From sequence record OR352946.1: a stretch of 64,000 nt of DNA; one strand, given 5' to 3'. The notes below the pieces were generated by a model. That model did no database searches. It was not told the origin of the DNA and was given only the letters and a program-made list of their open reading frames with translations. The position numbers and the translations under genes are program-made. Origin of the DNA: Escherichia phage AV116. How positions within the stretch are numbered: the stretch's first letter is position 1; the number at the start of each line of letters is the position of its first letter. Positions 1 through 64,000 of this stretch are shown piece by piece.

Positions 1-478
1 GCCTTCAGTTCTTTAAGGACTATTGGCAACTTGTTATTTTTTTCAAGGAGCCGCTTATACTCGGTAGCATCATTCATGTTGATTGTGTAATGTTTCATCA
101 ACAGTTTGATAACTAGTAACTCTGAAGTGTCTTCAACTAGTTTAGCCCATTTAGAGAATCGACGACCACGCGGAATTGCAGCCATCATATAGTTGAAGTG
201 CGCTTCATCACTTAATTCAGAACCGACTAAGTTCATCATGTAAACAGCTGGCATACATTCCGGGAACTGGGATAATGAGTTCTCAACCATAAATTTTGAG
301 TAGTCGACCTGAGCAATTGACGTAGATTTCTTTTCATTAATAGCATTAATGATTTTAAAGAATTCATTCTCAGGTTTTTCTTTAAACATGTCAGCACATT
401 TTTGAATCGCATCAGCGTCGTTAGACTTCCATGCAATTTGGTGCTCGTTAAGTTGGACGTCATCATCAAATAAGTTCA
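1..478 (-). CDS. 62: clamp loader small subunit gp62 (partial, C-terminus runs off window start)
   Basis: ATG at 478 overlaps the gp44 stop (ATGA junction); my hand translation begins [19 protein letters not shown]...FPECMPAVY, matching remembered T4 gp62; not in ORF track because it is truncated by the window edge. Confidence 0.8.
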
Positions 479-480
479 TA

Positions 481-1443
481 TTATTTCCAAGTCAGTTCGC
501 AGGTCAGTTGAAGAAGCATATACATAACATGTAATTCAATATTACTTGCTAATCCATGAAACTTATTGTTTTCGCCTGCAATTTCATAAAGCGAAATAAT
601 ACTTTTACCAGGTGCAACTTGGTCATAACATTCTGAAACTAATTTATCGATGAACCATGAATAATCTGCGGCATATTTTGGAGCTAATGCACGAAGTTGT
701 TTGATATCTTTATTTTTCATTGCTTCTATGACATCATCTACCGTGCCACGGTCATTAGTTACGATAGACAAAATACCCGCATCAAGAACACCTTTAGACG
801 AGTACTGGTCTAATTGACCAATTGTACGACGAAAGTCCGGGAAGTTCTTTTTAACCAGAGCTGCAACAACTTTCATATCAGCGATTTCGATATTTTCGTT
901 CTTACAGATTTCAACCATACGATGAATCATTTTCTTCATCATCGAGATTTTATCTTCTTCGGTTGGACGTCCGAATTCGATAACTCGACAACGACTACGT
1001 AACGGTTCGATAATTCCATCGATGTTGTTAGCAGTAATAATAATAGAACAGTTACTAGAGAATTCTTCCATAAACGTACGAAGGTGACGTTGTGATTCGG
1101 CGAGGCCACTACGGTCAAATTCATCGATAACGATAACTTTCGGCTTGCCTTCCATTGAGACTGAACGAGCGAATGCAGTTAATGGACCACGCACAAAATC
1201 AATCTTACAATCAGAACCGTTGACGAACATCATTTCGGCATTAATATCATTACATAATGCTTTTGCTACGGTTGTTTTACCTGTACCAGGAGAAGGAGAG
1301 TGTAAAATAATATGAGGAAGTTTTCCTTTAGATACTAAAGACTTGAATGTTTCATGGTCATACGCAGGCAGAATACATTCGTCAATGGAAGAAGGACGAT
1401 ATTTCTGTTCTAGAATGTGTTCTTTGGAATTGATAGTAATCAT
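481..1443 (-). CDS. 44: clamp loader ATPase subunit gp44
   Basis: 320 aa; Walker [11 protein letters not shown], Walker [12 protein letters not shown] motif; close to remembered T4 gp44. Confidence 0.95.
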
Positions 1444-1518
1444 GTAATTTTCCTCATTATCATTAAACTGGAGGATTTCTCCTCCATAATCGTATCACAA
1501 TAAACGTAAAGCTTTGAC

Positions 1519-2205
1519 TTAGAAGTCGTGAGTAGAATCGGCTTCCATCGCAATAACATAACTTACTTGAGAGCTTTCAAACTTGGCTGCAACTTTATCA
1601 CCAGCTCCCCACAACATTACTTTATAGTTACCTGGCTGGATTTTCATATTAGCCATATTGATTACGAAGTTAAAGTTGTTAGAACCATCATAATCGGTAA
1701 GAGTCAAAGAATACTTAGGACGAGTTAGTCCTGAATCTTCAACTTTATTATAGCCATTGATAACAATTTTACCATCTTTATTTGTAATAGCAATTGTATC
1801 AATCTGAAGACCACGTGAAACTCGAAGCAATTGTTGAAGGTCTTCAGCTTTAATTTCAGTAATCACAGAAGCTACTGGGAATTGAATTGGCTTATTAGGA
1901 AAAACAATTGTGCTCTTGTCAGCGGCAGGCCAATAAACTGTGGAACGTGTATCTGCAATTTTAATATTGCCATCAGTGTGCATTGAAATTTCAGCATCAT
2001 CAGACACTAGACTCAAAATGCTTAAGAAGCTATTCAAATCATAAAGTGCTACGTCAAAATCAATTTCATCAGAGATATTTGCTTCCGCATAAGTGGTGCC
2101 ATTAACTGCACGAGTCATAATAAATTTACCTTGACTCAGCAGAATGCCAGAGTTAATAGAAGCGAAGTTTTTCAGAATATTTACGGTTTCACGGCTAAGT
2201 TTCAT
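1519..2205 (-). CDS. 45: sliding clamp gp45
   Basis: 228 aa, same length as T4 gp45; synteny 45-44-62. Confidence 0.9.
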   Translation of the reverse strand: MKLSRETVNILKNFASINSGILLSQGKFIMTRAVNGTTYAEANISDEIDFDVALYDLNSFLSILSLVSDDAEISMHTDGNIKIADTRSTVYWPAADKSTIVFPNKPIQFPVASVITEIKAEDLQQLLRVSRGLQIDTIAITNKDGKIVINGYNKVEDSGLTRPKYSLTLTDYDGSNNFNFVINMANMKIQPGNYKVMLWGAGDKVAAKFESSQVSYVIAMEADSTHDF

Positions 2206-3101
2206 TTAGGTTTCCTATTAGCATAATAATTTGTCCAAGTCCGGATAGCACCTTGGTATGATTCATCATTAAAACCATGCTGAATTGCATGTTTTCTAAA
2301 TGTAATATAACTTGGTTTTCCTAAAGCAATCCACAATTCCTTTAATTTTTGTTCATGAAATATCCATGTACCTCTAGCTTTAGATTTTCTGAATTTATCC
2401 TTAAATTCTTTGGTTGCATTTCTTTTCGAAGCTGCGATAGAGGCCTTTGCTCTATTTTCAGGTTTAGACCAATACAATGTTTTAGATATTTTTATTTTAT
2501 CTTTAACATTAGGAGAATTCATTATATCTTTAAATTTTAAAGCAAAATCTCTATCGTTAAACATTTTTTTAGAACGAATAGAAACTTTCTCTCTTCGTTC
2601 TTTGGTCCAATATGTTTTTTGAAATTCTCTAATTGCGTTTAAATGATTCTCCGACAATTTGCAATTTTTTCTAACACCGACGTAATCTTCGTTTATTTCG
2701 TTTTTAGAAAGTTTTACTATTTTGCCTGTTTTTAAATTTTTATACGGTGCATATCCTTTAGCTGATATTCTAGACTTCTCGTTAGCATAAGCCTTATTAA
2801 AATATTTTTCATTTGAAACGGCTTTAACATTGAGTTGGAATAGTCTTTCTATTCTTCTAGGGTCTAATGTGGTTTCGCCTAAAATTTTTACAGAATATTC
2901 GCCTTGGTCTATTAATCTGTTATATAAAGGAGAATACGAGGAATTAACACTACCGGTATATATTTTACCGGTAGAATCTTCAATAATATCCTTTCCATTA
3001 AAATGACACGAAACTTTAGAACCTATATAATAACACGGGTATTCATTTTTAATCTCACGATTATAAAAGGTTATAAGATATATTAAATTCATAATTATCA
3101 A
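2202..3101 (-). CDS. GIY-YIG-like homing endonuclease with NUMOD3-like DNA-binding repeats (Seg-like), paralog 1
   Basis: N-terminal LIYLITFYNR...YYIGSK (degenerate GIY..YIG); lysine-rich C-terminal half with repeated K-x-K-I-S-type motifs; paralogous to 6954..7757 and 14083..14904; inserted between 45 and rpbA. Confidence 0.55.
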   Translation of the reverse strand: MIIMNLIYLITFYNREIKNEYPCYYIGSKVSCHFNGKDIIEDSTGKIYTGSVNSSYSPLYNRLIDQGEYSVKILGETTLDPRRIERLFQLNVKAVSNEKYFNKAYANEKSRISAKGYAPYKNLKTGKIVKLSKNEINEDYVGVRKNCKLSENHLNAIREFQKTYWTKERREKVSIRSKKMFNDRDFALKFKDIMNSPNVKDKIKISKTLYWSKPENRAKASIAASKRNATKEFKDKFRKSKARGTWIFHEQKLKELWIALGKPSYITFRKHAIQHGFNDESYQGAIRTWTNYYANRKPK

Positions 3102-3514
3102 GCAACAACCATCTGCTTTTTAATAGCTTCAGGCAGTGATTCAATATATTCTGGAATTTTAGAAGCAACAATTTCGCCAGCTGCAATTAGTTGTTCGTCG
3201 GCATCAACACAGTAAAAATCTTCAAGGCGTTCAGAACCGTCTTTATCAAGAACGATTTTAGCACCTGCTTCGATAGAATCTTTATAGTGCTTACGCATCA
3301 AATGAATCCACATATCAGACACATCGTTATCAATAAAACCATAAATCATAAAACGAGTTTCTTGTGGCAAAGATTGGAGTTTTTTAGCACTTGCGTCATC
3401 ACAATGCAGGACCCATGCTTTACGAACACGATTATGGTTATGTGGGTTAGCGTCAGTACGGATAGAAGTAACTTTCAGATCAGCAGCAGTGAAACCTTTA
3501 GCAGTAGTAAACAT
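3098..3514 (-). CDS. rpbA: RNA polymerase-binding protein RpbA homolog (by position)
   Basis: 138 aa ORF directly downstream of gene 45 as in T4; sequence identity not verifiable from memory. Confidence 0.5.
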   Translation of the reverse strand: MFTTAKGFTAADLKVTSIRTDANPHNHNRVRKAWVLHCDDASAKKLQSLPQETRFMIYGFIDNDVSDMWIHLMRKHYKDSIEAGAKIVLDKDGSERLEDFYCVDADEQLIAAGEIVASKIPEYIESLPEAIKKQMVVA

Positions 3515-3526
3515 ATTATTTCTCTC

Positions 3527-3715
3527 TTATTCGTAGAAGTCGGTAACTGTCCATGCGGAATTGCGATTAGACATTATTTTATTATACTCATCTTTAAAAG
3601 CAGATTTGAGCATTTGTTCAGTAACAATATGTTCTTCACCTGAAAACGTATTGGTCAAAACATATTTTTTAATTTCAGGGACAACGAGAAGATGTTGTCC
3701 AGTTGAATACTCCAT
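3527..3715 (-). CDS. 45.2: hypothetical protein, 45.2-like
   Basis: 62 aa from internal ATG at 3715 (MEYSTGQ...); position between 46 and rpbA. Confidence 0.5.
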   Translation of the reverse strand: MEYSTGQHLLVVPEIKKYVLTNTFSGEEHIVTEQMLKSAFKDEYNKIMSNRNSAWTVTDFYE

Positions 3716-3730
3716 GTTGTTCTCCATTTA

Positions 3731-3761
3731 ACACGATGTGGTCATTATAACCACATCGTGT
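3731..3761 (-). promoter_or_regulatory. perfect 12-bp stem hairpin between gene 46 and 45.2
   Basis: ACACGATGTGGT-cattata-ACCACATCGTGT inverted repeat in the intergenic spacer. Confidence 0.5.
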
Positions 3762-3769
3762 TAAAGCGT

Positions 3770-5458
3770 TTATGAAACAGTCATTACCGTAAATCGTCCA
3801 ACTTTGCTCATTTGAAGATGTTGTCCATAAGCTTGTGGGTCATGGTCTCTGTGACTAATTATAAACACGTTTGCATCGGTTAGAGAGTTAAGAATTGTTG
3901 AAATAGCTTTAATACCTTCAGAATCAGTCGCGGAATCCATGACTTCGTCCATAATTAATGTATTGATTCTAACACCAGAGACCTTTTCAGCAATATCTCG
4001 CCATGTAAACAACAACGCGATATCGATACGTGCTTTTTCACCTTGACTAAATGAAGCATAACTGAACTCTTCACGACCACGTGATTTTATAGATTCATTG
4101 AATTCTTCGTCAATAGAAAACACGTAATCAGCTTCCATGATTTTAAGATAATGGTTAATCTGCTTGTTGAACAGAGGCACATATTTTTTAATGATAGCAC
4201 CTTTAATACCAGAATCTTTTAACATATCTGTGATAATACCACGATGGTATTTTTCAAGAACGATATCCGATTTTGTTTTAATGATTTTATCAAGTTCTTT
4301 TTGAAGCAAAGCTATCTCATCGGCATGGTCGATAAATTCCGCTGAGGCTTGTTCTATTGCAGCTTTAACTTTCTTAGCTTTATCAATAGTGGCAATCATT
4401 GCTTGTTTCTTGGTACGAATATCAGATGCAAGGTCCTGTTTAGTCTTAACATTAGCTCTATATTCGTCCACTAGGACACTCAGATTATCTCTGTGGCAGG
4501 TAAGTTGCTCGAATGAGTGATTACATTCATGAAGCTTATCGGTAATCTTAGAGACAATAGGATCACCCTGGTGCAACTGTGATGCGCAAGTAGGACATGT
4601 ACCGCCATCATGATACATCTTAATAACTTTGTTGTATGAGTCAATTTTAGATTTAATCAAGAATGCTTCTTGTCCTATCTTGTTGAATGCCTCAGTAGGG
4701 TCTTCATCAAGAACGATATTAAGTAGTCGCTCATTAGCTTCTTCGATTTCTGCTTTTAATGAACGAGCTTCTTTAGCTAGGTCGTCATACATATTCTGTA
4801 GACGCGCTACATTATCACCAGATAATTTCTTTTGACGTTCGATATTCTCGTTATAAATCTTAATTTGTTGGATAACACCATCTTTCTTGGCATCGAGAAC
4901 TTGTCCCTGGGAATTAAGTTCTCGAACTTGAGACTTATTGATTTTATCCATTTCAGCGAGTGTGCCGACTTCTAAAAGGTCTTCGACAAGTTTTCTACGA
5001 GCAGGGGTGCTAAGAGCCATGAAAGGGGTATACCCTGCCGTCCCAAGCACAACGATCTGTTTAAAAGACGCGTATGACATTCCGATGCTACGTTCAAATT
5101 CTTCTTGGAAGTCACGACTGCTGGCAGATTCATCAAGACGAACACCGTCAACGGAGATTTCGAAAATATTGGGCTTTTGGCCACGTTTAATGAAGTATTT
5201 TTTATCATCGAATTCCATCCAAAGCTCAACTAAGAGCTCTTTCTTGTTCGTGCTATTAATGATTTGTCCTTTCTTAACATCACGAAATGGTTTACCGAAA
5301 AGTCCGAAAGTAATGGCTTCTAACATCGTAGATTTACCACCGCCATTTTTACCAGTGATTAATGTCTTTTGAACTTTATCTAATTGGATATCAATAGGAT
5401 TCCCACCTACCGACATGATGTTTTGATAACGAACACGATTTAATTTAAATGATTTCAT
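3770..5458 (-). CDS. 46: recombination endonuclease subunit gp46 (SbcC/Rad50-like ATPase)
   Basis: 562 aa; Walker A GKNGGGKST near N-terminus, CxxC zinc hook (CPTCAS), C-terminal D-loop; length matches T4 gp46. Confidence 0.9.
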   Translation of the reverse strand: MKSFKLNRVRYQNIMSVGGNPIDIQLDKVQKTLITGKNGGGKSTMLEAITFGLFGKPFRDVKKGQIINSTNKKELLVELWMEFDDKKYFIKRGQKPNIFEISVDGVRLDESASSRDFQEEFERSIGMSYASFKQIVVLGTAGYTPFMALSTPARRKLVEDLLEVGTLAEMDKINKSQVRELNSQGQVLDAKKDGVIQQIKIYNENIERQKKLSGDNVARLQNMYDDLAKEARSLKAEIEEANERLLNIVLDEDPTEAFNKIGQEAFLIKSKIDSYNKVIKMYHDGGTCPTCASQLHQGDPIVSKITDKLHECNHSFEQLTCHRDNLSVLVDEYRANVKTKQDLASDIRTKKQAMIATIDKAKKVKAAIEQASAEFIDHADEIALLQKELDKIIKTKSDIVLEKYHRGIITDMLKDSGIKGAIIKKYVPLFNKQINHYLKIMEADYVFSIDEEFNESIKSRGREEFSYASFSQGEKARIDIALLFTWRDIAEKVSGVRINTLIMDEVMDSATDSEGIKAISTILNSLTDANVFIISHRDHDPQAYGQHLQMSKVGRFTVMTVS

Positions 5459-5703
5459 ATGTATTCTCTTCGAATGAAGTCCTCTACATATTTTAACATG
5501 TCATCCCTATCAGCAAAATATTCATCTAGTTCTGCATACATAACAACACCTGGTGCATACTCACAGGTAACATACATTGTTCCAAAGAAACGAGGAGTTG
5601 ATTCCTCGTAATTCTCAGTCCATTCAACGATACCAATATAACCGTCACCAATACTAAATTCATGACGATGGATTTCATAATCAGTCTTCGTCATTATACG
5701 CAT
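5455..5703 (-). CDS. hypothetical protein (46.1-like)
   Basis: ATGA overlap with gp46 start; ATG at 5703 (track start at 5709 is TTG). Confidence 0.45.
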   Translation of the reverse strand: MRIMTKTDYEIHRHEFSIGDGYIGIVEWTENYEESTPRFFGTMYVTCEYAPGVVMYAELDEYFADRDDMLKYVEDFIRREYI

Positions 5704-5938
5704 CCTCAATACACGCTTCAGCCATTTTAAGAATAGAGCCAGGAGTATCGTTGTCCATTATATTAAAGCTAAATTCAATAGCCCAGTCGGTGCAGACATG
5801 AACTGCTTTAACTTCATTGCCTTCAACGCGTAATGGCTCAATCCAATACTTGATAGTGTTCTCGAATCCATCGTCATCTTTAACGTCCATTTCAACTTCA
5901 AGCCTGAGTCCAGCATTGTTAAATTCATCTAAAGTCAT
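5681..5938 (-). CDS. hypothetical acidic protein (46.2-like)
   Basis: 85 aa; ATGA overlap with gp47 stop. Confidence 0.45.
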   Translation of the reverse strand: MTLDEFNNAGLRLEVEMDVKDDDGFENTIKYWIEPLRVEGNEVKAVHVCTDWAIEFSFNIMDNDTPGSILKMAEACIEDAYNDED

Positions 5939-6954
5939 TGTGTTGCCTCAATATAAAGTTCGTTGGAATATTTGACCAGCGCTTCTCTGTCTTCATCTGA
6001 GATATCTGGAATCGCGTCAATATATTCTTTAATGATATCTTGAAGTGATTTAATCTCGATTTCCTGGTCGTCATCAGATTCAACACTGTTATCAACTTTA
6101 GAAACCATACGAAGAGAGTGAACTACTTTTTCAAGTTCAGATTCAAACTTAGTCAACTCTGAATCAATTTCTGATACTATAACACGTACGGCTAGATTAG
6201 TATAATCAGAATAATTGATTTTGCCTTTAAATGGATAAGTGATTCGTCGATGCCATGTTGTTTCATTAGGAATAAATTCCATACGTTCAACATCAGTGTC
6301 AAATACCCAGAATCCGCGCGGGTCGTTCTCATCACCTGCAGTAAGGGTCCATGGTGTCCCAATATATTTGACGTTAGCAGCTTCAGAGATTGTGTGGAAG
6401 TGGCCGGACCAGACTTGTTTATAGGTCTTTAAGAAATCAGGTTCAAGCCCATGAGACTTCATTCCTTTATAGAAATAGAAGCCATTTAATTCCCAGTGCC
6501 CAACACAATACGCTGCAGAAGAAGTCTTGATGTGCTCTAAGATTTCACCTGTATTTTCTTCACACATCCATGGAATCAAATCAATCAAGCACCCATCAAA
6601 ATCTACTGTAGTTGGCTTATCATAAATTATTACGTTTTTACGATGGCTCAATAATTCTTGAACAGTGTTAGGATATAAGGTTGTTTTATAAAAGAGATCA
6701 TGATTCCCAAGTATTGTATGGACTGTTATACCAGCGGCTTCCACCAAATCAAACATTTCACGCGTGAATTCCATACAACGTTGTGTGGTGTGGGCTCTGA
6801 CATCAAATGTATCACCATATTGAATCCATGTTGTTATTCCATTTGCGACGGAATAGTCGATCATTTGTCTGAAACCGTCACGTTGTATAGCTTGAATCCA
6901 ATCGTCGTCTTTTTTGACGCCTAGATGCAAATCGCCTATATTAAGTATTTTCAT
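5935..6954 (-). CDS. 47: recombination endonuclease subunit gp47 (Mre11/SbcD-like phosphoesterase)
   Basis: 339 aa from ATG at 6954; phosphoesterase motifs GDLHLG, GNHD, GHxH. Confidence 0.9.
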   Translation of the reverse strand: MKILNIGDLHLGVKKDDDWIQAIQRDGFRQMIDYSVANGITTWIQYGDTFDVRAHTTQRCMEFTREMFDLVEAAGITVHTILGNHDLFYKTTLYPNTVQELLSHRKNVIIYDKPTTVDFDGCLIDLIPWMCEENTGEILEHIKTSSAAYCVGHWELNGFYFYKGMKSHGLEPDFLKTYKQVWSGHFHTISEAANVKYIGTPWTLTAGDENDPRGFWVFDTDVERMEFIPNETTWHRRITYPFKGKINYSDYTNLAVRVIVSEIDSELTKFESELEKVVHSLRMVSKVDNSVESDDDQEIEIKSLQDIIKEYIDAIPDISDEDREALVKYSNELYIEATQ

Positions 6955-7757
6955 CACATACCTTTAAATTTGGAGTAAATTATATTGTGGTACGATATAT
7001 CAGGAAACCCTTTATCGACCGCAATTTTTCTAAACTTATTAGGACTTATTTTACCACACTCCATCCATAATGCAAACAACTCGTCAAAATGCTCATATGC
7101 TGGACCTCGACGAGCTTTTGACACAGCAGCACTTATGCGAGCCTTTTTCTCAGAATCAAGGTTTTTAAGAGAATTACTTATTTTATTTTTTTGCTCTTCT
7201 GAATTGAAGGTGCCTTTTTCCCAGCCTAAAGGTTGGCTTCCTTCATGGAACATTTTTCTTGAAGTTCCATTGGTATACCATATTTTACCTTTATTGTGCC
7301 CTGATGCTTTATATTTTGGTGAGCGTCCTTTTATAAATCCTTCAGGTATAGTAGGAGCAAATGTTTGTTCAAGGGTTTCTGGGTTATACGAATGTATGTT
7401 ATTTTTGGCGTTATGAGACCCATATAATGGGTGATTTTTACCAGAAACATCACGCCCAAAGAAACCAGTTGGTGATGCCAAAGACATATTCATATACAAA
7501 GGATTTTTATGAGCTTGAACTCTAATTTGATAGTCCTTTTCCACCTTTAAAGCTTCTTCTCGTGTTGGATGTTCGCTCAAAATACAAGAATCAAACAACG
7601 TAGGATTTTCTAAAAGTTCTTTGTTATAAATTTTACGATAGGCTTTAGATAGAATAGTACCATGATACCCGTTTAAATGTTTTTCTAAGCTAGTCGAACC
7701 TATGTAAAAAGGTGGTAGCTTATCTCCAGAATAAATTGTCAAATAGACTATAAACAT
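6954..7757 (-). CDS. GIY-YIG homing endonuclease-like protein with NUMOD3-like repeats, paralog 2
   Basis: Start at ATG 7757 with AAGGAG SD; FIVYLTIY...FYIGST, conserved Glu/Asn region (SCILSEHPTREEALKVEKDY...HKNPLYMN) resembling I-TevI catalytic domain; GKNHPLYGSHNAKN and K-x-K-I-S repeats. Confidence 0.6.
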   Translation of the reverse strand: MFIVYLTIYSGDKLPPFYIGSTSLEKHLNGYHGTILSKAYRKIYNKELLENPTLFDSCILSEHPTREEALKVEKDYQIRVQAHKNPLYMNMSLASPTGFFGRDVSGKNHPLYGSHNAKNNIHSYNPETLEQTFAPTIPEGFIKGRSPKYKASGHNKGKIWYTNGTSRKMFHEGSQPLGWEKGTFNSEEQKNKISNSLKNLDSEKKARISAAVSKARRGPAYEHFDELFALWMECGKISPNKFRKIAVDKGFPDISYHNIIYSKFKGM

Positions 7758-7781
7758 ATATTTCTCCTTTGATTTAAGGAG

Positions 7782-7811
7782 ATTATAACACGCCTTTAAT
7801 GAAGCGTAAAC
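7782..7811 (-). promoter_or_regulatory. T4-type early promoter-like element (GTTTAC-N18-TATAAT) upstream of GIY-YIG gene
   Basis: minus-strand reading TTGTTTACGCTTCATTAAAGGCGTGTTATAAT. Confidence 0.45.
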
Positions 7812-7835
7812 AAAAAAAGGAAGCACTAGGCTTCC
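7811..7835 (-). terminator. rho-independent terminator-like hairpin
   Basis: GGAAGC-loop-GCTTCC stem followed by U-run on minus-strand RNA. Confidence 0.5.
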
Positions 7836-7902
7836 TTTTGATATCGCCTAAGGCTTATAGGTCCTTAGAAATCTGGATGTTCATCTTCAACAAAGCTAGT
7901 AT

Positions 7903-8118
7903 TCATCGCTGCCACCATTTTTTAAGTTGATGTGAATCTACCCATACCTTCGCTACAGGCTCAATATTAAAAATACCATCGGACGTACGTCCAATCATTT
8001 TGTATTCGGTTTCAGATTGCTTGATACAAATATCACCATAAGAGCGAAGTCTAAAAGCGGCTCCTACTAGAAGCCGTTTAAACTTTGTTTGAACTAGCGC
8101 CATTAATGATGTCCTCAA
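7903..8118 (-). CDS. hypothetical protein
   Basis: 71 aa ORF, co-oriented; start uncertain. Confidence 0.35.
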   Translation of the reverse strand: MRTSLMALVQTKFKRLLVGAAFRLRSYGDICIKQSETEYKMIGRTSDGIFNIEPVAKVWVDSHQLKKWWQR

Positions 8119-8401
8119 TAGCCTGACGAGTAGTAACCCACTGGATTTTAATTAACTTGTCATTATATGGTTGTCTTAGAATATCCCGAGATTTCTTAAT
8201 AGCATATTCGTAAGCTTCGAAGTTGTTTTGAATTGCTGCTTCTTGAGCATGAGCATAAAGACGGTTTAGTTCAAAACGATTCTTTTTAAGAATCTTTTCG
8301 GATTTTTTACGTGCTTCAGCTTCATTTTTCTTTTGGATTTCTTGTAGCATTTTAGCTACTGCATCTTCTGCTTCTTTATTTTCAATAATCTCGGTAGTCA
8401 T
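8078..8401 (-). CDS. hypothetical protein
   Basis: 107 aa co-oriented ORF. Confidence 0.45.
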   Translation of the reverse strand: MTTEIIENKEAEDAVAKMLQEIQKKNEAEARKKSEKILKKNRFELNRLYAHAQEAAIQNNFEAYEYAIKKSRDILRQPYNDKLIKIQWVTTRQAIEDIINGASSNKV

Positions 8402-8402
8402 A

Positions 8403-8612
8403 TTATCTCATTAAATTAAAATAAAAACGTCCGTCCTCTTCAATACAGAACTCATACTCAACCGGAGTCCCATTTATCGAAAATAACACGTCATGTGGGT
8501 TCAAAGGGTCGATGTCAAAATTAATTTTAAATTCACGACCCAACAGTTTTACCAAATAAGGGATTGCTTCGTCAAAAGGTTCTTCTAAGTAGTTAGAGAT
8601 GTCAATTGTCAT
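8403..8612 (-). CDS. hypothetical protein
   Basis: ORF downstream of gene 55; ATG at 8612 or 8618 overlapping the gp55 stop. Confidence 0.4.
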
Positions 8613-9177
8613 CCTCATATAAAAAATCCAAACTAGGCGAATCGCTAACAACTTCCTTCTTTTCAGCCCCAGGAGCTTTATAAGCGGATTCTTCATAATG
8701 CGTCATTTTATCGTAGATGTCTTGAATAAACGTTTCATCTACCAACGCTACCATATCATCGTCATGACTGTCGTAGACATTATGAACGAAGTAACTATAT
8801 TTCTTTGCAACTTCCTTACGTTCTTTTTTGATACGTTGGACAAAAGCATTAAAACAAGCTCGAGTTATGTATGCATGTGGGTTATTGTACTTAGTTTCGT
8901 CGAAATTATGAAGTCCCTTAATAGAGGCTTCAATCCCATCTGCAATCATCTCCTGCTTCCAAGACTGGGTATATCCTGAAAAGTTGAAACGTTTGGACAG
9001 GCCTTCGGCGATAAGCATAATTGCTAAACCGATGGTATCATTCTGACGAATAATTTTGTTTGGGTCTTTATTATTTAAGAGCTCCTTTTTCCACTCGATT
9101 ATAGCGGCGAGAAGCTCTTTATTATTCACATAGTTATTTTTAGGTTTTTGTTCAGTCATAAGTACCTCTTGGCTCAA
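8602..9177 (-). CDS. 55: late-transcription sigma factor gp55
   Basis: 191 aa; near-identical over long stretches to remembered T4 gp55 ([52 protein letters not shown]). Confidence 0.95.
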
Positions 9178-9314
9178 TTCATAGGTCTATTATATCATAA
9201 TATTTAGAGACCTATCTTAAAGCACGAGATACTATAAAAGATACATAACTTTTATAAAGTTGTCGACTTAAAATTCACCAATCTTTTCTTCAGTTATACT
9301 GATTCGAGTTAATT

Positions 9315-9542
9315 TCATTCTAGTTCCTTTGCTGCTTCAAGAGCAGCATCCAGCGAATCAAATTGGTCAACGAAATCAATATTTAACGCATCGTCAACCG
9401 TAGCATATAACCACCATTGTTTGAATTCGTATTCAAGAATAAATCCAGGACCTTCAATCTGAGGAAGACCTAGGCTATTTGTACCAACTTCGTAACCAGC
9501 TAGACGCAGGTCATTAATCAAAGTTTCTGTTAATACGCTCAT
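9315..9542 (-). CDS. hypothetical acidic protein
   Basis: 75 aa co-oriented ORF. Confidence 0.45.
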   Translation of the reverse strand: MSVLTETLINDLRLAGYEVGTNSLGLPQIEGPGFILEYEFKQWWLYATVDDALNIDFVDQFDSLDAALEAAKELE

Positions 9543-9871
9543 TTTACCGCCTTAACAATTTTCAGGTCAACGAATTTTTTCTTACGTTGATTTTTCATAC
9601 GACGGATAGTCTTTTCAGAGATTTCATGTTTCTGATAAGCTTTAGATTCGACACCAAATGCAGCAACGTCAAATTCAGAAAGAATGTATTGCACTAGAAT
9701 TTCACGAATAGAGTTACGTCCAATTTTCTGCTCATGTTTTTGCATGATTTCATAGAGACGATATTCCCAGGCGTCAAGAACTTGAGGAGTAACAATATTG
9801 CCGGATTCCAGAAGAGCAACAACTTTATCGAAAGCGAAAGAATTAACTACGTTTTTGATTTTAGTAGACAT
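9539..9871 (-). CDS. hypothetical protein
   Basis: ATG at 9871 (MSTKIKN...) with GAGGAAA SD; early promoter module immediately upstream. Confidence 0.5.
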   Translation of the reverse strand: MSTKIKNVVNSFAFDKVVALLESGNIVTPQVLDAWEYRLYEIMQKHEQKIGRNSIREILVQYILSEFDVAAFGVESKAYQKHEISEKTIRRMKNQRKKKFVDLKIVKAVK

Positions 9872-9890
9872 ATTATTTTCCTCGGTTATT

Positions 9891-9938
9891 TTATTATCCA
9901 ATGAGAGCATTATACTCTGCTCTCAAGAGTTTGTAAAT
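9891..9938 (-). repeat. 48-nt exact repeat copy A (early promoter module)
   Basis: ttattatccaatgagagcattatactctgctctcaagagtttgtaaat; identical copy at 37698..37745; contains TTTACA-N17-TATAAT on minus strand. Confidence 0.85.
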
Positions 9939-9940
9939 CG

Positions 9941-10153
9941 TTATCCGAACTTTTTAGCGCCTTTCCAGCCTTCGTACATAACTGCACAAGTCAGTAGCAC
10001 AGCGTGTTGGCATTCTTTGTATTTGTAAATCCAGAACCAGCGTAAAAAGTCTTCATCCTCAACACCGTTGAGTTTCATGTTGGCGAAGAATTCAGCTCGT
10101 TCTTCGCGAAGTTTTTGAGATAACATAGATTCAGGATTCATTTTGTGTTCCAC
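9941..10153 (-). CDS. hypothetical protein
   Basis: 70 aa co-oriented ORF. Confidence 0.4.
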   Translation of the reverse strand: MEHKMNPESMLSQKLREERAEFFANMKLNGVEDEDFLRWFWIYKYKECQHAVLLTCAVMYEGWKGAKKFG

Positions 10154-10272
10154 GCCCCGTTTTCATCGATGAACTTAATCCAGTCATTTACAGACCATTT
10201 AGTTGTATCACCCTTTGGATTAACATTTAAAGTATATAATCCCTGCTTAAAAAGCATTCGTTTGATATTCAT
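10138..10272 (-). CDS. hypothetical small protein
   Basis: ATG at 10272 with GAGGAAA SD; track ORF 10138..10365 shortened to avoid overlap. Confidence 0.35.
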   Translation of the reverse strand: MNIKRMLFKQGLYTLNVNPKGDTTKWSVNDWIKFIDENGAWNTK

Positions 10273-10279
10273 AATTTCC

Positions 10280-10573
10280 TCAACTGTAACGATAACATTC
10301 GTTAGCTTTACGTTTGGCTTCAGTATGAGAAGTATTATAATCATACTCTTCTTTACTGTAAACATCTTTTTTCAACTTACGAACTTCTTTGCGGAGTTGT
10401 CGATTCATTTCGTTCTTGACTTCAGAATCAACGCCTTTCATACGTTTCCATTTATCTGAGCGGAAGATGTTTTCAACCATGTCTTTGTGGCTAACACCGT
10501 CAGGAGCTTTACGTTTACCAAAATAGTCGTAATCACGAACTTTCAAATCTTTACGACGATACGTTTTACCCAT
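10280..10573 (-). CDS. hypothetical basic protein
   Basis: ATG at 10573 (MGKTYRRKD...), lysine/arginine rich. Confidence 0.4.
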   Translation of the reverse strand: MGKTYRRKDLKVRDYDYFGKRKAPDGVSHKDMVENIFRSDKWKRMKGVDSEVKNEMNRQLRKEVRKLKKDVYSKEEYDYNTSHTEAKRKANECYRYS

Positions 10574-10580
10574 AAGTACC

Positions 10581-10829
10581 TCAGAGGTTGATTGATACAA
10601 TGCGTTTGATAAAATTCACTTCACTTACTGAAAGGTCTTTAAGACCGATTGATTCTAAACGCTGAATAAAAGTCAACATTGGGATATAGTCCCATTGTGT
10701 TTTAGTCGTTTGATAAGTACGGACGCCATTAGCAATTTCAACATGCAAATCGGAAATGGTAATGAATACCGGTCGCTCGTCATTAACTTTAAGGGTTAGA
10801 ACAACTTTCTTTGAATCTAAACTAATCAC
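10581..10829 (-). CDS. hypothetical protein
   Basis: 82 aa ORF. Confidence 0.4.
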   Translation of the reverse strand: MISLDSKKVVLTLKVNDERPVFITISDLHVEIANGVRTYQTTKTQWDYIPMLTFIQRLESIGLKDLSVSEVNFIKRIVSINL

Positions 10830-11008
10830 GGCTTAATTTCCTTCGCAATTGAACAGAAGATACCACGGTCACAAAGCATTTCACCAATTTCTGGATATTT
10901 GATTGAACGGTACCAAACATCCAGGCTTGAAACTCTGGTTATCCGTACTGCATTACCGTTGACAGAATAGTACTGGTCAACCTTAATTTCTTTATCTTCA
11001 ATTGTCAT
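10826..11008 (-). CDS. hypothetical small protein
   Basis: ATG at 11008 (MTIEDKEIK...) with GAGGAAA SD. Confidence 0.4.
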   Translation of the reverse strand: MTIEDKEIKVDQYYSVNGNAVRITRVSSLDVWYRSIKYPEIGEMLCDRGIFCSIAKEIKP

Positions 11009-11173
11009 TTTATTTTCCTCTATAGTAGATGGTTTAATCTTAACACATCTATCGAGGATGTAAACTGTTTTATGAAAATATTTTTGATTTGAGAGGGGCA
11101 CAAGGAGATAGTGAAGTGAAGATTCCAATGGATTATATTAGAAATGAGATAAAGAAGACCAGGCGGCACCTGG

Positions 11174-11482
11174 TCAATCTTCTATGATATCAGAGTCGTA
11201 TCCTAATGAAATCAAGGACTTTTTAAACTCTGCAATATTCTTTTGTTTCTTATCATTTAAAAATATGACAGGATAACGAATATTAAGTGAAGTGAATCCT
11301 GCACGTTTAGCAAGAGATACGATTAAAGGACGGTCATATTCAATCTTACCATTATTAGTGAGGACTTTATAAAATGTATAAGGAGCATTGAGCTCCTTTA
11401 AAAGTTTTGTAACAGTATAACATCCTGGACAACGTCCAACTTCTTCAGGGATGCCATAAATTTCAATCTTGTTGTGTTCCAC
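11174..11482 (-). CDS. nrdH: glutaredoxin-like protein NrdH
   Basis: 102 aa; CPGC redox motif; synteny with nrdG/nrdD. Confidence 0.8.
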   Translation of the reverse strand: MEHNKIEIYGIPEEVGRCPGCYTVTKLLKELNAPYTFYKVLTNNGKIEYDRPLIVSLAKRAGFTSLNIRYPVIFLNDKKQKNIAEFKKSLISLGYDSDIIED

Positions 11483-11484
11483 AA

Positions 11485-11697
11485 TTATTCCTTGCCAAGA
11501 ACAGAATTCAGTTTATTAGTAATTTTGTCCAAACGTTCATTGAATTCGCTGGAGGATAAACCCTTTTCCGGAGAAATTAAACTAATCACGAAAAATACAC
11601 CAGTAAAAGGAATAAGAAAAATAGCTCCAACTGCCATAAACAAAAAGAACGTTACAGTTGTAAGAAAATCAGCTAAACCTTTACGAAATTTGTACAT
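11485..11697 (-). CDS. small membrane protein
   Basis: 70 aa, two hydrophobic segments. Confidence 0.45.
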   Translation of the reverse strand: MYKFRKGLADFLTTVTFFLFMAVGAIFLIPFTGVFFVISLISPEKGLSSSEFNERLDKITNKLNSVLGKE

Positions 11698-11807
11698 ATT
11701 TACCCTTAATTAACTAAGAATTGATAATCATTAAACTATATTGCGAATAAAATTCTGGACCAAAACGAAAAATCATATCATTTATAGTATCCATAATGTA
11801 ATTCAAT

Positions 11808-12278
11808 TTAATCATGTTTCCACACCCCATCGGTATTTGACCAAAGTCGCTGATTATCTGATCCTCGCCACAGTTTTTTGGTCGGAAGATTTTTCTCATA
11901 CTTCCCATCAATAATAACATCAACATATTTAAGCATTTCTAGTTGTTTAATATCTTCAAACTTATATCCTGTCCACAACCAAATGCTTTTATTGGGATAA
12001 AGATTTTTTACTGTTTGAACAATGCAATGAATAACATCTCGGTTATCAGGATAGAGAGGGTCACCTCCGGTTATAGTTAATCCTTCTATATAATCATTAT
12101 TCAAACATTCAATTAATTGTTCTAGTGTTTCACCAGTGAATGGAATACCATTTCTAGCATTCCATGTTGATTTATTATAACACCCTTCGCATTTATGCAA
12201 ACAACCTGTAACGAAAAGAACGACCCTACAACCAGGGCCATTCACAAAATCGCAAGGATAAAATCTATCATAATTCAT
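11808..12278 (-). CDS. nrdG: anaerobic ribonucleotide reductase activating protein NrdG (radical SAM)
   Basis: 156 aa; cysteine cluster GCLHKCEGCYN; immediately upstream of nrdD. Confidence 0.9.
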   Translation of the reverse strand: MNYDRFYPCDFVNGPGCRVVLFVTGCLHKCEGCYNKSTWNARNGIPFTGETLEQLIECLNNDYIEGLTITGGDPLYPDNRDVIHCIVQTVKNLYPNKSIWLWTGYKFEDIKQLEMLKYVDVIIDGKYEKNLPTKKLWRGSDNQRLWSNTDGVWKHD

Positions 12279-14092
12279 TGGTGTTTAACCCTATGCATGA
12301 TTTCTTTATTTTTACCGAGATTAAATCCGCGTTCGTTCGGATTTCCCAAATAGCCGCATGTTCTTCTTATGGTGTTCATCTTTTTAGGATCAGTTTCTCC
12401 GCAAACTGAACAAACAAATCCATTTTCGGTAGGAGTCATTTCATGAGTACTTCCACATGTAAAACATTTATCTACTGGCATATTAACACCAAAATAATCT
12501 AAATGTTGTGCAGCATAATCCCAGACAGCCTCAAGTCCTTTTAAGTTATTTTTCATATCAGGAAGTTCAACATAAGAAATGTGACCACCTGTCGCAATGA
12601 AATGATACGGCGCTTCACGAGAAATCTTTTCAAACGGAGTAGTATTTTCTTCTACTGAAACGTGGAAACTGTTAGTGTACCAGCCTTTATCGGTAACATC
12701 TTTTACACTTCCATATTTTTCTGTATCAAGTTTACAGAAGCGATAACAAAGGTTTTCAGCAGGAGTAGAATACAAACTAAAAGCAAAACCAGTTCTTTCA
12801 GTCCACTGTTTAAGATGAGCATTCATTTTAGTTAAAATTTCTTGTCCAATATCACGACCGACAAGAATATTCAATTCATGAATACCGATGTATCCTAAAG
12901 ACACTGAACTTCTACCGTTTTTAAATAGCTCAATTATATCGTCATCAGGTTTAAGACGAACCCCGAATGCACCTTCTTGGTAAAGAATAGGAGCAACAGT
13001 CGCTTTAACTCCTTTTAAGGAACTAATTCTACACATCAAAGCTTCAAAACACAGGTCCATTCGTTCATTGAATAATTCAACAAATTTCTGTTCATTGAAC
13101 TGTGTTCCAATATAAGAATCTAATGCGATACGAGGAAGATTCAGTGTTACAACGCCGAGATTATTACGACCGTCAAGAATTTCATTTCCAGTTGAATCTT
13201 TCCATACGCTCAAGAAACTACGGCAACCCATCGGAGAAACTGGAACTGAAGAACCGGTAATAGCTTTATTATTCTTAACTGAAATAATGTCAGGATACAT
13301 TCTTTTGCTTGCACATTCTAACGCAAGTTGTTTAATATCATAGTTTGGATCATCTTTATAAAGATTAACACCTTCTTCAAAAAACATAACAAGCTTAGGG
13401 AAAATAGGAGTTATTCCATCACGTCCAAGGCCTTTAATGCGGTTTTTAAGAATTGCCTTCTGAATCATTCGTTCAGTCCAGTCAGTTCCCGTACCAAATG
13501 TAATTGTCACAAAAGGCGTTTGTCCGTTTGAACTAAAGAGAGTGTTTACTTCATATTCATAAGCTTGGAATGCATCGTATACGTCTTTTTCTGTTTTAGA
13601 TTGAGCATAATTCAGAATGTCTGGTATTTGCCATTTTTCTGCATCTTCAACATGTTTAGCGTATGTGCGTTTAACATAAGGAGAAAGAACTTTATCGACA
13701 TTCGCAAATGTAGTTCCGCCATACTGGTGTGAAGCAACTTGTGCAGTAATTTGTGCCATAATTGCAGTAGCAACGCCAATAGATTTAGGCGTTTCAATTT
13801 GAGCATTGCCTAATTTAAATCCATTCTCAAGCATTCCTTTTAAATCTACTAAACAGCAATTAGTAAAAGGCAATGATATACTATAATCTAAATCGTGAAA
13901 ATGAATTAATCCGACATTATGAGCATTTACAATATGGCTCGGAAGAATACTACAAGCGATATGTTTAGAAACAATACCGGCCATTAAATCTCTTTTTGTT
14001 GGAAAGACACGAGAATCTTTGTTGGCATTTTCGGTATTTAATTCTTTATCTTTATTTGAAATAAAATTTAAAACATCTTTCTCTAAAGACAT
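12275..14092 (-). CDS. nrdD: anaerobic ribonucleoside-triphosphate reductase NrdD
   Basis: 605 aa; C-terminal glycyl-radical motif RTCGYLG and zinc ribbon CFTCG...CSVCG; uninterrupted ORF (no intron apparent). Confidence 0.95.
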   Translation of the reverse strand: MSLEKDVLNFISNKDKELNTENANKDSRVFPTKRDLMAGIVSKHIACSILPSHIVNAHNVGLIHFHDLDYSISLPFTNCCLVDLKGMLENGFKLGNAQIETPKSIGVATAIMAQITAQVASHQYGGTTFANVDKVLSPYVKRTYAKHVEDAEKWQIPDILNYAQSKTEKDVYDAFQAYEYEVNTLFSSNGQTPFVTITFGTGTDWTERMIQKAILKNRIKGLGRDGITPIFPKLVMFFEEGVNLYKDDPNYDIKQLALECASKRMYPDIISVKNNKAITGSSVPVSPMGCRSFLSVWKDSTGNEILDGRNNLGVVTLNLPRIALDSYIGTQFNEQKFVELFNERMDLCFEALMCRISSLKGVKATVAPILYQEGAFGVRLKPDDDIIELFKNGRSSVSLGYIGIHELNILVGRDIGQEILTKMNAHLKQWTERTGFAFSLYSTPAENLCYRFCKLDTEKYGSVKDVTDKGWYTNSFHVSVEENTTPFEKISREAPYHFIATGGHISYVELPDMKNNLKGLEAVWDYAAQHLDYFGVNMPVDKCFTCGSTHEMTPTENGFVCSVCGETDPKKMNTIRRTCGYLGNPNERGFNLGKNKEIMHRVKHQ

Positions 14093-14904
14093 AATTCTAA
14101 TTTATCCTTTTGAAATTCTTCGTCTAAATATGGGTTCCAACCCATTTTAAACCTTTTGATGAAATTATCAATTCTAAATTTCGGTAAATTTAACTCCGCA
14201 AAAATAGATGATTTACTTTTAAAATCTGGACCTAAATAATCATATAAAATTTCTGCGTATTTTAACCATAATATATAAGTACCAGATTTAATTGCGTTCG
14301 GAGTTTTCCAAGGTTTTACACCATACATCGGATTTCCACTTCCTTTATGCCTGATAGAAGATGAAATTCCAATTTTAATTTTAGCTTCCTTTGTATGCGA
14401 AAATCCACGATGCGGATTTTCTTTCCAGTATTTTTTAGCAGCTTCTGATATTTTCTTTCTGGCTAAATTAGTATGATGCTTTCCATAAAATCCATGATTT
14501 TTGCCTTTATTACGATTTCTTTTAATCATGGTTATTGATTGCTTTTCTCTAGTTTCTTTAGAAGGAGAAATACCATATGTCGTAAATTTGCCATCAGCAT
14601 ATGCTAAATTAAAATACTCTTTATTCCATACATCTTTTTCTATATTCTTTTGAAATTCAGCTTCAATGCTAGTTATTTGTTCATCTCCGACTAATTGAAA
14701 ATATAATATTTCAACTTTCGGCGTTTCTTTCAATAAGGCTTTTTGAAATTCGGAAGATGACGAAGACGAATAATAAAATTTACCATTTTTATCAATAATA
14801 TTCGTTCCATCAAAAGTGCAATTGGTTTTACTTCCAATGTAATAATATGGTGGGGTTTTAGCATTAATTCTATTAATAAATGATAGTTTATATACTACAT
14901 TCAT
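14083..14904 (-). CDS. GIY-YIG-like homing endonuclease with NUMOD3-like repeat, paralog 3
   Basis: VVYKLSFINR...YYYIGSK; GKNHGFYGKHHTNLARKKISEA; free-standing between nrdD and 49. Confidence 0.55.
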   Translation of the reverse strand: MNVVYKLSFINRINAKTPPYYYIGSKTNCTFDGTNIIDKNGKFYYSSSSSSEFQKALLKETPKVEILYFQLVGDEQITSIEAEFQKNIEKDVWNKEYFNLAYADGKFTTYGISPSKETREKQSITMIKRNRNKGKNHGFYGKHHTNLARKKISEAAKKYWKENPHRGFSHTKEAKIKIGISSSIRHKGSGNPMYGVKPWKTPNAIKSGTYILWLKYAEILYDYLGPDFKSKSSIFAELNLPKFRIDNFIKRFKMGWNPYLDEEFQKDKLELCL

Positions 14905-15374
14905 TTTAAACTCTTTCTAAGCTGCTTTTTGAATGAAGCTATTAATTGTGTTTTAGTATCAGATTCAGTATATTCAAATCCTCTTTGAAGCATCTCAGCC
15001 ATCATTTCCTCTTTACCTAGTCTTGAGAACTCTTTAGTTTTGTCTGGAACAAAATTAGGATGGATATTATTATCAGAATAATCTTGTTTCAAATAAGCAA
15101 GAAGAGCTTCAAGCCATTCTAAGTAGTCAACGTTTTGACCTTTCAAACCGGAACGGTTGAACTTATGCTTCATTTGACCTTCTGCTGCGTTGCACAGATT
15201 ACAGAGTAATCCACGAACTCTACCGGCTTTTGGCCCGTTTAATTCATGGTCGTGGTCAAGATGGTTACCTTGAACATCAGGGTCTAATTCACGGTGGCAA
15301 ATAGGACACTTACCGTTCTGTGCATCATAAAATTTTTGTTTTTCTTCTTTATATTTTGCGCCTGATAATAACAT
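14901..15374 (-). CDS. 49: endonuclease VII (Holliday junction resolvase) gp49
   Basis: 157 aa; Zn-binding CPIC...CNLC and HLDHDHE motif; same length as T4 gp49. Confidence 0.9.
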   Translation of the reverse strand: MLLSGAKYKEEKQKFYDAQNGKCPICHRELDPDVQGNHLDHDHELNGPKAGRVRGLLCNLCNAAEGQMKHKFNRSGLKGQNVDYLEWLEALLAYLKQDYSDNNIHPNFVPDKTKEFSRLGKEEMMAEMLQRGFEYTESDTKTQLIASFKKQLRKSLK

Positions 15375-15403
15375 GATAAACCCTTACCTTAAATAGATAA
15401 GGG

Positions 15404-15411
15404 TATTTATA
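15404..15411 (-). promoter_or_regulatory. late promoter TATAAATA upstream of gene 49
   Basis: exact TATAAATA on minus strand about 30 nt upstream of the ATG at 15374. Confidence 0.5.
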
Positions 15412-15413
15412 AT

Positions 15414-15584
15414 TTAGTAAACGTTATAAAAGTTACGATGAGAACGTTTAGCTTTGCGAAGCTGACGTTTAGTTGGTCGAACCGTAAATGGTCGTCCGGA
15501 GAAAAAATTCGGATCGGTTTTAATAAGCAAATACCAATCATGCTTGCCATTTTTTAATAAACGGTACAATAATTTAACTTGCAT
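15414..15584 (-). CDS. hypothetical small basic protein
   Basis: ORF with internal ATG start. Confidence 0.35.
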   Translation of the reverse strand: MQVKLLYRLLKNGKHDWYLLIKTDPNFFSGRPFTVRPTKRQLRKAKRSHRNFYNVY

Positions 15585-15712
15585 AATAATCTCTTCCCAT
15601 TTCCAAATCAATCATATCGTTTACTGTAGGTTCATCATAACACGTTTCTTCGTCGTTGTAAACTGTTTCGACGTCTGGCTCGACAGTTTCCCATCGAGCC
15701 GAATACCATGGT

Positions 15713-16048
15713 TTAACCCCGGAGTTTATTGAGCTCTTCATAATCAATCCAGGATTCTAGCCCTGACGGCAGGTCACATTCAATGTTCCACAGAAGCTCT
15801 TCAATGGCTTGCAGGCGATTATATTCTTCAACGGTAATGGTAACCATTGGTTTTGGCTTTTTAACCATCATGTCATTCATCAGAACGTACAGGTCTTCAC
15901 AAACAGCCGGGTCGTCCCATGTCCATACTTCAGCATCTCGAACCAATGAAGTCGGAATCGAATTTAAAACTTCAAGCTTAGTAGGAGCATCAGGGCCGAG
16001 AAGAGTTGCTACAAATTTATATGCTTTGGCGAAATCAATATCGTTCAT
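15713..16048 (-). CDS. hypothetical acidic protein
   Basis: 111 aa ORF between 49 and nrdC. Confidence 0.45.
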   Translation of the reverse strand: MNDIDFAKAYKFVATLLGPDAPTKLEVLNSIPTSLVRDAEVWTWDDPAVCEDLYVLMNDMMVKKPKPMVTITVEEYNRLQAIEELLWNIECDLPSGLESWIDYEELNKLRG

Positions 16049-16308
16049 TTAAAATATTCTCGCAGTTGGTCAAATCCACCAATGTGACTTCCGTCAGGAG
16101 CAAACACTTGAGGCATAGTCAATCCAACTTGTGATTCGCGTCCAAGCTTAACAAGAAGCTCAGTAATTTTCTCATCGTCGAACACACCTTTTTCTGGCAT
16201 AACATTAATGAATTCGAACGGCTGTTTCTTAACAGTCAGCAATCGTTTCGCATTATCACAATAAATGCATTTATGAATAGTAGAGTCATACCCGTACACT
16301 TTAAACAT
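16045..16308 (-). CDS. nrdC: thioredoxin/glutaredoxin NrdC
   Basis: 87 aa from MFKVYGYD; CIYC redox motif; nearly identical to remembered T4 NrdC. Confidence 0.9.
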   Translation of the reverse strand: MFKVYGYDSTIHKCIYCDNAKRLLTVKKQPFEFINVMPEKGVFDDEKITELLVKLGRESQVGLTMPQVFAPDGSHIGGFDQLREYFK

Positions 16309-16714
16309 TATTTTTCCTTTCATCGATTAAATATGCAACGCCAAATACAATACATGTAATAAAACCTGTGATACAGATAGAAACCAACAACACCGTACCA
16401 AAGAACCAAATCAAGTTATCTTTAGTAGTTTGTTTGATATCCATCTCACGAATTTCTATAGCTATCGTATCACCTTTATTCAGAAGCGTATAAAACGAAG
16501 GTGATACATGCCTGTCAAAAACTCGTCCTTGCTCATCTTTATAGACTGCAATAAATTCTAATTTAGAATATTTTCCTGTAGATTGACCTGAAATTAATTC
16601 CACTACCTCCACAGGAATTACTTTAGTTTCCATGTAAGTATTCTGGCTGTTCCAAATGAATGGAATGATGGCAAAAACTAAAGCTGCGATAAAACAACGA
16701 AGGCTATATCTCAT
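16301..16714 (-). CDS. membrane protein
   Basis: 137 aa with N- and C-terminal hydrophobic segments. Confidence 0.45.
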   Translation of the reverse strand: MRYSLRCFIAALVFAIIPFIWNSQNTYMETKVIPVEVVELISGQSTGKYSKLEFIAVYKDEQGRVFDRHVSPSFYTLLNKGDTIAIEIREMDIKQTTKDNLIWFFGTVLLVSICITGFITCIVFGVAYLIDERKNNV

Positions 16715-17019
16715 TATAATGTTCTCTCAAATTTGTGGAAGCATTTACGGCATTTCAATTTCAAGTTATCGGTGGTCCAGTTAACCAGTTGGACTTGGAT
16801 AGTTCCACATTCCGGGCATGGATGTTTTGCTGCCGATTTGGCAGCATTTTCACGTCGTTCAACCATTTTCATGATTTCGTTCCATGCCGGAGGAACGAAC
16901 TCTTCTTCACCGTGGATTTTATCTTGCTGAACAAATTCAATATTTGAACTATCGTCAATAAACTTAACCAAGCGGTGATTAGTGTTCATATCAATATCCT
17001 CTAAAAGACGTAGTTTCAT
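16714..17019 (-). CDS. zinc-ribbon protein
   Basis: CPECG...CRKC four-cysteine motif near C-terminus. Confidence 0.45.
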   Translation of the reverse strand: MKLRLLEDIDMNTNHRLVKFIDDSSNIEFVQQDKIHGEEEFVPPAWNEIMKMVERRENAAKSAAKHPCPECGTIQVQLVNWTTDNLKLKCRKCFHKFERTL

Positions 17020-17969
17020 TATAAAACCTCAATGGCATTTCGTAAACCATCCGCTTTCGCATTCAGAGCTTTTAACGATTTAGTTTGTTCTGCAATCTGG
17101 GCTTCGACTTCTTTAAGACGAGATTTGAGATATTCGCGTTCTTCTCTTAAGTTATCAACTTTTTCTGCTTTAGGTTCTTTAATAGTCTTAAGTTTATACC
17201 CGTTAGGGGACTTCAGCTTAATTCGGGTACGAGAACTGTATAACATTGAACCGTTATCTTCGGATTCGTCGAACGTTTCAACAACATCCATAGTCTCTAA
17301 CAATGTAATAAGTTTATAAGACAACGAACGAACGGTTTTGTTATGCTTATTAATTTCTTCGGCTTTCATGGTACCGAGATTACGTGAGTAGTAATAAGGA
17401 ACCTGGATATCAATTGACAATGATGCGTTACCATTACCAGTTGGTTTGAATACTGCAGTAACCCAATCTTTAACATGAACTTTATTTGTACGACCATCAC
17501 CGCCTGTGAATAATTTACGAGAATGTTTAAAAAGCATATTCACTTGGTTATTGAATTCACAAGCAAATTTATCAGCAAATTTAGTTTCAGGAATGGTAGA
17601 TAACCAATCAGCTAAATGAGTCTTTTTAACATCGTTAATAATAGTAAATTCAACCAAATCGGTTTTAGATGTCACAGATTTAATAAAGCTCGGCTTCATA
17701 AAGTTTTTAATGTTATCGCGAGCTACAGTAGAAGATAATAAACGAGAACGTTTGAACCATTGAAGCAGTGTCCCTAATGATTGAGAATACGCATTCTGAG
17801 TATCTTTACAGATATGATTTTCTTGGCCTGTGTATGTACCAAAATCGCGAAGAATACCACTTACTACATCTCGGTGTGGAACATCAAATCCTAGTGCACC
17901 AGAAGCGCGCTGAGCATGAATGTTAGCGATAAGACCGGCAAAGTATTCAATGTAATGTGAACGTGTCAT
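17019..17969 (-). CDS. hypothetical protein with C-terminal coiled coil
   Basis: 316 aa; early promoter module upstream. Confidence 0.5.
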   Translation of the reverse strand: MTRSHYIEYFAGLIANIHAQRASGALGFDVPHRDVVSGILRDFGTYTGQENHICKDTQNAYSQSLGTLLQWFKRSRLLSSTVARDNIKNFMKPSFIKSVTSKTDLVEFTIINDVKKTHLADWLSTIPETKFADKFACEFNNQVNMLFKHSRKLFTGGDGRTNKVHVKDWVTAVFKPTGNGNASLSIDIQVPYYYSRNLGTMKAEEINKHNKTVRSLSYKLITLLETMDVVETFDESEDNGSMLYSSRTRIKLKSPNGYKLKTIKEPKAEKVDNLREEREYLKSRLKEVEAQIAEQTKSLKALNAKADGLRNAIEVL

Positions 17970-17997
17970 AATATTTTCCTCTCGTTAAGATAGAAAG

Positions 17998-18026
17998 ATT
18001 ATACTCCAACCATCCTTGGTTGTACA
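17998..18026 (-). promoter_or_regulatory. T4-type early promoter-like element
   Basis: minus strand TGTACA-N17-TATAAT. Confidence 0.45.
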
Positions 18027-19022
18027 TCATTCCTTAAGAAGTTTTACTACCTGAATAAGATTAGCTCGTTCTGTTTTATTTTTACCGTTTAAGCCTGCTA
18101 ATCGTGAGATTTCATCGTCAGTCTGTTGAATAGTTACATTAAGTTCGTTAATCAAAGCTTCAAAGTATTTGATTTGCTCAGCATGTTTTGATTCAAATTT
18201 CTGAACCGGATTAACGTATTGATTCAGTTCATCAATAAGGTCTTTAAGAGCATCTTCTTGGTTGATATCATATTCAACTTCTTTTATTTCTTCAACAAGC
18301 TCGTCTTTATATCTAACGTCTTTTAGTCCTAGTGCTGGTCCTGAAATCTCTTCTTTAAGAGTACAAACATATCCAATACGGTATCCAATGCCGTCTCGCT
18401 TGATATCAACTTCGTCGATAAATCCACAATGTTTAAGACCAGAGCCGATTAGGTTAAAATATCCTTGACGTCTTCCTTCAAACGTTACACGAACTACTAA
18501 GACGGTTTTGCCACCGACCTTTTGAAGCTCACATTTATAAAAGTCAGTTGAACCTGAATAACGTGGATGAGTTTTAAAGTTCATCTGACGATCTAGACCC
18601 ATTTGTAAGCGTGCTGATACGGCCAGAAAACGTGTTTGGTTCTCGTTAAGATGAGCAACAATCCATTTCAAAGGCATTTTACCCTGTTCACGACCGAACA
18701 AATCAGTACGTCCTAAATTACGCAGGATATTGTTAGAGTTAATCATCGACAGAACGTTAAGTTTATTCAGCGCGCTGAAGATTCCATCGGCCATTGATTT
18801 TCCGTAACCTTTACACGCTTTAATAAGCGCTCGCGGTAGATTAGTATAGATTTCAGATGGCATATGAAAATCAAATTTACTAGTCAGTAATTGATGAACT
18901 TGGATAGCAATTTGCTCATAATTAAGTGCTCTGCGATCGTTATGGTCTTTAAACCACACTTTAATCTGTGAAGCACATAAACCGTTAATTTCATGTTTTA
19001 CCGCATCAGATGTAATGCTCAT
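18027..19022 (-). CDS. hypothetical protein with C-terminal coiled coil
   Basis: 331 aa ORF. Confidence 0.5.
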   Translation of the reverse strand: MSITSDAVKHEINGLCASQIKVWFKDHNDRRALNYEQIAIQVHQLLTSKFDFHMPSEIYTNLPRALIKACKGYGKSMADGIFSALNKLNVLSMINSNNILRNLGRTDLFGREQGKMPLKWIVAHLNENQTRFLAVSARLQMGLDRQMNFKTHPRYSGSTDFYKCELQKVGGKTVLVVRVTFEGRRQGYFNLIGSGLKHCGFIDEVDIKRDGIGYRIGYVCTLKEEISGPALGLKDVRYKDELVEEIKEVEYDINQEDALKDLIDELNQYVNPVQKFESKHAEQIKYFEALINELNVTIQQTDDEISRLAGLNGKNKTERANLIQVVKLLKE

Positions 19023-19084
19023 AACTATTTCCTCAGATTGAATTGGAACTCAAAACCATTATAACCCGTCCTTGGGTAAAGCGT

Positions 19085-19612
19085 TTATGCGTGAACCGTC
19101 TTTAAACGTTCTTCAAATTTCCGAAGAGTACTAATACGTTCTGCTTTCTGTTTTGTATAGTTTGCAATACGTTCTGAAGTGAGAGCGTATCGTTCGTTTA
19201 CTGTTTCTTTCATGAAGTCAGGGATTTCACGAGAAGCTTTAATTTCATCAAACTTATCGAGTACTGCCTGGTCTTCAGCAATTAAATTTTCGTACATCTC
19301 GATATCTTTCTTGATGAAGTCGATATCTTCCTGGGTTACTTTGGATAAACGAGATGCTTTATCCTTTTTGTACTGCTCGTTAGTTTCACGAGACCAGAAT
19401 AATGTACGTTTTTTGTTAGTGTTTTTGTAGACTTCCACAATTCCAACTGAATCGATGATAACAATCCAATTCCAGCGAGATTTGAAAATCTGACCTCCGT
19501 CCACGGTAATCTCGTTACCATAAGCAATGTCATTAAAGAACTTGCTTTGTGCTTCAGATTTAAATTTACCGTCGTTATAATTTACCAGGTTGAAAATATC
19601 TTTAGCGTTCAT
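19085..19612 (-). CDS. hypothetical protein
   Basis: 175 aa ORF; promoter module directly upstream. Confidence 0.5.
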   Translation of the reverse strand: MNAKDIFNLVNYNDGKFKSEAQSKFFNDIAYGNEITVDGGQIFKSRWNWIVIIDSVGIVEVYKNTNKKRTLFWSRETNEQYKKDKASRLSKVTQEDIDFIKKDIEMYENLIAEDQAVLDKFDEIKASREIPDFMKETVNERYALTSERIANYTKQKAERISTLRKFEERLKTVHA

Positions 19613-19639
19613 GTTTTACCTCCAGTAGTTGATAGGTCT

Positions 19640-19668
19640 ATAATAACATAACCATAGACCTTGTAAAC
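19640..19668 (-). promoter_or_regulatory. T4-type early promoter-like element
   Basis: minus strand GTTTAC-N17-TATTAT followed by AGACCTATC. Confidence 0.5.
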
Positions 19669-19670
19669 AA

Positions 19671-19958
19671 CTAAAAGAAACTTTTTTCGGTATTTTTTCC
19701 ACTGAACCAAACCGACTTCGGGATTTTTTGTAATTTTTCAGATTTAAGTTTCTCTTCCTGCTCTTTCTTATATACACCCTTGTCGTACTGGAGCATCTCT
19801 ATGGCATTCTTTTGCAAACAATCTAAGGTAATTAAGGCTTTAGTTTTTCCTTTCAAGGAAGAGTCCTGGCGAACCTCCTCGCTATATTGCATCGTAGAAC
19901 TAACCATACGATGAGCATAGAGTTCGACTGCTGCTTTAATTTTTTGCATAAAATCCAT
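19671..19958 (-). CDS. hypothetical protein
   Basis: 95 aa; AAGAGGA SD upstream of ATG at 19958. Confidence 0.4.
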   Translation of the reverse strand: MDFMQKIKAAVELYAHRMVSSTMQYSEEVRQDSSLKGKTKALITLDCLQKNAIEMLQYDKGVYKKEQEEKLKSEKLQKIPKSVWFSGKNTEKSFF

Positions 19959-20096
19959 AACATATCCTCTTTGATTTGTACATCATTATTTTTAAATATT
20001 TCTATGCCCTCAGTAGGTTCCTGGTGTCCTTCTTTGAGGTAAGCCATATGATTATTCATCTTTATGGCTTTTGTTACCTCAGAACTTCCTATAAGC

Positions 20097-21077
20097 TTAT
20101 TTCAGTAAAGTTACTTCGGAGATTTCTTCCCAACCATCTTTATCAGTTGAAATAAAATCTGCTACATAAAGAGCCGTACGTAATGATACATTGCGAAGAC
20201 GAGATACGTTAGCCTTCATCCAGGACAATGCTTTATACGTTTCTGCATCCGTCAGACCACGTTTCTGCATCATGTCAGTAGATAATATTACATCTTCAAC
20301 TCGAACCATAATCTCTTCATTAGAGTGTACTCCAAGGTCGAGATACACTGAACGAGATACTAAAGCTTGAAGGTGTGGAGCAAGTTTCGAACCGCGTTCT
20401 AACTCTTTATCGATATCAACGTTTGTAATGAAAACGATAGTACCTTCAAACTCAAATTCTTTATCAATACCCTTATCATCGAGATAAGATGACGCAGTGC
20501 TCCAACAAACTTTGCGTTTATCTCCGGTATCTAATGCTGCTTTAAGAAGATTCAAGATGTCCATATCTGAGAATACGTCAACGTCGTCGATTAAGAGAAC
20601 GCTGTCTGCATCACGGTTGAGCCAAAGTTGTTCGTAAAGGCCAATACCAGAGATTTTACCATTAATACTTTTGTATTTGATGAAACCATTATCATTAGCA
20701 TTATTAAGTGCTTTATCCAGAGAATACGTCTTACCAATACCTGCTGCACCTGAAATAATGAGTGAACGAATTTTGCCATCAATAATGCCATTCGTCATCA
20801 TGTTCATTACTTTAAAGCGTTTGTTGATACGAGTTTTCATATCTTCAGTGCTTTCAGCAACTGCAACTGGTGATGTCTCAACTCCTTCCATTACGATGTC
20901 TGATTTGAAGACCCATACTCCACGTTCAGAACCATCAATCATAACGAAAATTTTACCATCACCTAAGTGGGAACATTCAGGATTAAGCTTTGCCGGGAAC
21001 CAGGTCTTTGTGGCAACATAAGAACCAGAGATTTCGTTATTACGATAGATACCTTTTTTGATTTGAACGTTGAACAT
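20097..21077 (-). CDS. P-loop ATPase (AAA-like) with N-terminal extra domain
   Basis: Walker A GAAGIGKT, Walker B LLIDDVD; ATG at 21077 with GGAGAA SD. Confidence 0.6.
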   Translation of the reverse strand: MFNVQIKKGIYRNNEISGSYVATKTWFPAKLNPECSHLGDGKIFVMIDGSERGVWVFKSDIVMEGVETSPVAVAESTEDMKTRINKRFKVMNMMTNGIIDGKIRSLIISGAAGIGKTYSLDKALNNANDNGFIKYKSINGKISGIGLYEQLWLNRDADSVLLIDDVDVFSDMDILNLLKAALDTGDKRKVCWSTASSYLDDKGIDKEFEFEGTIVFITNVDIDKELERGSKLAPHLQALVSRSVYLDLGVHSNEEIMVRVEDVILSTDMMQKRGLTDAETYKALSWMKANVSRLRNVSLRTALYVADFISTDKDGWEEISEVTLLK

Positions 21078-21116
21078 TTTATTCTCCAAATTTACTCATT
21101 TCGTTTCGATAGGTCT

Positions 21117-21145
21117 ATAATAACATGTTTAAAGCAAAAGTAAAC
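21117..21145 (-). promoter_or_regulatory. T4-type early promoter-like element
   Basis: minus strand GTTTAC-N17-TATTAT. Confidence 0.5.
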
Positions 21146-21147
21146 AA

Positions 21148-21366
21148 TTATTTGCGACGAGTTTTTTTGGTAAGAGGTTGAAAGAACACTGCTTTACCAG
21201 CAGGAGTCAAAGTGACTCGTAATGCATTACCGATTCCCAAGGATGCTTTAACCAGACCTTTAGATTTCAGTTCACCGAATGCTTGACGTTGGTCTGCATC
21301 ACGAGTGTTAACCATAAGACCTTTATCACCAGCTTCACGAATCATTTCTAACATTTTGGTTTTCAT
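21148..21366 (-). CDS. hypothetical small protein
   Basis: 72 aa from ATG at 21366 (MKTKMLEM...) with GAGGAG SD. Confidence 0.45.
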   Translation of the reverse strand: MKTKMLEMIREAGDKGLMVNTRDADQRQAFGELKSKGLVKASLGIGNALRVTLTPAGKAVFFQPLTKKTRRK

Positions 21367-21452
21367 TTTGTTCTCCTCTTGTTTTGATAGGTCTATAATA
21401 ACATATCCTAAAAGCATGTACACTACTTTTTAAAAATATTTGACCCCCTAAA

Positions 21453-21466
21453 GGGCCCGAAGGCCC
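21453..21466 (-). terminator. GC hairpin GGGCC-ttcg-GGCCC downstream of the nucleotidyltransferase gene
   Basis: perfect 5-bp GC stem with tetraloop immediately after the stop codon; weak U-run. Confidence 0.4.
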
Positions 21467-21469
21467 TTA

Positions 21470-22459
21470 TCATTTATAGTATGAATTGTGGTTTTCTAAG
21501 TAGACTTGCTCAAGAAAGTCATCCCAGAAACTCATATCTACTTTTTGTTGCATACCGTTCTTAGCGGCTTGTTCCGATGCTTGTTCAACTTGGTCAACGA
21601 TATCTTCTAGGAATTCTTGTACAGTTTTAAACGTATGTTTACCAAGCTTAACATCGAGAATAAATGGAGCATCCTGAAGTGGGTAAACCAGGTCGCCGGT
21701 TTTGTAAATTTCCAATAATTGAAGTCCACCACGACATGCATGACTCAATGCTTTCCAATCAATACCTTCATTGGCTTCAGCCTTACGAGCACGTTCACCA
21801 TAGTTCTCTTCCAGTTTAACCAGGATGGCATTGAACTCTTTGTTAGTTAACGTATCTTGGAATTTACGGTCCAACAGACTATAAAATGTTTGCTTACCTG
21901 TTTTCTCGTTTTCGGTTTCAACCCATGAAGCAAATTCACCTACAGGCAGAACATTCTTCATATGTGATAAACGAATTACTGCACCATTATCAAAGTATTG
22001 TCCCCATTCATTAGAACGTTTAAGGGCTTGACGAAGAACAGCCAGTCGAGAACCCTTGACACCGTATTTAGAAGCTTGCTTACGGACATACCCTAAATAA
22101 GATTTCATGTTAGTAGTATAGAAACGAGACCTGTTATCTTGAATATACTTCCATACATCAGGCAAATCAGATTTAACTACTAGACTTTGTGGAGTGTGAA
22201 GCATATCTAATGCGACGGTTTCACCATCCGCAGCTAGTTTAAAGAAATATTTGAGACTGTACAACTCATGGTCCACGTCGTCTTTTGTGTTCTTAGAAGA
22301 TGTGTTATTCGTGTTCTTGCTCATGTGTTCTTTAACGTTACCGGTCAAAATATCACGAGCATGAGGGACATAAATTTCTTTAAAATCGATGTCAGATTCA
22401 GGAGTAGACGTTCCATAAAGGTGGCTGCCAAAGTAGCCTTTCATAATTGTTTTCATCAT
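21470..22459 (-). CDS. Pol-beta superfamily nucleotidyltransferase-like protein
   Basis: N-terminal YFGSHLYGTSTPESDIDF fits the GS-x9-DxD nucleotidyltransferase signature; 329 aa. Confidence 0.55.
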   Translation of the reverse strand: MMKTIMKGYFGSHLYGTSTPESDIDFKEIYVPHARDILTGNVKEHMSKNTNNTSSKNTKDDVDHELYSLKYFFKLAADGETVALDMLHTPQSLVVKSDLPDVWKYIQDNRSRFYTTNMKSYLGYVRKQASKYGVKGSRLAVLRQALKRSNEWGQYFDNGAVIRLSHMKNVLPVGEFASWVETENEKTGKQTFYSLLDRKFQDTLTNKEFNAILVKLEENYGERARKAEANEGIDWKALSHACRGGLQLLEIYKTGDLVYPLQDAPFILDVKLGKHTFKTVQEFLEDIVDQVEQASEQAAKNGMQQKVDMSFWDDFLEQVYLENHNSYYK

Positions 22460-22929
22460 TTAGCCTTATATTCAAGAGTAGGACAGACTTTTTCTTTACG
22501 AGCTTTAAGGTATTCGCCTATTAATGATTTCTTACGTTCAATAGGCTCAAGTCCATTTTTAATTCGTTCTTGGTTTTGTGCAATGAGCTCAATTTCTTTA
22601 TAATATTTTCTGTCGTTATATTTGTCTAACAACCAAGACGGACCAATTACCAACCCGGTAGCAATAAAAGCCATGACTGCCACCATTAAAATGCCTACAC
22701 CAATTGAAGCTGGAACTAATGTCCATAGACTGCTAAAAACAAAGAATTTAGTTAAAATTTCCTGGCCAATGATTGTGACTGCTGCTAAAATAGCAAATCC
22801 AATAATTGAAACGGCCAATACCGGGATTAACGTTTTCCAAAAATAAGCACACAACGTTTTCGGCCGATTCCATGTACTATTGAACGCGGCATAAATTTTA
22901 AAATGCCAAGAGTTTTCATTGATAATCAT
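22456..22929 (-). CDS. membrane protein
   Basis: 157 aa with 3-4 hydrophobic helices. Confidence 0.5.
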   Translation of the reverse strand: MIINENSWHFKIYAAFNSTWNRPKTLCAYFWKTLIPVLAVSIIGFAILAAVTIIGQEILTKFFVFSSLWTLVPASIGVGILMVAVMAFIATGLVIGPSWLLDKYNDRKYYKEIELIAQNQERIKNGLEPIERKKSLIGEYLKARKEKVCPTLEYKAK

Positions 22930-22938
22930 AATAATTCC

Positions 22939-23469
22939 TTATTTCAAAGTCGGGATAATGGAATCAAGATAAGCTTTAAGAGCAACTGCTTCATCTTTGT
23001 CTAATGTAATGATATGTTGACGAAGGTCATCAATTTGACGAATAACTACGACATCACCGTCTTCATAAGAAGGATTAACGCCTAGGACTGTTGTATAGTC
23101 AGGGCGGTCCTGATTTGTAATAAAAGCATTACGGCATTTAGCCCATTGAAGTTTGGCCTTTTTGGCTGTTTCAGATTCAATGAATTCTTTCACCTTAGCG
23201 ACAAATGTTTTCCAATTATTAATAGAAAAACATTCATCTTCGGTTTCGATATTAACCCCACTATAAAGTCCGTGATAAAAACGAACTTGAAGGTCTTCAT
23301 CAATGTTAATTACAGATGCATGACCAGGTGGATTGAGTTTCAAAATCTTGTCTAGTTCCATAGGAAGAATAGTAACAACATCATCTTCTTGCGTCAGAAC
23401 ATACGCATAACCACGTTTTTCGATACATAAATCGCCAAACAACTCGGTTGTTTCAATTACAGTTTTCAT
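22939..23469 (-). CDS. hypothetical protein
   Basis: ATG at 23469 (MKTVIETT...). Confidence 0.45.
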   Translation of the reverse strand: MKTVIETTELFGDLCIEKRGYAYVLTQEDDVVTILPMELDKILKLNPPGHASVINIDEDLQVRFYHGLYSGVNIETEDECFSINNWKTFVAKVKEFIESETAKKAKLQWAKCRNAFITNQDRPDYTTVLGVNPSYEDGDVVVIRQIDDLRQHIITLDKDEAVALKAYLDSIIPTLK

Positions 23470-23481
23470 ATTATTCACCAA

Positions 23482-23646
23482 TTAAAGTTTCAACAAAATT
23501 CACCAAAGCATCCTGGCAAGCATCAACCTGATTTTCATAAAAGTCTCCGTTATCATTTACCGCGTGATAAGCTACAACATTCAAATCTGAATCGGCTTCA
23601 CGTAGGTCACGGATAAGGTCCATCAATTTATTAGCTTGTTCACGGG
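23482..23646 (-). CDS. small ORF (54 aa), hand-translated, not in ORF track
   Basis: MTREQANKLMDLIRDLREADSDLNVVAYHAVNDNGDFYENQVDACQDALVNFVETLIGE; ATGA-coupled to upstream small ORF. Confidence 0.3.
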
Positions 23647-23769
23647 TCATTTTACCATACTCGTTTCAATAAGATTCACTATGCCGTTTACCATGTTATA
23701 AGTAAACATCGGATAATTGTATTGTATCACAACGTATACGATAAGCAAAAGTTTCATTTTGTTCTCCAT
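23647..23769 (-). CDS. small hydrophobic ORF (40 aa), hand-translated, not in ORF track
   Basis: MENKMKLLLIVYVVIQYNYPMFTYNMVNGIVNLIETSMVK; GGAGAAC SD; directly downstream of a promoter module. Confidence 0.3.
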   Translation of the reverse strand: MENKMKLLLIVYVVIQYNYPMFTYNMVNGIVNLIETSMVK

Positions 23770-23786
23770 TTGTTTTGATAGGACTA

Positions 23787-23815
23787 CTATAACATAGTCC
23801 TATCAAGATGTAAAC
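23787..23815 (-). promoter_or_regulatory. T4-type early promoter-like element inside hairpin GATAGGACTA..TAGTCCTATC
   Basis: minus strand GTTTAC-N17-TTATAG; -10 flanked by 10-bp inverted repeat. Confidence 0.5.
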
Positions 23816-24048
23816 TACCGATTATGTTTTAAATGTTGATAAAGTTCTTCAACTTGTTTAGGGTCCAAAACAATTAGGTCATTTTCTTGGCGAAGATAAA
23901 TCCATCCCTTATCTCCAGGACCATTTTTACAAAACATCACCACCATATCATCATCTTCAGCGCTTTCAGGTAAAAGTTCAAGTACACCGTCTTCAGATTT
24001 TCCAGTATAATCGTAAAGCATAATATCCTCACATAATCTCGTTAACAT
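23815..24048 (-). CDS. hypothetical acidic protein
   Basis: 77 aa ORF. Confidence 0.4.
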   Translation of the reverse strand: MLTRLCEDIMLYDYTGKSEDGVLELLPESAEDDDMVVMFCKNGPGDKGWIYLRQENDLIVLDPKQVEELYQHLKHNR

Positions 24049-24208
24049 ACATTTGCAATTCGGTGTGGGCGTCAGCCATCTTTTTCATAGCTCTGTTAAT
24101 GTCGATGTCTCCATCTTCGCAACCATGAGCATTTTCCCAATCAGATACCGCATTAGCGTACTCTTCAATCAAAAACATTAACTTAGAAATTTTTTCTTTA
24201 CGTGACAT
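24029..24208 (-). CDS. hypothetical small protein
   Basis: ATG at 24208 (MSRKEKISK...) with GAGGAGAAC SD. Confidence 0.4.
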   Translation of the reverse strand: MSRKEKISKLMFLIEEYANAVSDWENAHGCEDGDIDINRAMKKMADAHTELQMYVNEIM

Positions 24209-24235
24209 AACGTTCTCCTCTAGTAAGTAAGGTTT

Positions 24236-24264
24236 ACTATAACACAACCTGAGGAGAAGTAAAC
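24236..24264 (-). promoter_or_regulatory. T4-type early promoter-like element
   Basis: minus strand GTTTAC-N17-TATAGT. Confidence 0.5.
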
Positions 24265-24273
24265 TGATAGATG

Positions 24274-24303
24274 CCAAAAAGCCCCGACCTTTCGGAAGGG
24301 GCT
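24274..24303 (-). terminator. rho-independent terminator-like hairpin after rI
   Basis: AGCCCC..GGGGCT hairpin followed by UUUUU on minus-strand RNA. Confidence 0.55.
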
Positions 24304-24309
24304 AGTAAA

Positions 24310-24612
24310 TTAGATAGATGTAGGCTCTAATTTTATTTTCATGAACTCGGCAAATTGTCTGGCAGTTTTTATGCCTTGTTCATGACATTCAAATGCATCA
24401 TCACAGGGACTATTTTTGTAATGCTTTGCCATATACTTATAGAATTTTTCAGAATTCTCGACATTTTGAATTTCAAACAAAGTATATACGTTTTTAATCC
24501 CTGATTCCATAAAGTTATCAAAATATGGGTCGATATATGCAGTACCAACGATAGGAGTTGTTGCTGCAAAAAACCCCAGCATCGCCATGACAGCTATCGC
24601 TCTTAAGGCCAT
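24310..24612 (-). CDS. rI: lysis inhibition regulator RI (antiholin)
   Basis: 100 aa; N-terminal signal-anchor MALRAIAVMAMLGFFAA; resembles remembered T4 RI; position upstream of tk. Confidence 0.75.
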   Translation of the reverse strand: MALRAIAVMAMLGFFAATTPIVGTAYIDPYFDNFMESGIKNVYTLFEIQNVENSEKFYKYMAKHYKNSPCDDAFECHEQGIKTARQFAEFMKIKLEPTSI

Positions 24613-24624
24613 ATAGGCCTCCTG

Positions 24625-24837
24625 TTAATTTTGGCCAGTATTTATTTTTCGCCTTTGGACGGCCTTAACATCTGTGAGGTATTTTTCCAGCTTGCGCTTG
24701 CGTGTATAATCAGCTTTAGAACCAGTTTGACGGATATCCTCGTTTAAATGAGAAATAGAATGTCCTAATTCTCTTCGGATTTCATCCAATTGGGTTACAG
24801 TAAGATTACGAAGTTGTCTTTCGTTTAATTGCTGCAT
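24625..24837 (-). CDS. hypothetical protein (rI.1-position)
   Basis: 70 aa ORF. Confidence 0.4.
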
Positions 24838-24864
24838 ATATACCTCTTGGTTAGATATTAGTAT

Positions 24865-25446
24865 TTATAACAACCCTGTCAAATCGTTCCAATGCTTCCG
24901 GCATAATGACACATATCTATCGGTATCACCAATTTCAATTTGACTGCCATCTGTAATTGGAAGTCCGTCTTCCGTGACTCTAGCTACCATTGTGGCCTTT
25001 TTACCACAATGACAAACACCTTTAAGTTCAACAAGTTTATCGGCAATAGCCATTAATGCTTGAGAACCTTCAAATAGATTACCTTTAAAATCTGTTCGTA
25101 GTCCATATGCCATTACCGGCACATTGTACACGTCAACAATACGACTAAGTTGATACACCTTTTCAGTAGTTAAGAACTGAGCTTCGTCAACAAATACACA
25201 ATGAATATCCTTTTGTGCTGCAGCCCATTTATAAAATTCAAAGATATCCATGTCTTTTGTAATTATATTGGCATCCTGACGAATACCAATACGAGAGACT
25301 ATTTCACCTTTTGAATCACGAGTATCAATAGCCGGTTTAAGAACTAATACACCCATGCCACGTTCTTTATAGTTATGTGCGGCAGTAAGTAATGAAGCAG
25401 ACTTACCAGCGTTCATAGCGGCATAGGTAAAAATTAAACTAGCCAT
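24865..25446 (-). CDS. tk: thymidine kinase
   Basis: 193 aa; P-loop AAMNAGKSASLL; C-terminal zinc ribbon CHCG...LCRKH. Confidence 0.95.
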   Translation of the reverse strand: MASLIFTYAAMNAGKSASLLTAAHNYKERGMGVLVLKPAIDTRDSKGEIVSRIGIRQDANIITKDMDIFEFYKWAAAQKDIHCVFVDEAQFLTTEKVYQLSRIVDVYNVPVMAYGLRTDFKGNLFEGSQALMAIADKLVELKGVCHCGKKATMVARVTEDGLPITDGSQIEIGDTDRYVSLCRKHWNDLTGLL

Positions 25447-25455
25447 AAGAGTCCC

Positions 25456-25638
25456 TTATAGTGAATTCACGTAGTCAATGAGTTCTTGTTCTTTCCTGTC
25501 AAATGATTCCAACAATGCTTGATATTCTTCGTCCGTCAAAGGAGCATATTCATCATACGCATTGGTGGCTGCTTGCTCATCCAATAGGTCATGGATAAGT
25601 TCAAACAGTTTAGTTTTCTCTTCTTTAGTCAATTTCAT
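25456..25638 (-). CDS. hypothetical acidic protein
   Basis: 60 aa ORF. Confidence 0.4.
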   Translation of the reverse strand: MKLTKEEKTKLFELIHDLLDEQAATNAYDEYAPLTDEEYQALLESFDRKEQELIDYVNSL

Positions 25639-26099
25639 TTAGGTTCCCAATCAACAATCACAATTTCTAGTTTAGTGGAATACGTATCTAAAATCTCTTC
25701 GATGACATCCCAGTTTCCACCACCAATACCTGCACCAATTCTTGGCATATAAATTACAGGCTTTGTTATCTTATTCTTTCCGAATTCATTTAATTCTATT
25801 ATACAATTCATTAAAGCAGAGTACTCAAAATTAGGTCCCGGCTCAAACTGTGTATAAAGATTAAAGCAATAAGCTTTATGGGTCTTAAAATATTTTTCAT
25901 AAACCGAATAAGTCCCGAGTTTAGACTTGTCTCCGAATTCGGTTTGAAGTTTATCGGCTTCCAGAATTTTTGGATAAGCCTTTGCTAATTGTCCTGCCAC
26001 ACCAGCGCCCATTGTATGAAAACAATTACACCCGTGAGCAATATTATTACCTTTAGAAAACAGGGCGACAATATCGCCCTTGATATAGTTTTTAATCAC
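25635..26099 (-). CDS. macro domain protein, TARG1/OARD1/DarG-like (putative ADP-ribosyl hydrolase)
   Basis: YIKGDIVALF...IAHGCNCFHTMGAGVAGQ and C-terminal YMPRIGAGIGGGNWDVIEEI align with remembered TARG1 motifs (YVKGDLF, LAHCIS..MGAGIA, MPRIGCGLD); probable GTG start at 26099 overlapping upstream stop (track start 26129 is TTG). Confidence 0.6.
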   Translation of the reverse strand: MIKNYIKGDIVALFSKGNNIAHGCNCFHTMGAGVAGQLAKAYPKILEADKLQTEFGDKSKLGTYSVYEKYFKTHKAYCFNLYTQFEPGPNFEYSALMNCIIELNEFGKNKITKPVIYMPRIGAGIGGGNWDVIEEILDTYSTKLEIVIVDWEPK

Positions 26100-26439
26100 T
26101 TGCTGCAAGTCCTCTAGTATAAGAGTCAACTAGACGGTCCACCATAGAATTGCATGCCGCCTTATCTTTAGGTTCCGCCACCGAGCATTCTAATATTTGC
26201 CATTTTTTATAGTATCTTTTAATTAAGGTAGACGCCTTGAACCTACTAGACGCCCCATCTTTTTCTCCGTCTTTATACGCATATAACAATTTTTGTGAAA
26301 AATCTACTTTACACTCTTGACTTTTACCACAATAATCAGACGCCGTTCTGTTTGTATACTCCGTTACATCAGTATATGTAGTATTAGCAAGAGCGTTAAA
26401 TGAAACCAAGCCAACTATTAAAGCCAACATTTTGGTCAT
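26092..26439 (-). CDS. secreted/periplasmic protein (positional equivalent of T4 vs)
   Basis: 115 aa; N-terminal signal peptide-like MTKMLALIVGLVSFNALA. Confidence 0.45.
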   Translation of the reverse strand: MTKMLALIVGLVSFNALANTTYTDVTEYTNRTASDYCGKSQECKVDFSQKLLYAYKDGEKDGASSRFKASTLIKRYYKKWQILECSVAEPKDKAACNSMVDRLVDSYTRGLAASD

Positions 26440-26978
26440 TCTTTTATTTCCAGTAGTTTATTTGATTTAAGGTAATTAGCCTTTTCTAGGACTTCAGAAG
26501 CATATTTACTTCCAGCACTTGTCTTCCATCCCGCATTATATGAGGATATGGCTTTCCTTATATCCCCGTTATGTATATTTAACCAATAAGAAAATTCGAT
26601 ATAAGCCCATCTGGCTGAATTAGACCGCTTAGATAGCATTTTCTTAATTTGGGCATCAGTCATATTATAACCAAGCTGGTTAATTCTTGCCCTCATTGTT
26701 GGTAGATAGTTTTGGAACATTCCATACGCATGGTGACCTTTCTTATCTTTAAGATTAATACCGGCAGATGATTCCTGCCATAGTATTGCGGCCATTATGT
26801 ATCCAAGTCCTTTCTTATGCATATTTTCATGCGTTTTAAATTTTCCGTCCTTAGAAAACTGTTCCCCAAACTGATAAGCATAATTCAAGTTATCGAGTTG
26901 GACATTACTAAAAGTATGCTCGGAGCTATGTGCTGATAACGAAAGAGCAAATAGACCAGCGAGTAGTGCTTTTCTCAT
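26436..26978 (-). CDS. secreted protein with lytic transglycosylase-like motif (vs.1-position)
   Basis: signal peptide MRKALLAGLFALSLSAHS; LWQESS motif reminiscent of SLT catalytic Glu-Ser. Confidence 0.45.
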   Translation of the reverse strand: MRKALLAGLFALSLSAHSSEHTFSNVQLDNLNYAYQFGEQFSKDGKFKTHENMHKKGLGYIMAAILWQESSAGINLKDKKGHHAYGMFQNYLPTMRARINQLGYNMTDAQIKKMLSKRSNSARWAYIEFSYWLNIHNGDIRKAISSYNAGWKTSAGSKYASEVLEKANYLKSNKLLEIKE

Positions 26979-26986
26979 GTTTACCT

Positions 26987-27445
26987 CTAGATTTTAATCA
27001 CTGCTTTAGAAGCTTTTCCTGGTAGTCGTTTACTGTTAATAATAGCCATTCTACATTGAAGAGTCTTCATTTTGAATGCCGGATTTTCGCGACAAACTGT
27101 AAGTCCTAACCAAAGATTTCCGTCAGTTATTTCTAAACGGCCTGGGCGATATTCGACACCTTCGACAAAATCTTCATCAACATCCGGACGTGCCGGCATT
27201 GATAAAAATTCTGCAACTTCTTTAACGTGATTTTTTACTTTATGAAATAATTCAAAAACGTAATTCTCATCTATTTCTCTCTGGATGGCACGATCTAAGA
27301 GATGTTGAGAATACTTGATATGAAAGCCTGGTAGTCCAAGAGACTTTGCAGCATCTTTTATACCGGCATTTATTTTGCGGAACTCCGTTTCAAAGATTCG
27401 ACGGAGTTTATTACGGCGGATAAAAACATCCGAATTGATAGTCAT
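26987..27445 (-). CDS. regB: site-specific RNA endonuclease RegB
   Basis: 152 aa; matches remembered T4 RegB (SQHLLDRAIQREID, EYRPGRLEITDGNLWLG). Confidence 0.75.
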   Translation of the reverse strand: MTINSDVFIRRNKLRRIFETEFRKINAGIKDAAKSLGLPGFHIKYSQHLLDRAIQREIDENYVFELFHKVKNHVKEVAEFLSMPARPDVDEDFVEGVEYRPGRLEITDGNLWLGLTVCRENPAFKMKTLQCRMAIINSKRLPGKASKAVIKI

Positions 27446-27473
27446 TTTGATTTCTCCTCTAGTTGACAGGTCT

Positions 27474-27502
27474 ATAGTAACACAACTAGAGGAGAAGTAA
27501 AC
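27474..27502 (-). promoter_or_regulatory. T4-type early promoter-like element upstream of regB
   Basis: minus strand GTTTAC-N17-TACTAT. Confidence 0.5.
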
Positions 27503-27506
27503 TACT

Positions 27507-27722
27507 TTATTGATAAAATGGAGTTAAAGCCCAGGATTCTTTAGATACTATATTGGCGAAATGCCTCATCTCTTCGATTTGGCGACGACGCTGGTCAGCA
27601 TAGTCTTCTTCGCCTTCTTCCTTACAGTCTTCAAGGTCTTCTTCAAGATACTTTAAGTATTCACTACAAATTTTGTTGACCTTTTCTTGGAAGTCCAATA
27701 ACCCAGTAATAGTAGAAGCCAT
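27507..27722 (-). CDS. hypothetical acidic protein (vs.3-position)
   Basis: 71 aa ORF. Confidence 0.45.
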   Translation of the reverse strand: MASTITGLLDFQEKVNKICSEYLKYLEEDLEDCKEEGEEDYADQRRRQIEEMRHFANIVSKESWALTPFYQ

Positions 27723-27988
27723 TAGTATTTTTCCTCAGGTCGAAATACCGCACGACATGCCCACATGCTGGCTTCTTTTAGATGTTGCTTAGCATACTTA
27801 AGAGCCTGCACTGCATCCATATCTTCTTTGGTTTGTTGCTCTGTTTCATTTTCTTTCAAGATATATGCTTCTTCAATCAGAGCATCAAACATCAATCCAA
27901 GACGGACTTCGGCATCTTTAATAGCGTTCACTTTACTGATTTTATCATCGGTATGCGGCTTGTAGCCTTTGATGTCTTCAATCGACAT
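27722..27988 (-). CDS. candidate anti-CBASS cyclic-oligonucleotide sponge Acb2 (vs.4-position)
   Basis: 89 aa from ATG at 27988 with AGGAAA SD; second ORF after regB, matching the T4 vs.4 slot and size class; sequence not verifiable from memory. Confidence 0.45.
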   Translation of the reverse strand: MSIEDIKGYKPHTDDKISKVNAIKDAEVRLGLMFDALIEEAYILKENETEQQTKEDMDAVQALKYAKQHLKEASMWACRAVFRPEEKY

Positions 27989-28202
27989 AAGGAATTTCCT
28001 CATCAGTGGCAAGGTCATATTCGACCAATTGGATAGGCTCATTAATACCATATCCACGTACAGTGATATCGGTTGACGGATAGTTTCCAGTAATATCACC
28101 CATTCTAAATGCTTCAATGAATGATTGCTCGCCTGAGCAACTAAACCAGGCGGCAAAACATTTTAAAACATCTTCAGACCCTTCTATAATCAATTTAGCC
28201 AT
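27978..28202 (-). CDS. hypothetical acidic protein (vs.5-position)
   Basis: 74 aa ORF. Confidence 0.4.
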   Translation of the reverse strand: MAKLIIEGSEDVLKCFAAWFSCSGEQSFIEAFRMGDITGNYPSTDITVRGYGINEPIQLVEYDLATDEEIPYVD

Positions 28203-28564
28203 TATAGACTCTCAGTAAAGGTACGAGCGATAACGTCGCGCTGCTGTTCCGGAGTCAGAGAGTTAAAGCGAACTGCATAACCGGATACACGGATGGTCAG
28301 CTGCGGATATTTTTCTGGATGCTTAACTGCATCTTCTAGAGTTTCACGACGCAGAACGTTAACGTTCAGATGTTGACCACCTTCAATTTTAACTTTAGGT
28401 TGATGTTCAATTTCAATTTCACGGGCATGCAAACCGTAGAAAATTTCCGGGTCTACAATAGTGTCTTCTTTAAAAGTCTTAGAGACAATAATCCGGGCTT
28501 GAGTACCATCTTCAAAATAAATAGTGCCTTTATGTGCACCTTCAAGAATTTGATATGCTTTCAT
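28202..28564 (-). CDS. autonomous glycyl radical cofactor GrcA/YfiD-like (T4 Y06I-like)
   Basis: C-terminal approx 60 aa ([60 protein letters not shown]) match E. coli GrcA as I remember it, including the RVSGY glycyl-radical motif. Confidence 0.85.
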
Positions 28565-28570
28565 ATAACC

Positions 28571-28879
28571 TCAATTAGAAAATAAATTTATCCAAGTTTT
28601 TTCTTTAATCAAAAATGGGTCGGAATTAAACGCCATTAAACTTTGAGTGATTAATCCCTTAAATGGCCCATCAATAAATTCCATTTTGAAATGCGGAATA
28701 CTAGTCATCAACCGTGCATTAGGAGCAGTACAAAGAACCTGCTGCCCTGCGAACGGACCTTTAGTCAAACGATATCGTTTAGGTTTAAAATGGTAAATCT
28801 CGTAATTTTCTACAAGAGCCCTTTTATTGCATACTGGGCTGTTATAACAATACTCAAAAACTTCAATAGTGGTCATCAT
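28571..28879 (-). CDS. hypothetical cysteine-containing protein (vs.7-position)
   Basis: ATG at 28879 in ATGA overlap with upstream stop. Confidence 0.4.
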   Translation of the reverse strand: MMTTIEVFEYCYNSPVCNKRALVENYEIYHFKPKRYRLTKGPFAGQQVLCTAPNARLMTSIPHFKMEFIDGPFKGLITQSLMAFNSDPFLIKEKTWINLFSN

Positions 28880-29415
28880 TGCATTCCAATCACAAAAAAT
28901 TGAGGACGAGCAATACCGCCGATGCAATATTTGCTTTTGCAACAGTGTTGGACTGTTTTAATATGGACATTGTAAATCTTATCCATATCAGGAGCTTTAA
29001 TAGGCTCGTCAATTATGTACAGAATACGAGAAAGCGTTAATCCACGGAATTTAGAACCTTCATTGCCAATAAAACTACGAACAGAATCAGTAAATAAACG
29101 GAATCGAATATCGTCGCTAGAATAACGAGAAAATTCTTTTTTAATGTTGCCGGCAGAAATTTTAGCATAAGCTGAAGTATTAGAAAGAACAATAACTGTT
29201 CCACCATCATACAGCCAATTAACAGCAAAATTAGTTACTGCGGTCGATTTACCTGATTGTCTGCCGCCGTCTAAACGAAGTGTACAGTACTGCTTGAGTA
29301 CGTCTTCAAATGGTGGGACATAACCGTTCTTACAAATTTCTTCTACTCTAGCATCAGAATGGTGTGTAAAAGCATTCATCAGGGATAGATAAGGACCAGT
29401 TAAAAATGTTCTCAT
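28876..29415 (-). CDS. small P-loop NTPase (vs.8-position)
   Basis: Walker A GGRQSGKST; Walker B-like ILYIIDEP. Confidence 0.5.
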   Translation of the reverse strand: MRTFLTGPYLSLMNAFTHHSDARVEEICKNGYVPPFEDVLKQYCTLRLDGGRQSGKSTAVTNFAVNWLYDGGTVIVLSNTSAYAKISAGNIKKEFSRYSSDDIRFRLFTDSVRSFIGNEGSKFRGLTLSRILYIIDEPIKAPDMDKIYNVHIKTVQHCCKSKYCIGGIARPQFFVIGMQ

Positions 29416-29496
29416 TTAGTTTCTCTTTTAGGTTGGGCCATTCCGTGGCGCATGAATTGTCCATTTCTGTATTTACCCCTCCAAGTAATTATGAAT

Positions 29497-29526
29497 ATAC
29501 TATCACAATTCTAGGAGAAAGTAAAC
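29497..29526 (-). promoter_or_regulatory. T4-type early promoter-like element
   Basis: minus strand GTTTAC-N18-TAGTAT. Confidence 0.45.
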
Positions 29527-29528
29527 TG

Positions 29529-29831
29529 TTATTTACCTTTAATTACTTTAGCTGCTTCGATAGCCGCTTGCTGAAGGTCATCCATAGACATACCAAATTT
29601 AGAAGCAAAGTTATCAATTTTCTTTTCGACAGCATTCAAAGGCTTGGCCTGTTTACCTTCATTAGCGCCAGGAAGAGCGAGAATACGCTCTTTGTCAATA
29701 TAAAGGCTTACAAGTTTCTTACGGTCTTTATCGGACAAATCATGAAATGAATGGGCCTTTTTATTTATAGCGGCTTCTAATTTACCTGCACTCACTCGCG
29801 CTTCAGTAATAAATTCTTGATATGTTTTCAT
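29529..29831 (-). CDS. internal protein with capsid-targeting sequence (IPII/IPIII-like)
   Basis: N-terminus MKTYQEFITEARV is the T4 internal-protein capsid-targeting sequence with L-x-E prohead protease site. Confidence 0.65.
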   Translation of the reverse strand: MKTYQEFITEARVSAGKLEAAINKKAHSFHDLSDKDRKKLVSLYIDKERILALPGANEGKQAKPLNAVEKKIDNFASKFGMSMDDLQQAAIEAAKVIKGK

Positions 29832-29861
29832 TTTTGTTTCCTTGTTTGTTTTGATAGAGTA

Positions 29862-29891
29862 ATTATACCATATTAATACTTAAGCGTAAAC
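29862..29891 (-). promoter_or_regulatory. T4-type early promoter-like element
   Basis: minus strand GTTTAC-N18-TATAAT. Confidence 0.5.
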
Positions 29892-29894
29892 AAT

Positions 29895-30155
29895 TTAAGC
29901 TTTACCGCCAGAAATAATTCCGAAGTTGTTAAAATCGTATCCAATATCGTCAACATCTACTTTAGGACTTACTACAACATAAGCAATTTCACTACGTTTT
30001 GCATAGGTGTTGATTTCTTTACCATCGCCACCTAAGAAAGAATACCCATTACGTTTTAATGAGCCAAAGTCTTCGGCATCACCAATGAAAGCTTTAACTT
30101 TAAATTTAGGACCTTTGGCATCTGCTTCAGCGATAAATTCTTGATACATTTTCAT
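29895..30155 (-). CDS. internal protein-like (capsid-targeting sequence), glycine-rich
   Basis: N-terminus MKMYQEFIAEA. Confidence 0.55.
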   Translation of the reverse strand: MKMYQEFIAEADAKGPKFKVKAFIGDAEDFGSLKRNGYSFLGGDGKEINTYAKRSEIAYVVVSPKVDVDDIGYDFNNFGIISGGKA

Positions 30156-30161
30156 TTTTCC

Positions 30162-30575
30162 TTAGTAAATTGATTTACCATAGTATTTGTACCAAGTCGG
30201 ACGTTGAGCAATTTTTTCATCTAAGCGTGCTTGACTTATCGCAATGGACGCTTCAGACGGGACGTAATTATTACGAAATTCTATAGGAATGTCGGAAATA
30301 TCCTGGACAGTCGTGTCCTTGATTTTGAAACCACGTTTCAAACATTCGGCTATTAGCTCGATTTGACGTAAACGTAAAAATTCGAGTTTGTCGTAAAAGA
30401 ATGTTACGTGACCTGTGCCTAAGATAAATGTTGGAGAGATTTTAAAATCCTTTACACGTTTACCGTTTTGAACATGTTTACGGACTGCACCAAATACGCG
30501 TGGTAATTCACGATACTCAGCCATAAGATGTTGGTCGGTCAGTTCAGAAACAAGTGTTAAATTGATACGGGTCAT
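30162..30575 (-). CDS. denV: endonuclease V (pyrimidine dimer DNA glycosylase) DenV
   Basis: from [12 protein letters not shown]; near-identical to remembered T4 endo V. Confidence 0.9.
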
Positions 30576-30603
30576 AATTTCCTCCAAGTAGTTGATGAAT
30601 GTA

Positions 30604-30632
30604 TAGTATCAAAGTCCTTGGAGGAAGTAAAC
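30604..30632 (-). promoter_or_regulatory. T4-type early promoter-like element upstream of denV
   Basis: minus strand GTTTAC-N17-TACTAT. Confidence 0.45.
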
Positions 30633-30633
30633 A

Positions 30634-30915
30634 CTATTTTTCTGAAGCGCCTGAAATATATTTTTCAAGACGCTGTTTCATCAACGAGCCGTTCTTAGCG
30701 ATTTCTTCCGGTTTATCGCACATACGCAACAATGCTTCAAGCTTAGCGATATCGCTGGTACGTTCAAATTTGCGAGTATCTATCTTACTAGCAAGTTCAG
30801 AAATACGTGCTAATAGACTTTCAGCTTCAACCAAAGCTGCACCTAGCTTAGTTGCAAATGTGTCAGTAGCTTCGTTAAGAATAGATTCTGATAAAAATTC
30901 ACTATATGTTTTCAT
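30634..30915 (-). CDS. internal protein-like (capsid-targeting sequence)
   Basis: ATG at 30915 gives [11 protein letters not shown]; ATGA overlap with lysozyme stop. Confidence 0.5.
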
Positions 30916-31400
30916 ATATACGCTTTCCAAGTTCCTGTTTTAAATGTTGAGATTACGCGTTTCGCGCGATTAGGTGTCTGACGATACCATTTAGATTGGG
31001 CTAGATTTACTGCCGCTTCATCCCAACGTTTCTGTTGAAGCATACGAAGAGAATTAGTAAAACCGGCGACTCCTGCTACACCCATTTGGAAGACCATATT
31101 GACCAATGCACACCGACGAACTGCATCTAAAGAATCATATACCGGTTTAAGTTTAGCATTACCCAAGATTCCGCGGACGGCTTTATCAACGTCTTCATTA
31201 AATAGCTTTTCAGCCTCATCAAGGGTAATTGTACCGTTGCATTTACGACCGATCATTCTGTCAAGTTCAGCTTTAGCTATGGCTAAAGACGGGTTCTTTG
31301 TTACTAAATGGCCTATGCCAATTGTCCAAAAGCCTTCAGTGTCTTTGTATAAAGTCAGTCTAAGACCTTCGTCATTACGAAGCATTTCAAATATATTCAT
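30912..31400 (-). CDS. e: endolysin (T4 lysozyme e)
   Basis: from [31 protein letters not shown]; GGGAGG SD. Confidence 0.95.
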
Positions 31401-31434
31401 AATACCTCCCACGTTTATAGGAGGTATTTATTAC

Positions 31435-31893
31435 TTATAGGAGGGTAGTGAGCACCTTATATAATGATTTGCCCATTACATATTCCCATTGAGAAGGTTT
31501 AATTAAAGCGAATGCATCAAATTCAGGAATCTGTCGTCCGTCTGGGAATGTATGATAGGAATTACAAACACTGTTTCTGAATTGCTCGTGCTCTACAGGG
31601 ATGGTATATAGGAACAGATGAATATTCTTATTGTCTGAGTAATGATGTTCACCTAGGTCTTTCAGGAAGGCAGGGTCATATTGTGTAAACCCAGTTTCTT
31701 CTTCGCATTCGCGAATAGCGGCTTCAATAGGAGATTCGCCAGGTTCGACACGGCCTTTAGGAATATCCCACCGATGAGCTAAAGAACCTTTAGGACGAGA
31801 ACCAGTTACACGCCCCATGAATAATTCTTTATCTTCGGTAAGGAAAATAATACCGGCTGATAGTTCTTTCACTTTATTTTTCTTACTCATCAT
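31435..31893 (-). CDS. nudE: Nudix hydrolase NudE
   Basis: Nudix box GRVEPGESPIEAAIRECEEETG. Confidence 0.85.
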   Translation of the reverse strand: MMSKKNKVKELSAGIIFLTEDKELFMGRVTGSRPKGSLAHRWDIPKGRVEPGESPIEAAIRECEEETGFTQYDPAFLKDLGEHHYSDNKNIHLFLYTIPVEHEQFRNSVCNSYHTFPDGRQIPEFDAFALIKPSQWEYVMGKSLYKVLTTLL

Positions 31894-32119
31894 CTCGGTC
31901 CCATGATTTGGCCATTAATTCGGACATAAATTCTTCAATGCGCGTTTCTTTAGATGGACTTTCACTATTAGAGACCGCAAGTTTGTAATCTGCAATAGGA
32001 CAGAACATATCAAGGTCCATATTAAGGTCGTCTTTGATTTTTTCTTCTGACACATCTTTATCGTATGTGTACAGATAACTATCACATGATTCTGATTTAA
32101 TGTAAATTGCTATACTCAT
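31883..32119 (-). CDS. hypothetical acidic protein
   Basis: ATG at 32119 in ATGA overlap. Confidence 0.4.
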   Translation of the reverse strand: MSIAIYIKSESCDSYLYTYDKDVSEEKIKDDLNMDLDMFCPIADYKLAVSNSESPSKETRIEEFMSELMAKSWDRDDE

Positions 32120-32340
32120 CTCAAATTCCTGCATTCGGTAATAAAACGTTCAACTTCATTATTCTTGTCTTTATGTTCTTGTAAACTACTTTTAATAAGA
32201 TTAATAATGATAGCGACAGTGCCGCCGCCAATGATGCCACCAATAATACTTACGATAGTAGATGTTAATAAGATAGCAATAATATCAACAAAACCGAAAG
32301 AACTCACCTTAGTACTAAAAAAACCATATAGACGGTACAA
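32116..32340 (-). CDS. small membrane protein with C-terminal F-I-T-E-C-R tail
   Basis: hydrophobic core IIAILLTSTIVSIIGGIIGGG; tail ERFITECRNLR. Confidence 0.45.
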   Translation of the reverse strand: MYRLYGFFSTKVSSFGFVDIIAILLTSTIVSIIGGIIGGGTVAIIINLIKSSLQEHKDKNNEVERFITECRNLR

Positions 32341-32584
32341 ATATAATCCATCCTGTTATCCATTGGCACTTATTGAAAAACTTTTCAAGCTCAGCTTGAG
32401 TTGTTCGTATTACTTCATCGATAGGTTGATATCCGTTAATGTATCTGTTCACGATAATACCTGCTGACTGGTCGATTTTAAATTCTTGGCAAATATGTTT
32501 CACTAAGTATGATGGACATCCTGTCCAATCTACTGAATAGTATGAAATACCTTCATTGCCGTCGTCTATATTATTGTTAATCAT
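32315..32584 (-). CDS. hypothetical protein
   Basis: 89 aa ORF; C-terminal hydrophobic segment. Confidence 0.35.
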   Translation of the reverse strand: MINNNIDDGNEGISYYSVDWTGCPSYLVKHICQEFKIDQSAGIIVNRYINGYQPIDEVIRTTQAELEKFFNKCQWITGWIIFVPSIWFF

Positions 32585-33270
32585 TACCAGCCTTCCATAG
32601 GGAATTCCAGATAAACTTGAGCATTGACACGAATTTCATTGGTAATCTTTTTAACTCGGTCTGTATTACGAGATACACGTCCGAACCAACGCCATCCGTT
32701 ACTAATTGCACGAGAACCAGTGTGCCATGTTTGCCAATCAAACTGAAGAAGAGTACGATCTGGAGCTTCCCATTTCTCTAGTTCGCCTTTTTCGATTTTT
32801 TCGAGGACTTCTTTGTGCCACTGGCGATAGATAAGTTCGCCATCAGGAATCTGACTGAACTCTGCAGTTCCTGTTGCAAAATGAGTAGGACACACATCAG
32901 CGTTAACAAGACCAAGAATATGTTCAGACAAATAGCGAGGATTGTCATAGTCAGGTTGTCCTGCAGTAATAAAATGTTGACCAACCGGAATATCCGGGCG
33001 TGGTACGTCATCATGGTGATAACCAGGAATAGCAGGATACCAAACAGGCATCAGCATGTGGACTCGTGAATCAAATACTACATCCGAGTCTTTCCAATCG
33101 TCAGGGAGATTTTGGATAAAGCTACGAGTAATTGGACCGCCATTATCAAAAGCAAAATTCAAATCGCAATTAAAGAACATAGGCTCGTTTTTAATCTGGT
33201 CATTTTTAATCGCATGAGCAAAACCACCTACTGCACGAGCTTGACTATTAAACACTTTAGAACTATTCAT
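32584..33270 (-). CDS. hypothetical protein, 228 aa
   Basis: ATG at 33270 with GAGGAAA SD; Trp/His-rich. Confidence 0.5.
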   Translation of the reverse strand: MNSSKVFNSQARAVGGFAHAIKNDQIKNEPMFFNCDLNFAFDNGGPITRSFIQNLPDDWKDSDVVFDSRVHMLMPVWYPAIPGYHHDDVPRPDIPVGQHFITAGQPDYDNPRYLSEHILGLVNADVCPTHFATGTAEFSQIPDGELIYRQWHKEVLEKIEKGELEKWEAPDRTLLQFDWQTWHTGSRAISNGWRWFGRVSRNTDRVKKITNEIRVNAQVYLEFPMEGW

Positions 33271-33271
33271 A

Positions 33272-33577
33272 TTATTTTCCTCGGCATTCTTTAATGAAAT
33301 TTTCTAGATTGGTAGATTCAATAGCTTTTTTACGAGCTTCTGCATGTTCTTCTTCGGACAATTTACATTTATAATTGACCCAGACATTATGGTCGAAACT
33401 AGTCGTGGCATATAATAACAATGCTCCAGCGAATAGCAAAAACGGTGATAAGAATACAAAACCAGGAACACCATCCATACTGTAAGCCTTTTGTAATACT
33501 GCAACAGAAAGAGCTGCGTAAAAAGGTGATGCAAATATTGTTAAAAGACCAATTCGGTTGGTTTCGCCTAATTTCAT
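33272..33577 (-). CDS. small membrane protein with C-terminal ENFIKECR tail
   Basis: two TM segments; tail NLENFIKECRGK. Confidence 0.5.
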   Translation of the reverse strand: MKLGETNRIGLLTIFASPFYAALSVAVLQKAYSMDGVPGFVFLSPFLLFAGALLLYATTSFDHNVWVNYKCKLSEEEHAEARKKAIESTNLENFIKECRGK

Positions 33578-33606
33578 AATATTCTCCTCATGTTTTAATA
33601 GGACTA

Positions 33607-33635
33607 CTATAACATAATCCTATAATTATGTAAAC
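33607..33635 (-). promoter_or_regulatory. T4-type early promoter-like element in hairpin
   Basis: minus strand GTTTAC-N17-TTATAG. Confidence 0.5.
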
Positions 33636-33647
33636 AGTTTTGCGAAA

Positions 33648-34604
33648 TTATTTGAAAGGTTTTACCATATGAAAATTTTCTTTAAACCGTTTGATGTAAT
33701 CATTTTTGCCGAGCTTATGATACATAGCCACTACTTCATAATAGTTCTCGTATGCGTACTCACGGAACCAACCGGAGGTGATGCTTGTGCAGACTTTTTC
33801 TAATGCCATCATGAAACTGGCTTCAGGGTTAATTTTAAAGTCATTAGGAATCTGAGAACGTTCTAACGCTAGTACACATGATTCTTCGTATACGCCGGCC
33901 AATTTGACCATTTCCGGTAATGATTCGAACTTCTCGCGTGAGGTCATGACTTCAGAACCATCTTTCATATAAAATGTATACGCTGGACGGTCTGTTAGTG
34001 CAATGGCTTCATGAATAGTATCATGGTCATATGTATAGATGTCATCTTTAAAGAACGCACTTTTAGAAGTGTCAAGAACTGGGTGAGCATAATTCAAGGT
34101 TTCTTTCTGGCGTTTCAGCATAATTTCAGTAAGTTCATCGTTCAGTGTAACACCTTTACCACGAAGATACTGAATATGGTTCATAGTCTTTAAAAAGAAT
34201 GGATTATTTTTCTTGAAACGATGAGACATCTTAATTGCAAGACATATCTCAGGAGTTGCCCAGTAAAACCCGTTCAAACGGTCTTTAGTCAAATTTTTCT
34301 TGGCGTATTTTAAAAGGTCATAAGAAGACGTGAAATCTTCAGGAGTGAGTTCACCGACTAATTCACGGACATTAGTGATTGCCGGAACAATATATGCTTC
34401 AAAATGAGTTTCGCGTCCATTATGGAAGCATTTGAAAACTTGGACATCAGGGTTATCTTGGTGAACATATACACCCATCATTTGATTTTTGAATGCGTTC
34501 CAAGAACCTTGGTCCGCAATAAAGTCCCAATCACTATTTTTAATAGCGCTAGAATCAATAAGACCGTGATAGTGAAGTGCACGAGAACCAATAACTAACA
34601 TCAT
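33648..34604 (-). CDS. hypothetical protein, 318 aa
   Basis: long co-oriented ORF. Confidence 0.5.
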   Translation of the reverse strand: MMLVIGSRALHYHGLIDSSAIKNSDWDFIADQGSWNAFKNQMMGVYVHQDNPDVQVFKCFHNGRETHFEAYIVPAITNVRELVGELTPEDFTSSYDLLKYAKKNLTKDRLNGFYWATPEICLAIKMSHRFKKNNPFFLKTMNHIQYLRGKGVTLNDELTEIMLKRQKETLNYAHPVLDTSKSAFFKDDIYTYDHDTIHEAIALTDRPAYTFYMKDGSEVMTSREKFESLPEMVKLAGVYEESCVLALERSQIPNDFKINPEASFMMALEKVCTSITSGWFREYAYENYYEVVAMYHKLGKNDYIKRFKENFHMVKPFK

Positions 34605-34632
34605 AATATTTTCCTCGGATTAATTCATTAAC

Positions 34633-34884
34633 TTAAATTTCACGACATGCGATATTATATTCATCCCAGAGGTCATCATGTGAAGCTTCTACCAATGGAA
34701 CGATTGTACCGTTTATGTCTTCATTATAAGGGCAAATTGTACAGTGCGCATCTTCGAATCGGATGCCTTTGTGTTCAGATTTTTTATAACGCATATCGAA
34801 TATCTTTGCAAACTTTTCACGAGTAATAGTTTTAGCAACCACTTTGGTTCCAATACTTTCGTAATAAATCATTGTGGACTCCAT
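34633..34884 (-). CDS. hypothetical protein with C-terminal N-I-A-C-R tail
   Basis: 83 aa; CTICPY and C-terminal EYNIACREI. Confidence 0.45.
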   Translation of the reverse strand: MESTMIYYESIGTKVVAKTITREKFAKIFDMRYKKSEHKGIRFEDAHCTICPYNEDINGTIVPLVEASHDDLWDEYNIACREI

Positions 34885-34901
34885 TTAATTTGATAGGACT
34901 A

Positions 34902-34930
34902 CTATAACATAGCCCTATCTTGTTGTAAAC
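34902..34930 (-). promoter_or_regulatory. T4-type early promoter-like element
   Basis: minus strand GTTTAC-N17-TTATAG. Confidence 0.5.
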
Positions 34931-34934
34931 TGTT

Positions 34935-35132
34935 TTAGCAAGAATAACTAGATGATACCCAGCCTTGAACAGTGATACTATTGTGGGATAATGAGATCGC
35001 GTCCTGGAGATTCAGACCTGCGTTATCTTCAATCCATAATGTAACTTCTTCACGTTCTTCTGTTGCAATTTGGAACAGGTTTTCCAGGGCAGCTACTGCC
35101 GTACGTACAGCACAATCTAATTCACGAGACAT
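34935..35132 (-). CDS. small protein, C-terminal GWVSSSYSC family member
   Basis: 65 aa ending QGWVSSSYSC. Confidence 0.45.
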   Translation of the reverse strand: MSRELDCAVRTAVAALENLFQIATEEREEVTLWIEDNAGLNLQDAISLSHNSITVQGWVSSSYSC

Positions 35133-35141
35133 ATTGTTTCC

Positions 35142-35414
35142 TTAGCAAGTGTGAGAAGATGCGACCCAACCACCAGTTTCGAGGCTCAGGTTGTAGTCGT
35201 ATTGGTAAACGTCGGCCCATTCAGCATAGCCGTTTTTTGTACAACGTTCAAGATCAGCTTTAAGATGTCCGGGTGAATGATAGGTTCCGCCCATACCATA
35301 AGCCGGATACAAATTAAACGTGGTGTTTTGTTTATCAGCAATTTCTTTGGCAGCCTCAATAGCTGCATAGATTTTTGCTACAGCTTCAGCCAGTTCGGTT
35401 TGTTCTTTAGACAT
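35142..35414 (-). CDS. small protein, C-terminal GWVASSHTC family member
   Basis: 90 aa ending GGWVASSHTC; paralog of 35424..35729. Confidence 0.45.
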   Translation of the reverse strand: MSKEQTELAEAVAKIYAAIEAAKEIADKQNTTFNLYPAYGMGGTYHSPGHLKADLERCTKNGYAEWADVYQYDYNLSLETGGWVASSHTC

Positions 35415-35423
35415 AATGATTCC

Positions 35424-35729
35424 TTAGCACAACGCAGAAGACGAAACCCAAGCACCTTCAGTAATAACGTAACCATTACCTTCACGCTTAACATCGCCAC
35501 CATTATTTTCAATTTCATTTTTCATCCACTGGGATACGATTTCACCCTTAGGATAATAAGTACGACCGCTACCATAATCACCTACAGAAAATGATACGGC
35601 ATATTGGTCTGCGATCTTTGTTGCTTCTTCTTCGATACGTTCAGCTTGATTCAGAAGTTTATAAATTGCATCTGAAGCGGATTTGGCATCATTAAACTCT
35701 GGTACTTTAATTTCAATAATCTTACTCAT
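35424..35729 (-). CDS. small protein, C-terminal GAWVSSSALC family member
   Basis: 101 aa ending GAWVSSSALC. Confidence 0.45.
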   Translation of the reverse strand: MSKIIEIKVPEFNDAKSASDAIYKLLNQAERIEEEATKIADQYAVSFSVGDYGSGRTYYPKGEIVSQWMKNEIENNGGDVKREGNGYVITEGAWVSSSALC

Positions 35730-36085
35730 TTTCTACATTCCTTAATAAAGTTTTCGATTGTTTCATTTTCACGTTTAGCTAGAAGTTCATTATAACTAAT
35801 CATTTGAGAAGCGTAAATCTTTTTATTTTTCTTGTTATGGTTTATAAAATCGTAGTAAAAATAGACTACAGTACAAAATGATGCGATGGATGCAAAGGCT
35901 TGGGTATACCGTAAGTCCTGCCATTGGTCTGTGAATCCACCAGTGTTCCCTATAAATCCTAACACAACGCCGTCAATAAGAAATCCAACTAATCCAAAGG
36001 CAAATCCCATGCCAATACTCATAATAAAAATTAGAATGTTCTCACCAAGAGAAGGCCATATGGTTAAGAGTTGAGGCTTTTGCAT
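35726..36085 (-). CDS. membrane protein with C-terminal ENFIKECR tail
   Basis: two TM segments; tail IENFIKECRK. Confidence 0.5.
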   Translation of the reverse strand: MQKPQLLTIWPSLGENILIFIMSIGMGFAFGLVGFLIDGVVLGFIGNTGGFTDQWQDLRYTQAFASIASFCTVVYFYYDFINHNKKNKKIYASQMISYNELLAKRENETIENFIKECRK

Positions 36086-36459
36086 CTTATTTCCTTAACG
36101 AATTCCATAGCTTCTTCATATTCATACTTTTTAACAGCTTCATCATACTGAGCTTGGGCTTTTGCGCACTGAACTTTCCATTCTCTTAATCGGGCTCTGT
36201 GATGACGGCCTTGGTGCCAATATCCTACCCAATTAATAGGCATTAATAAAAACGGTACAATAAGTGGTGCGACGAACATTAATGAAAATGCTGCATCAGA
36301 CGATATAACTTCACTAGAATCTAAAACAGCTCCTATAATCATAAAGATTAAAAATGCTAAAGCTAAAATAGGGCCAAATAATACTTCATTTGGGATTAAT
36401 TTACGCTTGTATTCATACGCCCAGGGCTTACTTGGCATGTATAGGGTTGGCTTTGACAT
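36064..36459 (-). CDS. membrane protein with C-terminal K-E-I-R-C tail
   Basis: two TM segments; probable ATG at 36459 (track start 36489 is TTG). Confidence 0.4.
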   Translation of the reverse strand: MSKPTLYMPSKPWAYEYKRKLIPNEVLFGPILALAFLIFMIIGAVLDSSEVISSDAAFSLMFVAPLIVPFLLMPINWVGYWHQGRHHRARLREWKVQCAKAQAQYDEAVKKYEYEEAMEFVKEIRCKSLNS

Positions 36460-37030
36460 ATTCTCTACATTCCATAATAAATTGCTCAAGGATTAAATTG
36501 TTAGTGAAATTAGGACTAACAACCATAGTTTCATAAAGCGCATCAATAGCACTTAAAGCATCAACTCTTTTAAGCAAAGGCTTGCCTTCATACATAGTTT
36601 CAGAATCGATGATTAACGTAAAGTAATATTTTTTATTATCGACTAGAACTTCTGTATCGATATAAAACATATTAGACCTCAGAAGCTTATCTCTAAAGCC
36701 ATAATAATCTTCAGAGCGTTCGCTGATATATTCCCATTCAGTGTTTAAACAACAAACAGACCACGTAGGAGCAACGAAATCAGTGAATCTAATATCATGG
36801 TCTGCAACTAGTTTAGCAATAGCTCCGATATCATGAATCATAATACCTGGGGCTAATAAAGATTTTCTGCTATGGCTAGCCGTTTTCTCGGTGGTCTCAT
36901 AAGAAGACGACCAGTACCATTTACGTCCAGTTGCAACATATCGTAATGAATCAACTAAAGACGTAGGTGGATTTACCTTATCTCGGAACTCTTCGAACAT
37001 TGAGTCAATATCATTATTTTGGTTTCGCAT
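36428..37030 (-). CDS. hypothetical protein with C-proximal F-I-M-E-C-R motif
   Basis: ATG at 37030 (MRNQNND...); ..EQFIMECREYVKANPIHAK. Confidence 0.45.
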   Translation of the reverse strand: MRNQNNDIDSMFEEFRDKVNPPTSLVDSLRYVATGRKWYWSSSYETTEKTASHSRKSLLAPGIMIHDIGAIAKLVADHDIRFTDFVAPTWSVCCLNTEWEYISERSEDYYGFRDKLLRSNMFYIDTEVLVDNKKYYFTLIIDSETMYEGKPLLKRVDALSAIDALYETMVVSPNFTNNLILEQFIMECREYVKANPIHAK

Positions 37031-37079
37031 GTTAACTCCTTTATTATCCAAAAGGAGGACCGGAGTCCTCCGTATTATT

Positions 37080-37673
37080 TTATTTCAAAGAGTTAATATA
37101 TTCTTGTACATCAGCAGAAGTGGTTTCGACACCAGCTGGAGTGCCATTGAACGTTTCAACACGAGTCAGAGTGTCTTCGATATCAACCTTAGTCAGTGCA
37201 GCGATTTCAATTACATCATCAGCCGTAGAGATACCAAGGGCATTAGCTGCTCGAGTTTCACGAATGTATTCGAGTTTGATTGCCAGATTCTGACGAGCAT
37301 CATCAAGTTCAACCACCTTACGAGCAATTTCAATTCGCATAGCGGCATACCCGTCAGCTTTTGTATTAAGTTGTTCGGCAGTTCGACGATACAGAAGACC
37401 AAGCTTAGCATGCATGGTAACATCTTGTCCTTCAGCCAAGAGCTTACGAATTTCACGTTCCTTAGAAGCGGCTTGCTTGTTCTTTTCATTAACAAGTTCG
37501 CGAATACGTTTTTCTTCATTAATAGATTTAACAGAAGCCGTTTTTAGTTCTTTGATTTGGGTAATCAACTTATCTGCAGCTGCGTTATACTGTTCTTCGA
37601 CAGTCAGATTTTTAGCCATAGCAGTACCCAGTTTAGTGCGGATGAATTCAACAAGTTTTTTCAGTGTGTTCAT
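37080..37673 (-). CDS. coiled-coil protein
   Basis: ATG at 37673 ([10 protein letters not shown]...); heptad-rich; promoter repeat copy B upstream. Confidence 0.5.
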
Positions 37674-37697
37674 ATTATTACCTTTCAATTGGTGGTT

Positions 37698-37745
37698 TAT
37701 TATCCAATGAGAGCATTATACTCTGCTCTCAAGAGTTTGTAAATT
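37698..37745 (-). repeat. 48-nt exact repeat copy B (early promoter module)
   Basis: identical to 9891..9938. Confidence 0.85.
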
Positions 37746-37971
37746 ATTTTTTAATCAAATTGACATAAAACTCGGCGTCTTCCGGGTGCATGCCTTCACA
37801 GTATTCTTCAACCATGAACTTCTTAACGGCTTCATAAGGACCACTCAGATTAAGCTCAGTTGTCCAGAACTTGGAATCTTGGGCTGAATCGATATGAACT
37901 TCAGGGTGACGGTTGCGAATAACTTCTTCTGTGTATTCATAATCAACGACATCAATACTAACTTTAGCCAT
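37744..37971 (-). CDS. hypothetical acidic protein
   Basis: 75 aa ORF. Confidence 0.45.
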   Translation of the reverse strand: MAKVSIDVVDYEYTEEVIRNRHPEVHIDSAQDSKFWTTELNLSGPYEAVKKFMVEEYCEGMHPEDAEFYVNLIKK

Positions 37972-38003
37972 TTTATTTTCCTCTCATTTGATTTGATAGG
38001 TCT

Positions 38004-38032
38004 ATAGTAACACCGTCCTTGGTGTTTGTACA
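38004..38032 (-). promoter_or_regulatory. T4-type early promoter-like element
   Basis: minus strand TGTACA-N17-TACTAT. Confidence 0.45.
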
Positions 38033-38536
38033 TCATTTATTTTTAATTTTGCAAATTTTTCCAGCTTCAATGCACGCAGCATAGATGATGCTCTGGGCAA
38101 TTTTATTGCTAGTGGACCTTGCAATCACACTAAGAACAATTTCTTTTTCTTCACCACCACATCCCCAGCTATTTTGCCCATGTGTACCTTTAACTACGGC
38201 TGAAACTTCAACAGAACGTCCACCATCAGAAGTCTTAACATCCACAACCCAATCACCGTCTTTCTCATTAACCTGTGGTTTATCCCAAGAAATACTAATA
38301 TATGATTCGCCGTCAATAGAAGTCGCCGGGTTTTTCTCTACAGTAAGACCTTCGCTTTCTAACCATTCAATAGTATTTGAGCATAAATCTGTAGAACATC
38401 TCATCGGAAAGCGGCATGATTTTTCACCTTTAGATGCAGCGTCATACATCTTTTCCAAAATACGCTTTTGTACATTTTTAAAAACAACGTCACGCGATTC
38501 TTCAGATTTTTTATTCAGTTCAGTATAAAGACTCAT
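38033..38536 (-). CDS. hypothetical protein, 167 aa
   Basis: co-oriented ORF. Confidence 0.5.
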   Translation of the reverse strand: MSLYTELNKKSEESRDVVFKNVQKRILEKMYDAASKGEKSCRFPMRCSTDLCSNTIEWLESEGLTVEKNPATSIDGESYISISWDKPQVNEKDGDWVVDVKTSDGGRSVEVSAVVKGTHGQNSWGCGGEEKEIVLSVIARSTSNKIAQSIIYAACIEAGKICKIKNK

Positions 38537-38566
38537 AATGTTTTCCTCATTTGTTTTGATAGGTCT

Positions 38567-38595
38567 ATAGTATCATACCTCAAGGAGAAGTAAAC
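38567..38595 (-). promoter_or_regulatory. T4-type early promoter-like element
   Basis: minus strand GTTTAC-N17-TACTAT. Confidence 0.5.
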
Positions 38596-38673
38596 AACTT
38601 TGTGAAAAATTTATCTGCCCTAGATGCCCGAAAGCCCCAACCATAGGAAGGGGCTTAAGTGATTGTAACTTAA

Positions 38674-39300
38674 TTATTTACGGGTTTTTGCATACTGAGC
38701 AGCGTCAGCAGCCAAACGACCTGCCTGACGAAGTTTTTCTTTAATCTCATCGTGAAGTGGTTGAGTGTACTTCAAACCTTCAATAGTCAAATAAAGACGA
38801 TAAAGGTCTGGGGTATCAAGGTTGTTGATATGTTGGCCATTACGAAGACTGTTGAATTCACGAACGAGTGAAGATGTATCGGATTCAATATCACGAACAA
38901 GCGAAGATAGTTGTTTATATTTTTTTTCCAGGCTAGAAGTATCAAACTTAAGAGCAGGAGCTTTAGGAGTTGCTTTTACTTCCGGCTTAGGCTCAGGTTT
39001 TGCTACTGCTTTAGGGGTCGCAGGTTTAGGAGTGGTAGGAGCAGGTTTTACTTTAGGCGAACCAGATTTAGCAGAAACACCACCACTAACAATATCTTTG
39101 AATGCTTTAGAAGCTCTGTAATATTCTTTTTGGCTGGAAGTGTCGATACCGTACATGGCTTGAACGTTTTTGAAAAACTCTGTACTAGTTTTTGTACCAG
39201 AAATAGCATCGTAAGCAGCTTGCCACTTCTCTTTTGTCATACGTACACCGGCTTCGGTGATTACTTCCGTTTCGGCTAAAAATTCATTAAAAGTATACAT
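38674..39300 (-). CDS. internal protein-like basic protein with Pro/Lys/Thr-rich linker
   Basis: N-terminus MYTFNEFLAETEV resembles capsid-targeting sequence; PKVKPAPTTPKPATPKAVAKPEPKPEVKATPKAP low-complexity segment. Confidence 0.5.
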   Translation of the reverse strand: MYTFNEFLAETEVITEAGVRMTKEKWQAAYDAISGTKTSTEFFKNVQAMYGIDTSSQKEYYRASKAFKDIVSGGVSAKSGSPKVKPAPTTPKPATPKAVAKPEPKPEVKATPKAPALKFDTSSLEKKYKQLSSLVRDIESDTSSLVREFNSLRNGQHINNLDTPDLYRLYLTIEGLKYTQPLHDEIKEKLRQAGRLAADAAQYAKTRK

Positions 39301-39341
39301 TGATGGTCCTTAGAAAGTAGGTTTATTATTTACTATATTTA

Positions 39342-39373
39342 TACAAAAAAGCCCCAACCTTTCGGAAGGGGCT
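39342..39373 (-). terminator. rho-independent terminator-like hairpin
   Basis: AGCCCC..GGGGCT hairpin followed by UUUUUU on minus-strand RNA; same architecture as 24274..24303. Confidence 0.55.
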
Positions 39374-39383
39374 ATATACCTTG

Positions 39384-39680
39384 TCGGGGTTTCCACCTAC
39401 TAGATAAGTGTTTGTACGAAACGCCGGGATTCGAACCCGGTTATTAAGTAGTTGACGCTACTCAATATTTTTAAAAAGGCCATATCTCGACCGTATCCGA
39501 ACGTTCCGTCAAAAACGCTACTCGGCTTACGGCAAAGATATTTCCTCGAATCGATAATTCTGTGCGCCGTTTCTGCTGTGATGTAAGGGGATATTAACAA
39601 ATCGTAAAGATTTATTAAGACCAGTCCTTACTCAGGGAACATCAGTCCGACGACTTGCCGGTAGCGACCCGGCTTCTTGT
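39384..39680 (-). ncRNA. putative stable small RNA / tRNA-like region (positional analog of T4 RNA species 1/2)
   Basis: non-coding stretch next to tRNA-Arg containing canonical T-arm CCGGG-TTCGAAT-CCCGG (rc of 39427..39441) and GC hairpins; no complete cloverleaf could be folded by eye. Confidence 0.3.
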
Positions 39681-39681
39681 T

Positions 39682-39758
<77 letters not shown>

Positions 39759-39761
39759 TAA

Positions 39762-40427
39762 TTAAAATTTCATTTTTCGACCTTTAAACCATCCTTCTGG
39801 AATTGGGTCAGTTTTCTTAATACGTTTAGAAACTTTTTCATCTAATGAATGAATCCACATCATACCAAATTGGGAATTCTTTTCGCCCTGTTGATGTTTA
39901 TTTCTGGCGTGAGATTCTTTCATTTTATTAATAGTTTCAAGAGTATGGGTCTTACCCAAGAAAGATTTAGTATTTAAAAATTTCTCTCTATACTTAGGAT
40001 TATCCCAAAGCTGTTTAAACCTTTCTGAACCCATTTTACGATATTTTTCTTTAAGGTCTGGGTCGTTCTCAAATCTGGTTTTAAAAGCAGCAGCCCCTTT
40101 TAAGGAAGCTTCTTTCTTTTTATCCAAATATTCTTTAGTGTTTAAATGGTCCCAACCACCTTCACCACCTAATTTCAAATTATAAACATCAGGGCGCTTT
40201 AAAAACTCTTCAGTCACAATATTCTTTTCTGACTCAAACATAGAGGTTTTATCGTCAAAGAACTCTAATATTTCTTTAGAGAAATTTTCTATACCATACT
40301 TGTCTTGGGCTCTTTTTAATAATTTACCAGAACCCATATATCCATCATCTAAATTTTCGGTAGAATGGGCGCCTATATAGATTTTATTATTAATTTTATT
40401 TGTTATTTTATAAGTGTAATGGAACAT
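39762..40427 (-). CDS. segB: GIY-YIG homing endonuclease SegB-like
   Basis: canonical N-terminal GIY-YIG (HYTYKITNKINNKIYIGAH...GYMGSG); embedded between two tRNA genes as T4 segB. Confidence 0.75.
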   Translation of the reverse strand: MFHYTYKITNKINNKIYIGAHSTENLDDGYMGSGKLLKRAQDKYGIENFSKEILEFFDDKTSMFESEKNIVTEEFLKRPDVYNLKLGGEGGWDHLNTKEYLDKKKEASLKGAAAFKTRFENDPDLKEKYRKMGSERFKQLWDNPKYREKFLNTKSFLGKTHTLETINKMKESHARNKHQQGEKNSQFGMMWIHSLDEKVSKRIKKTDPIPEGWFKGRKMKF

Positions 40428-40468
40428 AAATATCTCCTATTTCTAAGAGTATTTATGTTCCCAAAATA

Positions 40469-40540
40469 TGGCCCTGGCTGGTTTCGATCCAGCTACCTAT
40501 CAGTTATGAGCTGACAGCTCTCCCATTGAGCTACAGGGCC
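40469..40540 (-). tRNA. tRNA with CAT anticodon (Ile-lysidine type or Met)
   Basis: hand-folded: acceptor GGCCCTG/CAGGGCC, D-arm GCTC-AATGGGA-GAGC, anticodon loop CTCATAA, T-arm GCTGG-ATCGAAA-CCAGC; CCA not encoded. Confidence 0.8.
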
Positions 40541-40636
40541 TAAATAACTTTCTATTATGAAAGGCACTTGAGGGAGCACCTTTGGTAATAGAGGGTAGAT
40601 TAATAATAACACATAATTCTTAAAGCAAATTACGTT

Positions 40637-40927
40637 TTACCGTACCATATTAATGTAGTTATATTCAATGCAACGTAATTTCAAAGGGTTCTTGAAAATA
40701 TCATATTCAAGAGGGCCTTTTTCTGTTTCAATAAAGAAATCAAAGTTAACTGTGTTAAATTTAACGTCTTCACAGAGTAATTTAACTTGTGAAGATGAAC
40801 GGTCGATATAAACCTTTTCAACCTCAAAGATAGTCAGAATACCGTAGTCATTAACCAGTGCTTTAGCTGCACGTTGGTCGCTTTCATATCCGTTCTCAAT
40901 GGACGATACTTTAGCATAAAGAATCAT
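40637..40927 (-). CDS. hypothetical protein
   Basis: 96 aa ORF. Confidence 0.45.
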   Translation of the reverse strand: MILYAKVSSIENGYESDQRAAKALVNDYGILTIFEVEKVYIDRSSSQVKLLCEDVKFNTVNFDFFIETEKGPLEYDIFKNPLKLRCIEYNYINMVR

Positions 40928-41286
40928 GAATGTTCCACCATTTCAAAGGTATGAGCATCAACAATATGATACCAGTCAAAATTTTCTTCCGCGTTTTTAT
41001 AAATTTCGCGAAGAGCTTCAACAGTTTTTCCTGTAGCAACAAGATCGTCAATACCACCAAGAGGATAACAGTAATAACCAGCAAACAGAAGGAAATTAAT
41101 AGTTTCTGTAGGTTCTGGATGCAGAACACCGTTATCATCTACCACTTCAAAGAAAGTGTAAGAAGGAGTACAAGTTTTAATCCAAGCCCATGCTTGGGCT
41201 GCTGAATCAAATGGTCTGCGTATCAAACGACAATCAGGGTCTTTAGAAGGATTTGCGTCAAAATCTGCATATACATGATATTTCAT
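40924..41286 (-). CDS. hypothetical protein
   Basis: 120 aa ORF. Confidence 0.45.
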   Translation of the reverse strand: MKYHVYADFDANPSKDPDCRLIRRPFDSAAQAWAWIKTCTPSYTFFEVVDDNGVLHPEPTETINFLLFAGYYCYPLGGIDDLVATGKTVEALREIYKNAEENFDWYHIVDAHTFEMVEHS

Positions 41287-41472
41287 TTACTCACCTTTTG
41301 CAATTTTATCCATAACGATAGCGATTAAGCCGATTAGAAATGCTACTACCAATGAGATAGAATTTTCTGTTGTTGTCAGTAGTCCACAAATGAATCCTAC
41401 AAACATCGAAAAACTAAAAGCCATTGAAGCAATTACTACAGCAACATTACGAATCAGTTCAGCGCGTTTCAT
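41287..41472 (-). CDS. small membrane protein
   Basis: ATG at 41472 (MKRAELIRNV...), two hydrophobic segments. Confidence 0.4.
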   Translation of the reverse strand: MKRAELIRNVAVVIASMAFSFSMFVGFICGLLTTTENSISLVVAFLIGLIAIVMDKIAKGE

Positions 41473-41520
41473 TTTATTTCTCCATTTACTCATTTGTTTT
41501 GATAGGACTACTATAACATA

Positions 41521-41549
41521 TCCCTATAGGCTTGTATACCTTTATTTCA
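41521..41549 (-). promoter_or_regulatory. T4-type early promoter-like element in hairpin
   Basis: minus strand GTATAC-N17-TTATAG. Confidence 0.45.
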
Positions 41550-41805
41550 AATATATTGCGTATTTTTTATAGCCACCAGGCTCGTGTCGAAGACCTTTAT
41601 CATTCGCAAAACGTTGAATGTTATTGAACTGATTTTCATCAAGTTCGGATGTGTCAAATACGAAAAAGTTTCGTTTGTTACCAAGCGTGATATGCGGAGT
41701 TAAGTCAATATTATACAAATTAAGAATATCAGCAATAACCTGATTGACCGCTTTGTTAATTTTCACACCAGATGATTCTGAGATGAATTCGTTGAAAGTT
41801 TTCAT
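41542..41805 (-). CDS. internal protein-like (capsid-targeting sequence)
   Basis: ATG at 41805 gives MKTFNEFISES. Confidence 0.5.
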   Translation of the reverse strand: MKTFNEFISESSGVKINKAVNQVIADILNLYNIDLTPHITLGNKRNFFVFDTSELDENQFNNIQRFANDKGLRHEPGGYKKYAIYLK

Positions 41806-41838
41806 TTTAGGTTCCATTTGGTTGTTTTGATAGGACTA

Positions 41839-41866
41839 CTATAACATAGTCCTATCGTGTTGTAAA
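41839..41866 (-). promoter_or_regulatory. T4-type early promoter-like element in hairpin
   Basis: minus strand TTTACA-N16-TTATAG flanked by GATAGGACTA/TAGTCCTATC. Confidence 0.45.
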
Positions 41867-42178
41867 TTATTTTATGCCTTTAGAAGAAATGGTATTTTGG
41901 CGTTTAACCCCTGTTTGTGAAAAATCGTGGTTATCGATTTGGTCGACTCGCATAACACCAAATGCAGATTTAATTTTAGCCTTTGAACCTTTTTTGATAC
42001 TAATTATCATATAAGTATCATTTTTCTTATATTCGAAATTTGTTACTTCAACGCCTTGATTAGAAATTGACTTAATAATAGCATTAGCGTATTCATCATC
42101 TAACGGACCGGTGGTGTTAATAATAAAATTTTTATCGGCTTTAGTAGCTTCAGCGATAAACTCTTGATAAGTTTTCAT
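41867..42178 (-). CDS. ipI: internal protein I-like (capsid-targeting sequence)
   Basis: N-terminus MKTYQEFIAEA; adjacent to 57B as T4 ipI. Confidence 0.6.
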   Translation of the reverse strand: MKTYQEFIAEATKADKNFIINTTGPLDDEYANAIIKSISNQGVEVTNFEYKKNDTYMIISIKKGSKAKIKSAFGVMRVDQIDNHDFSQTGVKRQNTISSKGIK

Positions 42179-42214
42179 TTGTTTTTTCCGTTTGGTTTGT
42201 GATTTGATATGATG

Positions 42215-42244
42215 ATAGTATCACACCATCATCCTTATGTAAAC
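42215..42244 (-). promoter_or_regulatory. T4-type early promoter-like element upstream of ipI
   Basis: minus strand GTTTAC-N18-TACTAT. Confidence 0.45.
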
Positions 42245-42257
42245 TGTTTTGTGAAAA

Positions 42258-42943
<686 letters not shown>

Positions 42944-42947
42944 TTTA

Positions 42948-43682
42948 TTACCTTAAGATTGTTTCAATTTTAGAATAAAGCTCTTCTAAAGAGCCGTCGT
43001 TTGTAATAACTAAATCGCCTTCTTCAATAGGCAACCCAGCTTCTGTAATATGTTTATCAGTGGATTCCGTACCAGAGCGAACCACATGAATAACTGTAGC
43101 ACCCATCGCTCTAGCGGTTTCCATTTCATGGACTTGACGTGTATCGGTTACAACATAGTAATCGAAATCACTTCCAATATAATCCATATAGTTTAATGCA
43201 AAAAGCTTAACCCAATACATACGGTCAAATAAATTAACGACAACATCCGTACCGAGGGCTTGCATAAGACGGCGGATTGACCATGTGTCGTTGATATTAT
43301 TTATAGCTTCACGCAGGGCTTCATATGGTTTAATATCTAGATACGAATATCCACCTTCTAACGATGATAATACTTTAACATTATTAATTGGTAAATATTG
43401 ACTTTGCAAATAAATTAGCGCTTCTTCCAATAATTCAATAACATCCAACTTATTGATATTTAATGGCGTTTCACGGTCATATCCGATACCTTCAAAGTAT
43501 TCGTATTTCAACTCTGTGAATACATCAGGATTTTCAGCATGCCTACGTCCCCAGGCTATTGCTAGAGAGTCTTTAATTGGATATGCTAATTGGTATTTTA
43601 CGGATTTAAAGTTTGAATTGATGTAATCAGCAGTAGTGTCTTTACCACTACGTTTGATGCCACTTAAAAAGATTAGCTCCAT
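42948..43682 (-). CDS. 1: deoxynucleoside monophosphate kinase gp1
   Basis: P-loop LSGIKRSGKDT; close match to remembered T4 gp1. Confidence 0.95.
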   Translation of the reverse strand: MELIFLSGIKRSGKDTTADYINSNFKSVKYQLAYPIKDSLAIAWGRRHAENPDVFTELKYEYFEGIGYDRETPLNINKLDVIELLEEALIYLQSQYLPINNVKVLSSLEGGYSYLDIKPYEALREAINNINDTWSIRRLMQALGTDVVVNLFDRMYWVKLFALNYMDYIGSDFDYYVVTDTRQVHEMETARAMGATVIHVVRSGTESTDKHITEAGLPIEEGDLVITNDGSLEELYSKIETILR

Positions 43683-43735
43683 AGGTTTTCCTCATATAAT
43701 TTATGAGTGATTATAACATACGGAGCTAGAAGCGA

Positions 43736-44320
43736 TTAACGCAAGGAAGGGTGTCTAGAAATGGATTTAGATTCGACCGCTTGACGTGGTTGTTGAGATA
43801 CAATGACTTCACCATCCTTTTCTATCGTCATATACGCATAGTGAATAGTTGCTACGCACGTAACGGCAGGGTCAGAATCTTCAGTGTAACTAAATTCAAT
43901 TTCACTCAAATCAGAAATCCATGGTTTATAGAAATTTGCCGTCAAAACTACTTCTGTCTTATTGTTATTTAAAATGTGCAAAGTAACAAACTCAGGACCA
44001 TCGGAGTGGGCCGTATTATGTCCGGTTATATAGTTATTAGTGCTGAGCATCCATTTATACATGTTCATCCAGGACGTCATGTCTTCATCAACTATAAATC
44101 GTACAACAAAAGGGTCATATTCAAATGTGGTGCCTGCACGCATTGCACGTCCTAACCCCATCGTGCCTGTCACAGTTTCAACAACAGGAATTCTCACACC
44201 TGGCAACGGTGCCGTTTGGGCATTGAGCACAAAACCTGAAGTTCGTGTACTATCTGGGATATCCACAACAAAGTTTGTTATATTTGTTTGGTTAAAAATC
44301 TGTCTCGTTGGACGAGTCAT
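43736..44320 (-). CDS. 3: tail completion / sheath stabiliser gp3
   Basis: ATG at 44320 (MTRPTRQIFNQTNITNF...) with GAGGTG SD; resembles T4 gp3. Confidence 0.85.
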   Translation of the reverse strand: MTRPTRQIFNQTNITNFVVDIPDSTRTSGFVLNAQTAPLPGVRIPVVETVTGTMGLGRAMRAGTTFEYDPFVVRFIVDEDMTSWMNMYKWMLSTNNYITGHNTAHSDGPEFVTLHILNNNKTEVVLTANFYKPWISDLSEIEFSYTEDSDPAVTCVATIHYAYMTIEKDGEVIVSQQPRQAVESKSISRHPSLR

Positions 44321-44422
44321 AAGCACCTCAAAAACGCTTTAATAAAAATGCAGTATAATGGTTTTAGGTCTCTTCCATTAATCTGGTTCAACAGAATATC
44401 AGAAGAACGGAAGAGAATAGAA

Positions 44423-45244
44423 TTAAGATTTCCAAACAGTATTCGCAGAGAAACGTTTTCCTTTTGACATAAACTGCTGAGTAGGTAACATGATTATGTT
44501 AGCCCAGTCTTTAGGAGCTATTTCTGTTATTGTTCCTCTAATGTGGCCTGGCAGGTATGCTTTAATCATTTTGTCAGCACCTTGAAATCCTTTCACCTTG
44601 CTCCAGTCTATCTTCAACTTTGTGTTATTAGTAATAGTAGTTGTGCTAGCATATTGCTTCAGCAATTCTTCAAGAAACTGTTGTCGTGCTTTAGGTGGGA
44701 TATAGTGCAAGTTTAACCCATACATCAAATTATGTTTACCTAATCCTAAATAAATAATCAAAGGATAACGGTCCCAGTATGGCAGAGTATCTTTATGTTT
44801 AGCATCATACACGTAAGTATAAATTTTGCCTGGCGTAGGCTTGACTACTTTATGACCTTTTACACTTTTCTTAATTGTTTCAACAAACCACTTAGATGAT
44901 TTGTTGTTTACTGCTGCGCCTTCATTTCTAATCTTTTCTCGTATTGAACTGCGAAACGAGTTTATCATCAGAAGTTGACGTTCTTGCTTATTGAGTTTAT
45001 TTTTAGGTTTAGATTCAAGCGTTTCAATTTTCTGTGCAGTCTTAATAGATGATGCATATCTAGACATTGCAGATGTAAACGACGAGTATTTTATTCCTTT
45101 TGATTCTGCAAATGCTTTTGCAGTGATTCCTTTCTCTTTAGCTTTCTTGTATTCTAATCCTATCTCAATCCATTTTCTTTCATTCATAGACTGAGCAATC
45201 TTAGGGGCTTGTGCGCCTTCAGATATAATTTGGAATATGCTCAT
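44423..45244 (-). CDS. 2: DNA end protector gp2
   Basis: 273 aa basic protein; synteny 3-2-4. Confidence 0.85.
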
Positions 45245-45246
45245 AA

Positions 45247-45696
45247 TTACCCCTTGTATCCGAGTTTTCTAAGTCCGTCTTCGGTTAGAACTCGAAATTT
45301 TATATTTCTCTTTTCAGCAACAGCTGAGGCAGCTTTCCATTTGTCACAGTTCACAGACCAGGTATATATTTCATTCATATAACGTTTCTTTGCTGCGGTC
45401 GTAAGATTTGCGGGCTTAATAGGTGGCTGAGTTTCTTTCTTTGGTTTTATTTCTACAAAAAACTCTTGACCTGATGCATCTTTCATCCATATGTCCATAT
45501 AGTATCGACGTTTCTTACCTTCAGCATTACAAAAATATGGAATTACTGCTGTTTCACTACCCCATGCAATAATTTCTGGATTTTTATCCAACCATTCGAA
45601 AAAGAATTTTTCCCAGTTTGAACGATACGTTATTTTGGTATGGTCTCCACGGTATTTTTTTAAATTTTTTGGGACCCATTTACCAGAGTAGGCCAT
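45247..45696 (-). CDS. 4: head completion protein gp4
   Basis: 150 aa from ATG at 45696 ([12 protein letters not shown]...) with GGAGGA SD; track ORF is N-terminally over-extended. Confidence 0.85.
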
Positions 45697-45707
45697 GTTG
45701 TCCTCCT

Positions 45708-45730
45708 TATAAATAGTATTATTATTTATA
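45708..45730. promoter_or_regulatory. divergent pair of late promoters (TATAAATA) for gene 53 (+) and gene 4 (-)
   Basis: TATAAATA at 45708..45715 on plus strand and at 45723..45730 on minus strand. Confidence 0.6.
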
Positions 45731-45757
45731 CCAATTTCATATTGGAAGGAGACTATC

Positions 45758-46333
45758 TTGTTATTTACATTCTTCGACCCAATAGGATATAGTGCTAAAA
45801 CAGTTAATAAGAATGCACCTACTATTCCTATGACAGACATATTTCGTAACTATAAAGAGTACTTTAAGCGTGTGGCTGCCAATTATAGATTACGTTCTTA
45901 TTACATTAAAGGCTCTCCACGTCCTGAAGAACTAGCGAATATCATTTATGGCAACCCGCAATTATACTGGGTTCTTTTGATGTGCAACGATAACTACGAC
46001 CCGTATTATGGTTGGATTACATCTCAGGAAGCAGCGTATCAAGCTTCTATTCAGAAATATGCTAATGCAGGCGGCGACCAAATTCTTTACCATATTAATG
46101 AGAACCGTGAGAAATTTTACAATTTAGTTTCATATCCAGACGAGCCTTTAGTGTGGTATGATAAAGGTGATGAAGCTCGTAAGTATCCGCAATATAAAGG
46201 ACCTTTAGCTGCAGTAGATACTTATGAAGCGGCAGTATTAGATAATGAAAAACTTCGTAAAATAAAAATTGTTGCAAAAGAAGATATAAACTCGTTTATC
46301 ACAGATTTGATTCGTGAGATGGAGATTGCATAA
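45758..46333 (+). CDS. 53: baseplate wedge protein gp53
   Basis: 191 aa; near-identical to remembered T4 gp53 over most of its length. Confidence 0.95.
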   Translation: MLFTFFDPIGYSAKTVNKNAPTIPMTDIFRNYKEYFKRVAANYRLRSYYIKGSPRPEELANIIYGNPQLYWVLLMCNDNYDPYYGWITSQEAAYQASIQKYANAGGDQILYHINENREKFYNLVSYPDEPLVWYDKGDEARKYPQYKGPLAAVDTYEAAVLDNEKLRKIKIVAKEDINSFITDLIREMEIA

Positions 46334-48066
46334 TGGAAATGATTAGCAGTAGCCTTAATTGGTTCGTGGGTGTTGTCGAGGACAGAATGGACCCATTAAA
46401 ACAAGGGCGAGTTCGAGTTCGAGTCGTTGGTCTTCATCCGGCACAGAGAGCACAAGGTGATGTACAAGGTATTCCTACAGAAAAACTTCCATGGATGACT
46501 GTTATTCAACCTATTACGTCTGCATCAATGTCAGGTATTGGTGGTTCTGTTACAGGTCCTGTTGAAGGAACTCGAGTATATGGTCATTTCTTAGACAAAT
46601 GGAAAACAAACGGGATTGTACTTGGTACGTATGGCGGAATTGTACGTGAAAAGCCTAATAAACTTGAAGGTTTTTCAGACCCGACAGGCCAGTATCCGCG
46701 ACGTTTAGGTAATGATACGAACGTATTAAACCAAGGTGGTGAAGCTGGTTATTATTCGAACTCTAACGTAATTCAAGATAACAACTTGGATTATGGTATA
46801 AACCCAGACGATACAGATTTAGCAAATATTCCAGAAGATGATGACCCTAATTTTACAATAACAGAAATGTTACGTCGTGACGAAGGTCTTCGTGATAAAG
46901 TGTATTGGGACCATCTCGGATATCCTACCGTAGGTATTGGTCACCTTATCGTAATGGAAAAGACCCGAGATATGTCTCGAATTAATAAATTGTTATCTGA
47001 TCAAGTAGGGCGTGAAGTAACAGGAAATCCCGGAACTATTACATTAGAAGAAGCAACAGCGTTATTTGAGAAAGACCTTGCTAAGATGCAGAAAGACATT
47101 CGTTCTAATTCTAAAGTAGGTCCTGTTTATGCTAAAATGAACAGGTCTCGTCAAATGGCATTAGAAAACATGTGTTTCCAAATGGGCGTTGGTGGTGTAG
47201 CAAAATTCAATACTATGCTTAAAGCAATGGCCACAGGTGATTGGAAAACCGCATACAAATCTGGTCGCGATTCGTTATGGTTCCAACAGACTAAAGGGCG
47301 TGCTTCACGTGTAACAACAATTATTTTAACTGGTAACATGGAATCATATGGCGTTCCTGTTAAAACACCACCTTCGCCAGGAGTTGGTGCTGATTTAGTT
47401 ACTAGAAATACCGATCCAGAAGACCCAGCCGGTCCTCCTGTTCCATTAGATTCACGCATCCTTTTTAAAGAACCGGAATCAAGTTATCGTGGTGAGTACC
47501 CATATGTTCATGCTATGGAAACAGAAAGTGGTCATATCCAAGAATTTGACGATACTCCAGGTAATGAACGTTATCGCTTAGTTCATCCAACAGGGTCATA
47601 TGAGGAAGTTTCTCCGTCTGGGCGTCGTACTCGTAAAACTGTAGAAGACCTTTTTGACATCACTAATGGTGATGGGAACTTCTTGATTTCTGGCGATAAG
47701 CTTGTTAACGTTGGTGCTAATGAAATATATTATAACATGGCAGACCGCCTCCATCAAATAGACGGCAATGACACAATCTTTATTCGTGGTAACCAATCTA
47801 AAACTGTTGAAGGCGATGGAACTCTTTACGTTAAGGGTAATATCAAAATAGTTGTTGACGGAAATGCAGATATTCTTGTTAAAGGTGATGCTAAAACTCA
47901 GGTCGAAGGGAATCATGATTACACCGTCAACGGAAACGTTAAATGGACTGTTAATGGTAATGTTGATATGACTGTTGCCGGGGATTGGGCAGAAACAATG
48001 TCTACAATGAGCTCAGTAGCTTCAGGACAATACACTGTTGACGGATCTCGTATTGATATTGGGTAA
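46333..48066 (+). CDS. 5: baseplate hub / tail lysozyme gp5
   Basis: 577 aa; OB-fold N-terminus, lysozyme domain (LRRDEGLRDKVYWDHLGYPTVGIGH), C-terminal beta-helix VxGxxxx repeats. Confidence 0.95.
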   Translation: MEMISSSLNWFVGVVEDRMDPLKQGRVRVRVVGLHPAQRAQGDVQGIPTEKLPWMTVIQPITSASMSGIGGSVTGPVEGTRVYGHFLDKWKTNGIVLGTYGGIVREKPNKLEGFSDPTGQYPRRLGNDTNVLNQGGEAGYYSNSNVIQDNNLDYGINPDDTDLANIPEDDDPNFTITEMLRRDEGLRDKVYWDHLGYPTVGIGHLIVMEKTRDMSRINKLLSDQVGREVTGNPGTITLEEATALFEKDLAKMQKDIRSNSKVGPVYAKMNRSRQMALENMCFQMGVGGVAKFNTMLKAMATGDWKTAYKSGRDSLWFQQTKGRASRVTTIILTGNMESYGVPVKTPPSPGVGADLVTRNTDPEDPAGPPVPLDSRILFKEPESSYRGEYPYVHAMETESGHIQEFDDTPGNERYRLVHPTGSYEEVSPSGRRTRKTVEDLFDITNGDGNFLISGDKLVNVGANEIYYNMADRLHQIDGNDTIFIRGNQSKTVEGDGTLYVKGNIKIVVDGNADILVKGDAKTQVEGNHDYTVNGNVKWTVNGNVDMTVAGDWAETMSTMSSVASGQYTVDGSRIDIG

Positions 48067-48069
48067 TAT

Positions 48070-48585
48070 ATGGCACAAATACTTCCTTTAAATACCGACT
48101 TAGGAGAAGACATGGAAGGGGCGTCTATTGACGTCCTTTTTACTCCGCAGTTAGAAACAACCGAAACTTTAGTGTCAATAAATATAACAGATTATGAACC
48201 GACACAAGGCATTACGGTAGATGGTAATCGTTTATATGGAACATATGAAAGTGTGTTTAGCTTTTCTTCGGACGCATTGAAATACCGATTAAATGATGAT
48301 TTTGAAACCGCATCTTCATGGGATGATTTACCAAAAGATGAGTCCACACAGTTATATTTGTGGAGAGCTCCTCAGAATCTTCGTAAAGTGTTTAGTTATA
48401 CGGTTGAAATGATTTATAACTACCAAGAAGAAAGTTCATCAGGCGGTTCTAGAAGCGACTCTGGTACAGAACCTCCACCGGCTCCAGTACAAAAAACTCT
48501 TACTAAGGTTTATACAAAAACTATAGTAGGAAATTGGAGCAAATGGGCTCATCAATTACGAAACTATGTTTATGAGAGGCCGTGA
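48070..48585 (+). CDS. 5.1: hypothetical protein 5.1-like
   Basis: 171 aa ORF between gene 5 and 5.4. Confidence 0.55.
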
Positions 48586-48881
48586 AAATGTCTGGCTTAA
48601 GTTACGACAAGTGCGTTACAACAGGTCATGAAGCATGGCCTCCTACTGTAATAAATGCTTCCCAATCTAAAGTGTTCACCGGCGGTATTCCTGTTCTTGT
48701 GGCAGGAGACCAAATAACACCTCATACAGAAATTAAAAAACCATACGAGACTCATGGAGGTGTTACTGAACCTCGTACATCTAAAGTATACGTCACCGGT
48801 AAAAAGGCCGTTCAAATGGCTGACCCAATTTCATGCGGGGATACTGTTTCTCAGGCCTCGTCAAAAGTCTTTATAAAATAG
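48582..48881 (+). CDS. 5.4: PAAR-repeat tail spike tip protein gp5.4
   Basis: 99 aa; PAAR-like repeats, position after gene 5. Confidence 0.8.
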
Positions 48882-48889
48882 GAATTAAA

Positions 48890-50863
48890 ATGGCAAACAC
48901 TCCTGTAAATTATCAATTAACCCGAACAGCGAATGCTATTCCCGAGATTTTTATCGGGGGCACATTTGCCGAAATCAAACAGAACATTATCGAATGGCTT
49001 AATGGGCAGAATGAATTTCTTGATTATGATTTTGAAGGTTCACGCTTAAACGTATTGTGCGACCTTTTAGCATATAACACTCTTTACATCCAACAGTTCA
49101 GTAATAGTGCAGTGTATGAAAGTTTTATGCGTACTGCAAACTTGCGTAGTTCTGTTGTACAAGCGGCTCAAGATAATGGATATCTGCCTTCATCTAAATC
49201 AGCAGCACAAACAGAAATTATGCTAACATGTACAGATGCATTAAATAGAAACTATATCACCATTCCACGTGGCACTCGTTTCTTAGCATACGCTAAAGAT
49301 ACTTCTGTTAACCCGTATAACTTTGTTTCTACTGAAGATGTCATTGTAGTTAAAGACAAAAATAACCAATATTTTCCACGTCTTCGATTAGCTCAAGGAC
49401 GTATTGTTCGCACTGAATTAACATTTGATAGATTAAAACCTATCATTATTCGTGATAAGAATATTGACCGTAATTTGGTTAAGTTGTATGTTGACGGAGC
49501 AGAATGGATTAACTGGACTCGTAAGTCGATGGTTCACGCTGGTTCTACGTCAACAATCTATTATATGCGTGAAACAGTTGATGGGAACACCGAATTTTAT
49601 TTTGGTGAAGGCGAAATCTCTATTAACACGTCAGAAGGTGCGTTAACATCTAACTATATTGGTGGCCTTAAACCTGTTCAGGGTTCTAAAATCGTAATTG
49701 AGTATATTTCTACTAATGGCGCAGATGCTAACGGTGCTGTAGGATTTTCTTATGCTGATACATTAGCTAATATCACGGTAATCGATATTAATGAGAACCC
49801 TAGCAATAACCCAGACTTTGTTGGGGCCGACGGCGGTGGTGACCCTGAAGATATTGAACGTATCCGCGAATTAGGCACAATTAAACGCGAAACTCAACAA
49901 CGTTGTGTAACCGCTTCCGACTATGACACATTCGTTTCTGAGCGGTTTGGTTCTATTATTCAAGCGGTTCAAACATTCACAGATTCATCTAAACCAGGGT
50001 ACGCCTATATTGCTGCTAAGCCTAAATCTGGATTGTATTTGACTTCTGTCCAACGTGATGATATCAAAAACTATTTGAATGATTATAACTTAGGGACTAT
50101 TACACCTGTTGTTATTTCGCCTGATTATTTGTTTATCAAAATGAATATCAAAGTTACATATGCGTTGAATAAACTCCAAGAATCAGAACAATATCTTGAA
50201 GGGCAAATTATTAATAAAATTGACCGATATTATATTGAAGATGTAGAAATTTTTAACTCATCGTTTGCAAAATCTAAAATGCTAACTTATGTCGATGATG
50301 CAGATATTTCTATTATTGGTTCTTCAGCTACTATTCAAATGGTTCGCGAAGTACAAAACTTCTATAAAACGCCTGAGGCCGGTATTAAATACAATAATCA
50401 GATTAAAGATAGATCGATGGAATCTAATATATTCTCGTTTGATTCGCACAGACCTAATCCGGAAAATGCAAACGAAACTATTAAATACGGTGTTCGCATA
50501 GTATCTTCTGACCGTAATGACCGTGGCATAGGTCAAGTTATTATTGGTCCATTTGCAGATGGTGATGTTGTTGAAAACGAAAATATACAACCTTATACAG
50601 GTAATGATTTTAATAAACTTACTGTTACTGACGGACGAAACAAATACTATTCAATTGGTGAAGTGAATTATCCTGCCGATTCGATTTATTGGAACATTGC
50701 TAAAATTGACCTCACTTCAGACCGTTTTGAAGTTCAAACAATTGAACTTTATTCCGACCCTGCAGATGATATTATTTTTACAAAGGATGGTTCTTTAATC
50801 GTATTCGAAAATGACTTACGTCCTCAGTACTTAACTATAGATTTGGAGCCTATTTCACAATGA
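48890..50863 (+). CDS. 6: baseplate wedge protein gp6
   Basis: from MANTPVNYQLTRT; about 657 aa; synteny. Confidence 0.9.
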   Translation: MANTPVNYQLTRTANAIPEIFIGGTFAEIKQNIIEWLNGQNEFLDYDFEGSRLNVLCDLLAYNTLYIQQFSNSAVYESFMRTANLRSSVVQAAQDNGYLPSSKSAAQTEIMLTCTDALNRNYITIPRGTRFLAYAKDTSVNPYNFVSTEDVIVVKDKNNQYFPRLRLAQGRIVRTELTFDRLKPIIIRDKNIDRNLVKLYVDGAEWINWTRKSMVHAGSTSTIYYMRETVDGNTEFYFGEGEISINTSEGALTSNYIGGLKPVQGSKIVIEYISTNGADANGAVGFSYADTLANITVIDINENPSNNPDFVGADGGGDPEDIERIRELGTIKRETQQRCVTASDYDTFVSERFGSIIQAVQTFTDSSKPGYAYIAAKPKSGLYLTSVQRDDIKNYLNDYNLGTITPVVISPDYLFIKMNIKVTYALNKLQESEQYLEGQIINKIDRYYIEDVEIFNSSFAKSKMLTYVDDADISIIGSSATIQMVREVQNFYKTPEAGIKYNNQIKDRSMESNIFSFDSHRPNPENANETIKYGVRIVSSDRNDRGIGQVIIGPFADGDVVENENIQPYTGNDFNKLTVTDGRNKYYSIGEVNYPADSIYWNIAKIDLTSDRFEVQTIELYSDPADDIIFTKDGSLIVFENDLRPQYLTIDLEPISQ

Positions 50864-53800
50864 CAGTAAAAGCGCCAGCAGTCACAAGTCTCAGAATATC
50901 CAAGTTGTCCGCTAACCAAGTTCAAATACGCTGGGATGACGTTGGTGCTAATTTCTACTATTTCGTAGAAATCGCTGAGACTAAAACGGCAGACGGGGGA
51001 ATAATTCCCACTGCCAGCTACAGATGGATAAATTTAGGATATACTCCTAATAGCAACTGGTTCGAAAGTAGCTTAGACCCATTAACTTCTTATATTATTC
51101 GTGTATCAACTGCCGCCGAAGGCTTCGAGAGATCTGATTGGGTATATACCGAAATATTTGAATCATTTCAGACTAACGCGTATACATTTCAACATATGAT
51201 TGAAATGCAATTGGCTAACACTTTTATTAGAGAAAAATTTACAAATAACAACATGTCTTATGTCGATTTTAATAACGACACTATAATGGCAGCTCTAATG
51301 AATGAATCGTTCCAATTTAGCCCTGCTTATGCGGATATTTCATCTATTAAAAATTTCATTATTGGCGAAAATGAGTATCATGAAATTCAAGGTTCGATTC
51401 AACAGGTGTGTCATGATATAAACCGTGTTTATTTGATGGAATCCGAAGGAATTCTTTATTTGTTTGAACGGTATCAGCCTGTGGTTAAAGTCTCTAATGA
51501 TAAGGGACAAACCTGGAAATCGGTTAAATTGTTTAATGACCGTGTAGGGTACCCTGTATCAAGAACAGTGTATTACCAGACAGGTTATACCACGTATGTT
51601 CTTGGGTATGATAAATTATTTTACGGCCGTAAATCAACTGACGTTCGTTGGTCTGCTGATGATGTGAGATTTAGTTCTCAAGATATAACATTTGCTAAAA
51701 TTGGTGACCAGTTAAATTTAGGATTTGATGTAGAAATATTTGGTAACTACGCATCATTACCTGCTAACGTATCACGTATTGCAGAAGCTATCGTTTGCAA
51801 TGACGATTATGTATACGTTGCTGCTCGAGATAAAGTTCGTTTTATTAAAACTAGTAATGCCCCTATTGATTCAGACCCGTTATCTCCGACATATTCCGAA
51901 CGTTTGTTTGAACAAGAAACATTTAACATCACAGGTAACCCTAAGGCCGTTTGCTATAAAATGGATTCTGTCGGTGGTAAAATATTTGCACTGATTATCG
52001 GTGAAGTTGTTAATCTTAACGATGACCCGAGGACTACTCCTATTGTTGATTCTGCTGATAAGGGTATTTACGTTCTAGACCATGACGCTGGCACATTTAA
52101 ACGTGTGTTTGGTAATACTGAAGAAGAACGTCGCCGTATTGAACCAGGGTACACCAGTATGTCTACTGATGGTGTTGAGTTATCTATTTCATCTAGTAAT
52201 TTTAAATTTCTAGAATCGGACATTGTTGATGACCCAAAAACACAAGTCAAGTACGGTTTAATCGGTGCTGTTAAATATGAGTATCCTCGTGAATGGCTGG
52301 CTGATAAACATTATCATATGATGGCATTTATTTCAACTGAAGACTCTCAATGGGAATCGTTCACTCCTCAACCAATGGAATACTACGCTGAGCCATTCTT
52401 TAGTTATTCTAGAAAGTCTGGTACTCGTTGTTGGATTAATAACTCAGACAAGGCCGTTGTAATTTATTCTGATTTACTTTACACTAAGGTTATTGAGAAT
52501 CATCCACTTAGTTCTTCAGACCGTGAAGTTCATGAATATTGGAAGGACGGTGACTGTACAATAGTGATGCCTAACGTAGATTTCACCGGATTTAAAAAAT
52601 ATGCATCCGGCATGATTTTCTATAAATCATCAGGTGAGATTATTTCTTATTATGATTTTAGTTATCGTGTTAGAGATAATGTTTCTATAATTTGGAAGCC
52701 TACTAATATATTCTTAACAGCATCGTTACAAAACCAAGAAAAAGATACCACATGGACTCCTGTAGAAGAGAACGGCATTGCAGACCCAGATTTACGACCA
52801 TTGCTCACTACAATGATGCCGGAGTCTTATCTTTTAGATAATACAAACTTCGAAGCATTCTGCGAGGCTTATATTCAGTATCTTTCTGACGGTTATGGGA
52901 CCCATTATAACAACCTTTTGAATCTTATTAAAAATCAATATCCGCGCGAAGAACATGCGTGGGAATACTTATGGTCTGAGATTTATAAACGAAACATTTA
53001 CTTAAACGCCGAAAAACGCGATTTAGTGTCTCGTTTCTTTGAATCAAGAAGTTATGACTTCTATTCAACTAAAGGAACTGAAGCATCATATAAATTCTTG
53101 TTTAAAGTGCTTTATAACGAAGATGTTGAAATTGAAATTGAATCTAGTTCCGGGACTGAATATGATATCATCATTGAATCTGATTCGTTGACAGAAGATT
53201 TGGTCGGACAAACCATATACACCGCGACAGGGCGTTGTAATGTGACGTATATCGAGAGAAGTTACTCTAAAGGTAAATTACAATGGACAGTAACAATTCA
53301 CAACCTCTTAGGTCGTTTAATCCAAGGACAGGAAGTTAAAGCTGAAAGACTCCCTGGTTTTGAAGGTGAAATTGTTCGTGGTATTAAAGGTAAAGAGCTT
53401 TCTCAGAACAACATTGATTACATAAATCGTGGTAGAGCATACTACGTAATGAAGATTAAATCTAAACTTCCATCATCTCGTTGGAAATCAGACGTATTAC
53501 GTTTTGTTCATCCGGTTGGATTTGGATTTATCGCAATTACACTTCTCACAATGTTTATTAACACTGGATTAACACTTAAACATGTTGAAACCATTATTAA
53601 TAAATACAAAAACTATAAGTGGGATTCTGGATTACCGACTAAATATGCAGACCGAGTGGCTAAATTAGACCCACAAGGAAATTTTGAGTTTGACCCTATT
53701 ACAGGTAAAGCGATATATGAAATAGGCCCTATGGCTGGTCAAGATTATCCATTGCCTGAAGATTATAACGCTGAAAACAATAACTCCATATTTCAAGGTC

Positions 53801-53958
53801 AACTTCCATCGGAACGACGTAAACTGATGAGCCCGTTATTTGATGCTTCCGGAACAACATTCTCTAGATTTAGAGATTTGGTTGAACAACGGTTAATCGA
53901 TAATGTGGGAAATCCAAGAGACCCCGTGAATCCACCACAGGTTAAATTAGATGAATGA
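50860..53958 (+). CDS. 7: baseplate wedge protein gp7
   Basis: 1032 aa, same length as T4 gp7; synteny. Confidence 0.9.
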   Translation: MTVKAPAVTSLRISKLSANQVQIRWDDVGANFYYFVEIAETKTADGGIIPTASYRWINLGYTPNSNWFESSLDPLTSYIIRVSTAAEGFERSDWVYTEIFESFQTNAYTFQHMIEMQLANTFIREKFTNNNMSYVDFNNDTIMAALMNESFQFSPAYADISSIKNFIIGENEYHEIQGSIQQVCHDINRVYLMESEGILYLFERYQPVVKVSNDKGQTWKSVKLFNDRVGYPVSRTVYYQTGYTTYVLGYDKLFYGRKSTDVRWSADDVRFSSQDITFAKIGDQLNLGFDVEIFGNYASLPANVSRIAEAIVCNDDYVYVAARDKVRFIKTSNAPIDSDPLSPTYSERLFEQETFNITGNPKAVCYKMDSVGGKIFALIIGEVVNLNDDPRTTPIVDSADKGIYVLDHDAGTFKRVFGNTEEERRRIEPGYTSMSTDGVELSISSSNFKFLESDIVDDPKTQVKYGLIGAVKYEYPREWLADKHYHMMAFISTEDSQWESFTPQPMEYYAEPFFSYSRKSGTRCWINNSDKAVVIYSDLLYTKVIENHPLSSSDREVHEYWKDGDCTIVMPNVDFTGFKKYASGMIFYKSSGEIISYYDFSYRVRDNVSIIWKPTNIFLTASLQNQEKDTTWTPVEENGIADPDLRPLLTTMMPESYLLDNTNFEAFCEAYIQYLSDGYGTHYNNLLNLIKNQYPREEHAWEYLWSEIYKRNIYLNAEKRDLVSRFFESRSYDFYSTKGTEASYKFLFKVLYNEDVEIEIESSSGTEYDIIIESDSLTEDLVGQTIYTATGRCNVTYIERSYSKGKLQWTVTIHNLLGRLIQGQEVKAERLPGFEGEIVRGIKGKELSQNNIDYINRGRAYYVMKIKSKLPSSRWKSDVLRFVHPVGFGFIAITLLTMFINTGLTLKHVETIINKYKNYKWDSGLPTKYADRVAKLDPQGNFEFDPITGKAIYEIGPMAGQDYPLPEDYNAENNNSIFQGQLPSERRKLMSPLFDASGTTFSRFRDLVEQRLIDNVGNPRDPVNPPQVKLDE

Positions 53959-54955
53959 TTCAAGTGTTATCTATCGTGCAATAGTTACATCAAAATTTAG
54001 AACAGAGAAAATGCTGAATTTTTATAATTCAGTTGGGGATGGAGATGATAAGAACTCCATTTATATTACGTTTGGACGTTCAGAGCCTTGGGCGTCAAAT
54101 GAAAATGAGGTGGGCTTCGCCCCACCTTATCCTACAGATTCTGTTCTTGGTGTTACTGATATGTGGACCCATATGATGGGCACCGTTAAAGTTTTACCTT
54201 CAATGTTAGATTCTGTTATTCCTAGACGTGATTGGGGAGATGTGCGATATCCAGACCCTTACACGTTTAGAATTAACGATATAGTCGCATGTAATACTGC
54301 TCCGTACAACGCGACAGAAGTTGGAGCCGGTTGGTTAATTTACCGTTGTTTAGATGTCCCTGACGTAGGGCTCTGTTCAATAGAATCTTTAGATAATAAA
54401 GATGAATGTCTTAAATTGGGTGGTAAATGGACTCCGTCTGTTCGTTCTATGTCTCCTCCTGAAGGCAGAGGCGATGCTAATGGGGTTATCGAAACCGGTG
54501 ATGGATATATTTGGGAATATCTTTATGAGATTCCTGCCGATGTGTCAATTAACCGTTGCACTAATGAATATCTTGTAGTTCCATGGCCGGAAGAAATTAA
54601 AGAAGACCCCACCCGTTGGGGATATGAAAATAACTTAACTTGGCAACAAGATGACTACGGTTTGATTTACCGTGTTAAAGCTAATACGATGCGGTTTAAA
54701 GCATATTTTGATTCTGTTTATTTCCCTGAGGCAGCTTTGCCTGGTAACAAGGGTTTTAGACAGATATCAATTATCGCAAACCCGTTAGAAGCTAAGAAAA
54801 ATCCAAATGACCCTAATGTTAAAGCAGAAAAGGATTATTACGACCCTAGAGACCTGCAACGTCATTCTGGTGAAATGATTTATATGGAAAACCGACCACC
54901 TGTTATTATGGCAATGGACCAAACAGAAGAAATTAACATTTTGTTTATGTTTTAA
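53951..54955 (+). CDS. 8: baseplate wedge protein gp8
   Basis: 334 aa, same as T4 gp8. Confidence 0.9.
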   Translation: MNDSSVIYRAIVTSKFRTEKMLNFYNSVGDGDDKNSIYITFGRSEPWASNENEVGFAPPYPTDSVLGVTDMWTHMMGTVKVLPSMLDSVIPRRDWGDVRYPDPYTFRINDIVACNTAPYNATEVGAGWLIYRCLDVPDVGLCSIESLDNKDECLKLGGKWTPSVRSMSPPEGRGDANGVIETGDGYIWEYLYEIPADVSINRCTNEYLVVPWPEEIKEDPTRWGYENNLTWQQDDYGLIYRVKANTMRFKAYFDSVYFPEAALPGNKGFRQISIIANPLEAKKNPNDPNVKAEKDYYDPRDLQRHSGEMIYMENRPPVIMAMDQTEEINILFMF

Positions 54956-54959
54956 TTAG

Positions 54960-54986
54960 GGAGCCTTCGGGCTCCCATTTTTGTAT
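54960..54986 (+). terminator. rho-independent terminator after gene 8
   Basis: GGGAGCC-ttcg-GGCTCCC hairpin followed by ATTTTTG. Confidence 0.7.
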
Positions 54987-54987
54987 C

Positions 54988-54995
54988 TATAAATA
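54988..54995 (+). promoter_or_regulatory. late promoter TATAAATA upstream of gene 9
   Basis: exact TATAAATA about 33 nt upstream of ATG at 55028. Confidence 0.6.
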
Positions 54996-55027
54996 GAATA
55001 TAATATCGGACAACAAAAGGCAGAATT

Positions 55028-55900
55028 ATGGCATTTTTTAAGCAAACTCCTAAACAATTAATCGATACCGGCGAAATTGGTAATGCCTCAACAGGTGATA
55101 TCTTATTCGACGGTGGTAATAAAATAAATGACGATATCAACGCTATTTACAATGCATTTGGCGATCAACGTAAAATGGCCGTAGCAGATGGAACCGGACC
55201 TACAGGTCAAACTATTCATGCCACAGGCTATTATCAAAAAGGAAAGGCGGTCGATTATCAAACTCCTATTAAACCAGGCACTATGCATGATATTGATGCT
55301 TCTGATGGCGGTGTGATTGTTATTATTGACCGTCCTGAATTAGGTGACTCTGTAGAATTCATAAACTCTAATGGGTCTATTTCTGTTAACAATCCTTTAA
55401 GTATCCAAGTAACCGATGGTTCGATTAAAGGTGTTCTTAATAATCTTGTTATTTCAACCCCTTATACCCATGTTGTTCTTCGTTGTGTTGAACTTAATGG
55501 GCCAACTTCAGTATGGAATTATTCTACTGATAGCATGTTTGGGCAGAAAGAATCTCCTGTCGATGGGACTTGGAGTCTTACAGGAAACACAGTTTCTATT
55601 CCTCTGTTTTATCGCACTGATTATAACATGGCCAAATTGCTTGTTACATGCCAATCCGCCGACGGTAGAAAAATAAAAACATGCGAAATAAATATTCTAA
55701 TAGATACAATTAACTCAGAAGTTCTTTCTACCGAATTTGCAGTAATGCGAGTTGGTAATGTAGATGAAACCGACGAGATTGCTAATATTAGCTTTAGTAT
55801 TATTAACAACTTTGCTACTATGACGATTACATCCGATATTATTGGATTACGTTCGGCAGTTAAAATTATCTCAACTCAGAAAATTGGGGTCGCTCAATAA
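55028..55900 (+). CDS. 9: baseplate protein gp9 (long tail fiber socket)
   Basis: 290 aa; synteny. Confidence 0.9.
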   Translation: MAFFKQTPKQLIDTGEIGNASTGDILFDGGNKINDDINAIYNAFGDQRKMAVADGTGPTGQTIHATGYYQKGKAVDYQTPIKPGTMHDIDASDGGVIVIIDRPELGDSVEFINSNGSISVNNPLSIQVTDGSIKGVLNNLVISTPYTHVVLRCVELNGPTSVWNYSTDSMFGQKESPVDGTWSLTGNTVSIPLFYRTDYNMAKLLVTCQSADGRKIKTCEINILIDTINSEVLSTEFAVMRVGNVDETDEIANISFSIINNFATMTITSDIIGLRSAVKIISTQKIGVAQ

Positions 55901-57705
55901 TGAAACAAAATATTAAAATTGGTAACGTCGTTGATGACGGACAAGGCGATTACCTTCGTCGAGGTGGTGAAAAAATAAATGAGAACTTTGACGAAATCTA
56001 TTATGAATTAGGTGATGGTGAAGTTCCTTATGCCGCTGGCGCATGGAAGACTTATGATGCGGCTGATGGTCTTAATCTTAAGGCTGCTTGGGGTAAATCT
56101 TATGCAATTAATACTACTTCTGGGCGAGTTTCGGTAAATCTTCCTAAAGGGACAATTGCAGACTATAATAAAGTTATTCGTGCTCGTGACGTATTTGCAA
56201 CTTGGAACATTAACCCTGTTACTTTAATTCCGGCAAACGGAGACACGATTAAAGGTTCTTCATCTCCGGTAGAAATTAACGTTCAGTTCTCTGATTTAGA
56301 ATTAGTTTATTGTGCTCCTGGACGTTGGGAATACATCAAGAACAAACAAATTGATAAAATAGTTAGCTCCGACATTAGTAATGTTGCTCGTAGAGAATAT
56401 CTGGTTGAAACCCAAGGTCAGACCGATTTCATGGATGTTTTTAACGGGACCTCTTATAACGTTAACAACATTCGCGTAAAACATCGTGGCAACGAATTGT
56501 ATTATGGTGATGTATTCAGTGATAATAGTGATTTTGGTTCTCCAGGCGCTAATCCTGGTGAACTGGTTGCACTTGATGGATTTAATATTAGATTACGCCA
56601 ACCATGTAATGTTGGCGACACCGTACAAATTGAGACATTCCTAGATGGTGTTTCTCAGTGGCGTAGTTCATATACTCGTCGCCAAGTTCGCATTTTAGAT
56701 AGTAAATTGACTGCTAAAACGTCTATTGACGGAAGTATTTACGTCACTGATTTGAGTACGTTCCGGTCTATTCCATTTACAGCATTTGGTATTAATCCTA
56801 CAGAACCACCTAACCCGAATTCATTAGAAGTTCGCTTCAATGGTATTCTCCAAGAATTAGCTGGTACTGTTGGAACTCCTATTTTCCGTTGTGAAGGTGT
56901 GGATGCTGATTCTGAAGAGTCATGCGCTAATCTCGGTGGGACATGGACTCAATCGTATACAGATTATGCGATTGAATATACTGATAATATCCCTAGCGCA
57001 ATTCTGTTTGACCGTCAATTTGAAGACCAAGACATTATTACCATCACATGGTTTAATAACGATTTAGGAACTCTTCTTGAAATGGAAGAAATCCTTGATG
57101 TCGCTGATGAGAAATATGTTTCTCAAGGGTCTAACATTGAAATTACTGGTGACGTTGCATTAACCGATTTCGATAAAATTGGATGGCCTAATGTAGAACC
57201 TGTTCCTAAGTATGAACGTGAATTCTCTACTATCTCAGCAATATTTGATACAATTTATCCTGTCGGGACTATTTACGAAAATGCGGTTAACCCTAATAAT
57301 CCGGCCACTTATTTAGGTTTTGGTTCGTGGAAAATTTGGGGACAAGGCAAAGTATTAGCAGGTTGGAATGATGACGCGTCGGATCCTAATTTTGCATTAA
57401 ATAATAATGACCTTGACGTCAATGGTAACCCTACTCATACCGCAGGTGGTACCGTTGGTGTAACAACCATCACATTAGAAAATGCTGATTTACCAGCTAC
57501 ACAAACCGATGAAAAGGTTCTTATTTCTGATGATAATGGTACAGTAATTATAGGCGGTTGCCAATACGACCCGGATGAAGAAGGTCCTATTTACACTAAA
57601 TATCGTGAAGACCATGCAAAGACTAATGAATCTCATGTTCCAGCGCGTTCTATAACTAATATTCAGCCATCTATAACTGTATACCGTTGGGTAAGGATTG
57701 CATAA
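55900..57705 (+). CDS. 10: baseplate wedge protein gp10
   Basis: 601 aa; synteny. Confidence 0.9.
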
Positions 57706-58364
57706 TGACTGTACTTAATACAAAGGCGGGAGTTATTTCCCGTCATGCTGATTTTTTGAATTACAGAAAAAATCCAGCTCAAATTGATGTTTTAAACAAC
57801 CAAGCTGTAGGTTCCGTGACTATTTCTCAGTTAGCTCGCGGTTTTTATGATGCTAACGTAGAATCTGCAATAAATGATGTCCATAATATGGCACGAGCTG
57901 ATATTGGTACTGTTGTCACAAACACTTCAGGCGTATCGCCTGAAGGTACAGCACAAGTTGATTATTGGACTTTTTCTGGTGATGTTCTCGACGATACTTT
58001 GGCCCCTGGAACGCCGGTCGTTATTAACGTATTTGGACTTGCTGTTAAAGCAACAATCGGTATGACTGATAACGAATTAACGGCACAAGTTCGTATAGCT
58101 TTACAAGAAGCCATTGCTAATCAAATCGCTATTTCTTCTTATAAAGACCATCCGTCTGAAGGTAATAAACTTCAGGTGACATATTTAGATAACCAACGTC
58201 ATGTGTTGCCAACATATGCTTCGTTTGGTGTAACAATTTCGCAAGAAATTTTGTCTGAAGCAAAATCCGGATACGGAACATGGAATTTATTGGGTGCCCA
58301 AACGGTTACTCTTGATAACCATGATACTCCTACCGTTTTCTACCACTTTGTGAGAGCCTCATGA
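57705..58364 (+). CDS. 11: baseplate protein gp11 (short tail fiber socket)
   Basis: 219 aa from ATG at 57705 (TAATG overlap with gene 10). Confidence 0.9.
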
Positions 58365-59944
58365 GTAATAACAATACATACCAACACGTTTCAAATGAAT
58401 CTATTTACGTTGAATTCGACCCTACGGGGTCGAATTTTCCAGACACAGTCACTAATGTCCAAGCCGCATTAGCTGCCATTTCTCCTTCAGGTGTTAATGG
58501 CGTACCGGAAGCAACAACTACTACACCTGGAATTATTCAAATAGCTACTCCACAAGAAGTTATTGATGGATTAGATAATAGTAAAGCTGTTACTCCGGCA
58601 ACACTGAATGCTCGTCTACAATATCCTAATGCAACCGAAACTCAATATGGCTTAACTCGTTATGCTACTGAAGATGAAGCAGTAACCGGAACTATTGACG
58701 ATGCATCAATTACTCCGCTTAAATTGAATCAAAAAATAGACAATGTATTTCAGACAAAAGTGTCAACAGAAGCAACAAATGGTGTAATTAAAATTTCAAC
58801 TTCTGCTGCGGCATTAGCTGGTTCTGACGATACAACGGCAATGACGCCGTTAAAAACACAACAATTAGCAATTAAACTTATTTCACAAATTGCTCCAAAT
58901 AATAGTGACGCCACCGAATCTATTACCGGTGTTGTTCGTTTGGCTACAGTTGCTCAAGCACAACAAGGCACCCTGCGTGAAGGCTATGCAATTTCACCTT
59001 ATACCTTTATGAATTCAGTAGCATCAGAAACTAATAAAGGTGTCGTTAAACTAGGGACACAGACTGAAGTAAATAGTAACAACTCTTCAGTTGTAGTGAC
59101 CGGCGCAACATTAAACGGGCGCGGTGCTACAACTTCTTTACGTGGAGTTGTTCGTTTAACTACACAAGCGGGTAACCAATCAGGTGGTGATGGTTCTTCC
59201 GCCCTTGCTTGGAATGCTGATGTTATCCACCAACGAGGCGGTCAAACTATTAATGGCACGCTTCGCATTAATAATACGTTGACGGTTGGTTCTGGTGGTG
59301 CTAATATAACGGGTAATGTCAATATGACCGGTGGCTATATTCAAGGCAATCGTATTGTGACTCAAAATGAATTAGACCGAATTCTTCCAGTTGGCGCTAT
59401 TACAATGTGGGCTGCAGATAGTTTACCGAGTTCTGATTGGCGCTTCTGCCACGGTGGGACCGTTTCTGCTTCAGAATGTCCGGTATATGCTTCCAGAATT
59501 GGGACACGATATGGTGGTAGCTCTTCTAACCCAGGCTTGCCTGATATGCGTGGATTATTTGTTCGCGGCTCAGGTCGTGGTATCCATTTAACTAACCCTA
59601 ATGTTAATGGTAATGACCAATTCGGTAAGCCTCGTCTGGCGGTAGGTTGTACCGGTGGATATGTCGGTGAAGTGCAAAGACAACAGATGTCGTATCATAA
59701 GCATGCTGGTGGTTTTGGCGAACATGACGATTCCGGTGCATTTGGTAATACTCGTCGTTCAAACTTTGTTGGTACTCGTAAAGGACTTGACTGGGATAAC
59801 CGTTCATATTTTACTAACGAAGGATATGAAATTGATCCAGCGTCTCAGCGTAACTCTAAATATACCATGAATCGTCCAGAATTAATTGGAAATGAAACTC
59901 GCCCGTGGAATATTTCTTTAAACTATATCATTAAGGTAAAATAA
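58361..59944 (+). CDS. 12: short tail fiber gp12
   Basis: 527 aa, same as T4 gp12. Confidence 0.9.
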
Positions 59945-61392
59945 TGGCTGATATATCTCTGGTAGATTTACCATATGTTGACGGCCCGCCAGACGCGGGT
60001 CAGAGTCGTATTGAATGGATTAAAAACGATGAAGAAATAACAGGTGCTGACACAAAATACGGTTCTGAAGGTGTAATGAACCGTCCTATTGTTGAAGTTC
60101 AACGTAACGTAGAAGCGTTAGATGTTAATATTAAAACTATAGCATCTTCTTTGAATACGGCCAATGAAGATATCAAAGTTATTCAAGGTATTTTAGATGT
60201 TTCTGGGGATGTTGATGCTCTTGCACAGATAGGCCAGAACACCCAAGATATTGATGTCATTAAAGTCACAGTTCAAACCCATGCTAGTGAATTGAATGAT
60301 TTGAATGAACATATTGATGCGAATACTGATGATATTGGTGTTTATAATCAGGAAACAGATTCAGTTTATAGAACGGTTCGTAATGACCTGCTTTGGATTA
60401 AAAATGAATTAGGACAATATACTGGTCAAGATATTAATGGGGTTCCTACTCCAGGAAATGATAGCACTGGTATGAAACGCCGTATTATGACTAATAGCTC
60501 TGTAATTGTTGACCACGGTGTTCGATTAACTGATTTAGAAACTAAATTTGCTGATTCTGATGTTGGCTCTTTAACTCTTGAAGTTGAACACTTGCGCGAA
60601 GAAATGGGGCCTCGTACTTCTTTCACTACTCCAGTGTTTAGTCGTCTTTCCGGTATTGATTTAACTTTGTCGCGTCAAAATGCTGACTTGGATGGCATTA
60701 AACAGTCTATTGGGTATCCTAATACGACTTCTATTATTACTACAACTAATGCGAATAGTTCAGCAATAAACGACATTAATCTTGAGCTCAATCAATCCGG
60801 TGGTATTAAACCTCGTTTGACTACGGTAGAAACTGCCATTGGCGCTGATGATTTGCCTACTACAATCCAAGGACGTATTAAACTCAATACCGATGCTATC
60901 GGAGCATTGAACACTGTTGTCGGCTCTGATTCTTCGTCAGGATTGCGTTTTAATGTGTCATGGTTAAATAACGTAGTCGGTGTTGACGCTTCAGGTGGGA
61001 AACCGGAACCAGACGGCTCTTTGCTTTATCGTACTCGAGAGCTTGAAGGAACTATTAGTTGGATGAGTAATGACATTCAGAACATTCAAACTGATGTTGG
61101 GACTAATTCCACAGGAATTAAGGGTTCTGTAAACACATTAAATACTCTTATAAATGGCACCAACCCAAATGGTTCGACTGTTGAAGAACGCGGTATATTG
61201 CCTACAGTTAAAAGTCATGATATGACAATTAATGGTTTAACTTCTAGAATTGCTACTCTTGAAACTGATTTGGCCGCTGCAGAAGCTGAAATCCAAACTC
61301 TTAAGGACGCTGGATATATTGAAGATGCTCCTTCAGACGGTAAATTCTATGTTCGCAAAGATGGTGCATGGGTTGAACTTCCTACAGCTTAA
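59944..61392 (+). CDS. wac: fibritin (whisker) wac
   Basis: 482 aa coiled-coil protein; C-terminal foldon-like GYIEDAPSDGKFYVRKDGAWVELPTA. Confidence 0.85.
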   Translation: MADISLVDLPYVDGPPDAGQSRIEWIKNDEEITGADTKYGSEGVMNRPIVEVQRNVEALDVNIKTIASSLNTANEDIKVIQGILDVSGDVDALAQIGQNTQDIDVIKVTVQTHASELNDLNEHIDANTDDIGVYNQETDSVYRTVRNDLLWIKNELGQYTGQDINGVPTPGNDSTGMKRRIMTNSSVIVDHGVRLTDLETKFADSDVGSLTLEVEHLREEMGPRTSFTTPVFSRLSGIDLTLSRQNADLDGIKQSIGYPNTTSIITTTNANSSAINDINLELNQSGGIKPRLTTVETAIGADDLPTTIQGRIKLNTDAIGALNTVVGSDSSSGLRFNVSWLNNVVGVDASGGKPEPDGSLLYRTRELEGTISWMSNDIQNIQTDVGTNSTGIKGSVNTLNTLINGTNPNGSTVEERGILPTVKSHDMTINGLTSRIATLETDLAAAEAEIQTLKDAGYIEDAPSDGKFYVRKDGAWVELPTA

Positions 61393-61398
61393 TGAAAA

Positions 61399-61412
61399 GG
61401 GCCTTCGGGCCC
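61399..61412 (+). terminator. GC hairpin GGGCC-ttcg-GGCCC after wac
   Basis: perfect stem-tetraloop; weak U-run. Confidence 0.45.
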
Positions 61413-61424
61413 TAAAGGATTTAT

Positions 61425-62351
61425 ATGTCAGGTTATAATGCACAAAACCCTAAAGAATTAAAGGACGTAATATTACGTCGTTTAGGCGCTCCTATTGTAA
61501 ATGTTGAATTAACTACAGACCAAATTTATGATTGTATTTCACGAGCGTTAGAACTTTATGGCGAATACCATTTTGACGGGTTGAATAAAGGTTTCCATGT
61601 ATTTTTTGTTGATGACGAAGAAAAATACCGTCACGGCGTATTTGATATGCGTGGTTCTAACGTATTTGCTGTAACAAGAATTATAAGAACAAATGTTGGC
61701 TCTATTACTTCAATGGATGGTAATGCAACTTATCCATGGTTCACTGATTTCCTTTTAGGAATGGCTGGTGTTTCAGGTGGTATGGGTAGTAATTGTGGTA
61801 AATTCTACGGACCGAACGCTTTTGGCGCTGACCTCGGGTATTATTCTCAATTAGTATCTTATATGGGTATGCTTCAAGATATGATTGCTCCTCTTCCAGA
61901 TTTTTGGTTTAACTCTGCAAACGAGCAATTAAAAGTAATGGGTAACTTTAGACAGAAAGATGTCATTATCGTTGAATCGTATGTTCGCTCTTATATCGAG
62001 ACCCATAAGATGGTAGGAAATACAGTAGGGTACGGTCAGGTTGGTCCTCGTGATTCATGGTCTATTTCTGAACGTTATGATAATCCAGACCATAATTTGG
62101 TCGGGCGTCGAGTTGGTGAAGATCCTGCAACTAAACAAGGCGCATATAACAACCGCTGGGTTAAAGATTATGCAACTGCATTAGCTAAAGAGCTTAATGG
62201 ACAAATTCTTGCTAAACATCAAGGTATGATGTTACCGGGTGGCGTCACTGTTGATGGTGTTCGATTAATTGAAGAAGCTCGTTTAGAGAAAGAAGCTTTA
62301 CGAGAAGAGTTATATTTACTGGACCCTCCTGCAGGTATTTTGGTAGGTTAA
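61425..62351 (+). CDS. 13: neck protein gp13
   Basis: 308 aa; synteny. Confidence 0.85.
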
Positions 62352-62352
62352 T

Positions 62353-63117
62353 ATGGCAACTTATGATAAAAATCTTTTCGCCAAGCTAGAAAATCGTGGT
62401 GGGTATTCTCAGACAAATGAGACCGAAATCCTCAATCCATTTATCAATTTTAATAATTATGAGAATAGTCAGACATTAGCCGATGTTCTAGTGGCAGAAA
62501 GCATACAGATGCGCGGTATTGAATGTTTTTATGTTCCACGTGAATATGTTGCCGTGGACCTTATCTTTGGTGAGGACCTTAAAAATAAATTTACTAAAGC
62601 ATGGAAATTTGCTGCATATCTGAACTCTTTTGAAGGTTATGAAGGAGCGAAATCGTTCTTCAGCAACTTCGGAATGCAAGTTCAAGACGAAGTTACATTA
62701 TCTATTAACCCGGGTCTTTTCAAACACCAGGTCAACAATCAGGAGCCCAAGGAAGGTGATTTAATATACTTCCCAATGGACAACAGTTTGTTTGAGATTA
62801 ACTGGGTTGAACCATATGACCCATTCTATCAAGTAGGTAAAAATGCGATTCGTAAAATTACTGCAGGCAAGTTTATTTACTCTGGCGAAGAAATCAATCC
62901 GGTGCTTCAGAAAAATGAAGGTATCAATATACCTGAATTTAGTGACTTGGAACTTAACCCTGTTAGAAATCTTGACGGTATCCATGACATTAATATCGAT
63001 GAATATTCTGAAGTTGAGCAAATCAATTCAGAGGCAAGCGAATACGTTGAGCCGTATGTAGTAGTTAACAACCGTGGTAGACAAAATTCACCATTTGACG
63101 ATGGGTTTATGAATTAA
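62353..63117 (+). CDS. 14: neck protein gp14
   Basis: 254 aa; synteny. Confidence 0.85.
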
Positions 63118-63166
63118 TAAATAGATAAGATAAAGCAAACACCGGTCGAAAGGCCGGTTAGGAGAA

Positions 63167-63991
63167 ATGATGTTTGGCTATTTTTACAACTCGTCGTTCA
63201 GGCGATATATCACAATGATGGGCGATTTGTTTTCAAATATCCAAGTTAACCGTCAATTGTCTACAGGCAATAAATTAATTAGAGTTCCTATTACGTATGC
63301 ATCTAAAGAGCACTTTATGATGAAACTTAATAAATGGACCTCTATAAACTCACAAGAAGATGTGGCTAAAGTCGAAACTATTCTACCACGTATAAATCTC
63401 CAAATGGTAGATTTCGTTTATAACCCAACGTTTAAAACGAATATATTGAATAACTCTCTTTTGAGTAAATCGACTAAGGATATTGTAGACCAATACAACC
63501 CATCACCAATTAAAATGATTTTTGAACTGAGCATCTTTACTCGTTATGAAGATGATATGTTCCAAATCGTTGAGCAAATTATTCCATATTTTCAGCCGCA
63601 TTTTAATACGACTATGATTGAGCAATATGGGCAGGATATTCCATTTGAAAGGGATATTAAAGTCGTATGGATGGCAGCAGCAATGGATGAACAAATAGAC
63701 GGTGATAATTTATCTCGTCGACGTTTAGAGTGGTCATTAACATTTGAAGTAAATGGATGGATGTATCCTCCGGTAGGCGCAGCTGAAGGCCTTATTAAAA
63801 CGACTTATCTTGATTTTCATGCTAATGAACGAGACCTTCAAACAGCCGCCAGTGTTTTTGAATCAGTTGATACAGAAATTAAACCGAGAGACGTTGAAGC
63901 ACAAGATTGGAATGGTAAAGTTGAACAAACTTATACTCATGATATTCCAATCCCGACTCCACCAACCCCTCCTGGTCCTAGAAAACAATAA
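63167..63991 (+). CDS. 15: tail sheath stabiliser / tail terminator gp15
   Basis: 274 aa; synteny. Confidence 0.85.
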   Translation: MMFGYFYNSSFRRYITMMGDLFSNIQVNRQLSTGNKLIRVPITYASKEHFMMKLNKWTSINSQEDVAKVETILPRINLQMVDFVYNPTFKTNILNNSLLSKSTKDIVDQYNPSPIKMIFELSIFTRYEDDMFQIVEQIIPYFQPHFNTTMIEQYGQDIPFERDIKVVWMAAAMDEQIDGDNLSRRRLEWSLTFEVNGWMYPPVGAAEGLIKTTYLDFHANERDLQTAASVFESVDTEIKPRDVEAQDWNGKVEQTYTHDIPIPTPPTPPGPRKQ

Positions 63992-64000
63992 GAGGTAAAT

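Follow-up and report, generated by a model that had tools for sequence, protein, structure and literature searches.

The analysed stretch of DNA (the window) comprises 64,000 nucleotides of Escherichia phage AV116 (record OR352946.1). The ORFs of the window were translated and compared by BLASTP with the annotated genes of phage T4 (NC_000866), and this comparison placed the gene studied here in an early-gene block that extends from regB to denV. The gene lies between the ORFs occupying the vs.3 and vs.5 slots, which is the position of vs.4 in T-even phages. The genes regB and vs.6 are the synteny anchors. The two immediate neighbours, of 71 and 74 aa, gave no match in the Pfam search. In T4, denV comes directly after vs.8, whereas in the window the two genes are separated by an ipII homologue and by a second internal-protein-like ORF (Table 1).

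The initial annotation had placed this gene in the vs.4 slot by counting ORFs in a T4 pattern running from vs.3 to vs.8 downstream of regB and ending before denV. The pattern itself, and its vicinity to regB, were borne out by BLASTP. Its direction has to be corrected, as the genes are on the minus strand and vs.3 to vs.8 are therefore upstream of regB in transcription; the direct contact of vs.8 with denV does not hold either. Since the gene order is the same as in T4, the positional argument for the vs.4 slot holds. In the Tequatrovirus vB_EcoM_P8, the orthologue found in the same slot is annotated as 'anti-CBASS protein 2'.

Table 1. Features of the acb2 region, of its neighbouring genes and of acb1 in the window. 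Identities "to T4" are between the protein encoded by the window ORF and its T4 counterpart.
Feature	Position	Strand	Evidence or content
regB endoribonuclease, synteny anchor	26987..27445	-	Pfam REGB_T4 E = 6e-69; 77% identity to T4
vs.3-slot ORF, 71 aa, next gene downstream of acb2	27507..27722	-	T4 Vs.3, 40% over 65 aa, E = 3e-10
acb2 / vs.4 CDS, predicted cyclic-dinucleotide sponge	27722..27988	-	Translation; PDB, Pfam and PHROG matches; AlphaFold2 fold; residues; 64% identity to T4 (BLASTP)
C-terminal conserved segment, codons 66-88	27725..27793	-	A66, A73, A77 (hexamer interface); S74, R79, F82 (cGAMP contacts)
Hypervariable centre, codons 38-65	27794..27877	-	Hairpin tip and first half of helix 2; includes Q61
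N-terminal conserved segment, codons 2-38	27875..27985	-	Y9, H12, T13, K24 (cGAMP pocket, helix cap); L30, F34 (oligomer interface)
Shine-Dalgarno-like GAGGA	27997..28001	-	8 nt 5' of the acb2 ATG, within the 3' end of the vs.5-slot ORF
vs.5-slot ORF, 74 aa, next gene upstream of acb2	27978..28202	-	T4 Vs.5, first 18 aa only
vs.6, GrcA-like glycyl-radical cofactor, synteny anchor	28202..28564	-	Pfam Gly_radical E = 2.3e-18; 94% identity to T4
ipII homologue, between vs.8 and denV	29529..29831		94% identity
Second internal-protein-like ORF, between vs.8 and denV	29895..30155		
tk			81% identity to T4 (BLASTP)
tk.4 (macro domain)			84% identity to T4 (BLASTP)
vs			67% identity to T4 (BLASTP)
vs.1			83% identity to T4 (BLASTP)
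vs.7			63% identity to T4 (BLASTP)
vs.8			90% identity to T4 (BLASTP)
denV			91% identity to T4 (BLASTP)
e			83% identity to T4 (BLASTP)
nudE			64% identity to T4 (BLASTP)
Acb1, second anti-CBASS gene, physically unlinked to acb2	42258..42713	-	PDB 7T26/7T27 E = 1.1e-58; Pfam PF23474, 197 bits vs cutoff 27

The acb2 ORF begins with an ATG at 27988 and ends with a TAA at 27724..27722. Its product begins MSIEDIKGYKPH and ends RPEEKY, and the full translation is MSIEDIKGYKPHTDDKISKVNAIKDAEVRLGLMFDALIEEAYILKENETEQQTKEDMDAVQALKYAKQHLKEASMWACRAVFRPEEKY, with 88 residues before the stop codon. The limits of the ORF given in the initial annotation were correct, and the length of 89 aa resulted from counting the stop codon. 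The ribosome-binding context, read directly on the minus strand, is ...GATGAGGAAATTCCTTATG. The final 11 nt of the preceding ORF overlap the acb2 start, and at the other end the acb2 stop and the start of the vs.3-slot ORF form the junction TAATG, in which one base is common to both. Such close packing of genes is characteristic of the early clusters in T-even phages.

A longer frame for acb2, starting from a TTG at 28156 (144 aa in the ORF listing), was rejected, because the homologues start with M(S/A)IEDIKGY, because GAGGA precedes the ATG at 27988 and because the extension is out of frame within the conserved vs.5-slot gene. Two plus-strand ORFs beneath acb2 (27765..27965 and 27782..28036) were regarded as spurious, since the annotated genes of the block are all on the minus strand, here and in T4. 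A scan of positions 26900..30700 for promoters and terminators, which was run without models of T4 middle and late promoters and is silent on acb2 expression, found sites no commoner than in shuffled sequence and none adjoining acb2.

That acb2 is a real gene and not a chance frame is shown by its tblastn matches in 1234 phage records and by the comparison of codons with T4 vs.4. At the two conserved ends, 24 codons differ by synonymous changes only and 7 by non-synonymous ones, which indicates strong purifying selection. The N-terminal segment shares 32 of its 36 residues with T4, and 16 of its 20 differing codons are synonymous only; in the C-terminal segment the identity reaches 20 of 23 residues.

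The search of the acb2 product against all PDB chains with phmmer returned one strong match, T4 Vs.4 (7UQ2; E = 1e-29, residues 3-88). The absence of similarity to Acb2 members, which the initial annotation had named as the outcome that would speak against the assignment, was thus the opposite of what was found. The Pfam family PF24729 (Acb2/Tad1, hairpin domain; Acb2_Tad1_hairpin) matched with 64.6 bits, against a gathering cutoff of 27, its model spanning residues 8-83. In addition, the protein matched PHROG 717 (phrog_717; E = 1.6e-27), the set by which Jenson et al. defined the Vs.4 homologues (PMC10097602). In a search of 5.8 billion proteins, PF24729 was present in all 120 of the matches listed, and several of the listed homologues carry the UniRef name 'Acb2/Tad1 hairpin domain-containing protein'.

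An alignment of 61 homologues from the same search (A1), which has 26 invariant columns, was the basis of a profile and of the structure prediction. The profile matched 7UQ2 with E = 6e-42 and also reached the Acb2 of Pseudomonas phage PaMx33 (p26; 8H2J, 8H2X, 8IXZ and others) with E ~9e-5; in the latter match, the IKGY and N..K motifs are aligned, with the pocket Tyr and Lys in register. Some minor matches were discarded as noise from low-complexity acidic helices: the Pfam family DNA_pol_phi (E = 0.005, 15.5 bits against a cutoff of 27.6) and PDB entries of a pyrophosphatase and of CIDRa (E ~0.6-0.8).

AlphaFold2, run on alignment A1, gave a two-helix hairpin with helices at residues 14-42 and 50-81 (mean pLDDT 88.7, pTM 0.73), in keeping with the earlier description of the product as alpha-helical. 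The top three hits of the model in a Foldseek search of the PDB were chains of 7UQ2 (E = 4e-7 to 4e-6, TM ~0.7), and the PaMx33 Acb2 entries appeared lower in the ranking, with weaker scores. The model superposes on 7UQ2 with 4.2-4.4 A rmsd. This value reflects the modelling of a single chain, since the termini of the protein become ordered only within the hexamer; the assembled pocket is outside the reach of such a model. CnrX/NccX metal sensors and BAR domains were also retrieved (Foldseek E >= 0.07), but this was considered a generic likeness among helical hairpins. The predicted model supports the Acb2 fold.

The structure of T4 Vs.4 is a hexamer with three bound 3'3'-cGAMP molecules (Kd ~30 nM), in which Y8 and F82 stack on the bases and Y8, H11, K23 and R79 make hydrogen bonds or salt bridges (Jenson et al. 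2023, PMC10097602). In the same work, inhibition of CapV was abolished by S74N, T12I and A77I and by mutations at L29, A66, A73, Y8 and F82; F33A destabilised the oligomer; and L60 was hit in the genetic screen, although L60F was without effect in vitro (PMC10097602). All the ligand-contact and helix-cap residues of T4 (Y8, H11, T12, K23, S74, R79 and F82) are kept in the window protein as Y9, H12, T13, K24, S74, R79 and F82, and the alignment shows the same for the interface residues L29, F33, A66, A73 and A77, which are L30, F34, A66, A73 and A77 here. The position of T4 L60 is occupied by Val, the sole change among these functional positions. Among the 61 homologues, Y9, H12, K24, S74, R79 and F82, and also A66, are invariant (61/61); T13, L30, A73 and A77 are at least 90% conserved; and F34 alternates with Leu.

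The window protein thus has, in common with T4 Vs.4 (NP_049728; 7UQ2), the length of 88 aa, the slot between vs.3 and vs.5 upstream of regB, the two-helix hairpin, the cGAMP contacts (Y, H, K, S, R, F) and the interface (L, F, A, A, A). The identity of 64% between the two proteins rises to ~88% at both ends. On the other hand, the window protein has one more N-terminal residue (MSIED instead of MIED) and one fewer at the hairpin tip, and presents Q at the positions of both D61 and T68. The two Cys of the T4 tip are absent, as residues 38-65 are essentially unrelated in the two proteins. In this centre only 5 of 28 residues are identical, the nucleotide identity is 37% and 23 of the 28 codons are non-synonymous, so that at the DNA level it is effectively replaced or saturated relative to T4. 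The variation extends to the 61 homologues, in which the mean column entropy is 2.5 bits in the centre, against 0.3-0.6 bits at the ends, and indels occur at the hairpin tip.

With the Acb2 of PaMx33 (Huiting et al. 2023; PMC10312549) the window protein shares PF24729 and the hairpin fold, and the PaMx33 residues Y11 and K26 align with Y9 and K24. The two differ in that the identity is only 13-20% where Foldseek aligned the model with PaMx33 chains, the value reported between T4 and PaMx33 Acb2 being 24% (PMC10312549), and in that PaMx33 belongs to another phage family and carries the gene in another genomic context. The PaMx33 protein has a second, three-fold pocket for cyclic trinucleotides, lined by R67, A70, I71 and T74 (PMC10312549) in the part of helix 2 whose counterpart begins within the hypervariable centre of the window protein. 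D61 and T68 of T4 Acb2 correspond to R67 and T74 (Cao et al., PMC10312549), and T4 Acb2 binds cyclic dinucleotides but neither cA3 nor cAAG (PMC10312549). In the window protein, the equivalent of R67 is Q61 and that of T74 is Q68, just past the centre, so the R67 and T74 pair is lacking which, on a kinked helix 2, marks the trinucleotide pocket of the broad-spectrum Acb2 proteins of PaMx33 and JBD67 type, binders of both di- and trinucleotides. Because of these two replacements, and because cA3 is not bound by T4 Acb2, the closest relative that has been characterised, we predict that the window Acb2 would bind cyclic dinucleotides only, as in T4. The centre (residues 38-65) could nevertheless alter the geometry of the hexamer or the three-fold pocket in ways beyond the reach of sequence comparison.

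The Thoeris-inhibiting Acb2_43 also belongs to this family and is a hexameric hairpin, according to Hadary et al. 2025 (PMC12393519). It binds 3'cADPR via extra N- and C-terminal beta-strands (residues T4, H5, L6, V7, K19 and K55) and leaves CBASS uninhibited (PMC12393519). Compared with this protein by its description, the window protein differs in keeping the T4-type Tyr/Phe pocket for cyclic dinucleotides, which argues against a specificity of the Acb2_43 type as far as the residues can tell. In the AlphaFold2 monomer model, DSSP assigned only single-residue bridges, at positions 9 and 87.

Tad1 is larger and carries, besides the hairpin, a further domain that binds gcADPR. The window protein differs from it in having 88 aa, of which the hairpin model covers residues 8-83. 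Tad1 entries were not among the significant PDB sequence matches from phmmer or from the profile, which were to Vs.4 and PaMx33 Acb2.

Taken together, these comparisons indicate that the gene is, with high confidence, the vs.4/acb2 orthologue of a Mosigvirus (RB69-like) T-even phage, and that its product would be a T4-like dinucleotide sponge by homology. The assignment to Acb2, which had been made from position, is now supported by sequence, profile, fold and individual residues, and the comparisons with T4 Vs.4 and PaMx33 Acb2 that had been suggested for it both turned out in its favour. That the frame arose by chance, or that an unrelated small helical protein occupies the vs.4 position, has a negligible probability. 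Short helical hairpins do match many folds weakly, as with the CnrX and BAR domain hits, but the homology to Vs.4 covers the full length, the Pfam score is more than twice the curated cutoff, the invariant columns recur across all 61 homologues, and the divergence from T4 is biased to synonymous changes. This reading is excluded. A decayed or neutralised orthologue, no longer acting as a sponge, for example after selection by a Panoptes-like guard, is very improbable. Natural loss-of-function alleles have been reported in related phages (PMC12657218), a loss of function having been proposed for T2 Acb2 and for the truncated acb2 of PaMx41, and the central third of the window protein is very unlike T4. 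Against such decay, the frame is intact and of full length, the T4 positions whose mutation is inactivating (Y8, T12, L29, A66, A73, S74, A77 and F82) are all retained, the ends are under strong purifying selection, and the protein recurs at 95-100% identity in about 135 phage records.

A more substantial alternative, still unlikely, is an Acb2 sponge with a shifted or widened ligand spectrum, in which the centre remodels the three-fold pocket through Q61, K64, Y65 and Q68 contributed by three protomers. Such a protein might accept a second ligand class (cyclic trinucleotides or another immune signal) or might avoid decoys such as the 2'3'-c-di-AMP of Panoptes; the low probability applies to these variants jointly. 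The centre is hypervariable, with indels, across the homologues; Acb2 homologues differ in their binding spectra (PMC10312549) and some bind the Thoeris signal 3'cADPR (PMC12393519); and Lys64 and Tyr65 would be chemically plausible contacts for phosphate or base. However, Q61, K64, Y65 and Q68 are replaced by A, A, I and E in P0003, which is 81% identical, and this lack of conservation in the nearest relatives speaks against another pocket maintained by selection. As the pocket for cyclic dinucleotides is the same as in T4, a reduced binding of 2'3'-c-di-AMP is not expected. In T4 itself, D61R did not lead to binding of cA3, a failure put down to the missing kink in the T4 helix (PMC10312549), and Acb2_43 binds its ligand via residues of the N-terminal beta-strand and not via the Tyr pocket (PMC12393519). 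It is similarly unlikely that the centre is under diversifying selection which tunes the three-fold pocket to another immune signal or changes a surface recognised by a host factor. This reading would start from the indels of the centre and from its effective replacement between T4-like and RB69-like phages while the ends stay under strong purifying selection. If this were true, the ligand or the evasion profile of the Mosigvirus allele would differ from that of T4 Acb2. The T4-like dinucleotide sponge is the reading adopted below.

The region is shared with other phages. A megablast search with positions 26000..31500 retrieved Escherichia phages AV114 and AV109, along with related phages, at 99% DNA identity, and tblastn with the acb2 protein found it in 1234 phage records, about 135 of them at the near-identity cited above and most of the others at 60-80% or below 60%. 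An identical protein is encoded by Escherichia phage NRG-P0074, which belongs to Mosigvirus, the RB69-like genus (Straboviridae, Tevenvirinae). The record of NRG-P0074 labels this protein as 'hypothetical protein', as do many deposited genomes. In the library searched, no paper was found that links Acb2 with RB69 or Mosigvirus, nor one testing a Mosigvirus allele.

By homology with T4 Vs.4, the helical hairpin of the window Acb2 would assemble into a hexamer with three pockets, each situated where the N- and C-terminal segments from two protomers meet. Within a pocket, Tyr9 and Phe82 would stack on the bases, and His12, Lys24, Ser74 and Arg79 would bind the phosphate-ribose ring. We infer that 3'3'-cGAMP and related cyclic dinucleotides would be held in this way at nanomolar affinity, uncleaved. 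The CD-NTase signal would thereby be sequestered, CBASS effectors such as CapV would stay inactive, and the phage cycle could be completed in vivo.

The window also encodes Acb1, which has in common with Acb2 the target, the cyclic-oligonucleotide signals of CBASS. Acb1 (T4 57B; PDB 7T26), a phosphodiesterase of the 2H type, destroys the signal by cleavage; Acb2 has an unrelated fold and sequesters it intact. Acb1, a degrader of cyclic oligonucleotides, would deal with the cyclic trinucleotides or other signals outside the binding range of Acb2. On the other hand, the Panoptes system (OptSE) is triggered when Acb2 sequesters the decoy 2'3'-c-di-AMP, as described for the Acb2 of T4 and Bas38, in dependence on Y8/F82 (PMC12657218). 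By analogy, the sponge activity of the window Acb2 should make the phage detectable by guards of the Panoptes type.

This family has been in the literature since 2023, together with its structure and mechanism, and the Pfam model already captures this protein, so no new principle is involved. The analysis turns a positional guess into a firm annotation: an RB69-like phage with both known anti-CBASS genes of T4, Acb2 and Acb1. This may be of use for forecasting the range of E. coli strains with CBASS that the phage can overcome, and it predicts that the phage would be sensed by Panoptes.

The gene acb2, the vs.4 orthologue that encodes a predicted cyclic-dinucleotide sponge, presents a hypervariable centre (codons 38-65), which comprises the tip of the two-helix hairpin and the first half of helix 2. 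The alignment of 61 homologues revealed a column entropy of 2.5 bits for this segment, against 0.3-0.6 bits at the ends of the protein, as well as the occurrence of indels, and the nucleotide identity of these codons to T4 is 37%. This variability may be due to diversifying selection, to a relaxation of constraint or to replacement of the segment. Both ORFs flanking acb2, which occupy the vs.5 and vs.3 slots, are far less conserved than acb2 itself, and the search in Pfam returned no matches for their proteins. In the tblastn search, Acb2-like proteins were also found in records that do not have the appearance of T-even phages, namely the 144.8-kb record 'Phapecoctavirus DIJ07P2' (60% identity) and the 46.6-kb genome of Escherichia phage vB_EcoS-716R3 (30% identity, E = 4e-6).

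Features of the AV116 window discussed in the text
Feature	Position	Strand	Evidence or location
Tk.4 homologue with macro domain	25635..26129	-	Pfam PF01661, E = 1.9e-6; 84% identity to T4 Tk.4
vs.3-slot ORF, 71 aa	27507..27722	-	40% identity to T4 Vs.3 (92 aa)
acb2 codons 38-65	27794..27877	-	hypervariable
vs.5-slot ORF, 74 aa	27978..28202	-	matches T4 Vs.5 (58 aa) over first 18 residues only
ipII homologue	29529..29831	-	94% identity; between vs.8 and denV
Second ORF with internal-protein leader	29895..30155	-	between vs.8 and denV
Third ORF with internal-protein leader	30634..30930	-	between denV and e
Conserved 318-aa protein, DUF7277 + DUF7275	33648..34604	-	Pfam E = 8.6e-28 and 1.2e-77, respectively
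tRNA Arg-tct	39682..39758	-	ARAGORN
GIY-YIG (Seg-like) homing-endonuclease ORF, 221 aa	39762..40427	-	between the two tRNA genes
tRNA Met-cat	40469..40540	-	ARAGORN
Acb1 homologue (T4 gene 57B; cyclic-oligonucleotide phosphodiesterase)	42258..42713	-	PDB 7T26, Pfam PF23474

Phage AV116 differs from T4 in the gene order around denV (29529..30930, minus strand), where the ORFs related to internal proteins are located, and in the tk.1 to tk.3 block, which is represented by a single 60-aa Tk.2-like ORF (25456..25638). The internal-protein leader, MK(T/M)YQEFI(A/T)EA, occurs again in the ORF at 41867..42178, and a looser form of it is present in the ORF at 38674..39300. Only two tRNA genes were identified by ARAGORN in the entire window.

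The ORF assigned as the Acb1 homologue matched PDB 7T26 with E = 1.1e-58 and Pfam PF23474 with 197 bits, and its distance to acb2 is ~14.5 kb. Since an Acb1 homologue is present in addition to acb2, the phage has both known T4 anti-CBASS genes.

Follow-up and report, generated by a model that had tools for sequence, protein, structure and literature searches.

A GrcA-like gene of Escherichia phage AV116 with a 3' half that probably derives from host grcA by recombination

The vs.6 gene of Escherichia phage AV116 is a mosaic in which a 5' half of phage type is joined to a 3' half that is nearly identical to E. coli grcA at the DNA level. Most likely, the gene encodes a spare part for host pyruvate formate-lyase (PFL), and its 3' half has been converted from host grcA repeatedly and host-specifically among T4-like phages. 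Comparison of phage and bacterial copies indicates that the complete phage grcA homologue is old and that the 3' half alone is young, overwritten by host sequence. All positions given here refer to the window, the whole stretch of 64,000 nt of record OR352946.1 that was analyzed. The features of the gene, its two neighbors, and two further genes used as context are the following.

28202-28564, minus strand: vs.6/Y06I orthologue, a GrcA-like autonomous glycyl-radical cofactor, complete CDS including the stop codon
28385-28564, minus strand: phage-type 5' half, codons 1-60, AT-rich (GC 0.34, GC3 0.22), predicted to encode a small beta-sheet unit
28214-28384, minus strand: host-derived conversion tract, codons 61-117, E. 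coli grcA sequence with three synonymous changes (GC 0.48)
28277-28291, minus strand: glycyl-radical loop RVSGY, codons 92-96, located by translation and alignment
28202-28213, minus strand: 3' tail outside the tract, codons 118-120 and the stop codon, each of the three codons synonymously different from E. coli
27978-28202, minus strand: vs.5 homologue, the downstream overlapping gene, used for context and calibration
28571-28879, minus strand: vs.7 homologue, the upstream neighbor, used for context and calibration
11808-12278, minus strand: nrdG, the activase (Pfam Fer4_12 at 2.3e-48, and Radical_SAM), context outside the vs.6 feature
12275-14092, minus strand: nrdD, the phage's own glycyl-radical enzyme (Pfam NRDD at 5.4e-170, and Gly_radical), context

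The 120-aa open reading frame at 28202-28564, which appears in the ORF list of the window with an ATG start on the minus strand, is a real gene. A GAGG Shine-Dalgarno sequence is found 6-9 nt 5' of the ATG, the stop codon overlaps the start of vs.5 (TAATG), and the frame is a member of a tightly packed string of minus-strand genes. The scan of 27400-30200 for promoters and terminators yielded nothing above the shuffled expectation, with 7 found and 9.4 expected, and the Pfam search with the vs.5 homologue gave no match. The nearest genome was that of Escherichia phage AV115 (Mosigvirus), which is collinear with the window and 99.4% identical over the vs.6 gene. The syntenic gene is annotated as vs.6 in RB32, RB69, and T4T, where it is flanked by vs.7 and vs.5 and lies a few genes from regB and denV. 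Across the order vs.8-vs.7-vs.6-vs.5-vs.4-regB, the window is collinear with the annotated regions of RB32, RB69, T4T, and AV115. The window protein and T4 Vs.6 (Y06I) are identical in 114 of 120 residues, with all six differences located in the first 60 residues. By sequence and synteny, the window gene is the Mosigvirus (RB69-like) orthologue of T4 vs.6/Y06I.

Residues 61-120 of the vs.6 protein are identical to residues 68-127 of E. coli GrcA in 60 of 60 positions. The Pfam Gly_radical family was assigned to residues 60-101 (E 2.3e-18), and the phrog_1209 profile matched the full length of the protein, residues 1-120, with an E-value of 5.8e-63, and the N-terminal 60 aa alone with 4.8e-16. 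The NMR structure of YfiD/GrcA (6OWR) was matched by phmmer at E 1.8e-42, and residues 696-759 of PflB (1cm5/1h16) aligned with the radical module at E 3e-26. By this alignment and the description in PMC8683613, G95 (28280-28282) is the counterpart of GrcA G102 and PflB G734. GrcA/YfiD is defined as a small stand-alone protein of ~14 kDa that is essentially a C-terminal glycyl-radical domain (TIGR04365, IPR011140), and the 120-aa vs.6 protein has this form.

The N-terminal half is far less similar to GrcA and aligns with it nonetheless. When only the N-terminal halves were compared, the phage profile and the bacterial GrcA profile aligned over 60 columns at 30% identity, with a probability of 96.8% and an E-value of 2.9e-10 (hhalign). 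The phmmer alignment to 6OWR covered vs.6 residues 21-120, and the alignment to the NCBIfam GrcA model (TIGR04365) began at residue 18. These alignments identify the N-terminal half as a diverged homologue of the N-terminal half of GrcA. Because this half has diverged, the protein scored 158 bits against the NCBIfam model, below the equivalog cut-off of 170, while E. coli GrcA scored 233.9. The vs.6 protein is thus classified from its sequence as a GrcA homologue that should be GrcA-like in its working, while it is no formal equivalog by the NCBIfam criterion. The fold of an AF2 model matched 6OWR and the C-termini of glycyl-radical enzymes at about 1 Å rmsd. The pLDDT was 85-88 for residues 1-50 and lower for the radical module, which was modelled in isolation. 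Foldseek searches of the model against the PDB gave matches for the C-terminal module only, the N-terminal unit being without a structural relative there. A KOW-like fold was considered for the N-terminal beta unit and rejected, as the Foldseek matches were weak (E > 0.1).

Much of the initial annotation, made from the letters of the window, agrees with these results. It had matched the last 60 or so residues, including RVSGY, to host GrcA, and the alignment bears this out. It had named a YfiD-like gene of T4, Y06I, that is able to rescue PFL, and the window gene proved to be the orthologue of that gene in the same neighborhood; Y06I itself is validated as described in PMC8683613, which cites the original work. 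NrdG and NrdD, which it had placed in this window, are both present. Its description of the N-terminal 60 or so residues as unrelated to GrcA was mistaken, as the profile alignments above demonstrate.

At the DNA level, the last 60 codons of vs.6 were identical to E. coli grcA in 174 of 180 nt (96.7%), and all six differences were synonymous. Codons 84-117 equal E. coli grcA exactly, while similarity collapses 5' of codon 61. The three synonymous changes within the tract, at 28370, 28337, and 28316, are all from GC to AT. Amelioration is claimed solely for these three changes of the window, since the phage-specific substitutions across all copies had a weak bias, with 9 from GC to AT and 7 from AT to GC. 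Over codons 61-113, the copies of T4, RB32, and OES_C-2 differed from E. coli grcA at 0 of 159 nt, that of RB69 at 2, and that of the window at 3. From the grcA genes of Citrobacter, Klebsiella, and Salmonella, whose peptides are nonetheless the same or almost so, the window copy differed at 13-31 of these 159 nt. Across the last 180 nt, nucleotide identity was 95.6% for cryptic-clade Escherichia, 89% for Citrobacter amalonaticus, 82-86% for Klebsiella and Enterobacter, and 81% for Salmonella. In the 3' block, eight coliphage copies were separated from E. coli grcA by a Nei-Gojobori dS of 0.045 to 0.147, a range estimated from small counts at about 45 synonymous sites, while the yardsticks were 0.36 for E. 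coli and Citrobacter and 1.0 for E. coli and Salmonella. It is the DNA and not the peptide that carries the signal, because the identical 60 residues occur elsewhere with saturated synonymous divergence.

The position of the junction was determined by a triplet breakpoint test on the window vs.6, E. coli grcA, and the orthologue from a CC31-like phage, which stood in for the phage parent. A single breakpoint was placed at nt 177-204 of the window vs.6, with p about 1e-12 to 1e-13. To the left of it, 43-44 informative sites were of phage type and 9 of host type, and to the right 3-4 were of phage type and 32-38 of host type. GC3 is about 0.2 in the 5' part and climbs to 0.37-0.47 within the block. 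The tract was the sole segment of the 64-kb window that matched any of 5,426 complete E. coli genomes at the megablast level, and its GC content fell in the top 0.3% of 160-nt windows. GC alone is a weak detector, as 13 other stretches of the window reach a similar GC content. In the phage collection, 638 records hold a tract with at least 95% identity to E. coli grcA, and every match begins at the same position of grcA.

A second case was found in the Klebsiella Jiaodaviruses JD18, RCIP0102, and AM_K2, with P0151 (K. variicola) and P0150 providing the grcA DNA of the K. pneumoniae complex. Their 5' half is of phage type and 72-76% identical to that of the window, while their 3' block encodes the Klebsiella-type residues LLDAVEH and has a GC3 of 0.58-0.60. 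In codons 61-113, JD18 and RCIP0102 differ at 4 of 159 nt from the grcA of the K. pneumoniae complex and at 17-19 from that of E. coli. The breakpoint was located at nt 180-186 (p 1e-8 to 1e-13), which is the same 5' junction as in the coliphages. The synonymous variants at this junction follow the host, with GGT GGT CAA...GTT in T4 and E. coli and GGC GGT CAG...GTG in JD18 and Klebsiella, while codons 58-60 remain of phage type (V-K-I). In a neighbor-joining tree of the tract, E. coli grouped with the coliphages at 92% bootstrap support and the K. pneumoniae complex with the Jiaodaviruses at 81%, while monophyly of the phages received 0%. A Ser/Pro polymorphism that JD18/RCIP0102 have in common with the Klebsiella alleles hints at separate donors, but as one transition it was not relied on.

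The phage-type N-terminus was found in Tequatrovirus, Mosigvirus, Jiaodavirus, CC31-like, RB16/RB43-like, and KP15-like phages and in jumbo contigs of about 350 kb, and a looser form of it in T5-like phages. Its motif, a stretch of 14 residues followed by ...ARIIVSK...RE, is kept across T4-like genera. Between the window and T4, the 5' half had a dN of 0.047 and a dS of 0.35, and the resulting dN/dS of about 0.13 indicates purifying selection. In the 3' blocks of CC31-, RB16/RB43-, and KP15-like phages, synonymous sites were saturated relative to every sampled host, with 26-40 differences in 159 nt. Host-like tracts of recent origin were sought in the CC31-, RB16/RB43-, KP15-like, jumbo, and T5-like homologues, and none was near any sampled host, the range again being 26-40 differences in 159 nt. 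KP15-like copies carry the Klebsiella-type residues LLDAVEH. The C-terminal block hardly varies among Enterobacterales and many phages, and the identical 60 residues are encoded by many bacterial genera too. Selection on the peptide does not require identity of the DNA, because RB16-like copies keep the same 60-residue peptide as E. coli GrcA and their synonymous divergence is saturated.

These results bear on a second part of the initial annotation, which had taken residue-level identity to the host as a sign of recent capture or ongoing gene conversion. The inference is borne out by near-identity at the DNA level, while residue identity alone proves nothing, as the RB16-like copies demonstrate. 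The nucleotide alignment to host grcA that had been proposed as a check located the boundary of identity, at the breakpoint given above, and returned near-identity rather than the motif-level similarity that had been named as the contrary outcome. Conversion is supported by the synonymous sites, the breakpoint, and the Klebsiella pair. A fresh capture onto an unrelated N-terminus is not, as an old homologue appears to have been overwritten. The term recent needs to be qualified for the window phage as well. Its tract is not brand new, with three substitutions and a divergence since the split from RB69 that is about that of its flanking genes, and for the latter reason the last conversion in this lineage was not very recent.

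The direction of transfer was from host to phage, since bacterial grcA has no discontinuity between its 5' and 3' parts (E. coli compared with Citrobacter, Salmonella, and Klebsiella), the ung-grcA synteny is kept in E. coli and Klebsiella, and the block is compositionally anomalous in the phage only. Sequence comparison shows that E. coli grcA sequence has replaced codons 61 to about 117 in Tequatrovirus and Mosigvirus, and that Klebsiella grcA sequence has replaced codons 61 to about 114 in Jiaodavirus. Gene conversion by homologous recombination during infection, between phage DNA and fragments of host DNA, is the likely route, and it would act across a homologous block of about 180 nt. The ends of the tract coincide with the limits of homology, as it extends from the start of the structured domain with its conserved 10-residue stretch to just short of the stop codon. 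Such recombination should be rare, since T4-type phages break down host DNA and contain modified cytosines.

The number of such events was approached through the differences between genera. The 3' end of the tract lies at codon 118 in T4, at 117 in Mosigvirus, and at about 114 in Jiaodavirus. In a comparison of six Tequatrovirus with four Mosigvirus copies, the two genera were set apart by 10 fixed differences in the 5' half, while codons 61-117 had none (Fisher p 0.0018). Whatever variation the tract holds in these genera was private, and the consensus equals E. coli grcA. Because the 3' ends differ, the synonymous variants are host-specific, and no genus-specific difference is fixed in the tract, the simplest reading of the sequences is that of at least three host-to-phage conversions, in Tequatrovirus, Mosigvirus, and Jiaodavirus. 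A host-like tract would keep identity to the host high and thereby favor further conversion, so that phage and host copies would evolve in concert, and such positive feedback may explain the conversion of some lineages but not of others. A reading we hold tentatively, at somewhat less than an even chance, is concerted evolution, in which homology-driven conversion returns the 3' half of vs.6 time and again to the sequence of whichever enterobacterial host the phage lineage is growing in. Conversion is called ongoing here as an interpretation of population patterns. It would be neither frequent nor universal, since Tequatroviruses isolated on Yersinia, Hafnia, or Salmonella retain the E. coli tract and the E. 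coli phages RB16 and RB43 are unconverted.

A rather unlikely alternative, yet one that several observations favor, is that conversions were few, one in a coliphage ancestor and one in Jiaodavirus, and that Tequatrovirus and Mosigvirus later exchanged the chimeric allele or tract through phage-phage recombination in co-infections, with no continuing process from host to phage. Neighboring genes of the window phage and T4 are 65-85% identical in nucleotides with a dS of 0.8-2.5 (vs.5, 71% and 1.9; vs.7, 69% and 1.3), whereas vs.6 is 93.6% identical, with dS values of 0.35 (5' half) and 0.15 (3' half). The gene is therefore an island of low divergence, and some phage-to-phage exchange of the chimeric allele is implied, which accounts for part of the pattern and reduces how many host-to-phage events are strictly needed. 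The flank-like divergence of the window tract and the retention of the E. coli tract in Yersinia and Hafnia isolates fit the same alternative. So does the start position common to all tracts, although a common 5' junction is also expected if the junction marks the edge of homology. The differing 3' end points argue for separate conversions instead, as does the lack of fixed differences in a tract that adjoins 10 of them in the 5' half. The T4 tract also differs nowhere from E. coli in 159 nt, although its 5' half is separated from the Mosigvirus copy by the dS of 0.35.

It is highly improbable that grcA was captured once in ancient times and kept identical by purifying selection and shared codon preference, with no later recombination. 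The near-invariance of the C-terminal 60 residues across Enterobacterales and many phages would suit such a history, and RB16-like phages do hold the identical peptide without identity of the DNA. Selection on the peptide leaves synonymous sites free, however, and the Salmonella, Klebsiella, and RB16-like copies have 21-33 differences in 159 nt, as against the 0 of T4 and the 3 of the window. The synonymous variants further track the host species in two independent phage-host pairs, and the breakpoint and the jump in GC3 are sharp. The synonymous-site and host-specificity data refute this explanation. An artefact, either by mis-assembly of host reads into phage genomes or through transfer from phage to host, was considered since near-identical host DNA is unusual in a virulent phage; no supporting evidence was found, and its probability is close to nil. 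The tract is in frame in the 638 independent phage records, including several T4 sequences, with private substitutions that are specific to lineages. Mis-assembly is excluded because hundreds of independent phage assemblies each carry such substitutions. Transfer to the host is contradicted by the uniform 5' and 3' divergence, host-like GC, and kept ung-grcA synteny of bacterial grcA, and by a GC3 of the block that is anomalous for the phage and not for the host.

The function of vs.6 as a spare part for host PFL is inferred by analogy, from the T4 orthologue and YfiD. T-even infection shuts off host gene expression, and the phage may supply the part because the infected cell no longer expresses host genes. 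In this scheme, oxygen would cleave PflB at its glycyl radical, G734, and the C-terminal module of the vs.6 protein, which consists of the host's own residues, would dock into the damaged PflB in place of the lost C-terminal fragment. A new radical would be installed on G95 by host PflA, and fermentative production of acetyl-CoA and formate would go on in the infected cell. Biochemical validation as a spare part exists for two proteins only, YfiD and T4 Y06I; PflA puts the glycyl radical on either of them, and oxygen-cleaved PFL regains activity (PMC8683613). That paper cites Wagner et al. 2001 (PMID 11444864) for the role of Y06I. It describes residues 1-60 of YfiD as disordered yet required for binding and activation, and residues 61-127 as the structured module that carries the radical. 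The N-terminal half of vs.6 probably fills the role that residues 1-60 have in YfiD.

The window gene shares with T4 Y06I the orthology, equal length, gene neighborhood, and host-identical C-terminal module. The mosaic is cleaner in T4, with 0 of 159 differences from E. coli, while the Mosigvirus tract of the window has three private synonymous changes from GC to AT and ends one codon earlier at its 3' side. With E. coli GrcA/YfiD (P68066; 6OWR; TIGR04365), the vs.6 protein has in common the C-terminal module, the RVSGY loop, and an N-terminal half that is homologous throughout, and presumably also the partners PflB and PflA. It differs in that its N-terminal half is about 30% identical, 7 residues shorter, and of a conserved phage-specific form. 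This half is predicted to be folded (pLDDT 85-88), while residues 1-60 of YfiD are reported as disordered (PMC8683613).

Intragenic recombination between host and phage is known from cyanophage psbA, where it has produced mosaic genes of patchy GC content (Zeidner 2005 and Sullivan 2006, as cited in PMC3900582). As far as that citing account describes it, psbA resembles vs.6 as a host-derived metabolic gene in T4-like phages with host-like segments, a shift in composition, and host-linked types. Of the marks of a psbA-type mosaic, vs.6 has a tract of host identity, a supported breakpoint, host-tracking in independent lineages, and a shift in composition. The vs.6 tract differs in forming one defined block of about 160-175 nt, with its ends at the limits of homology. 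It reaches 100% identity to the host gene of today and occurs in hmC-containing enteric T-even phages, and in the gene a conserved half specific to phages is joined to a host half that is renewed repeatedly. No description of the vs.6 mosaic was found in a literature search of incomplete scope, and an earlier remark on the identity may exist; a 2010 review of T4-related genomes mentions neither vs.6 nor formate or glycyl. The gene and its function are known, and the mosaic is apparently an undescribed, clear example of a known process, host-phage intragenic recombination.

Nothing new is added on the action of the protein, because the gene and its biochemical role were already known. The news is evolutionary, in that a block of about 160-175 nt in T4, the most thoroughly studied virulent phage, and in hundreds of its relatives is identical or nearly identical to the present-day host gene, with Klebsiella sequence in Klebsiella phages. 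It would be a clean natural case of gene conversion from the chromosome to a lytic phage, in phages that destroy host DNA. The rate of such conversion becomes measurable with silently marked grcA alleles, and the tract may reveal which host a T4-like phage has recently used. The protein can further be split into a module that needs an exact match to the host and an N-terminal half that is conserved in a form specific to phages and has a predicted fold. If the reading of concerted evolution is true, the module that fits host PflB and PflA would be matched to the host automatically, and the tract would be a natural recorder of recent host use and a reporter of recombination from host to lytic phage in nature. 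A practical point concerns annotation. The label of phrog_1209 in PHROGs is 'unknown function', and GenBank labels of family members read 'hypothetical protein' or 'pyruvate formate-lyase'.

The whole of vs.6 (window 28202-28564), which encodes a GrcA-like glycyl-radical cofactor of 120 aa, stands out between Mosigvirus and Tequatrovirus as an island of little divergence. When window 26436-29415 was compared with T4T (L164) and RB69 (L163), nucleotide identity between the two genera was 93.6% over the entire vs.6 gene, while its more diverged neighbours vs.8, vs.7, vs.5, vs.4, regB, and vs.1 shared only 65-85% with dS of 0.8-2.5. This sequence pattern therefore suggests that vs.6 alone was recently exchanged from phage to phage.

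GrcA-like proteins of about 120 aa were also encoded by T5-like viral contigs of approximately 104-121 kb (L125-L151 and L162) and by jumbo phage contigs of approximately 350 kb (L107, L108, and L110). Their N-termini are phage-type, of the MKAYQ or MTIKA kind, and their C-terminal ends have diverged (...TQAM, ...TTKV). Judged by these sequences, the range of the phage GrcA-like family reaches far outside the T4-like phages. Among the blocks seen of E. coli grcA-like DNA, which occupies the 3' half of vs.6, the one closest to E. coli was found in the Escherichia phage OES_C-2 (L169, Tequatrovirus) with 1 difference in 185 nt. Here the gene (1029-1385) encodes 118 aa, and its 5' half (...REIETQPTVKI) carries a deletion of two codons. 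The copies of the KP15-like Klebsiella phages (L099, L100) carry the residues LLDAVEH of the Klebsiella/Salmonella type, but their synonymous sites are saturated relative to every host compared. Either a conversion long ago or convergence on the host protein underlies this pattern.

Some IMG/VR "viral" contigs carried bacterial-type sequences. A grcA of bacterial type (MITGIQITK...) with 91% nucleotide identity to a Yersinia gene was present on L112, and the 3' end of host pflB on L152-L161. By sequence, these contigs resemble stretches of host DNA, or the flanks of prophages, that were classed as viral.

In the AlphaFold2 prediction, residues 1-50 of vs.6 (window 28415-28564) form a confident beta-sheet unit with pLDDT of 85-88, for which no significant structural neighbours were found. 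The phage N-terminal half is thus predicted to be folded, whereas disorder in solution is reported for the homologous region of YfiD, the E. coli GrcA.

Two further regions of the window were recorded:

14083-14904, minus strand: NUMOD3-motif ORF of the homing-endonuclease type, 273 aa, annotated as homing endonuclease in the closest genome, AV115
approximately 35.8-36.0 kb: place corresponding to AV115 locus 35837-35989, where tRNA-Asn and tRNA-Met genes are annotated in AV115

A megablast comparison with E. coli genomes yielded no match for the tRNA place. At one end the NUMOD3-motif ORF overlaps the beginning of nrdD, and at the other the last part of an endonuclease VII-like ORF (14901-15374).

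Naming of the vs.6 family differs between databases. In PHROGs v4, phrog_1209 carries the label "unknown function". GenBank records name the gene variously as GrcA, pyruvate formate-lyase, glycerol dehydratase radical, or hypothetical protein. The vs.6 product falls 12 bits short of the cut-off of the NCBIfam GrcA model TIGR04365, and the protein entry P0007 is a phage copy whose 168-kb contig is labelled Escherichia coli.

What the first reader, a model, noticed from the sequence alone, without database searches (positions are those of the whole stretch)
29529..30915. Three capsid-targeting-sequence proteins flanking denV (internal-protein locus rearranged or expanded)
ORFs 29529..29831, 29895..30155 and 30634..30915 all begin with the MKTYQEFIxEA-type capsid-targeting sequence used by T4 internal proteins, which are injected with the DNA and include anti-restriction factors. 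Two lie on the tk-proximal side of denV and one between denV and e, whereas T4 (as I recall) has ipII and ipIII both between denV and e. Their bodies are unrelated to each other, consistent with a diversifying effector cargo.
Basis: partly seen in the sequence, partly recalled or inferred. Interest (0 to 1): 0.55.

Follow-up and report, generated by a model that had tools for sequence, protein, structure and literature searches.

The report
T-even phage internal-protein gene cassettes
Three small genes around the DNA-repair gene denV carry the address tag that T4-like phages use to load proteins into the capsid for injection, but this is the usual, already annotated layout of RB69-like phages (Mosigvirus), here in a version that has lost one cassette (ipIII).

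Summary
Three minus-strand ORFs (29529-29831, 29895-30155, 30634-30915) start with MKTYQEFITE, MKMYQEFIAE and [10 protein letters not shown]. Each ends in an [L/I]-x-E site of the type cut by the prohead protease. The tag occurs 5 times in the window against 0.005 expected.

The three genes are an IPII orthologue (93% identical to T4 IPII), a member of the RB69ORF125c family (86 aa), and an Ip5-family protein (47-52% identical to T2/RB51 Ip5). T4 has vs.8-denV-ipII-ipIII-e. This window has vs.8-ipII-ip86-denV-ip5-e. That order is the norm for Mosigvirus: 171 phage records cover at least 80% of the locus, and RefSeq already calls these genes internal head proteins.

Mosigvirus relatives carry 3-5 such cassettes here. 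The window lacks ipIII. The breakpoint lies inside the shared tag-coding sequence ATGAAAACATAT, which leaves ipII behind the ipIII-type promoter.

IPII probably blocks a GmrSD-type restriction enzyme, as T4 Ip2 does. The targets of the other two are unknown. Presence in virions is inferred, not shown.

Novelty: already known. Interest: low to moderate.

The parts
29529..29831 (-). ipII orthologue (100 aa; CTS MKTYQEFITE, predicted cleavage ITE|A after residue 10)
   Evidence: 93% identity over 100 aa to T4 IPII and 100% to phage mogra IPII. phrog_7857 'internal virion protein', 4.5e-55. dN/dS 0.29 against T4.
29820..29831 (-). Recombination junction of the ipIII loss: ATGAAAACATAT, the stretch shared by the ipIII and ipII CTS-coding sequences
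   Evidence: Alignment A3. Upstream of the ATG the window matches the ipIII upstream region of G2469. From codon 5 onward it matches ipII. AV118 and SHSML-52-1 carry the same allele. In G2469 and mogra an extra ~620 nt carrying ipIII lies between.
29832..29894 (-). 63-nt leader with a sigma-70/T4-early-type promoter (TTTACG-17-TGgTATAAT at 29890-29862; GTTTAC starts at 29891) now driving ipII. In relatives this region sits upstream of ipIII
   Evidence: Best promoter match in the region, 10 of 12 with an extended -10. Identical to the G2469 ipIII upstream region.
29895..30155 (-). 86-aa CTS protein, RB69ORF125c family (CTS MKMYQEFIAE, IAE|A; predicted mature form 76 aa, pI 6.4)
   Evidence: 96.5% identity to RB69ORF125c; 217 phage records carry it. 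Orthologues start MKTYQEFITE, MKTYPEFITES or MKTYEEFINES, so the first ATG is the true start. dN/dS 0.19 against VR20. Only 9 hits among 1.84 billion representative proteins, and the distant ones are all CTS-bearing. The gene starts 6 nt after the denV stop.
30162..30575 (-). denV (endonuclease V, pyrimidine-dimer glycosylase), embedded in the cassette array
   Evidence: Pfam PF03013, 3.4e-14. 91% amino-acid identity to T4 DenV.
30602..30632 (-). Early-promoter-like element (GTTTAC...TACTAT) downstream of the Ip5-like gene and upstream of denV. It is repeated at 29496-29526, downstream of ipII
   Evidence: Direct repeat D3, 81% identity. GTTTAC sites listed. The 29482-29526 copy is 93% identical to the T4 e-ipIII intergenic region.
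30634..30915 (-). Ip5-family CTS protein (93 aa; LSE|S at residue 10 and the family-conserved LNE|A at residue 15)
   Evidence: phrog_3499 'internal head protein', 2.1e-46. 47-52% identity to T2/RB51 Ip5, 89% to VR20 ip5, 91% to RB69ORF127c. The RB51 annotation itself links Ip5 to RB69ORF127c. The ATGA overlap with the e stop codon implies translational coupling. dN/dS 0.11-0.34. The AlphaFold2 model is all-helical, pLDDT 72.6.
30912..31403 (-). e (T4-type lysozyme), upstream boundary of the array
   Evidence: Pfam PF00959, 8.5e-14. 82% amino-acid identity to T4 e.
28876..29415 (-). vs.8 homologue, downstream boundary of the array
   Evidence: 89% identity to T4 Vs.8 residues 38-219. phrog_1488.
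41542..42178 (-). Second internal-protein locus next to 57B: an Ip7 orthologue (41867-42178, 103 aa) and an 87-aa CTS protein (41542-41805)
   Evidence: Found by the CTS scan. 57B-like ORF at 42258-42713. 67% identity to T2 Ip7. phrog_2667 at 2e-38 and phrog_7673 at 4.8e-49.

Best explanation
The three ORFs are real genes for T4-type internal head proteins, sitting in the vs.8-e interval of a Mosigvirus (RB69-like T-even phage).

Inferred from the T4 paradigm: the ~10-residue N-terminal capsid targeting sequence (CTS) binds each protein to the scaffolding core of the prohead. The gp21 prohead protease then removes the tag at [L/I]-x-E. The predicted cuts are ITE10|A in IPII, IAE10|A in the 86-aa protein, and LSE10|S and/or the family-conserved LNE15|A in the Ip5-like protein. 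The mature proteins of about 76-90 residues stay in the head with the DNA and are injected with it, so they act before any phage gene is expressed.

IPII most likely inhibits a GmrSD/BrxU-class type IV restriction enzyme, as T4 Ip2 does. The 86-aa and Ip5-like proteins are most likely also injected inhibitors of host defences, with targets still unknown.

The interval behaves as an array of exchangeable cassettes. Each cassette begins with the conserved CTS-coding DNA, and some are followed by a conserved early-promoter-like element. Recombination between CTS repeats adds, removes or swaps cassettes. In this window such an event has removed ipIII and placed ipII behind the ipIII-type promoter.
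For: Shown by tool results:
- CTS and cleavage motifs are present in all three, and the motif count is far above chance.
- Family assignments: IPII orthology at 93%; Ip5 family membership; the 86-aa family is conserved across Mosigvirus, Gaprivervirus and Salmonella T4-like phages such as S16, always with a CTS.
- Purifying selection, dN/dS 0.11-0.34.
- Operon signals: ATGA coupling of e to ip5, a 6-nt denV-ip86 spacer, and a strong early-type promoter before ipII.
- The same layout in 171 records, annotated as internal head/virion proteins in RefSeq.
- Cassette polymorphism of 3-5 CTS genes among Mosigviruses whose flanks are 96-99% identical.
- The deletion junction lies inside the CTS-coding repeat.
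- ipII and ipIII are much closer to T4 (dS 0.10 and 0.26; 93% nucleotide identity) than denV and e (dS ~1.2; ~78%). This indicates cassette transfer between genera.
- A close relative with the same allele encodes the gp20 portal, gp21 protease and gp22 scaffold.

From the literature:
- CTS function and processing: PMC9026906, PMC3012670.
- Ip1, Ip2 and Ip3 each inhibit a distinct GmrSD enzyme: PMC12373910.
- ipIII is required to infect E. coli ECOR17, and ipIII is lost during experimental evolution: PMC9391042.
- Mosigvirus DNA carries arabinosylated cytosine and is cut by the GmrSD-family enzyme BrxU: PMC13390438.
Against: - No virion proteomics or N-terminal processing data for the 86-aa or Ip5-like proteins were found in the searchable literature.
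- ip4-ip10 (Ip5 falls in that numbering) were tested against 15 GmrSD groups with no reproducible target (PMC12373910), so the anti-restriction role of Ip5 is unproven.
- The predicted mature 86-aa and 93-aa proteins are near neutral (pI 6.3-6.4), unlike the basic IPII and IPIII.
- The structure prediction for the 86-aa protein failed (pLDDT 40).
- The prohead protease and scaffold genes lie outside the window.
- The direction of the ipIII event (loss versus gain) rests on parsimony.
Confidence: 0.85

Rival explanations
1. The 86-aa and Ip5-like proteins are packaged, but they serve as generic head-filling or DNA-counterion proteins, or as scaffold accessories. They are not specific anti-defence effectors.
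For: T4 internal proteins contact DNA phosphates through lysines and number about 1000 per head (PMC3012670). ip4-ip10 gave no reproducible GmrSD target.
Against: Both predicted mature proteins are near neutral (pI 6.3-6.4, K+R equal to D+E), which suits DNA counterions poorly. Presence/absence polymorphism among near-identical genomes and cassette transfer between genera are typical of accessory, host-range genes. All three T4 internal proteins once thought 'structural' turned out to be specific inhibitors (PMC12373910).
Confidence: 0.15
2. The denV-flanking arrangement is a rearrangement or expansion unique to this phage, and therefore a novel locus architecture.
For: The order differs from T4.
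Against: The identical order ipII-ip86-denV-ip5-e occurs in AV118 and SHSML-52-1. With extra cassettes it occurs in G2469, mogra, ST0, FL31, PNJ-6 and PHB12. RB69 and VR20 also have denV flanked by CTS genes. 171 records cover at least 80% of the locus.
Confidence: 0.02
3. One or more of the ORFs is a decaying remnant: CTS-like N-termini kept by chance or by recombination, but no functional protein.
For: Truncated or internally deleted copies of the 86-aa gene do exist in some phages: JS09-type 114-nt hits and the 60-aa P0011. Many annotators miss the full CTS by starting at the second Met.
Against: In the window all three are full-length. They are 97-100% identical to many relatives and are under purifying selection across genera (dN/dS 0.11-0.34). 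They have ribosome-binding sites or translational coupling.
Confidence: 0.03

Closest known systems
T4 IPII (Ip2), an injected inhibitor of the GmrSD-ECOR21/BrxU-class type IV restriction enzyme
   Same: Same length (100 aa), 93% identity, same CTS and I-x-E|A site. The neighbourhood between vs.8 and e is shared.
   Different: It lies downstream of denV rather than between denV and e. It is driven by the promoter that precedes ipIII in relatives. The host phage has arabinosylated rather than glucosylated cytosines (PMC13390438). Inhibitor activity was not tested for this variant.
Ip5 of T2, T6 and RB51 (a named internal head protein at the ipI/57B locus)
   Same: CTS, a conserved [L/I]-x-E15 site, and 47-52% identity over ~85 residues with a conserved GEIAKNGSxMKxRLE block. 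Same PHROG.
   Different: It sits between e and denV and is translationally coupled to e, instead of next to 57B. It is 8 residues longer at the C-terminus. No target is known for any Ip5.
RB69ORF125c and the VR20/S16 'internal head protein' family
   Same: 96.5% identity to RB69ORF125c and the same position directly downstream of denV.
   Different: Nothing substantive. The window copy is an ordinary member. The family itself is uncharacterised.
T4 IPI* (GmrSD-CT596 inhibitor, 76-residue mature form)
   Same: The predicted mature 86-aa protein is also 76 residues. It is small and mixed alpha/beta in a low-confidence model.
   Different: No sequence similarity to T4 IPI and no significant match to any PDB chain (best E 0.25). 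The fold could not be compared. No IPI homologue exists in the window, although RB69 has one (PMC6024577).
The polymorphic ipI locus of T-even phages (Repoila et al. 1994, as cited in PMC3012670 and PMC12373910)
   Same: Variable sets of unrelated small ORFs that share only the CTS, at a fixed genomic site. They are interpreted as diverse injected defence inhibitors.
   Different: This is the second site (vs.8-e), with a housekeeping repair gene (denV) embedded in the array. Here the nucleotide-level breakpoint of a cassette loss can be read directly.

Membership tests
T4-type CTS-bearing internal head proteins | N-terminal ~10-residue capsid targeting sequence close to MKTYQEFIAE, with aromatic residues at positions 4 and 7 | tested here: met
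   MKTYQEFITE, MKMYQEFIAE and [10 protein letters not shown]. 5 matches against 0.005 expected. Importance of positions 4 and 7 from PMC9026906.
T4-type CTS-bearing internal head proteins | gp21 prohead-protease cleavage motif [L/I]-x-E at the end of the propeptide | tested here: met
   ITE10|A, IAE10|A, and LSE10|S plus LNE15|A. E15 is invariant across the Ip5 family.
T4-type CTS-bearing internal head proteins | The same genome encodes a T4-type prohead protease (gp21) and scaffolding core (gp22, gp67, gp68) | tested here: inconclusive
   Not in the 64-kb window. Present in the close relative SHSML-52-1, which carries the same allele.
T4-type CTS-bearing internal head proteins | Physically present in mature virions in processed form, and injected with the DNA | not testable with these tools
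   No proteomic data found for these proteins.
T4-type CTS-bearing internal head proteins | Located in one of the two known internal-protein loci (the denV/e region or next to 57B) | tested here: met
   Between vs.8 and e. The second set lies next to 57B.
IPII (Ip2) | Full-length sequence orthology to T4 IPII | tested here: met
   93% identity over 100 of 100 residues. phrog_7857, 4.5e-55.
IPII (Ip2) | Inhibits a GmrSD-ECOR21/BrxU-class type IV restriction enzyme | not testable with these tools
   Activity is known only for T4 Ip2 (PMC12373910).
Ip5 | Sequence homology to the named Ip5 of T2, T6 and RB51 | tested here: met
   tblastn 47-51% identity, E 2e-17. 52% and 48% in alignment A4. phrog_3499, 2.1e-46. 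RB51 annotation note.
IPI / IPI* | Sequence or fold similarity to T4 IPI* | tested here: not met
   No similarity beyond the CTS for any of the three. No T4 IPI tblastn hit in the window. No significant PDB sequence hit. The 86-aa model is unusable for fold comparison.
IPIII (Ip3) | Presence of an ipIII orthologue at the locus | tested here: not met
   tblastn with T4 and mogra IPIII finds only CTS-length matches in the window. The ~620-nt ipIII segment of G2469 and mogra is missing.

The most novel reading that the evidence does not exclude
The CTS-coding DNA may do double duty as a portable recombination site. That would make the vs.8-e interval an integron-like array. Injected anti-defence cassettes would then be gained, lost, re-promotered and exchanged between T-even genera: ipII and ipIII here look recently shared with Tequatrovirus, and ipIII was excised precisely at the CTS. 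On this reading, the uncharacterised 86-aa (RB69ORF125c) and Ip5 families would be injected inhibitors of defences that recognise arabinosylated cytosine DNA, and not of the GmrSD classes tested so far.
Probability: 0.3. Interest if true: 0.55.

Novelty: already known. Interest (0 to 1): 0.25.

Why it matters
Internal proteins are the first phage molecules to meet host immunity. Recent work shows that T4 Ip1-3 are each specific inhibitors of different type IV restriction enzymes and that they set host range. Knowing which cassettes a given therapeutic or environmental T-even phage carries therefore predicts which strains it can infect. Here that means IPII, the RB69ORF125c family, Ip5, Ip7 and one more, with no IPI or IPIII found in the 64-kb window.

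The locus adds nothing new in kind. It does give a clean natural example of cassette loss by recombination between CTS repeats. It also points to two conserved injected-protein families that still lack targets.

Tried and rejected
- **Structure of the 86-aa protein.** AlphaFold2 on a 7-sequence alignment gave mean pLDDT 40.2 and pTM 0.25, which is unusable. No fold search was run on it.
- **Structure of the Ip5-like protein.** pLDDT 72.6, pTM 0.36, all-helical. Foldseek against BFVD gave no match with E <= 0.001 (best 3.8), so it was uninformative.
- **Sequence searches.** PDB gave nothing significant for any of the three. Pfam and NCBIfam gave no family above cut-off.
- **Is the 86-aa protein a diverged paralogue of Ip7?** Both hit phrog_2667, and a joint alignment shows scattered shared columns. 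With the CTS removed, BLASTP finds nothing and hhalign gives probability 0.1%. Rejected. The shared PHROG probably reflects the CTS plus PHROG's loose clustering.
- **Is an exact T4 late promoter (TATAAATA) upstream of each gene?** The only exact copy near the locus lies inside ipII (29762-29769), and the window-wide count equals chance. One-mismatch versions precede e and ipII. Late expression was therefore not established from sequence.
- **Virion proteomics literature.** Searches for Mosigvirus, RB69 and VR7 internal proteins found nothing relevant. Key older papers (Repoila 1994; Bair 2007) are not held.
- **Genomic context of distant 86-aa-family members.** The contigs are under 1 kb and uninformative.
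- **A 534-aa bacterial repeat protein (P0023).** It matched the NGYSF..GDG segment at E 4e-5. I judged this motif-level similarity to a repeated segment, not homology.
Full report
**1. What is in the sequence**

The window region 28.8-31.9 kb is transcribed on the minus strand. In transcription order the genes are:
- nudE (31435-31893)
- e lysozyme (30912-31403)
- a 93-aa ORF (30634-30915)
- denV (30162-30575)
- an 86-aa ORF (29895-30155)
- a 100-aa ORF (29529-29831)
- a vs.8 homologue (28876-29415)

The three small ORFs start [22 protein letters not shown] and MKTYQEFITEA. A six-frame regular-expression scan finds this motif five times in 64 kb, always at the initiating Met of an ORF. Dinucleotide shuffles give 0.005 matches on average. 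The other two lie at 41867-42178 and 41542-41805, next to a 57B homologue. That is the classical ipI locus.

**2. Which phage**

The locus is 96-99% identical to many Mosigvirus (RB69-like) genomes. The best matches are vB_EcoM_G2469 (99.1%) and AV118 (99.0%). 171 phage records cover at least 80% of the 2.7-kb query.

RefSeq annotation of SHSML-52-1 already labels the three genes 'internal virion protein' or 'internal head protein'.

**3. Identity of each gene**

*The 100-aa protein* is the IPII orthologue. It is 93% identical to T4 IPII over the full length and hits phrog_7857 at 4.5e-55.

*The 93-aa protein* belongs to the Ip5 family.
- It hits phrog_3499 at 2.1e-46.
- It is 89% identical to VR20 'ip5' and 47-52% to Ip5 of T2 and RB51.
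- The RB51 record itself notes the similarity between Ip5 and RB69ORF127c.
- In T2 and RB51, Ip5 sits at the 57B locus. Here it sits between e and denV.

*The 86-aa protein* is RB69ORF125c (96.5% identity).
- It is found in 217 phage records of Mosigvirus, Gaprivervirus and Salmonella T4-like phages such as S16.
- A profile search of 1.84 billion representative proteins found only nine relatives. The distant full-length ones (P0018, P0019, P0020, P0022) also start with CTS-like sequences and share KNGYxF and DDFxxFGV motifs. The body therefore only ever occurs attached to a CTS.
- Orthologues have Thr at position 3. This shows that the first ATG is the true start. Several GenBank records start at the second Met (84 aa) and so truncate the tag.

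The three bodies share no detectable similarity.

**4. Are they real, functional genes?**

- dN/dS between genera is 0.19 (86-aa), 0.11-0.34 (Ip5-like) and 0.29 (ipII).
- The Ip5-like start overlaps the e stop codon (ATGA). The 86-aa gene starts 6 nt after the denV stop, behind an AAGGA motif. ipII is preceded by the best sigma-70/T4-early-type promoter in the region, TTTACG-17-TGgTATAAT.
- All three proteins carry the [L/I]-x-E motif used by the T4 prohead protease at residues 8-10. In the Ip5 family the conserved site is [L/I]-x-E15.
- The prohead protease and scaffold genes fall outside the window. They are present in SHSML-52-1, a close relative with the same allele.

**5. Locus architecture**

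Among Mosigviruses with nearly identical flanks, the vs.8-e interval holds three to five CTS genes:

| Phage(s) | CTS genes in the interval, with denV in brackets |
|---|---|
| window, AV118, SHSML-52-1 | ipII, ip86, [denV], ip5 |
| G2469, mogra, PHB12 | as above, plus ipIII |
| ST0 | plus a 104-aa Ip10-like gene |
| FL31 | plus both ipIII and the Ip10-like gene |
| PNJ-6 | plus a 109-aa gene |
| RB69 | ORF123c and ORF124c in place of ipII/ipIII |
| VR20 | ip7, an ip86-like gene, ip10, [denV], ip5 |

The arrangement is thus a known kind of polymorphic internal-protein array. The window carries one of its shorter alleles. IPIII occurs in only 261 phage records overall.

**6. Loss of ipIII at the CTS**

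Alignment of the junction (A3) shows two things. The 63 nt upstream of the window's ipII are identical to the region upstream of ipIII in G2469. The coding sequence is ipII-type from codon 5 onward.

The two CTS-coding sequences in G2469 read ATGAAAACATAT[A/C]AAGAATTTAT. The crossover therefore lies within ATGAAAACATAT (window 29820-29831). This removes about 620 nt, namely the ipIII body plus the ipII leader, and puts ipII behind the ipIII-type promoter.

The three CTS-coding stretches at the locus form a 30-nt direct-repeat family of 77-87% identity (A9). A second repeated element, an early-promoter-like GTTTAC...TA(G/C)TAT motif, follows both ipII and ip5. It also matches the T4 e-ipIII spacer. 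At most 90 records have ipII directly next to ip86, or separated from it only by the 340-nt Ip10-like insert.

I infer loss rather than gain, because the ipIII-ipII pair is shared with T4 in the same order.

**7. Cassette transfer between genera**

ipII is 93% identical in nucleotides to T4 (dS 0.10), and ipIII of G2469 has dS 0.26. The flanking denV and e genes are about 78% identical with dS about 1.2. The ipII/ipIII cassettes therefore appear to have been shared between Tequatrovirus and this Mosigvirus lineage much more recently than the backbone. RB69 itself lacks them.

**8. Mechanism: shown versus inferred**

Shown here: the sequence features, the homology, the selection, the synteny and the polymorphism.

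Inferred from T4 biology: CTS-directed incorporation into the scaffolding core, gp21 processing, retention in the head and co-injection with the DNA (PMC9026906; PMC3012670).

Function, from the literature:
- T4 Ip1, Ip2 and Ip3 each inhibit one GmrSD type IV restriction enzyme, with no cross-protection. ip4-ip10 gave no reproducible targets (PMC12373910).
- ipIII is needed to infect ECOR17, and it works without its CTS when expressed in the host (PMC9391042).
- Mosigvirus DNA carries arabinosylated 5-hydroxycytosine and is cut by the GmrSD-family enzyme BrxU (PMC13390438).

From this I assign:
- the window's IPII as a probable inhibitor of a GmrSD-ECOR21/BrxU-class enzyme (confidence about 0.6);
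- the 86-aa and Ip5-like proteins as probable injected anti-defence factors with unknown targets (confidence about 0.5);
- a predicted loss of protection against GmrSD-ECOR17-type enzymes, because ipIII is absent from the window.

**9. What did not help**

- The AlphaFold2 model of the 86-aa protein was unusable (pLDDT 40).
- The Ip5-like model is an all-helical protein of moderate confidence with no structural neighbours.
- PDB, Pfam and NCBIfam gave nothing.
- A suspected relationship between the 86-aa protein and Ip7 was rejected.
- No virion proteomics covering these proteins was found.

**10. Verdict**

However, the feature is the ordinary, already annotated internal-protein cassette array of RB69-like phages.

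The small added value is threefold:
- the nucleotide-resolved loss of ipIII, mediated by the CTS repeats;
- evidence that the ipII/ipIII cassettes were transferred between genera;
- the point that two conserved CTS families (RB69ORF125c and Ip5) still have no known target.

Novelty: already known. Interest: 0.25.

Noticed in passing
window 29820-29894: ipIII is missing relative to the closest relative, G2469. The breakpoint lies inside the CTS-coding repeat ATGAAAACATAT, and ipII now sits behind the promoter and leader that precede ipIII in G2469 and mogra.
   Followed up: yes
window 29496-29843, compared with L003 (T4): ipII is 93% identical in nucleotides to T4 (dS 0.10), whereas the flanking denV and e genes are ~78% identical (dS ~1.2). 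ipIII of G2469 has dS 0.26. This suggests recent cassette exchange between Tequatrovirus and this Mosigvirus lineage.
   Followed up: partly
window 41542-42178: A second internal-protein locus next to 57B holds an Ip7 orthologue (103 aa, 67% identity to T2 Ip7) and an 87-aa CTS protein (phrog_7673). No IPI homologue is present in the window, although RB69 is reported to carry one.
   Followed up: partly
window 30150-30155; L001 2597-2851; L002 3216-3470: Many GenBank and RefSeq records start the 86-aa gene at its second Met (84 aa, MYQEF...), which cuts off the first two CTS residues. Orthologues with Thr at position 3 show that the upstream ATG is the real start.
   Followed up: yes
window 29496-29526 and 30602-30632: A 31-nt direct repeat (81% identity) reads on the minus strand as an early-promoter-like GTTTAC...TA(G/C)TAT element just downstream of ipII and of the Ip5-like gene. 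The first copy is 93% identical to the T4 e-ipIII spacer.
   Followed up: partly
window 29416-29477: The vs.8 homologue starts at the equivalent of Met41 of the annotated T4 Vs.8. Residues 18-35 of T4 Vs.8 are encoded here in a different frame (29424-29477), separated from the main ORF by a stop and a frame change. Either the N-terminus is truncated or T4 is over-annotated.
   Followed up: partly
P0011; hits H97-H99 (JS09, TU01, 172859UKE1): Some Mosigviruses carry an internally deleted remnant of the 86-aa gene: the CTS plus the last ~25 residues (60-aa product, 114-nt tblastn hits).
   Followed up: no
window 29762-29769 (minus strand): The only exact T4 late-promoter motif (TATAAATA) near the locus lies inside the ipII coding sequence. 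The window-wide count (8) equals the chance expectation (8.8), so it is probably fortuitous.
   Followed up: partly
P0023 (534-aa bacterial repeat protein): The 86-aa family profile weakly matches (E 4e-5, five stretches) a repeated segment GAGYSFVDINGDGYPDLID, which resembles NGYSFLGGDGKEI. This is probably motif-level similarity only.
   Followed up: no

Follow-up and report, generated by a model that had tools for sequence, protein, structure and literature searches.

A short C-terminal tail with the core F-I-x-E-C-R recurs on small proteins whose genes lie between e.6 and nudE in Escherichia phage AV116; it is confined to this block and is conserved at the level of the protein. The 64 kb window (the whole 64,000-nucleotide stretch of OR352946.1 that was analyzed) is that of an RB69-like Mosigvirus (96–98% identity), and the genes of the block are e.2, RB69ORF133c, e.3, e.4 and e.5 (Table 1). 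Because the shared tail is on small, fast-evolving proteins adjoining e.6, a phage relative of PspA/Vipp1, it is best read as a tag for docking or assembly that the carriers have in common, and we put the probability of this reading, with the e.6 product as the most likely partner, at roughly 0.45.

Table 1. Features of the e.6 to nudE block, with positions in the window.
Feature	Position	Strand	Description
e.6	37080..37673	-	PspA/IM30/Vipp1 family (ESCRT-III superfamily) by profile and fold; invariant upstream neighbour of the tail genes and proposed partner
e.5	36428..37030	-	Soluble, 200 aa, directly after e.6; C-terminus ...EQFIMECREYVKANPIHAK
e.5 tail core F-I-M-E-C-R	36464..36481	-	11 further residues before stop
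e.4	36064..36459	-	Two-TM protein, variant tail; C-terminus ...EFVKEIRCKSLNS
e.4 variant tail F-V-K-E-I-R	36085..36102	-	Ile at the Cys position
e.3	35726..36085	-	Two-TM protein; C-terminus ...ENFIKECRK
e.3 tail core F-I-K-E-C-R	35732..35749	-	
RB69ORF133c homologue	33272..33577	-	Two-TM (hydropathy); C-terminus ...ENFIKECRGK
ORF133c tail core F-I-K-E-C-R	33281..33298	-	
e.2 C-terminal half	32116..32340	-	TM region and tail; C-terminus ...ERFITECRNLR
e.2 tail core F-I-T-E-C-R	32128..32145	-	Shine-Dalgarno of next gene in AGG-AAT
e.2 N-terminal half	32315..32584	-	Soluble domain; divided from C-terminal half by a frameshift
Homopolymer splitting e.2	32317..32323		A-run on + strand (T7 on coding strand); T6 in six relatives

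There are four matches to F-I-x-E-C-R in a six-frame translation of the window, where 0.033 are expected from the residue frequencies (Poisson P ~5e-8). All four belong to real genes (e.2, ORF133c, e.3 and e.5), at most 11 residues before the stop codon, and together they span 4.4 kb; in a tail scan across an RB69-type genome nothing valid beyond chance was found elsewhere (two chance-level matches, with 0.87 expected per 462 ORFs). The ORF coordinates and C-termini are as given in a preliminary description of this DNA, which listed at least five ORFs with the tail. Four of these carry it in strict form and e.4, noted there for its KEIRCK ending, is a true variant member aligning as F-V-K-E-I-R, with the variant conserved in relatives (FVKESR in T4, FIKEVR in Gaprivervirus). 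The ORF at 32116..32340 is not a separate gene as had been supposed, but the C-terminal half of e.2, broken by the T7 run. The count of four two-TM proteins is supported by hydropathy, which indicates two TM segments in each of e.2, ORF133c, e.3 and e.4, and the C-terminal half of e.2 has a weak relative in ORF133c (match to PHROG phrog_2203, the e.2 family, E = 1.6e-3). ORF135c (34633..34884), proposed as a weaker member on the basis of its EYNIACREI ending, was rejected; its homologues end in ...NTYCYEI or ...NDYVAEI.

The tail is kept across the Straboviridae, from Escherichia to Aeromonas phages, with three to seven carriers per genome. The carriers fall into ~19 BLAST-level families, including soluble e.5-like proteins, soluble proteins of ~100 aa and two-TM proteins, and nearly all of them are encoded between e.6 and nudE. 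Defining a strict tail as [FW][IVL]xxC[RK] within the last 26 aa, 63 of the 64 strict tails in 20 loci with full flanks are between these two genes, and the same loci have one strict tail among 396 upstream ORFs and none among 165 downstream ORFs; much of the evidence in this study rests on ORFs called by a simple first-ATG rule. Conservation of the tail exceeds that of the body within families. An alignment of 13 e.5-like proteins (15–47% identity) has only five invariant columns (M1, N96, F184, C188 and R189), and three of these are the tail F, C and R. The comparison across T4-like genomes that the preliminary description had recommended finds the tail conserved among homologues of numerous further phage genera, contrary to the case that would have refuted the motif there (presence only where an overlapping downstream start or Shine-Dalgarno sequence forces it, with no conservation in other phages). 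The description's view that the bodies are otherwise unrelated is correct in part. When profiles were compared by hhalign after removal of the tails, no link was found between soluble and membrane bodies, but subsets of the two-TM proteins are linked (e.2-like, 84% probability; e.4-like, 66–78%), and the e.5-like families are linked to each other (68–79%). There are therefore several unrelated body types, yet not every carrier is unrelated to the others; many of the membrane carriers may be distant paralogues, and part of the sharing of the tail would then be by descent.

Codon usage in the tails indicates selection at the protein level, as the choice among synonymous codons is free (Cys: TGT 37, TGC 37; Arg: AGA 36, CGT 25, AGG 13, CGA 8, CGC 8), the Phe position is TTT, TTC or TGG, and replacements are conservative (F/W, I/V/L, C/I/V/M, R/K). 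The same is evident in the window, where the Arg codon does differ between copies (AGG in e.2, CGA in ORF133c, AGA in e.3 and e.5; CGT in ORF135c) and the Cys codon is TGC in e.2 and ORF133c and TGT in e.3 and e.5. The inference previously drawn from these codons, of a conserved peptide and not a nucleotide linker, is upheld, and the overlap of the motif with the downstream Shine-Dalgarno sequence is also real. In most carriers the next ATG is at -1 to +10 nt from the Arg codon, even where the carrier's own stop is 15–45 nt further on (e.5, e.4); the e.4 ATG starts 4 nt past the Arg codon of the e.5 tail, and the e.3 start ATG is inside the R-C codons (AGATGC) after the e.4 tail. Tail positions 2–3 read AAGGAA, AAAGGA, GAGGAA or AAGGAG, 5–9 nt from the ATG (e.g. 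e.3, in which the K-E codons AAGGAA at 35738–35743 are the Shine-Dalgarno sequence for the ATG at 35727–35729); elsewhere the Arg and following codons supply it as AGGAA, CGAGGAAA or AGGAG, and in ORF133c it is shifted into CGA-GGA-AAA. Because the genes of the array are translationally coupled, positions 2–3 (K-E, K-G, E-E) or the Arg and next codon double as Shine-Dalgarno sequences, and this is a second constraint on the tail. It accounts for the K-E, K-G and R-K preferences, but not for F, I and C. Moreover, the tail is present in fam48, fam53 and fam174 although the next start codon is 38–67 nt away, and in some e.5-like proteins with the next ATG 22–31 nt past the motif.

The tail consensus is [L/I/T]-[E/N]-x-[F/W/Y]-[I/V]-K-x-[C]-[R/K]-(K), or in short form Φ-x-x-F-I-K-x-C-R, where Φ is position -3. 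The conserved positions (-3, 0, +1, +4 and +5) share one face of a helix, whereas variable, polar residues occupy +2 and +3. An AF2 model of e.5 has a helix at residues 179–194 that covers the tail, with low confidence (pLDDT 58.5). The N-termini and the segments following TM2 contain basic stretches, which by the positive-inside rule place the tails in the cytoplasm, and 26–60 residues separate the end of TM2 from the C-terminus.

The e.6 gene is the highly conserved first gene of the array. An e.6 profile finds family members at E = 5e-23 and 6e-21 that pass the Pfam PspA_IM30 gathering score, and a profile of distant e.6-family members matches PDB chains of Vipp1 and PspA colinearly (E = 2e-5 to 2e-4). 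The AF2 model of e.6 has an N-terminal helix and a long helical hairpin (pLDDT >90), and the top eight Foldseek matches to it are all Vipp1. These profile matches, which are transitive, and the fold place e.6 among the PspA/IM30/Vipp1 homologues as a phage member, and its kinship with a membrane-repair protein was previously unrecognised. In 65 of 71 loci, among them those of Serratia and Aeromonas phages, the first gene past e.6 has a tail (33 distinct sequences). Five of the six exceptions are attributed to technical causes (a split e.5 in L011 and L047, a partial e.6 query in L065 and L068, and a locus end in L032), and in the sixth (L058) no ORF was found. Distant e.6 clades also have tails, although of clade-specific form: YIxxCR (L082, L083), FIxYCI (L078) and [ST]I[ILV]xxAR (L080, L084). 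In Enterobacter phage CC31 both e.6 and e.5 are absent at the locus, and CC31 is not among the 31 Karamvirus matches to e.6; five intact tail genes are kept, so the tails are not strictly dependent on e.6. We note that the adjacent e.6, the most informative context for the tail genes, was absent from the preliminary description.

A common partner, as proposed there, is the best reading of a tail found on unrelated bodies, conserved as protein and syntenic with e.6. The tail would be the final two turns of an amphipathic helix that lies in the cytoplasm and is maintained by protein selection, and would be borne by a fast-evolving repertoire extending from e.6 to nudE, comprising two-TM inner-membrane proteins with C-termini toward the cytoplasm as well as two soluble groups, the e.5-like proteins and those of ~100 aa. 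The e.6 product would be a membrane-remodelling and membrane-repair protein that the tail proteins recruit or regulate at the inner membrane. Such docking would resemble the binding of PspA by PspC, since in both cases a PspA-family effector is encoded beside small inner-membrane proteins with cytoplasmic C-terminal helices that could bind it; LiaH with LiaI in Bacillus is a further PspA-type pairing with a small membrane protein. However, the phage carriers contain no PspB or PspC domain and match no Pfam family, and their tails do not resemble either protein in sequence. The carriers number several per genome with unrelated and in some cases soluble bodies, the putative e.6-binding tag is a motif of ~10 residues conserved while the bodies diverge, and the array is phage-encoded with no PspF-type regulator. 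Synteny with e.6 could also simply reflect a conserved operon.

The main alternative to docking on e.6, although a rather unlikely one, is that the tail is a relic of paralogy, in which tandem duplication and fusions from one ancestral small protein left a segment that stabilises each carrier itself (e.g. by self-association of the C-terminal helix) with no common partner. The tandem arrangement of the carriers, the tail-less profile links, the match of ORF133c to the e.2 PHROG family and the retention of tail genes in CC31 are all consistent with this. However, the soluble carriers (fam48, fam94/102, fam174 and the e.5-like proteins) could not be linked to the membrane proteins, and the tail is the sole segment common to the ~19 families, besides its share of the invariant e.5-like residues. 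Tail variants also shift together by clade on different bodies, which suggests a shared external constraint. CC31 would also fit a host partner, and the tail could be a degron or an adaptor tag recognised by a host machine (e.g. ClpXP, FtsH or Lon) or by some other host partner, the variable bodies binding targets that the constant tail delivers, or the tail timing turnover of the carrier. A short, exposed, cytoplasmic C-terminal tag on variable bodies has this character, but it seems a distinctly unlikely role. Unlike ssrA-type C-termini, which are non-polar, the tails carry acidic residues and terminate in K or R; 5–15 residues follow the motif in the e.5-like proteins and e.4, so that a free C-terminus is not required; and no observation here implicates a protease.

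It is improbable that the conserved element is instead the RNA, with the peptide a by-product of the initiation region (an A/U-rich tract and Shine-Dalgarno sequence) of the coupled downstream gene. The closeness of the next ATG and the placement of the Shine-Dalgarno sequence in positions 2–3 or in the Arg and following codons would be expected, but F, I, C and R survive synonymous and multi-base codon changes, replacements are conservative in amino acids and not in bases, the Shine-Dalgarno sequence wanders among codons while F-I-x-x-C-R is fixed, and the tail persists at the distant starts described above. A nascent-chain arrest peptide of the SecM or MifM kind, which from within the ribosome tunnel would tie translation of the downstream gene to membrane insertion or folding of the carrier, would explain a motif that is independent of the body and placed relative to the downstream start and not the carrier's own stop, and the position of TM2 is compatible with it. 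We consider this extremely unlikely, as the i, i+3, i+4, i+7 periodicity and the exchange of one hydrophobic residue for another are in keeping with a folded helix interface, the next start codon would be hidden rather than exposed by a ribosome stalled on the tail, and the tail is retained without an adjacent downstream gene. Chemistry at the single tail Cys (a shared metal site, disulfide or modification site) is highly improbable too. Cys is present in about two-thirds of families (0.66, family-weighted) and is invariant among the 13 e.5-like proteins, but there is only one per tail, the cytoplasm is reducing, and I, V, M, S, L or A replaces it in whole lineages that otherwise keep the tail (e.4-like proteins, fam53, fam93/101/157 and the distant 'xxAR' clade), so the Cys-dependent modification suggested earlier is unlikely.

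Short C-terminal amphipathic helices are also found as the MIM motifs of ESCRT-III subunits, which dock onto MIT domains. The phage tail would similarly be a modular docking code in an ESCRT-III-superfamily system, although it is on neighbouring proteins and not on the ESCRT-III-like protein, its sequence is unrelated, and its partner is a proposed one. The E-F-I-x-E string is in common with the T4 capsid targeting sequence of internal proteins (MKTYQEFIAE), and the window encodes an internal protein of its own. That sequence, however, is N-terminal and cut after Glu, whereas the tail is C-terminal, some of its carriers are membrane proteins, and only T4/RB69-type phages conserve its Glu. In having tail codons that hold the next Shine-Dalgarno sequence, and in stop/start overlaps, the array resembles T4-type translational coupling junctions, which have ATGA overlaps and a Shine-Dalgarno sequence contained in the upstream gene. 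Ordinary junctions of this type have no conserved peptide, whereas here F, I, C and R persist despite changes of codon, and do so too in tails that have no downstream gene next to them.

Translated in six frames, the window contains FI.ECR exactly four times against an expectation of 0.033, and all four copies lie at the C-terminal ends of e.2, ORF133c, e.3 and e.5, in agreement with the endings quoted in the preliminary description. A relaxed form of the pattern near ORF ends gives six matches among 462 stop-to-stop ORFs (0.87 expected by shuffling), the two extra ones being one non-coding-frame ORF and one unrelated gene, and the remainder of an RB69 genome contains no valid match. The e.4 product aligns as FVKEIR and is a variant member. 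ORF135c (EYNIACREI), previously listed as a weaker member, is excluded because its homologues do not retain the string. The window is 96–98% identical to RB69-type Mosigviruses, and gene names were assigned against the RB69 annotation. The ORF at 32116–32340, which had been taken for a gene of its own, is instead the C-terminal half of e.2, since a run of seven T residues at 32317–32323 (six in six close relatives) splits e.2 into two ORFs; the extra base is due either to a true frameshift mutation or to an error in sequencing. We also note that the 101-aa ORF at 35424–35729 is intact in the window; the RB69 reference (locus L001, 5547–5853) has ORF139c and ORF138c in its place, pointing to a frameshift in that record.

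Genes of the block between e.6 and nudE in the window
Gene	Coordinates	Strand	Remarks
e.6	37080-37673	-	
e.5	36428-37030	-	
e.4	36064-36459	-	
e.3	35726-36085	-	
Small paralogue	35424-35729	-	
Small paralogue	35142-35414	-	
Small paralogue	34935-35132	-	
ORF135c	34633-34884	-	
ORF134c	33648-34604	-	DUF7277 + DUF7275
ORF133c	33272-33577	-	
ORF132c	32584-33270	-	
e.2	32116-32584	-	Split in window
ORF130c		-	Between e.2 and nudE
nudE	31435-31893	-	Nudix hydrolase, closes block

A comparison of the region across T4-like genomes, as had been proposed, shows the tail to be conserved in homologues from many genera. In T4, e.3 ends ...EFVIDCRKIK, e.4 ends ...KFVKESRCKSQS and e.5 ends ...KFVKECREYVKA...; T4 e.2 is truncated, and the full-length e.2 of other Tequatroviruses ends ...NFITECRKLK. 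Gaprivervirus and Dhakavirus genomes retain the tail on their e.2, e.3, e.4 and e.5 homologues. Scanning viral contigs twice, anchored on e.6 and on nudE, together with single look-ups, adds Karamvirus, Moonvirus, Winklervirus, Pectobacterium phage PM2 and three Aeromonas phage lineages, as well as further T4-like contigs, some of which are probably Klebsiella phages, judging from one e.6 match to Klebsiella phage PWKp16. There are three to seven carriers per genome, in about 19 families (BLAST clusters of ORFs called by a first-ATG rule) that comprise two-TM proteins of 88–197 aa, as seen by hydropathy, soluble proteins of 92–116 aa, and soluble e.5-like proteins of 154–273 aa. Their PHROG families are of unknown function or are labelled merely 'membrane protein'. 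Where both flanks are complete (20 loci), 63 of 64 strict tails fall between e.6 and nudE, and the gene directly after e.6 is tail-bearing in 65 of 71 loci (33 distinct sequences); because e.6 or nudE served as the anchor of the loci, some of the co-occurrence with e.6 follows from the sampling itself, a bias that the nudE-anchored and Aeromonas loci lessen and do not abolish. Five of the six exceptions to the rule for the gene after e.6 look technical, the sixth being locus L058.

Weighted by family, the motif reads [L/T/I/F] at −3 and [E/N] at −2 relative to the phenylalanine, then any residue, F (0.92) or W, I (0.64), V or L, K (0.57), a variable position (E, 0.37), C (0.66), I, M or V, and R (0.89) or K, followed by 0–15 residues. 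The conserved positions −3, 0, +1, +4 and +5 share one helix face, and a low-confidence AF2 model of e.5 (pLDDT 58.5) has a predicted helix spanning the tail. In an alignment of 13 e.5-like sequences that are 15–47% identical, the sole invariant columns are the initiator methionine, one asparagine, and the F, C and R of the tail. The tail is a short helical motif at the C-terminus, and selection on it acts at the protein level. For the same e.5 model the 14 best Foldseek hits are small alarmone synthetases (RelP, RelQ), a resemblance we remark on since nudE, a Nudix hydrolase, closes the block; at E ~7e-3 and TM ~0.2 it is not significant, and we reject this assignment.

The carrier bodies had been described as otherwise unrelated, which holds between soluble and membrane proteins and not within certain subsets. 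When tails were removed and family profiles compared with hhalign, e.5-like families remained linked (68–79% probability), as did e.2-like (62–84%) and e.4-like families (44–78%), values taken cautiously since hhalign is prone to false positives on TM proteins. Most other pairs fell below 20%, and no soluble body was linked to a membrane body. ORF133c has a weak match to the e.2 PHROG family. The membrane carriers are probably old paralogues, and the tail is also found on at least three or four unrelated soluble bodies. It is confined to a block headed by a PspA homologue (e.6, see below) and carried on unrelated bodies.

Two constraints operate on the DNA encoding the tail, of which the protein comes first. 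The codons for conserved residues are free to vary (TTT 76, TTC 16 and TGG 8; TGT 37 and TGC 37; for arginine AGA 36, CGT 25, AGG 13, CGA 8 and CGC 8) and the replacements are conservative for amino acids, as expected from the preliminary description, which placed conservation at the protein level rather than in a nucleotide linker. The overlap that it reported with the downstream Shine-Dalgarno sequence is also real. The ATG of the next gene is mostly at −1 to +10 nt after the arginine codon, and a purine-rich run resembling a Shine-Dalgarno sequence lies within the motif codons 5–9 nt upstream of it, either inside positions 2–3 (AAGGAA, AAAGGA, GAGGAA, AAGGAG) or in the arginine codon and the one following it (AGGAA, CGAGGAAA). 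This overlap explains the preference for K-E, K-G and R-K, and not the F, I or C. The tail is retained where the next gene is 38–67 nt away (families fam48, fam53 and fam174), and this together with the free F, C and R codons shows that the motif is neither restricted to places where a downstream start forces it nor conserved as bases, contrary to the outcome that was to refute the preliminary description. A role of the tail DNA as a recombination site for shuffling cassettes is unlikely to be the main one, because copies within one genome are only ~75% identical across 21 nt and their longest exact runs are ~8 nt. The region is a clean example of doubly constrained DNA, in which one stretch encodes a protein motif and also provides the ribosome-binding site of the following gene.

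We note that GAATGY, which encodes the E-C of every tail, contains an out-of-frame ATG. In the e.2 tail (window 32119–32134, minus strand) this ATG is in frame with ORF130c (MQEFEMSIAIY...), whose annotated start is five codons downstream, so that either ATG could be its true start.

An apparent tail swap among Mosigviruses (tblastn matches H158–H160, covering e.3 residues 90–119 only) is rejected on the sequence of phage LF82-8 (H158; locus L004, 4990–5090). Here it is a natural internal deletion of e.3 that removed the TM body; the final 30 codons, with the tail, persist ahead of the next gene as non-coding sequence. H159 and H160 give the same partial match.

The e.6 product is far more conserved than the carriers (47–100% identity), with matches in 1102 phage records. 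It is annotated everywhere as hypothetical or, wrongly, as a 'host specificity protein', and is unknown in PHROGs. To our knowledge, no function has been assigned to T4 e.2–e.6 since the genome was annotated, and literature searches returned nothing relevant on e.3, e.4, e.5, e.6 or a PspA homologue in a T4-like phage. Direct sequence tests against PspA are negative, and the link is visible only via distant family members: window e.6 has no Pfam match at E ≤ 1 and no direct match among PDB sequences, an hhalign comparison with a PspA sequence was negative, and the A7 profile finds Vipp1 among PDB sequences only at E = 6.2, yet colinearly (4–142 versus 4–144). Exhaustive profile searching defines a compact e.6 family of 47 representatives of ~200 aa. 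Two of these exceed the curated gathering score (33.9) of PspA_IM30 (Pfam PF04012, ESCRT-III superfamily), namely P0087 with 35.1 bits (e.6-profile E = 5e-23, full-length colinear) and P0090 with 39.0 bits (e.6-profile E = 6e-21), and a profile built from 21 distant members aligns colinearly, over 1–145, with chains of Vipp1 and E. coli PspA (E = 2e-5 to 1.8e-4). The AF2 model of e.6 has helices at 2–18, 25–80, 86–145, 151–162, 165–171 and 186–196, a PspA-type arrangement of an N-terminal helix alpha-0, a long alpha-1/alpha-2-3 hairpin (pLDDT ~90) and shorter C-terminal helices. A Foldseek search with this model places Vipp1 structures in the first eight ranks (probability 1.0, E = 1.6e-3 to 1.6e-2), and CdvB2 is also among the hits. 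By transitive profile matches and predicted fold, e.6 is a phage member of the PspA/IM30/Vipp1 family.

Proteins encoded downstream of more distant e.6 homologues also carry related tails at their ends, in a variant that differs clade by clade. One example is YIMQCRNKL together with YIEECRGYHA, and another is FINYCI with FVEYCI; the endings SILANAR, AIVHRAR, SIIKHAR and TIIARAK belong to the clade in which e.6 itself has a direct match to PspA_IM30. The N-terminal helix of e.6 (LVEFIRTK) resembles the first half of the tail, a likeness that amounts to no more than a lead, since the two differ at +4 and +5.

That the tail is a protein–protein or protein-assembly motif of some kind is a conclusion we hold with reasonable confidence. 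Our main reading is more specific and correspondingly less secure (a probability of about 0.45), and takes the tail as a shared docking or assembly tag for which e.6 would be the most likely partner. From the basic residues flanking the TM segments, the tails are predicted to be cytoplasmic, which is also the expected location of e.6 and e.5. PspA is bound by the cytoplasmic C-terminal domain of PspC (PMC5596341), and by analogy the tails may dock on e.6 in a similar manner. Indirect support for such docking comes from the predicted topology and tail helix of the carriers and from their synteny with e.6. The carriers have no PspB or PspC domain, nor any other match in Pfam, NCBIfam or PADLOC. 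Evidence against strict dependence on e.6 comes from Enterobacter phage CC31 (locus L051), which has lost e.6 and e.5 at this locus and keeps five intact tail genes. In CC31 (5600–6700) the tRNA cluster is located immediately next to the first tail gene, and e.6, e.5 and the missing neighbours are present in all 31 other Karamvirus records.

Other readings of the motif fit less well. The string FIxE recalls the T4 capsid targeting sequence, an N-terminal leader of the MKTYQEFIAE type that is cleaved after the glutamate by the prohead protease (gp21); the tail is C-terminal, is found on two-TM proteins, and in other genera shows G, Y, N, S, Q, H or M where the glutamate would be, and we reject this interpretation. 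An ssrA-like degron would have a non-polar free end such as -LAA; the last residue of the tails is K, R or polar, and 0–15 residues come after the motif. Mimicry of the FtsZ C-terminal peptide (IPAFLRK), the gp45-clamp-binding motif (SLDFLF) or the ClpX XB motif (LRVVK) is judged unlikely because the spacing and the best-conserved residues of the tail (C-R) do not fit.

If the tail does dock on e.6, it is conceivable, and we advance it as speculation that may well be wrong, that T4-type phages carry their own ESCRT-III/PspA-like machine addressed by a modular code, a C-terminal helix of ~10 residues on an ever-changing set of two-TM and soluble adaptors. Different adaptors would recognise different membrane targets or conditions, bringing e.6 to them or regulating its polymerisation, possibly to keep the inner membrane energised during infection, or in lysis inhibition or superinfection. 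Single carriers have been lost naturally, for example by deletion within e.3 (LF82-8), truncation of e.2 (T4) and frameshift of e.2 (the window), which fits a redundant repertoire. With e.6 as the partner, this well-known 'hyperplastic' T-even region would become a coherent system of one conserved effector and many exchangeable adaptors, and e.6 would be the first PspA-family machine known to us that a virulent phage brings along. The tail would then offer a simple mutable peptide handle (F, C and R) for studying how ESCRT-III-like proteins are targeted in bacteria.

The block contains a second family with a common C-terminus. The three small soluble paralogues end in GWVSSSxxC (e.g. WVSSSYSC, WVASSHTC and WVSSSALC), with three to five copies per genome, and the Ser-Ser-Ser-x-x-Cys ending suggests a putative modified peptide. 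The family co-occurs with ORF134c in the loci examined, including Aeromonas phage 31 (L074), and in loci of enterobacterial phages with ORF132c too; all three are missing from T4 and locus L031. ORF132c is extremely conserved across genera, ending ...NEIRVNAQVYLEFPMEGW, and has no match in Pfam, NCBIfam or PADLOC; its H-H-D-D ... W-H-T-G strings resemble a 2-oxoglutarate/Fe(II) oxygenase motif. Two copies of a ~40-nt cassette (..ctGTTTACAnaa....ta.gg.tatgTTATAGTagtcctat..) are located at ~33585–33650 and ~34890–34940 (minus strand), upstream of ORF133c and ORF135c, where the block has its only intergenic gaps of any size, and look like T4-type early promoters.
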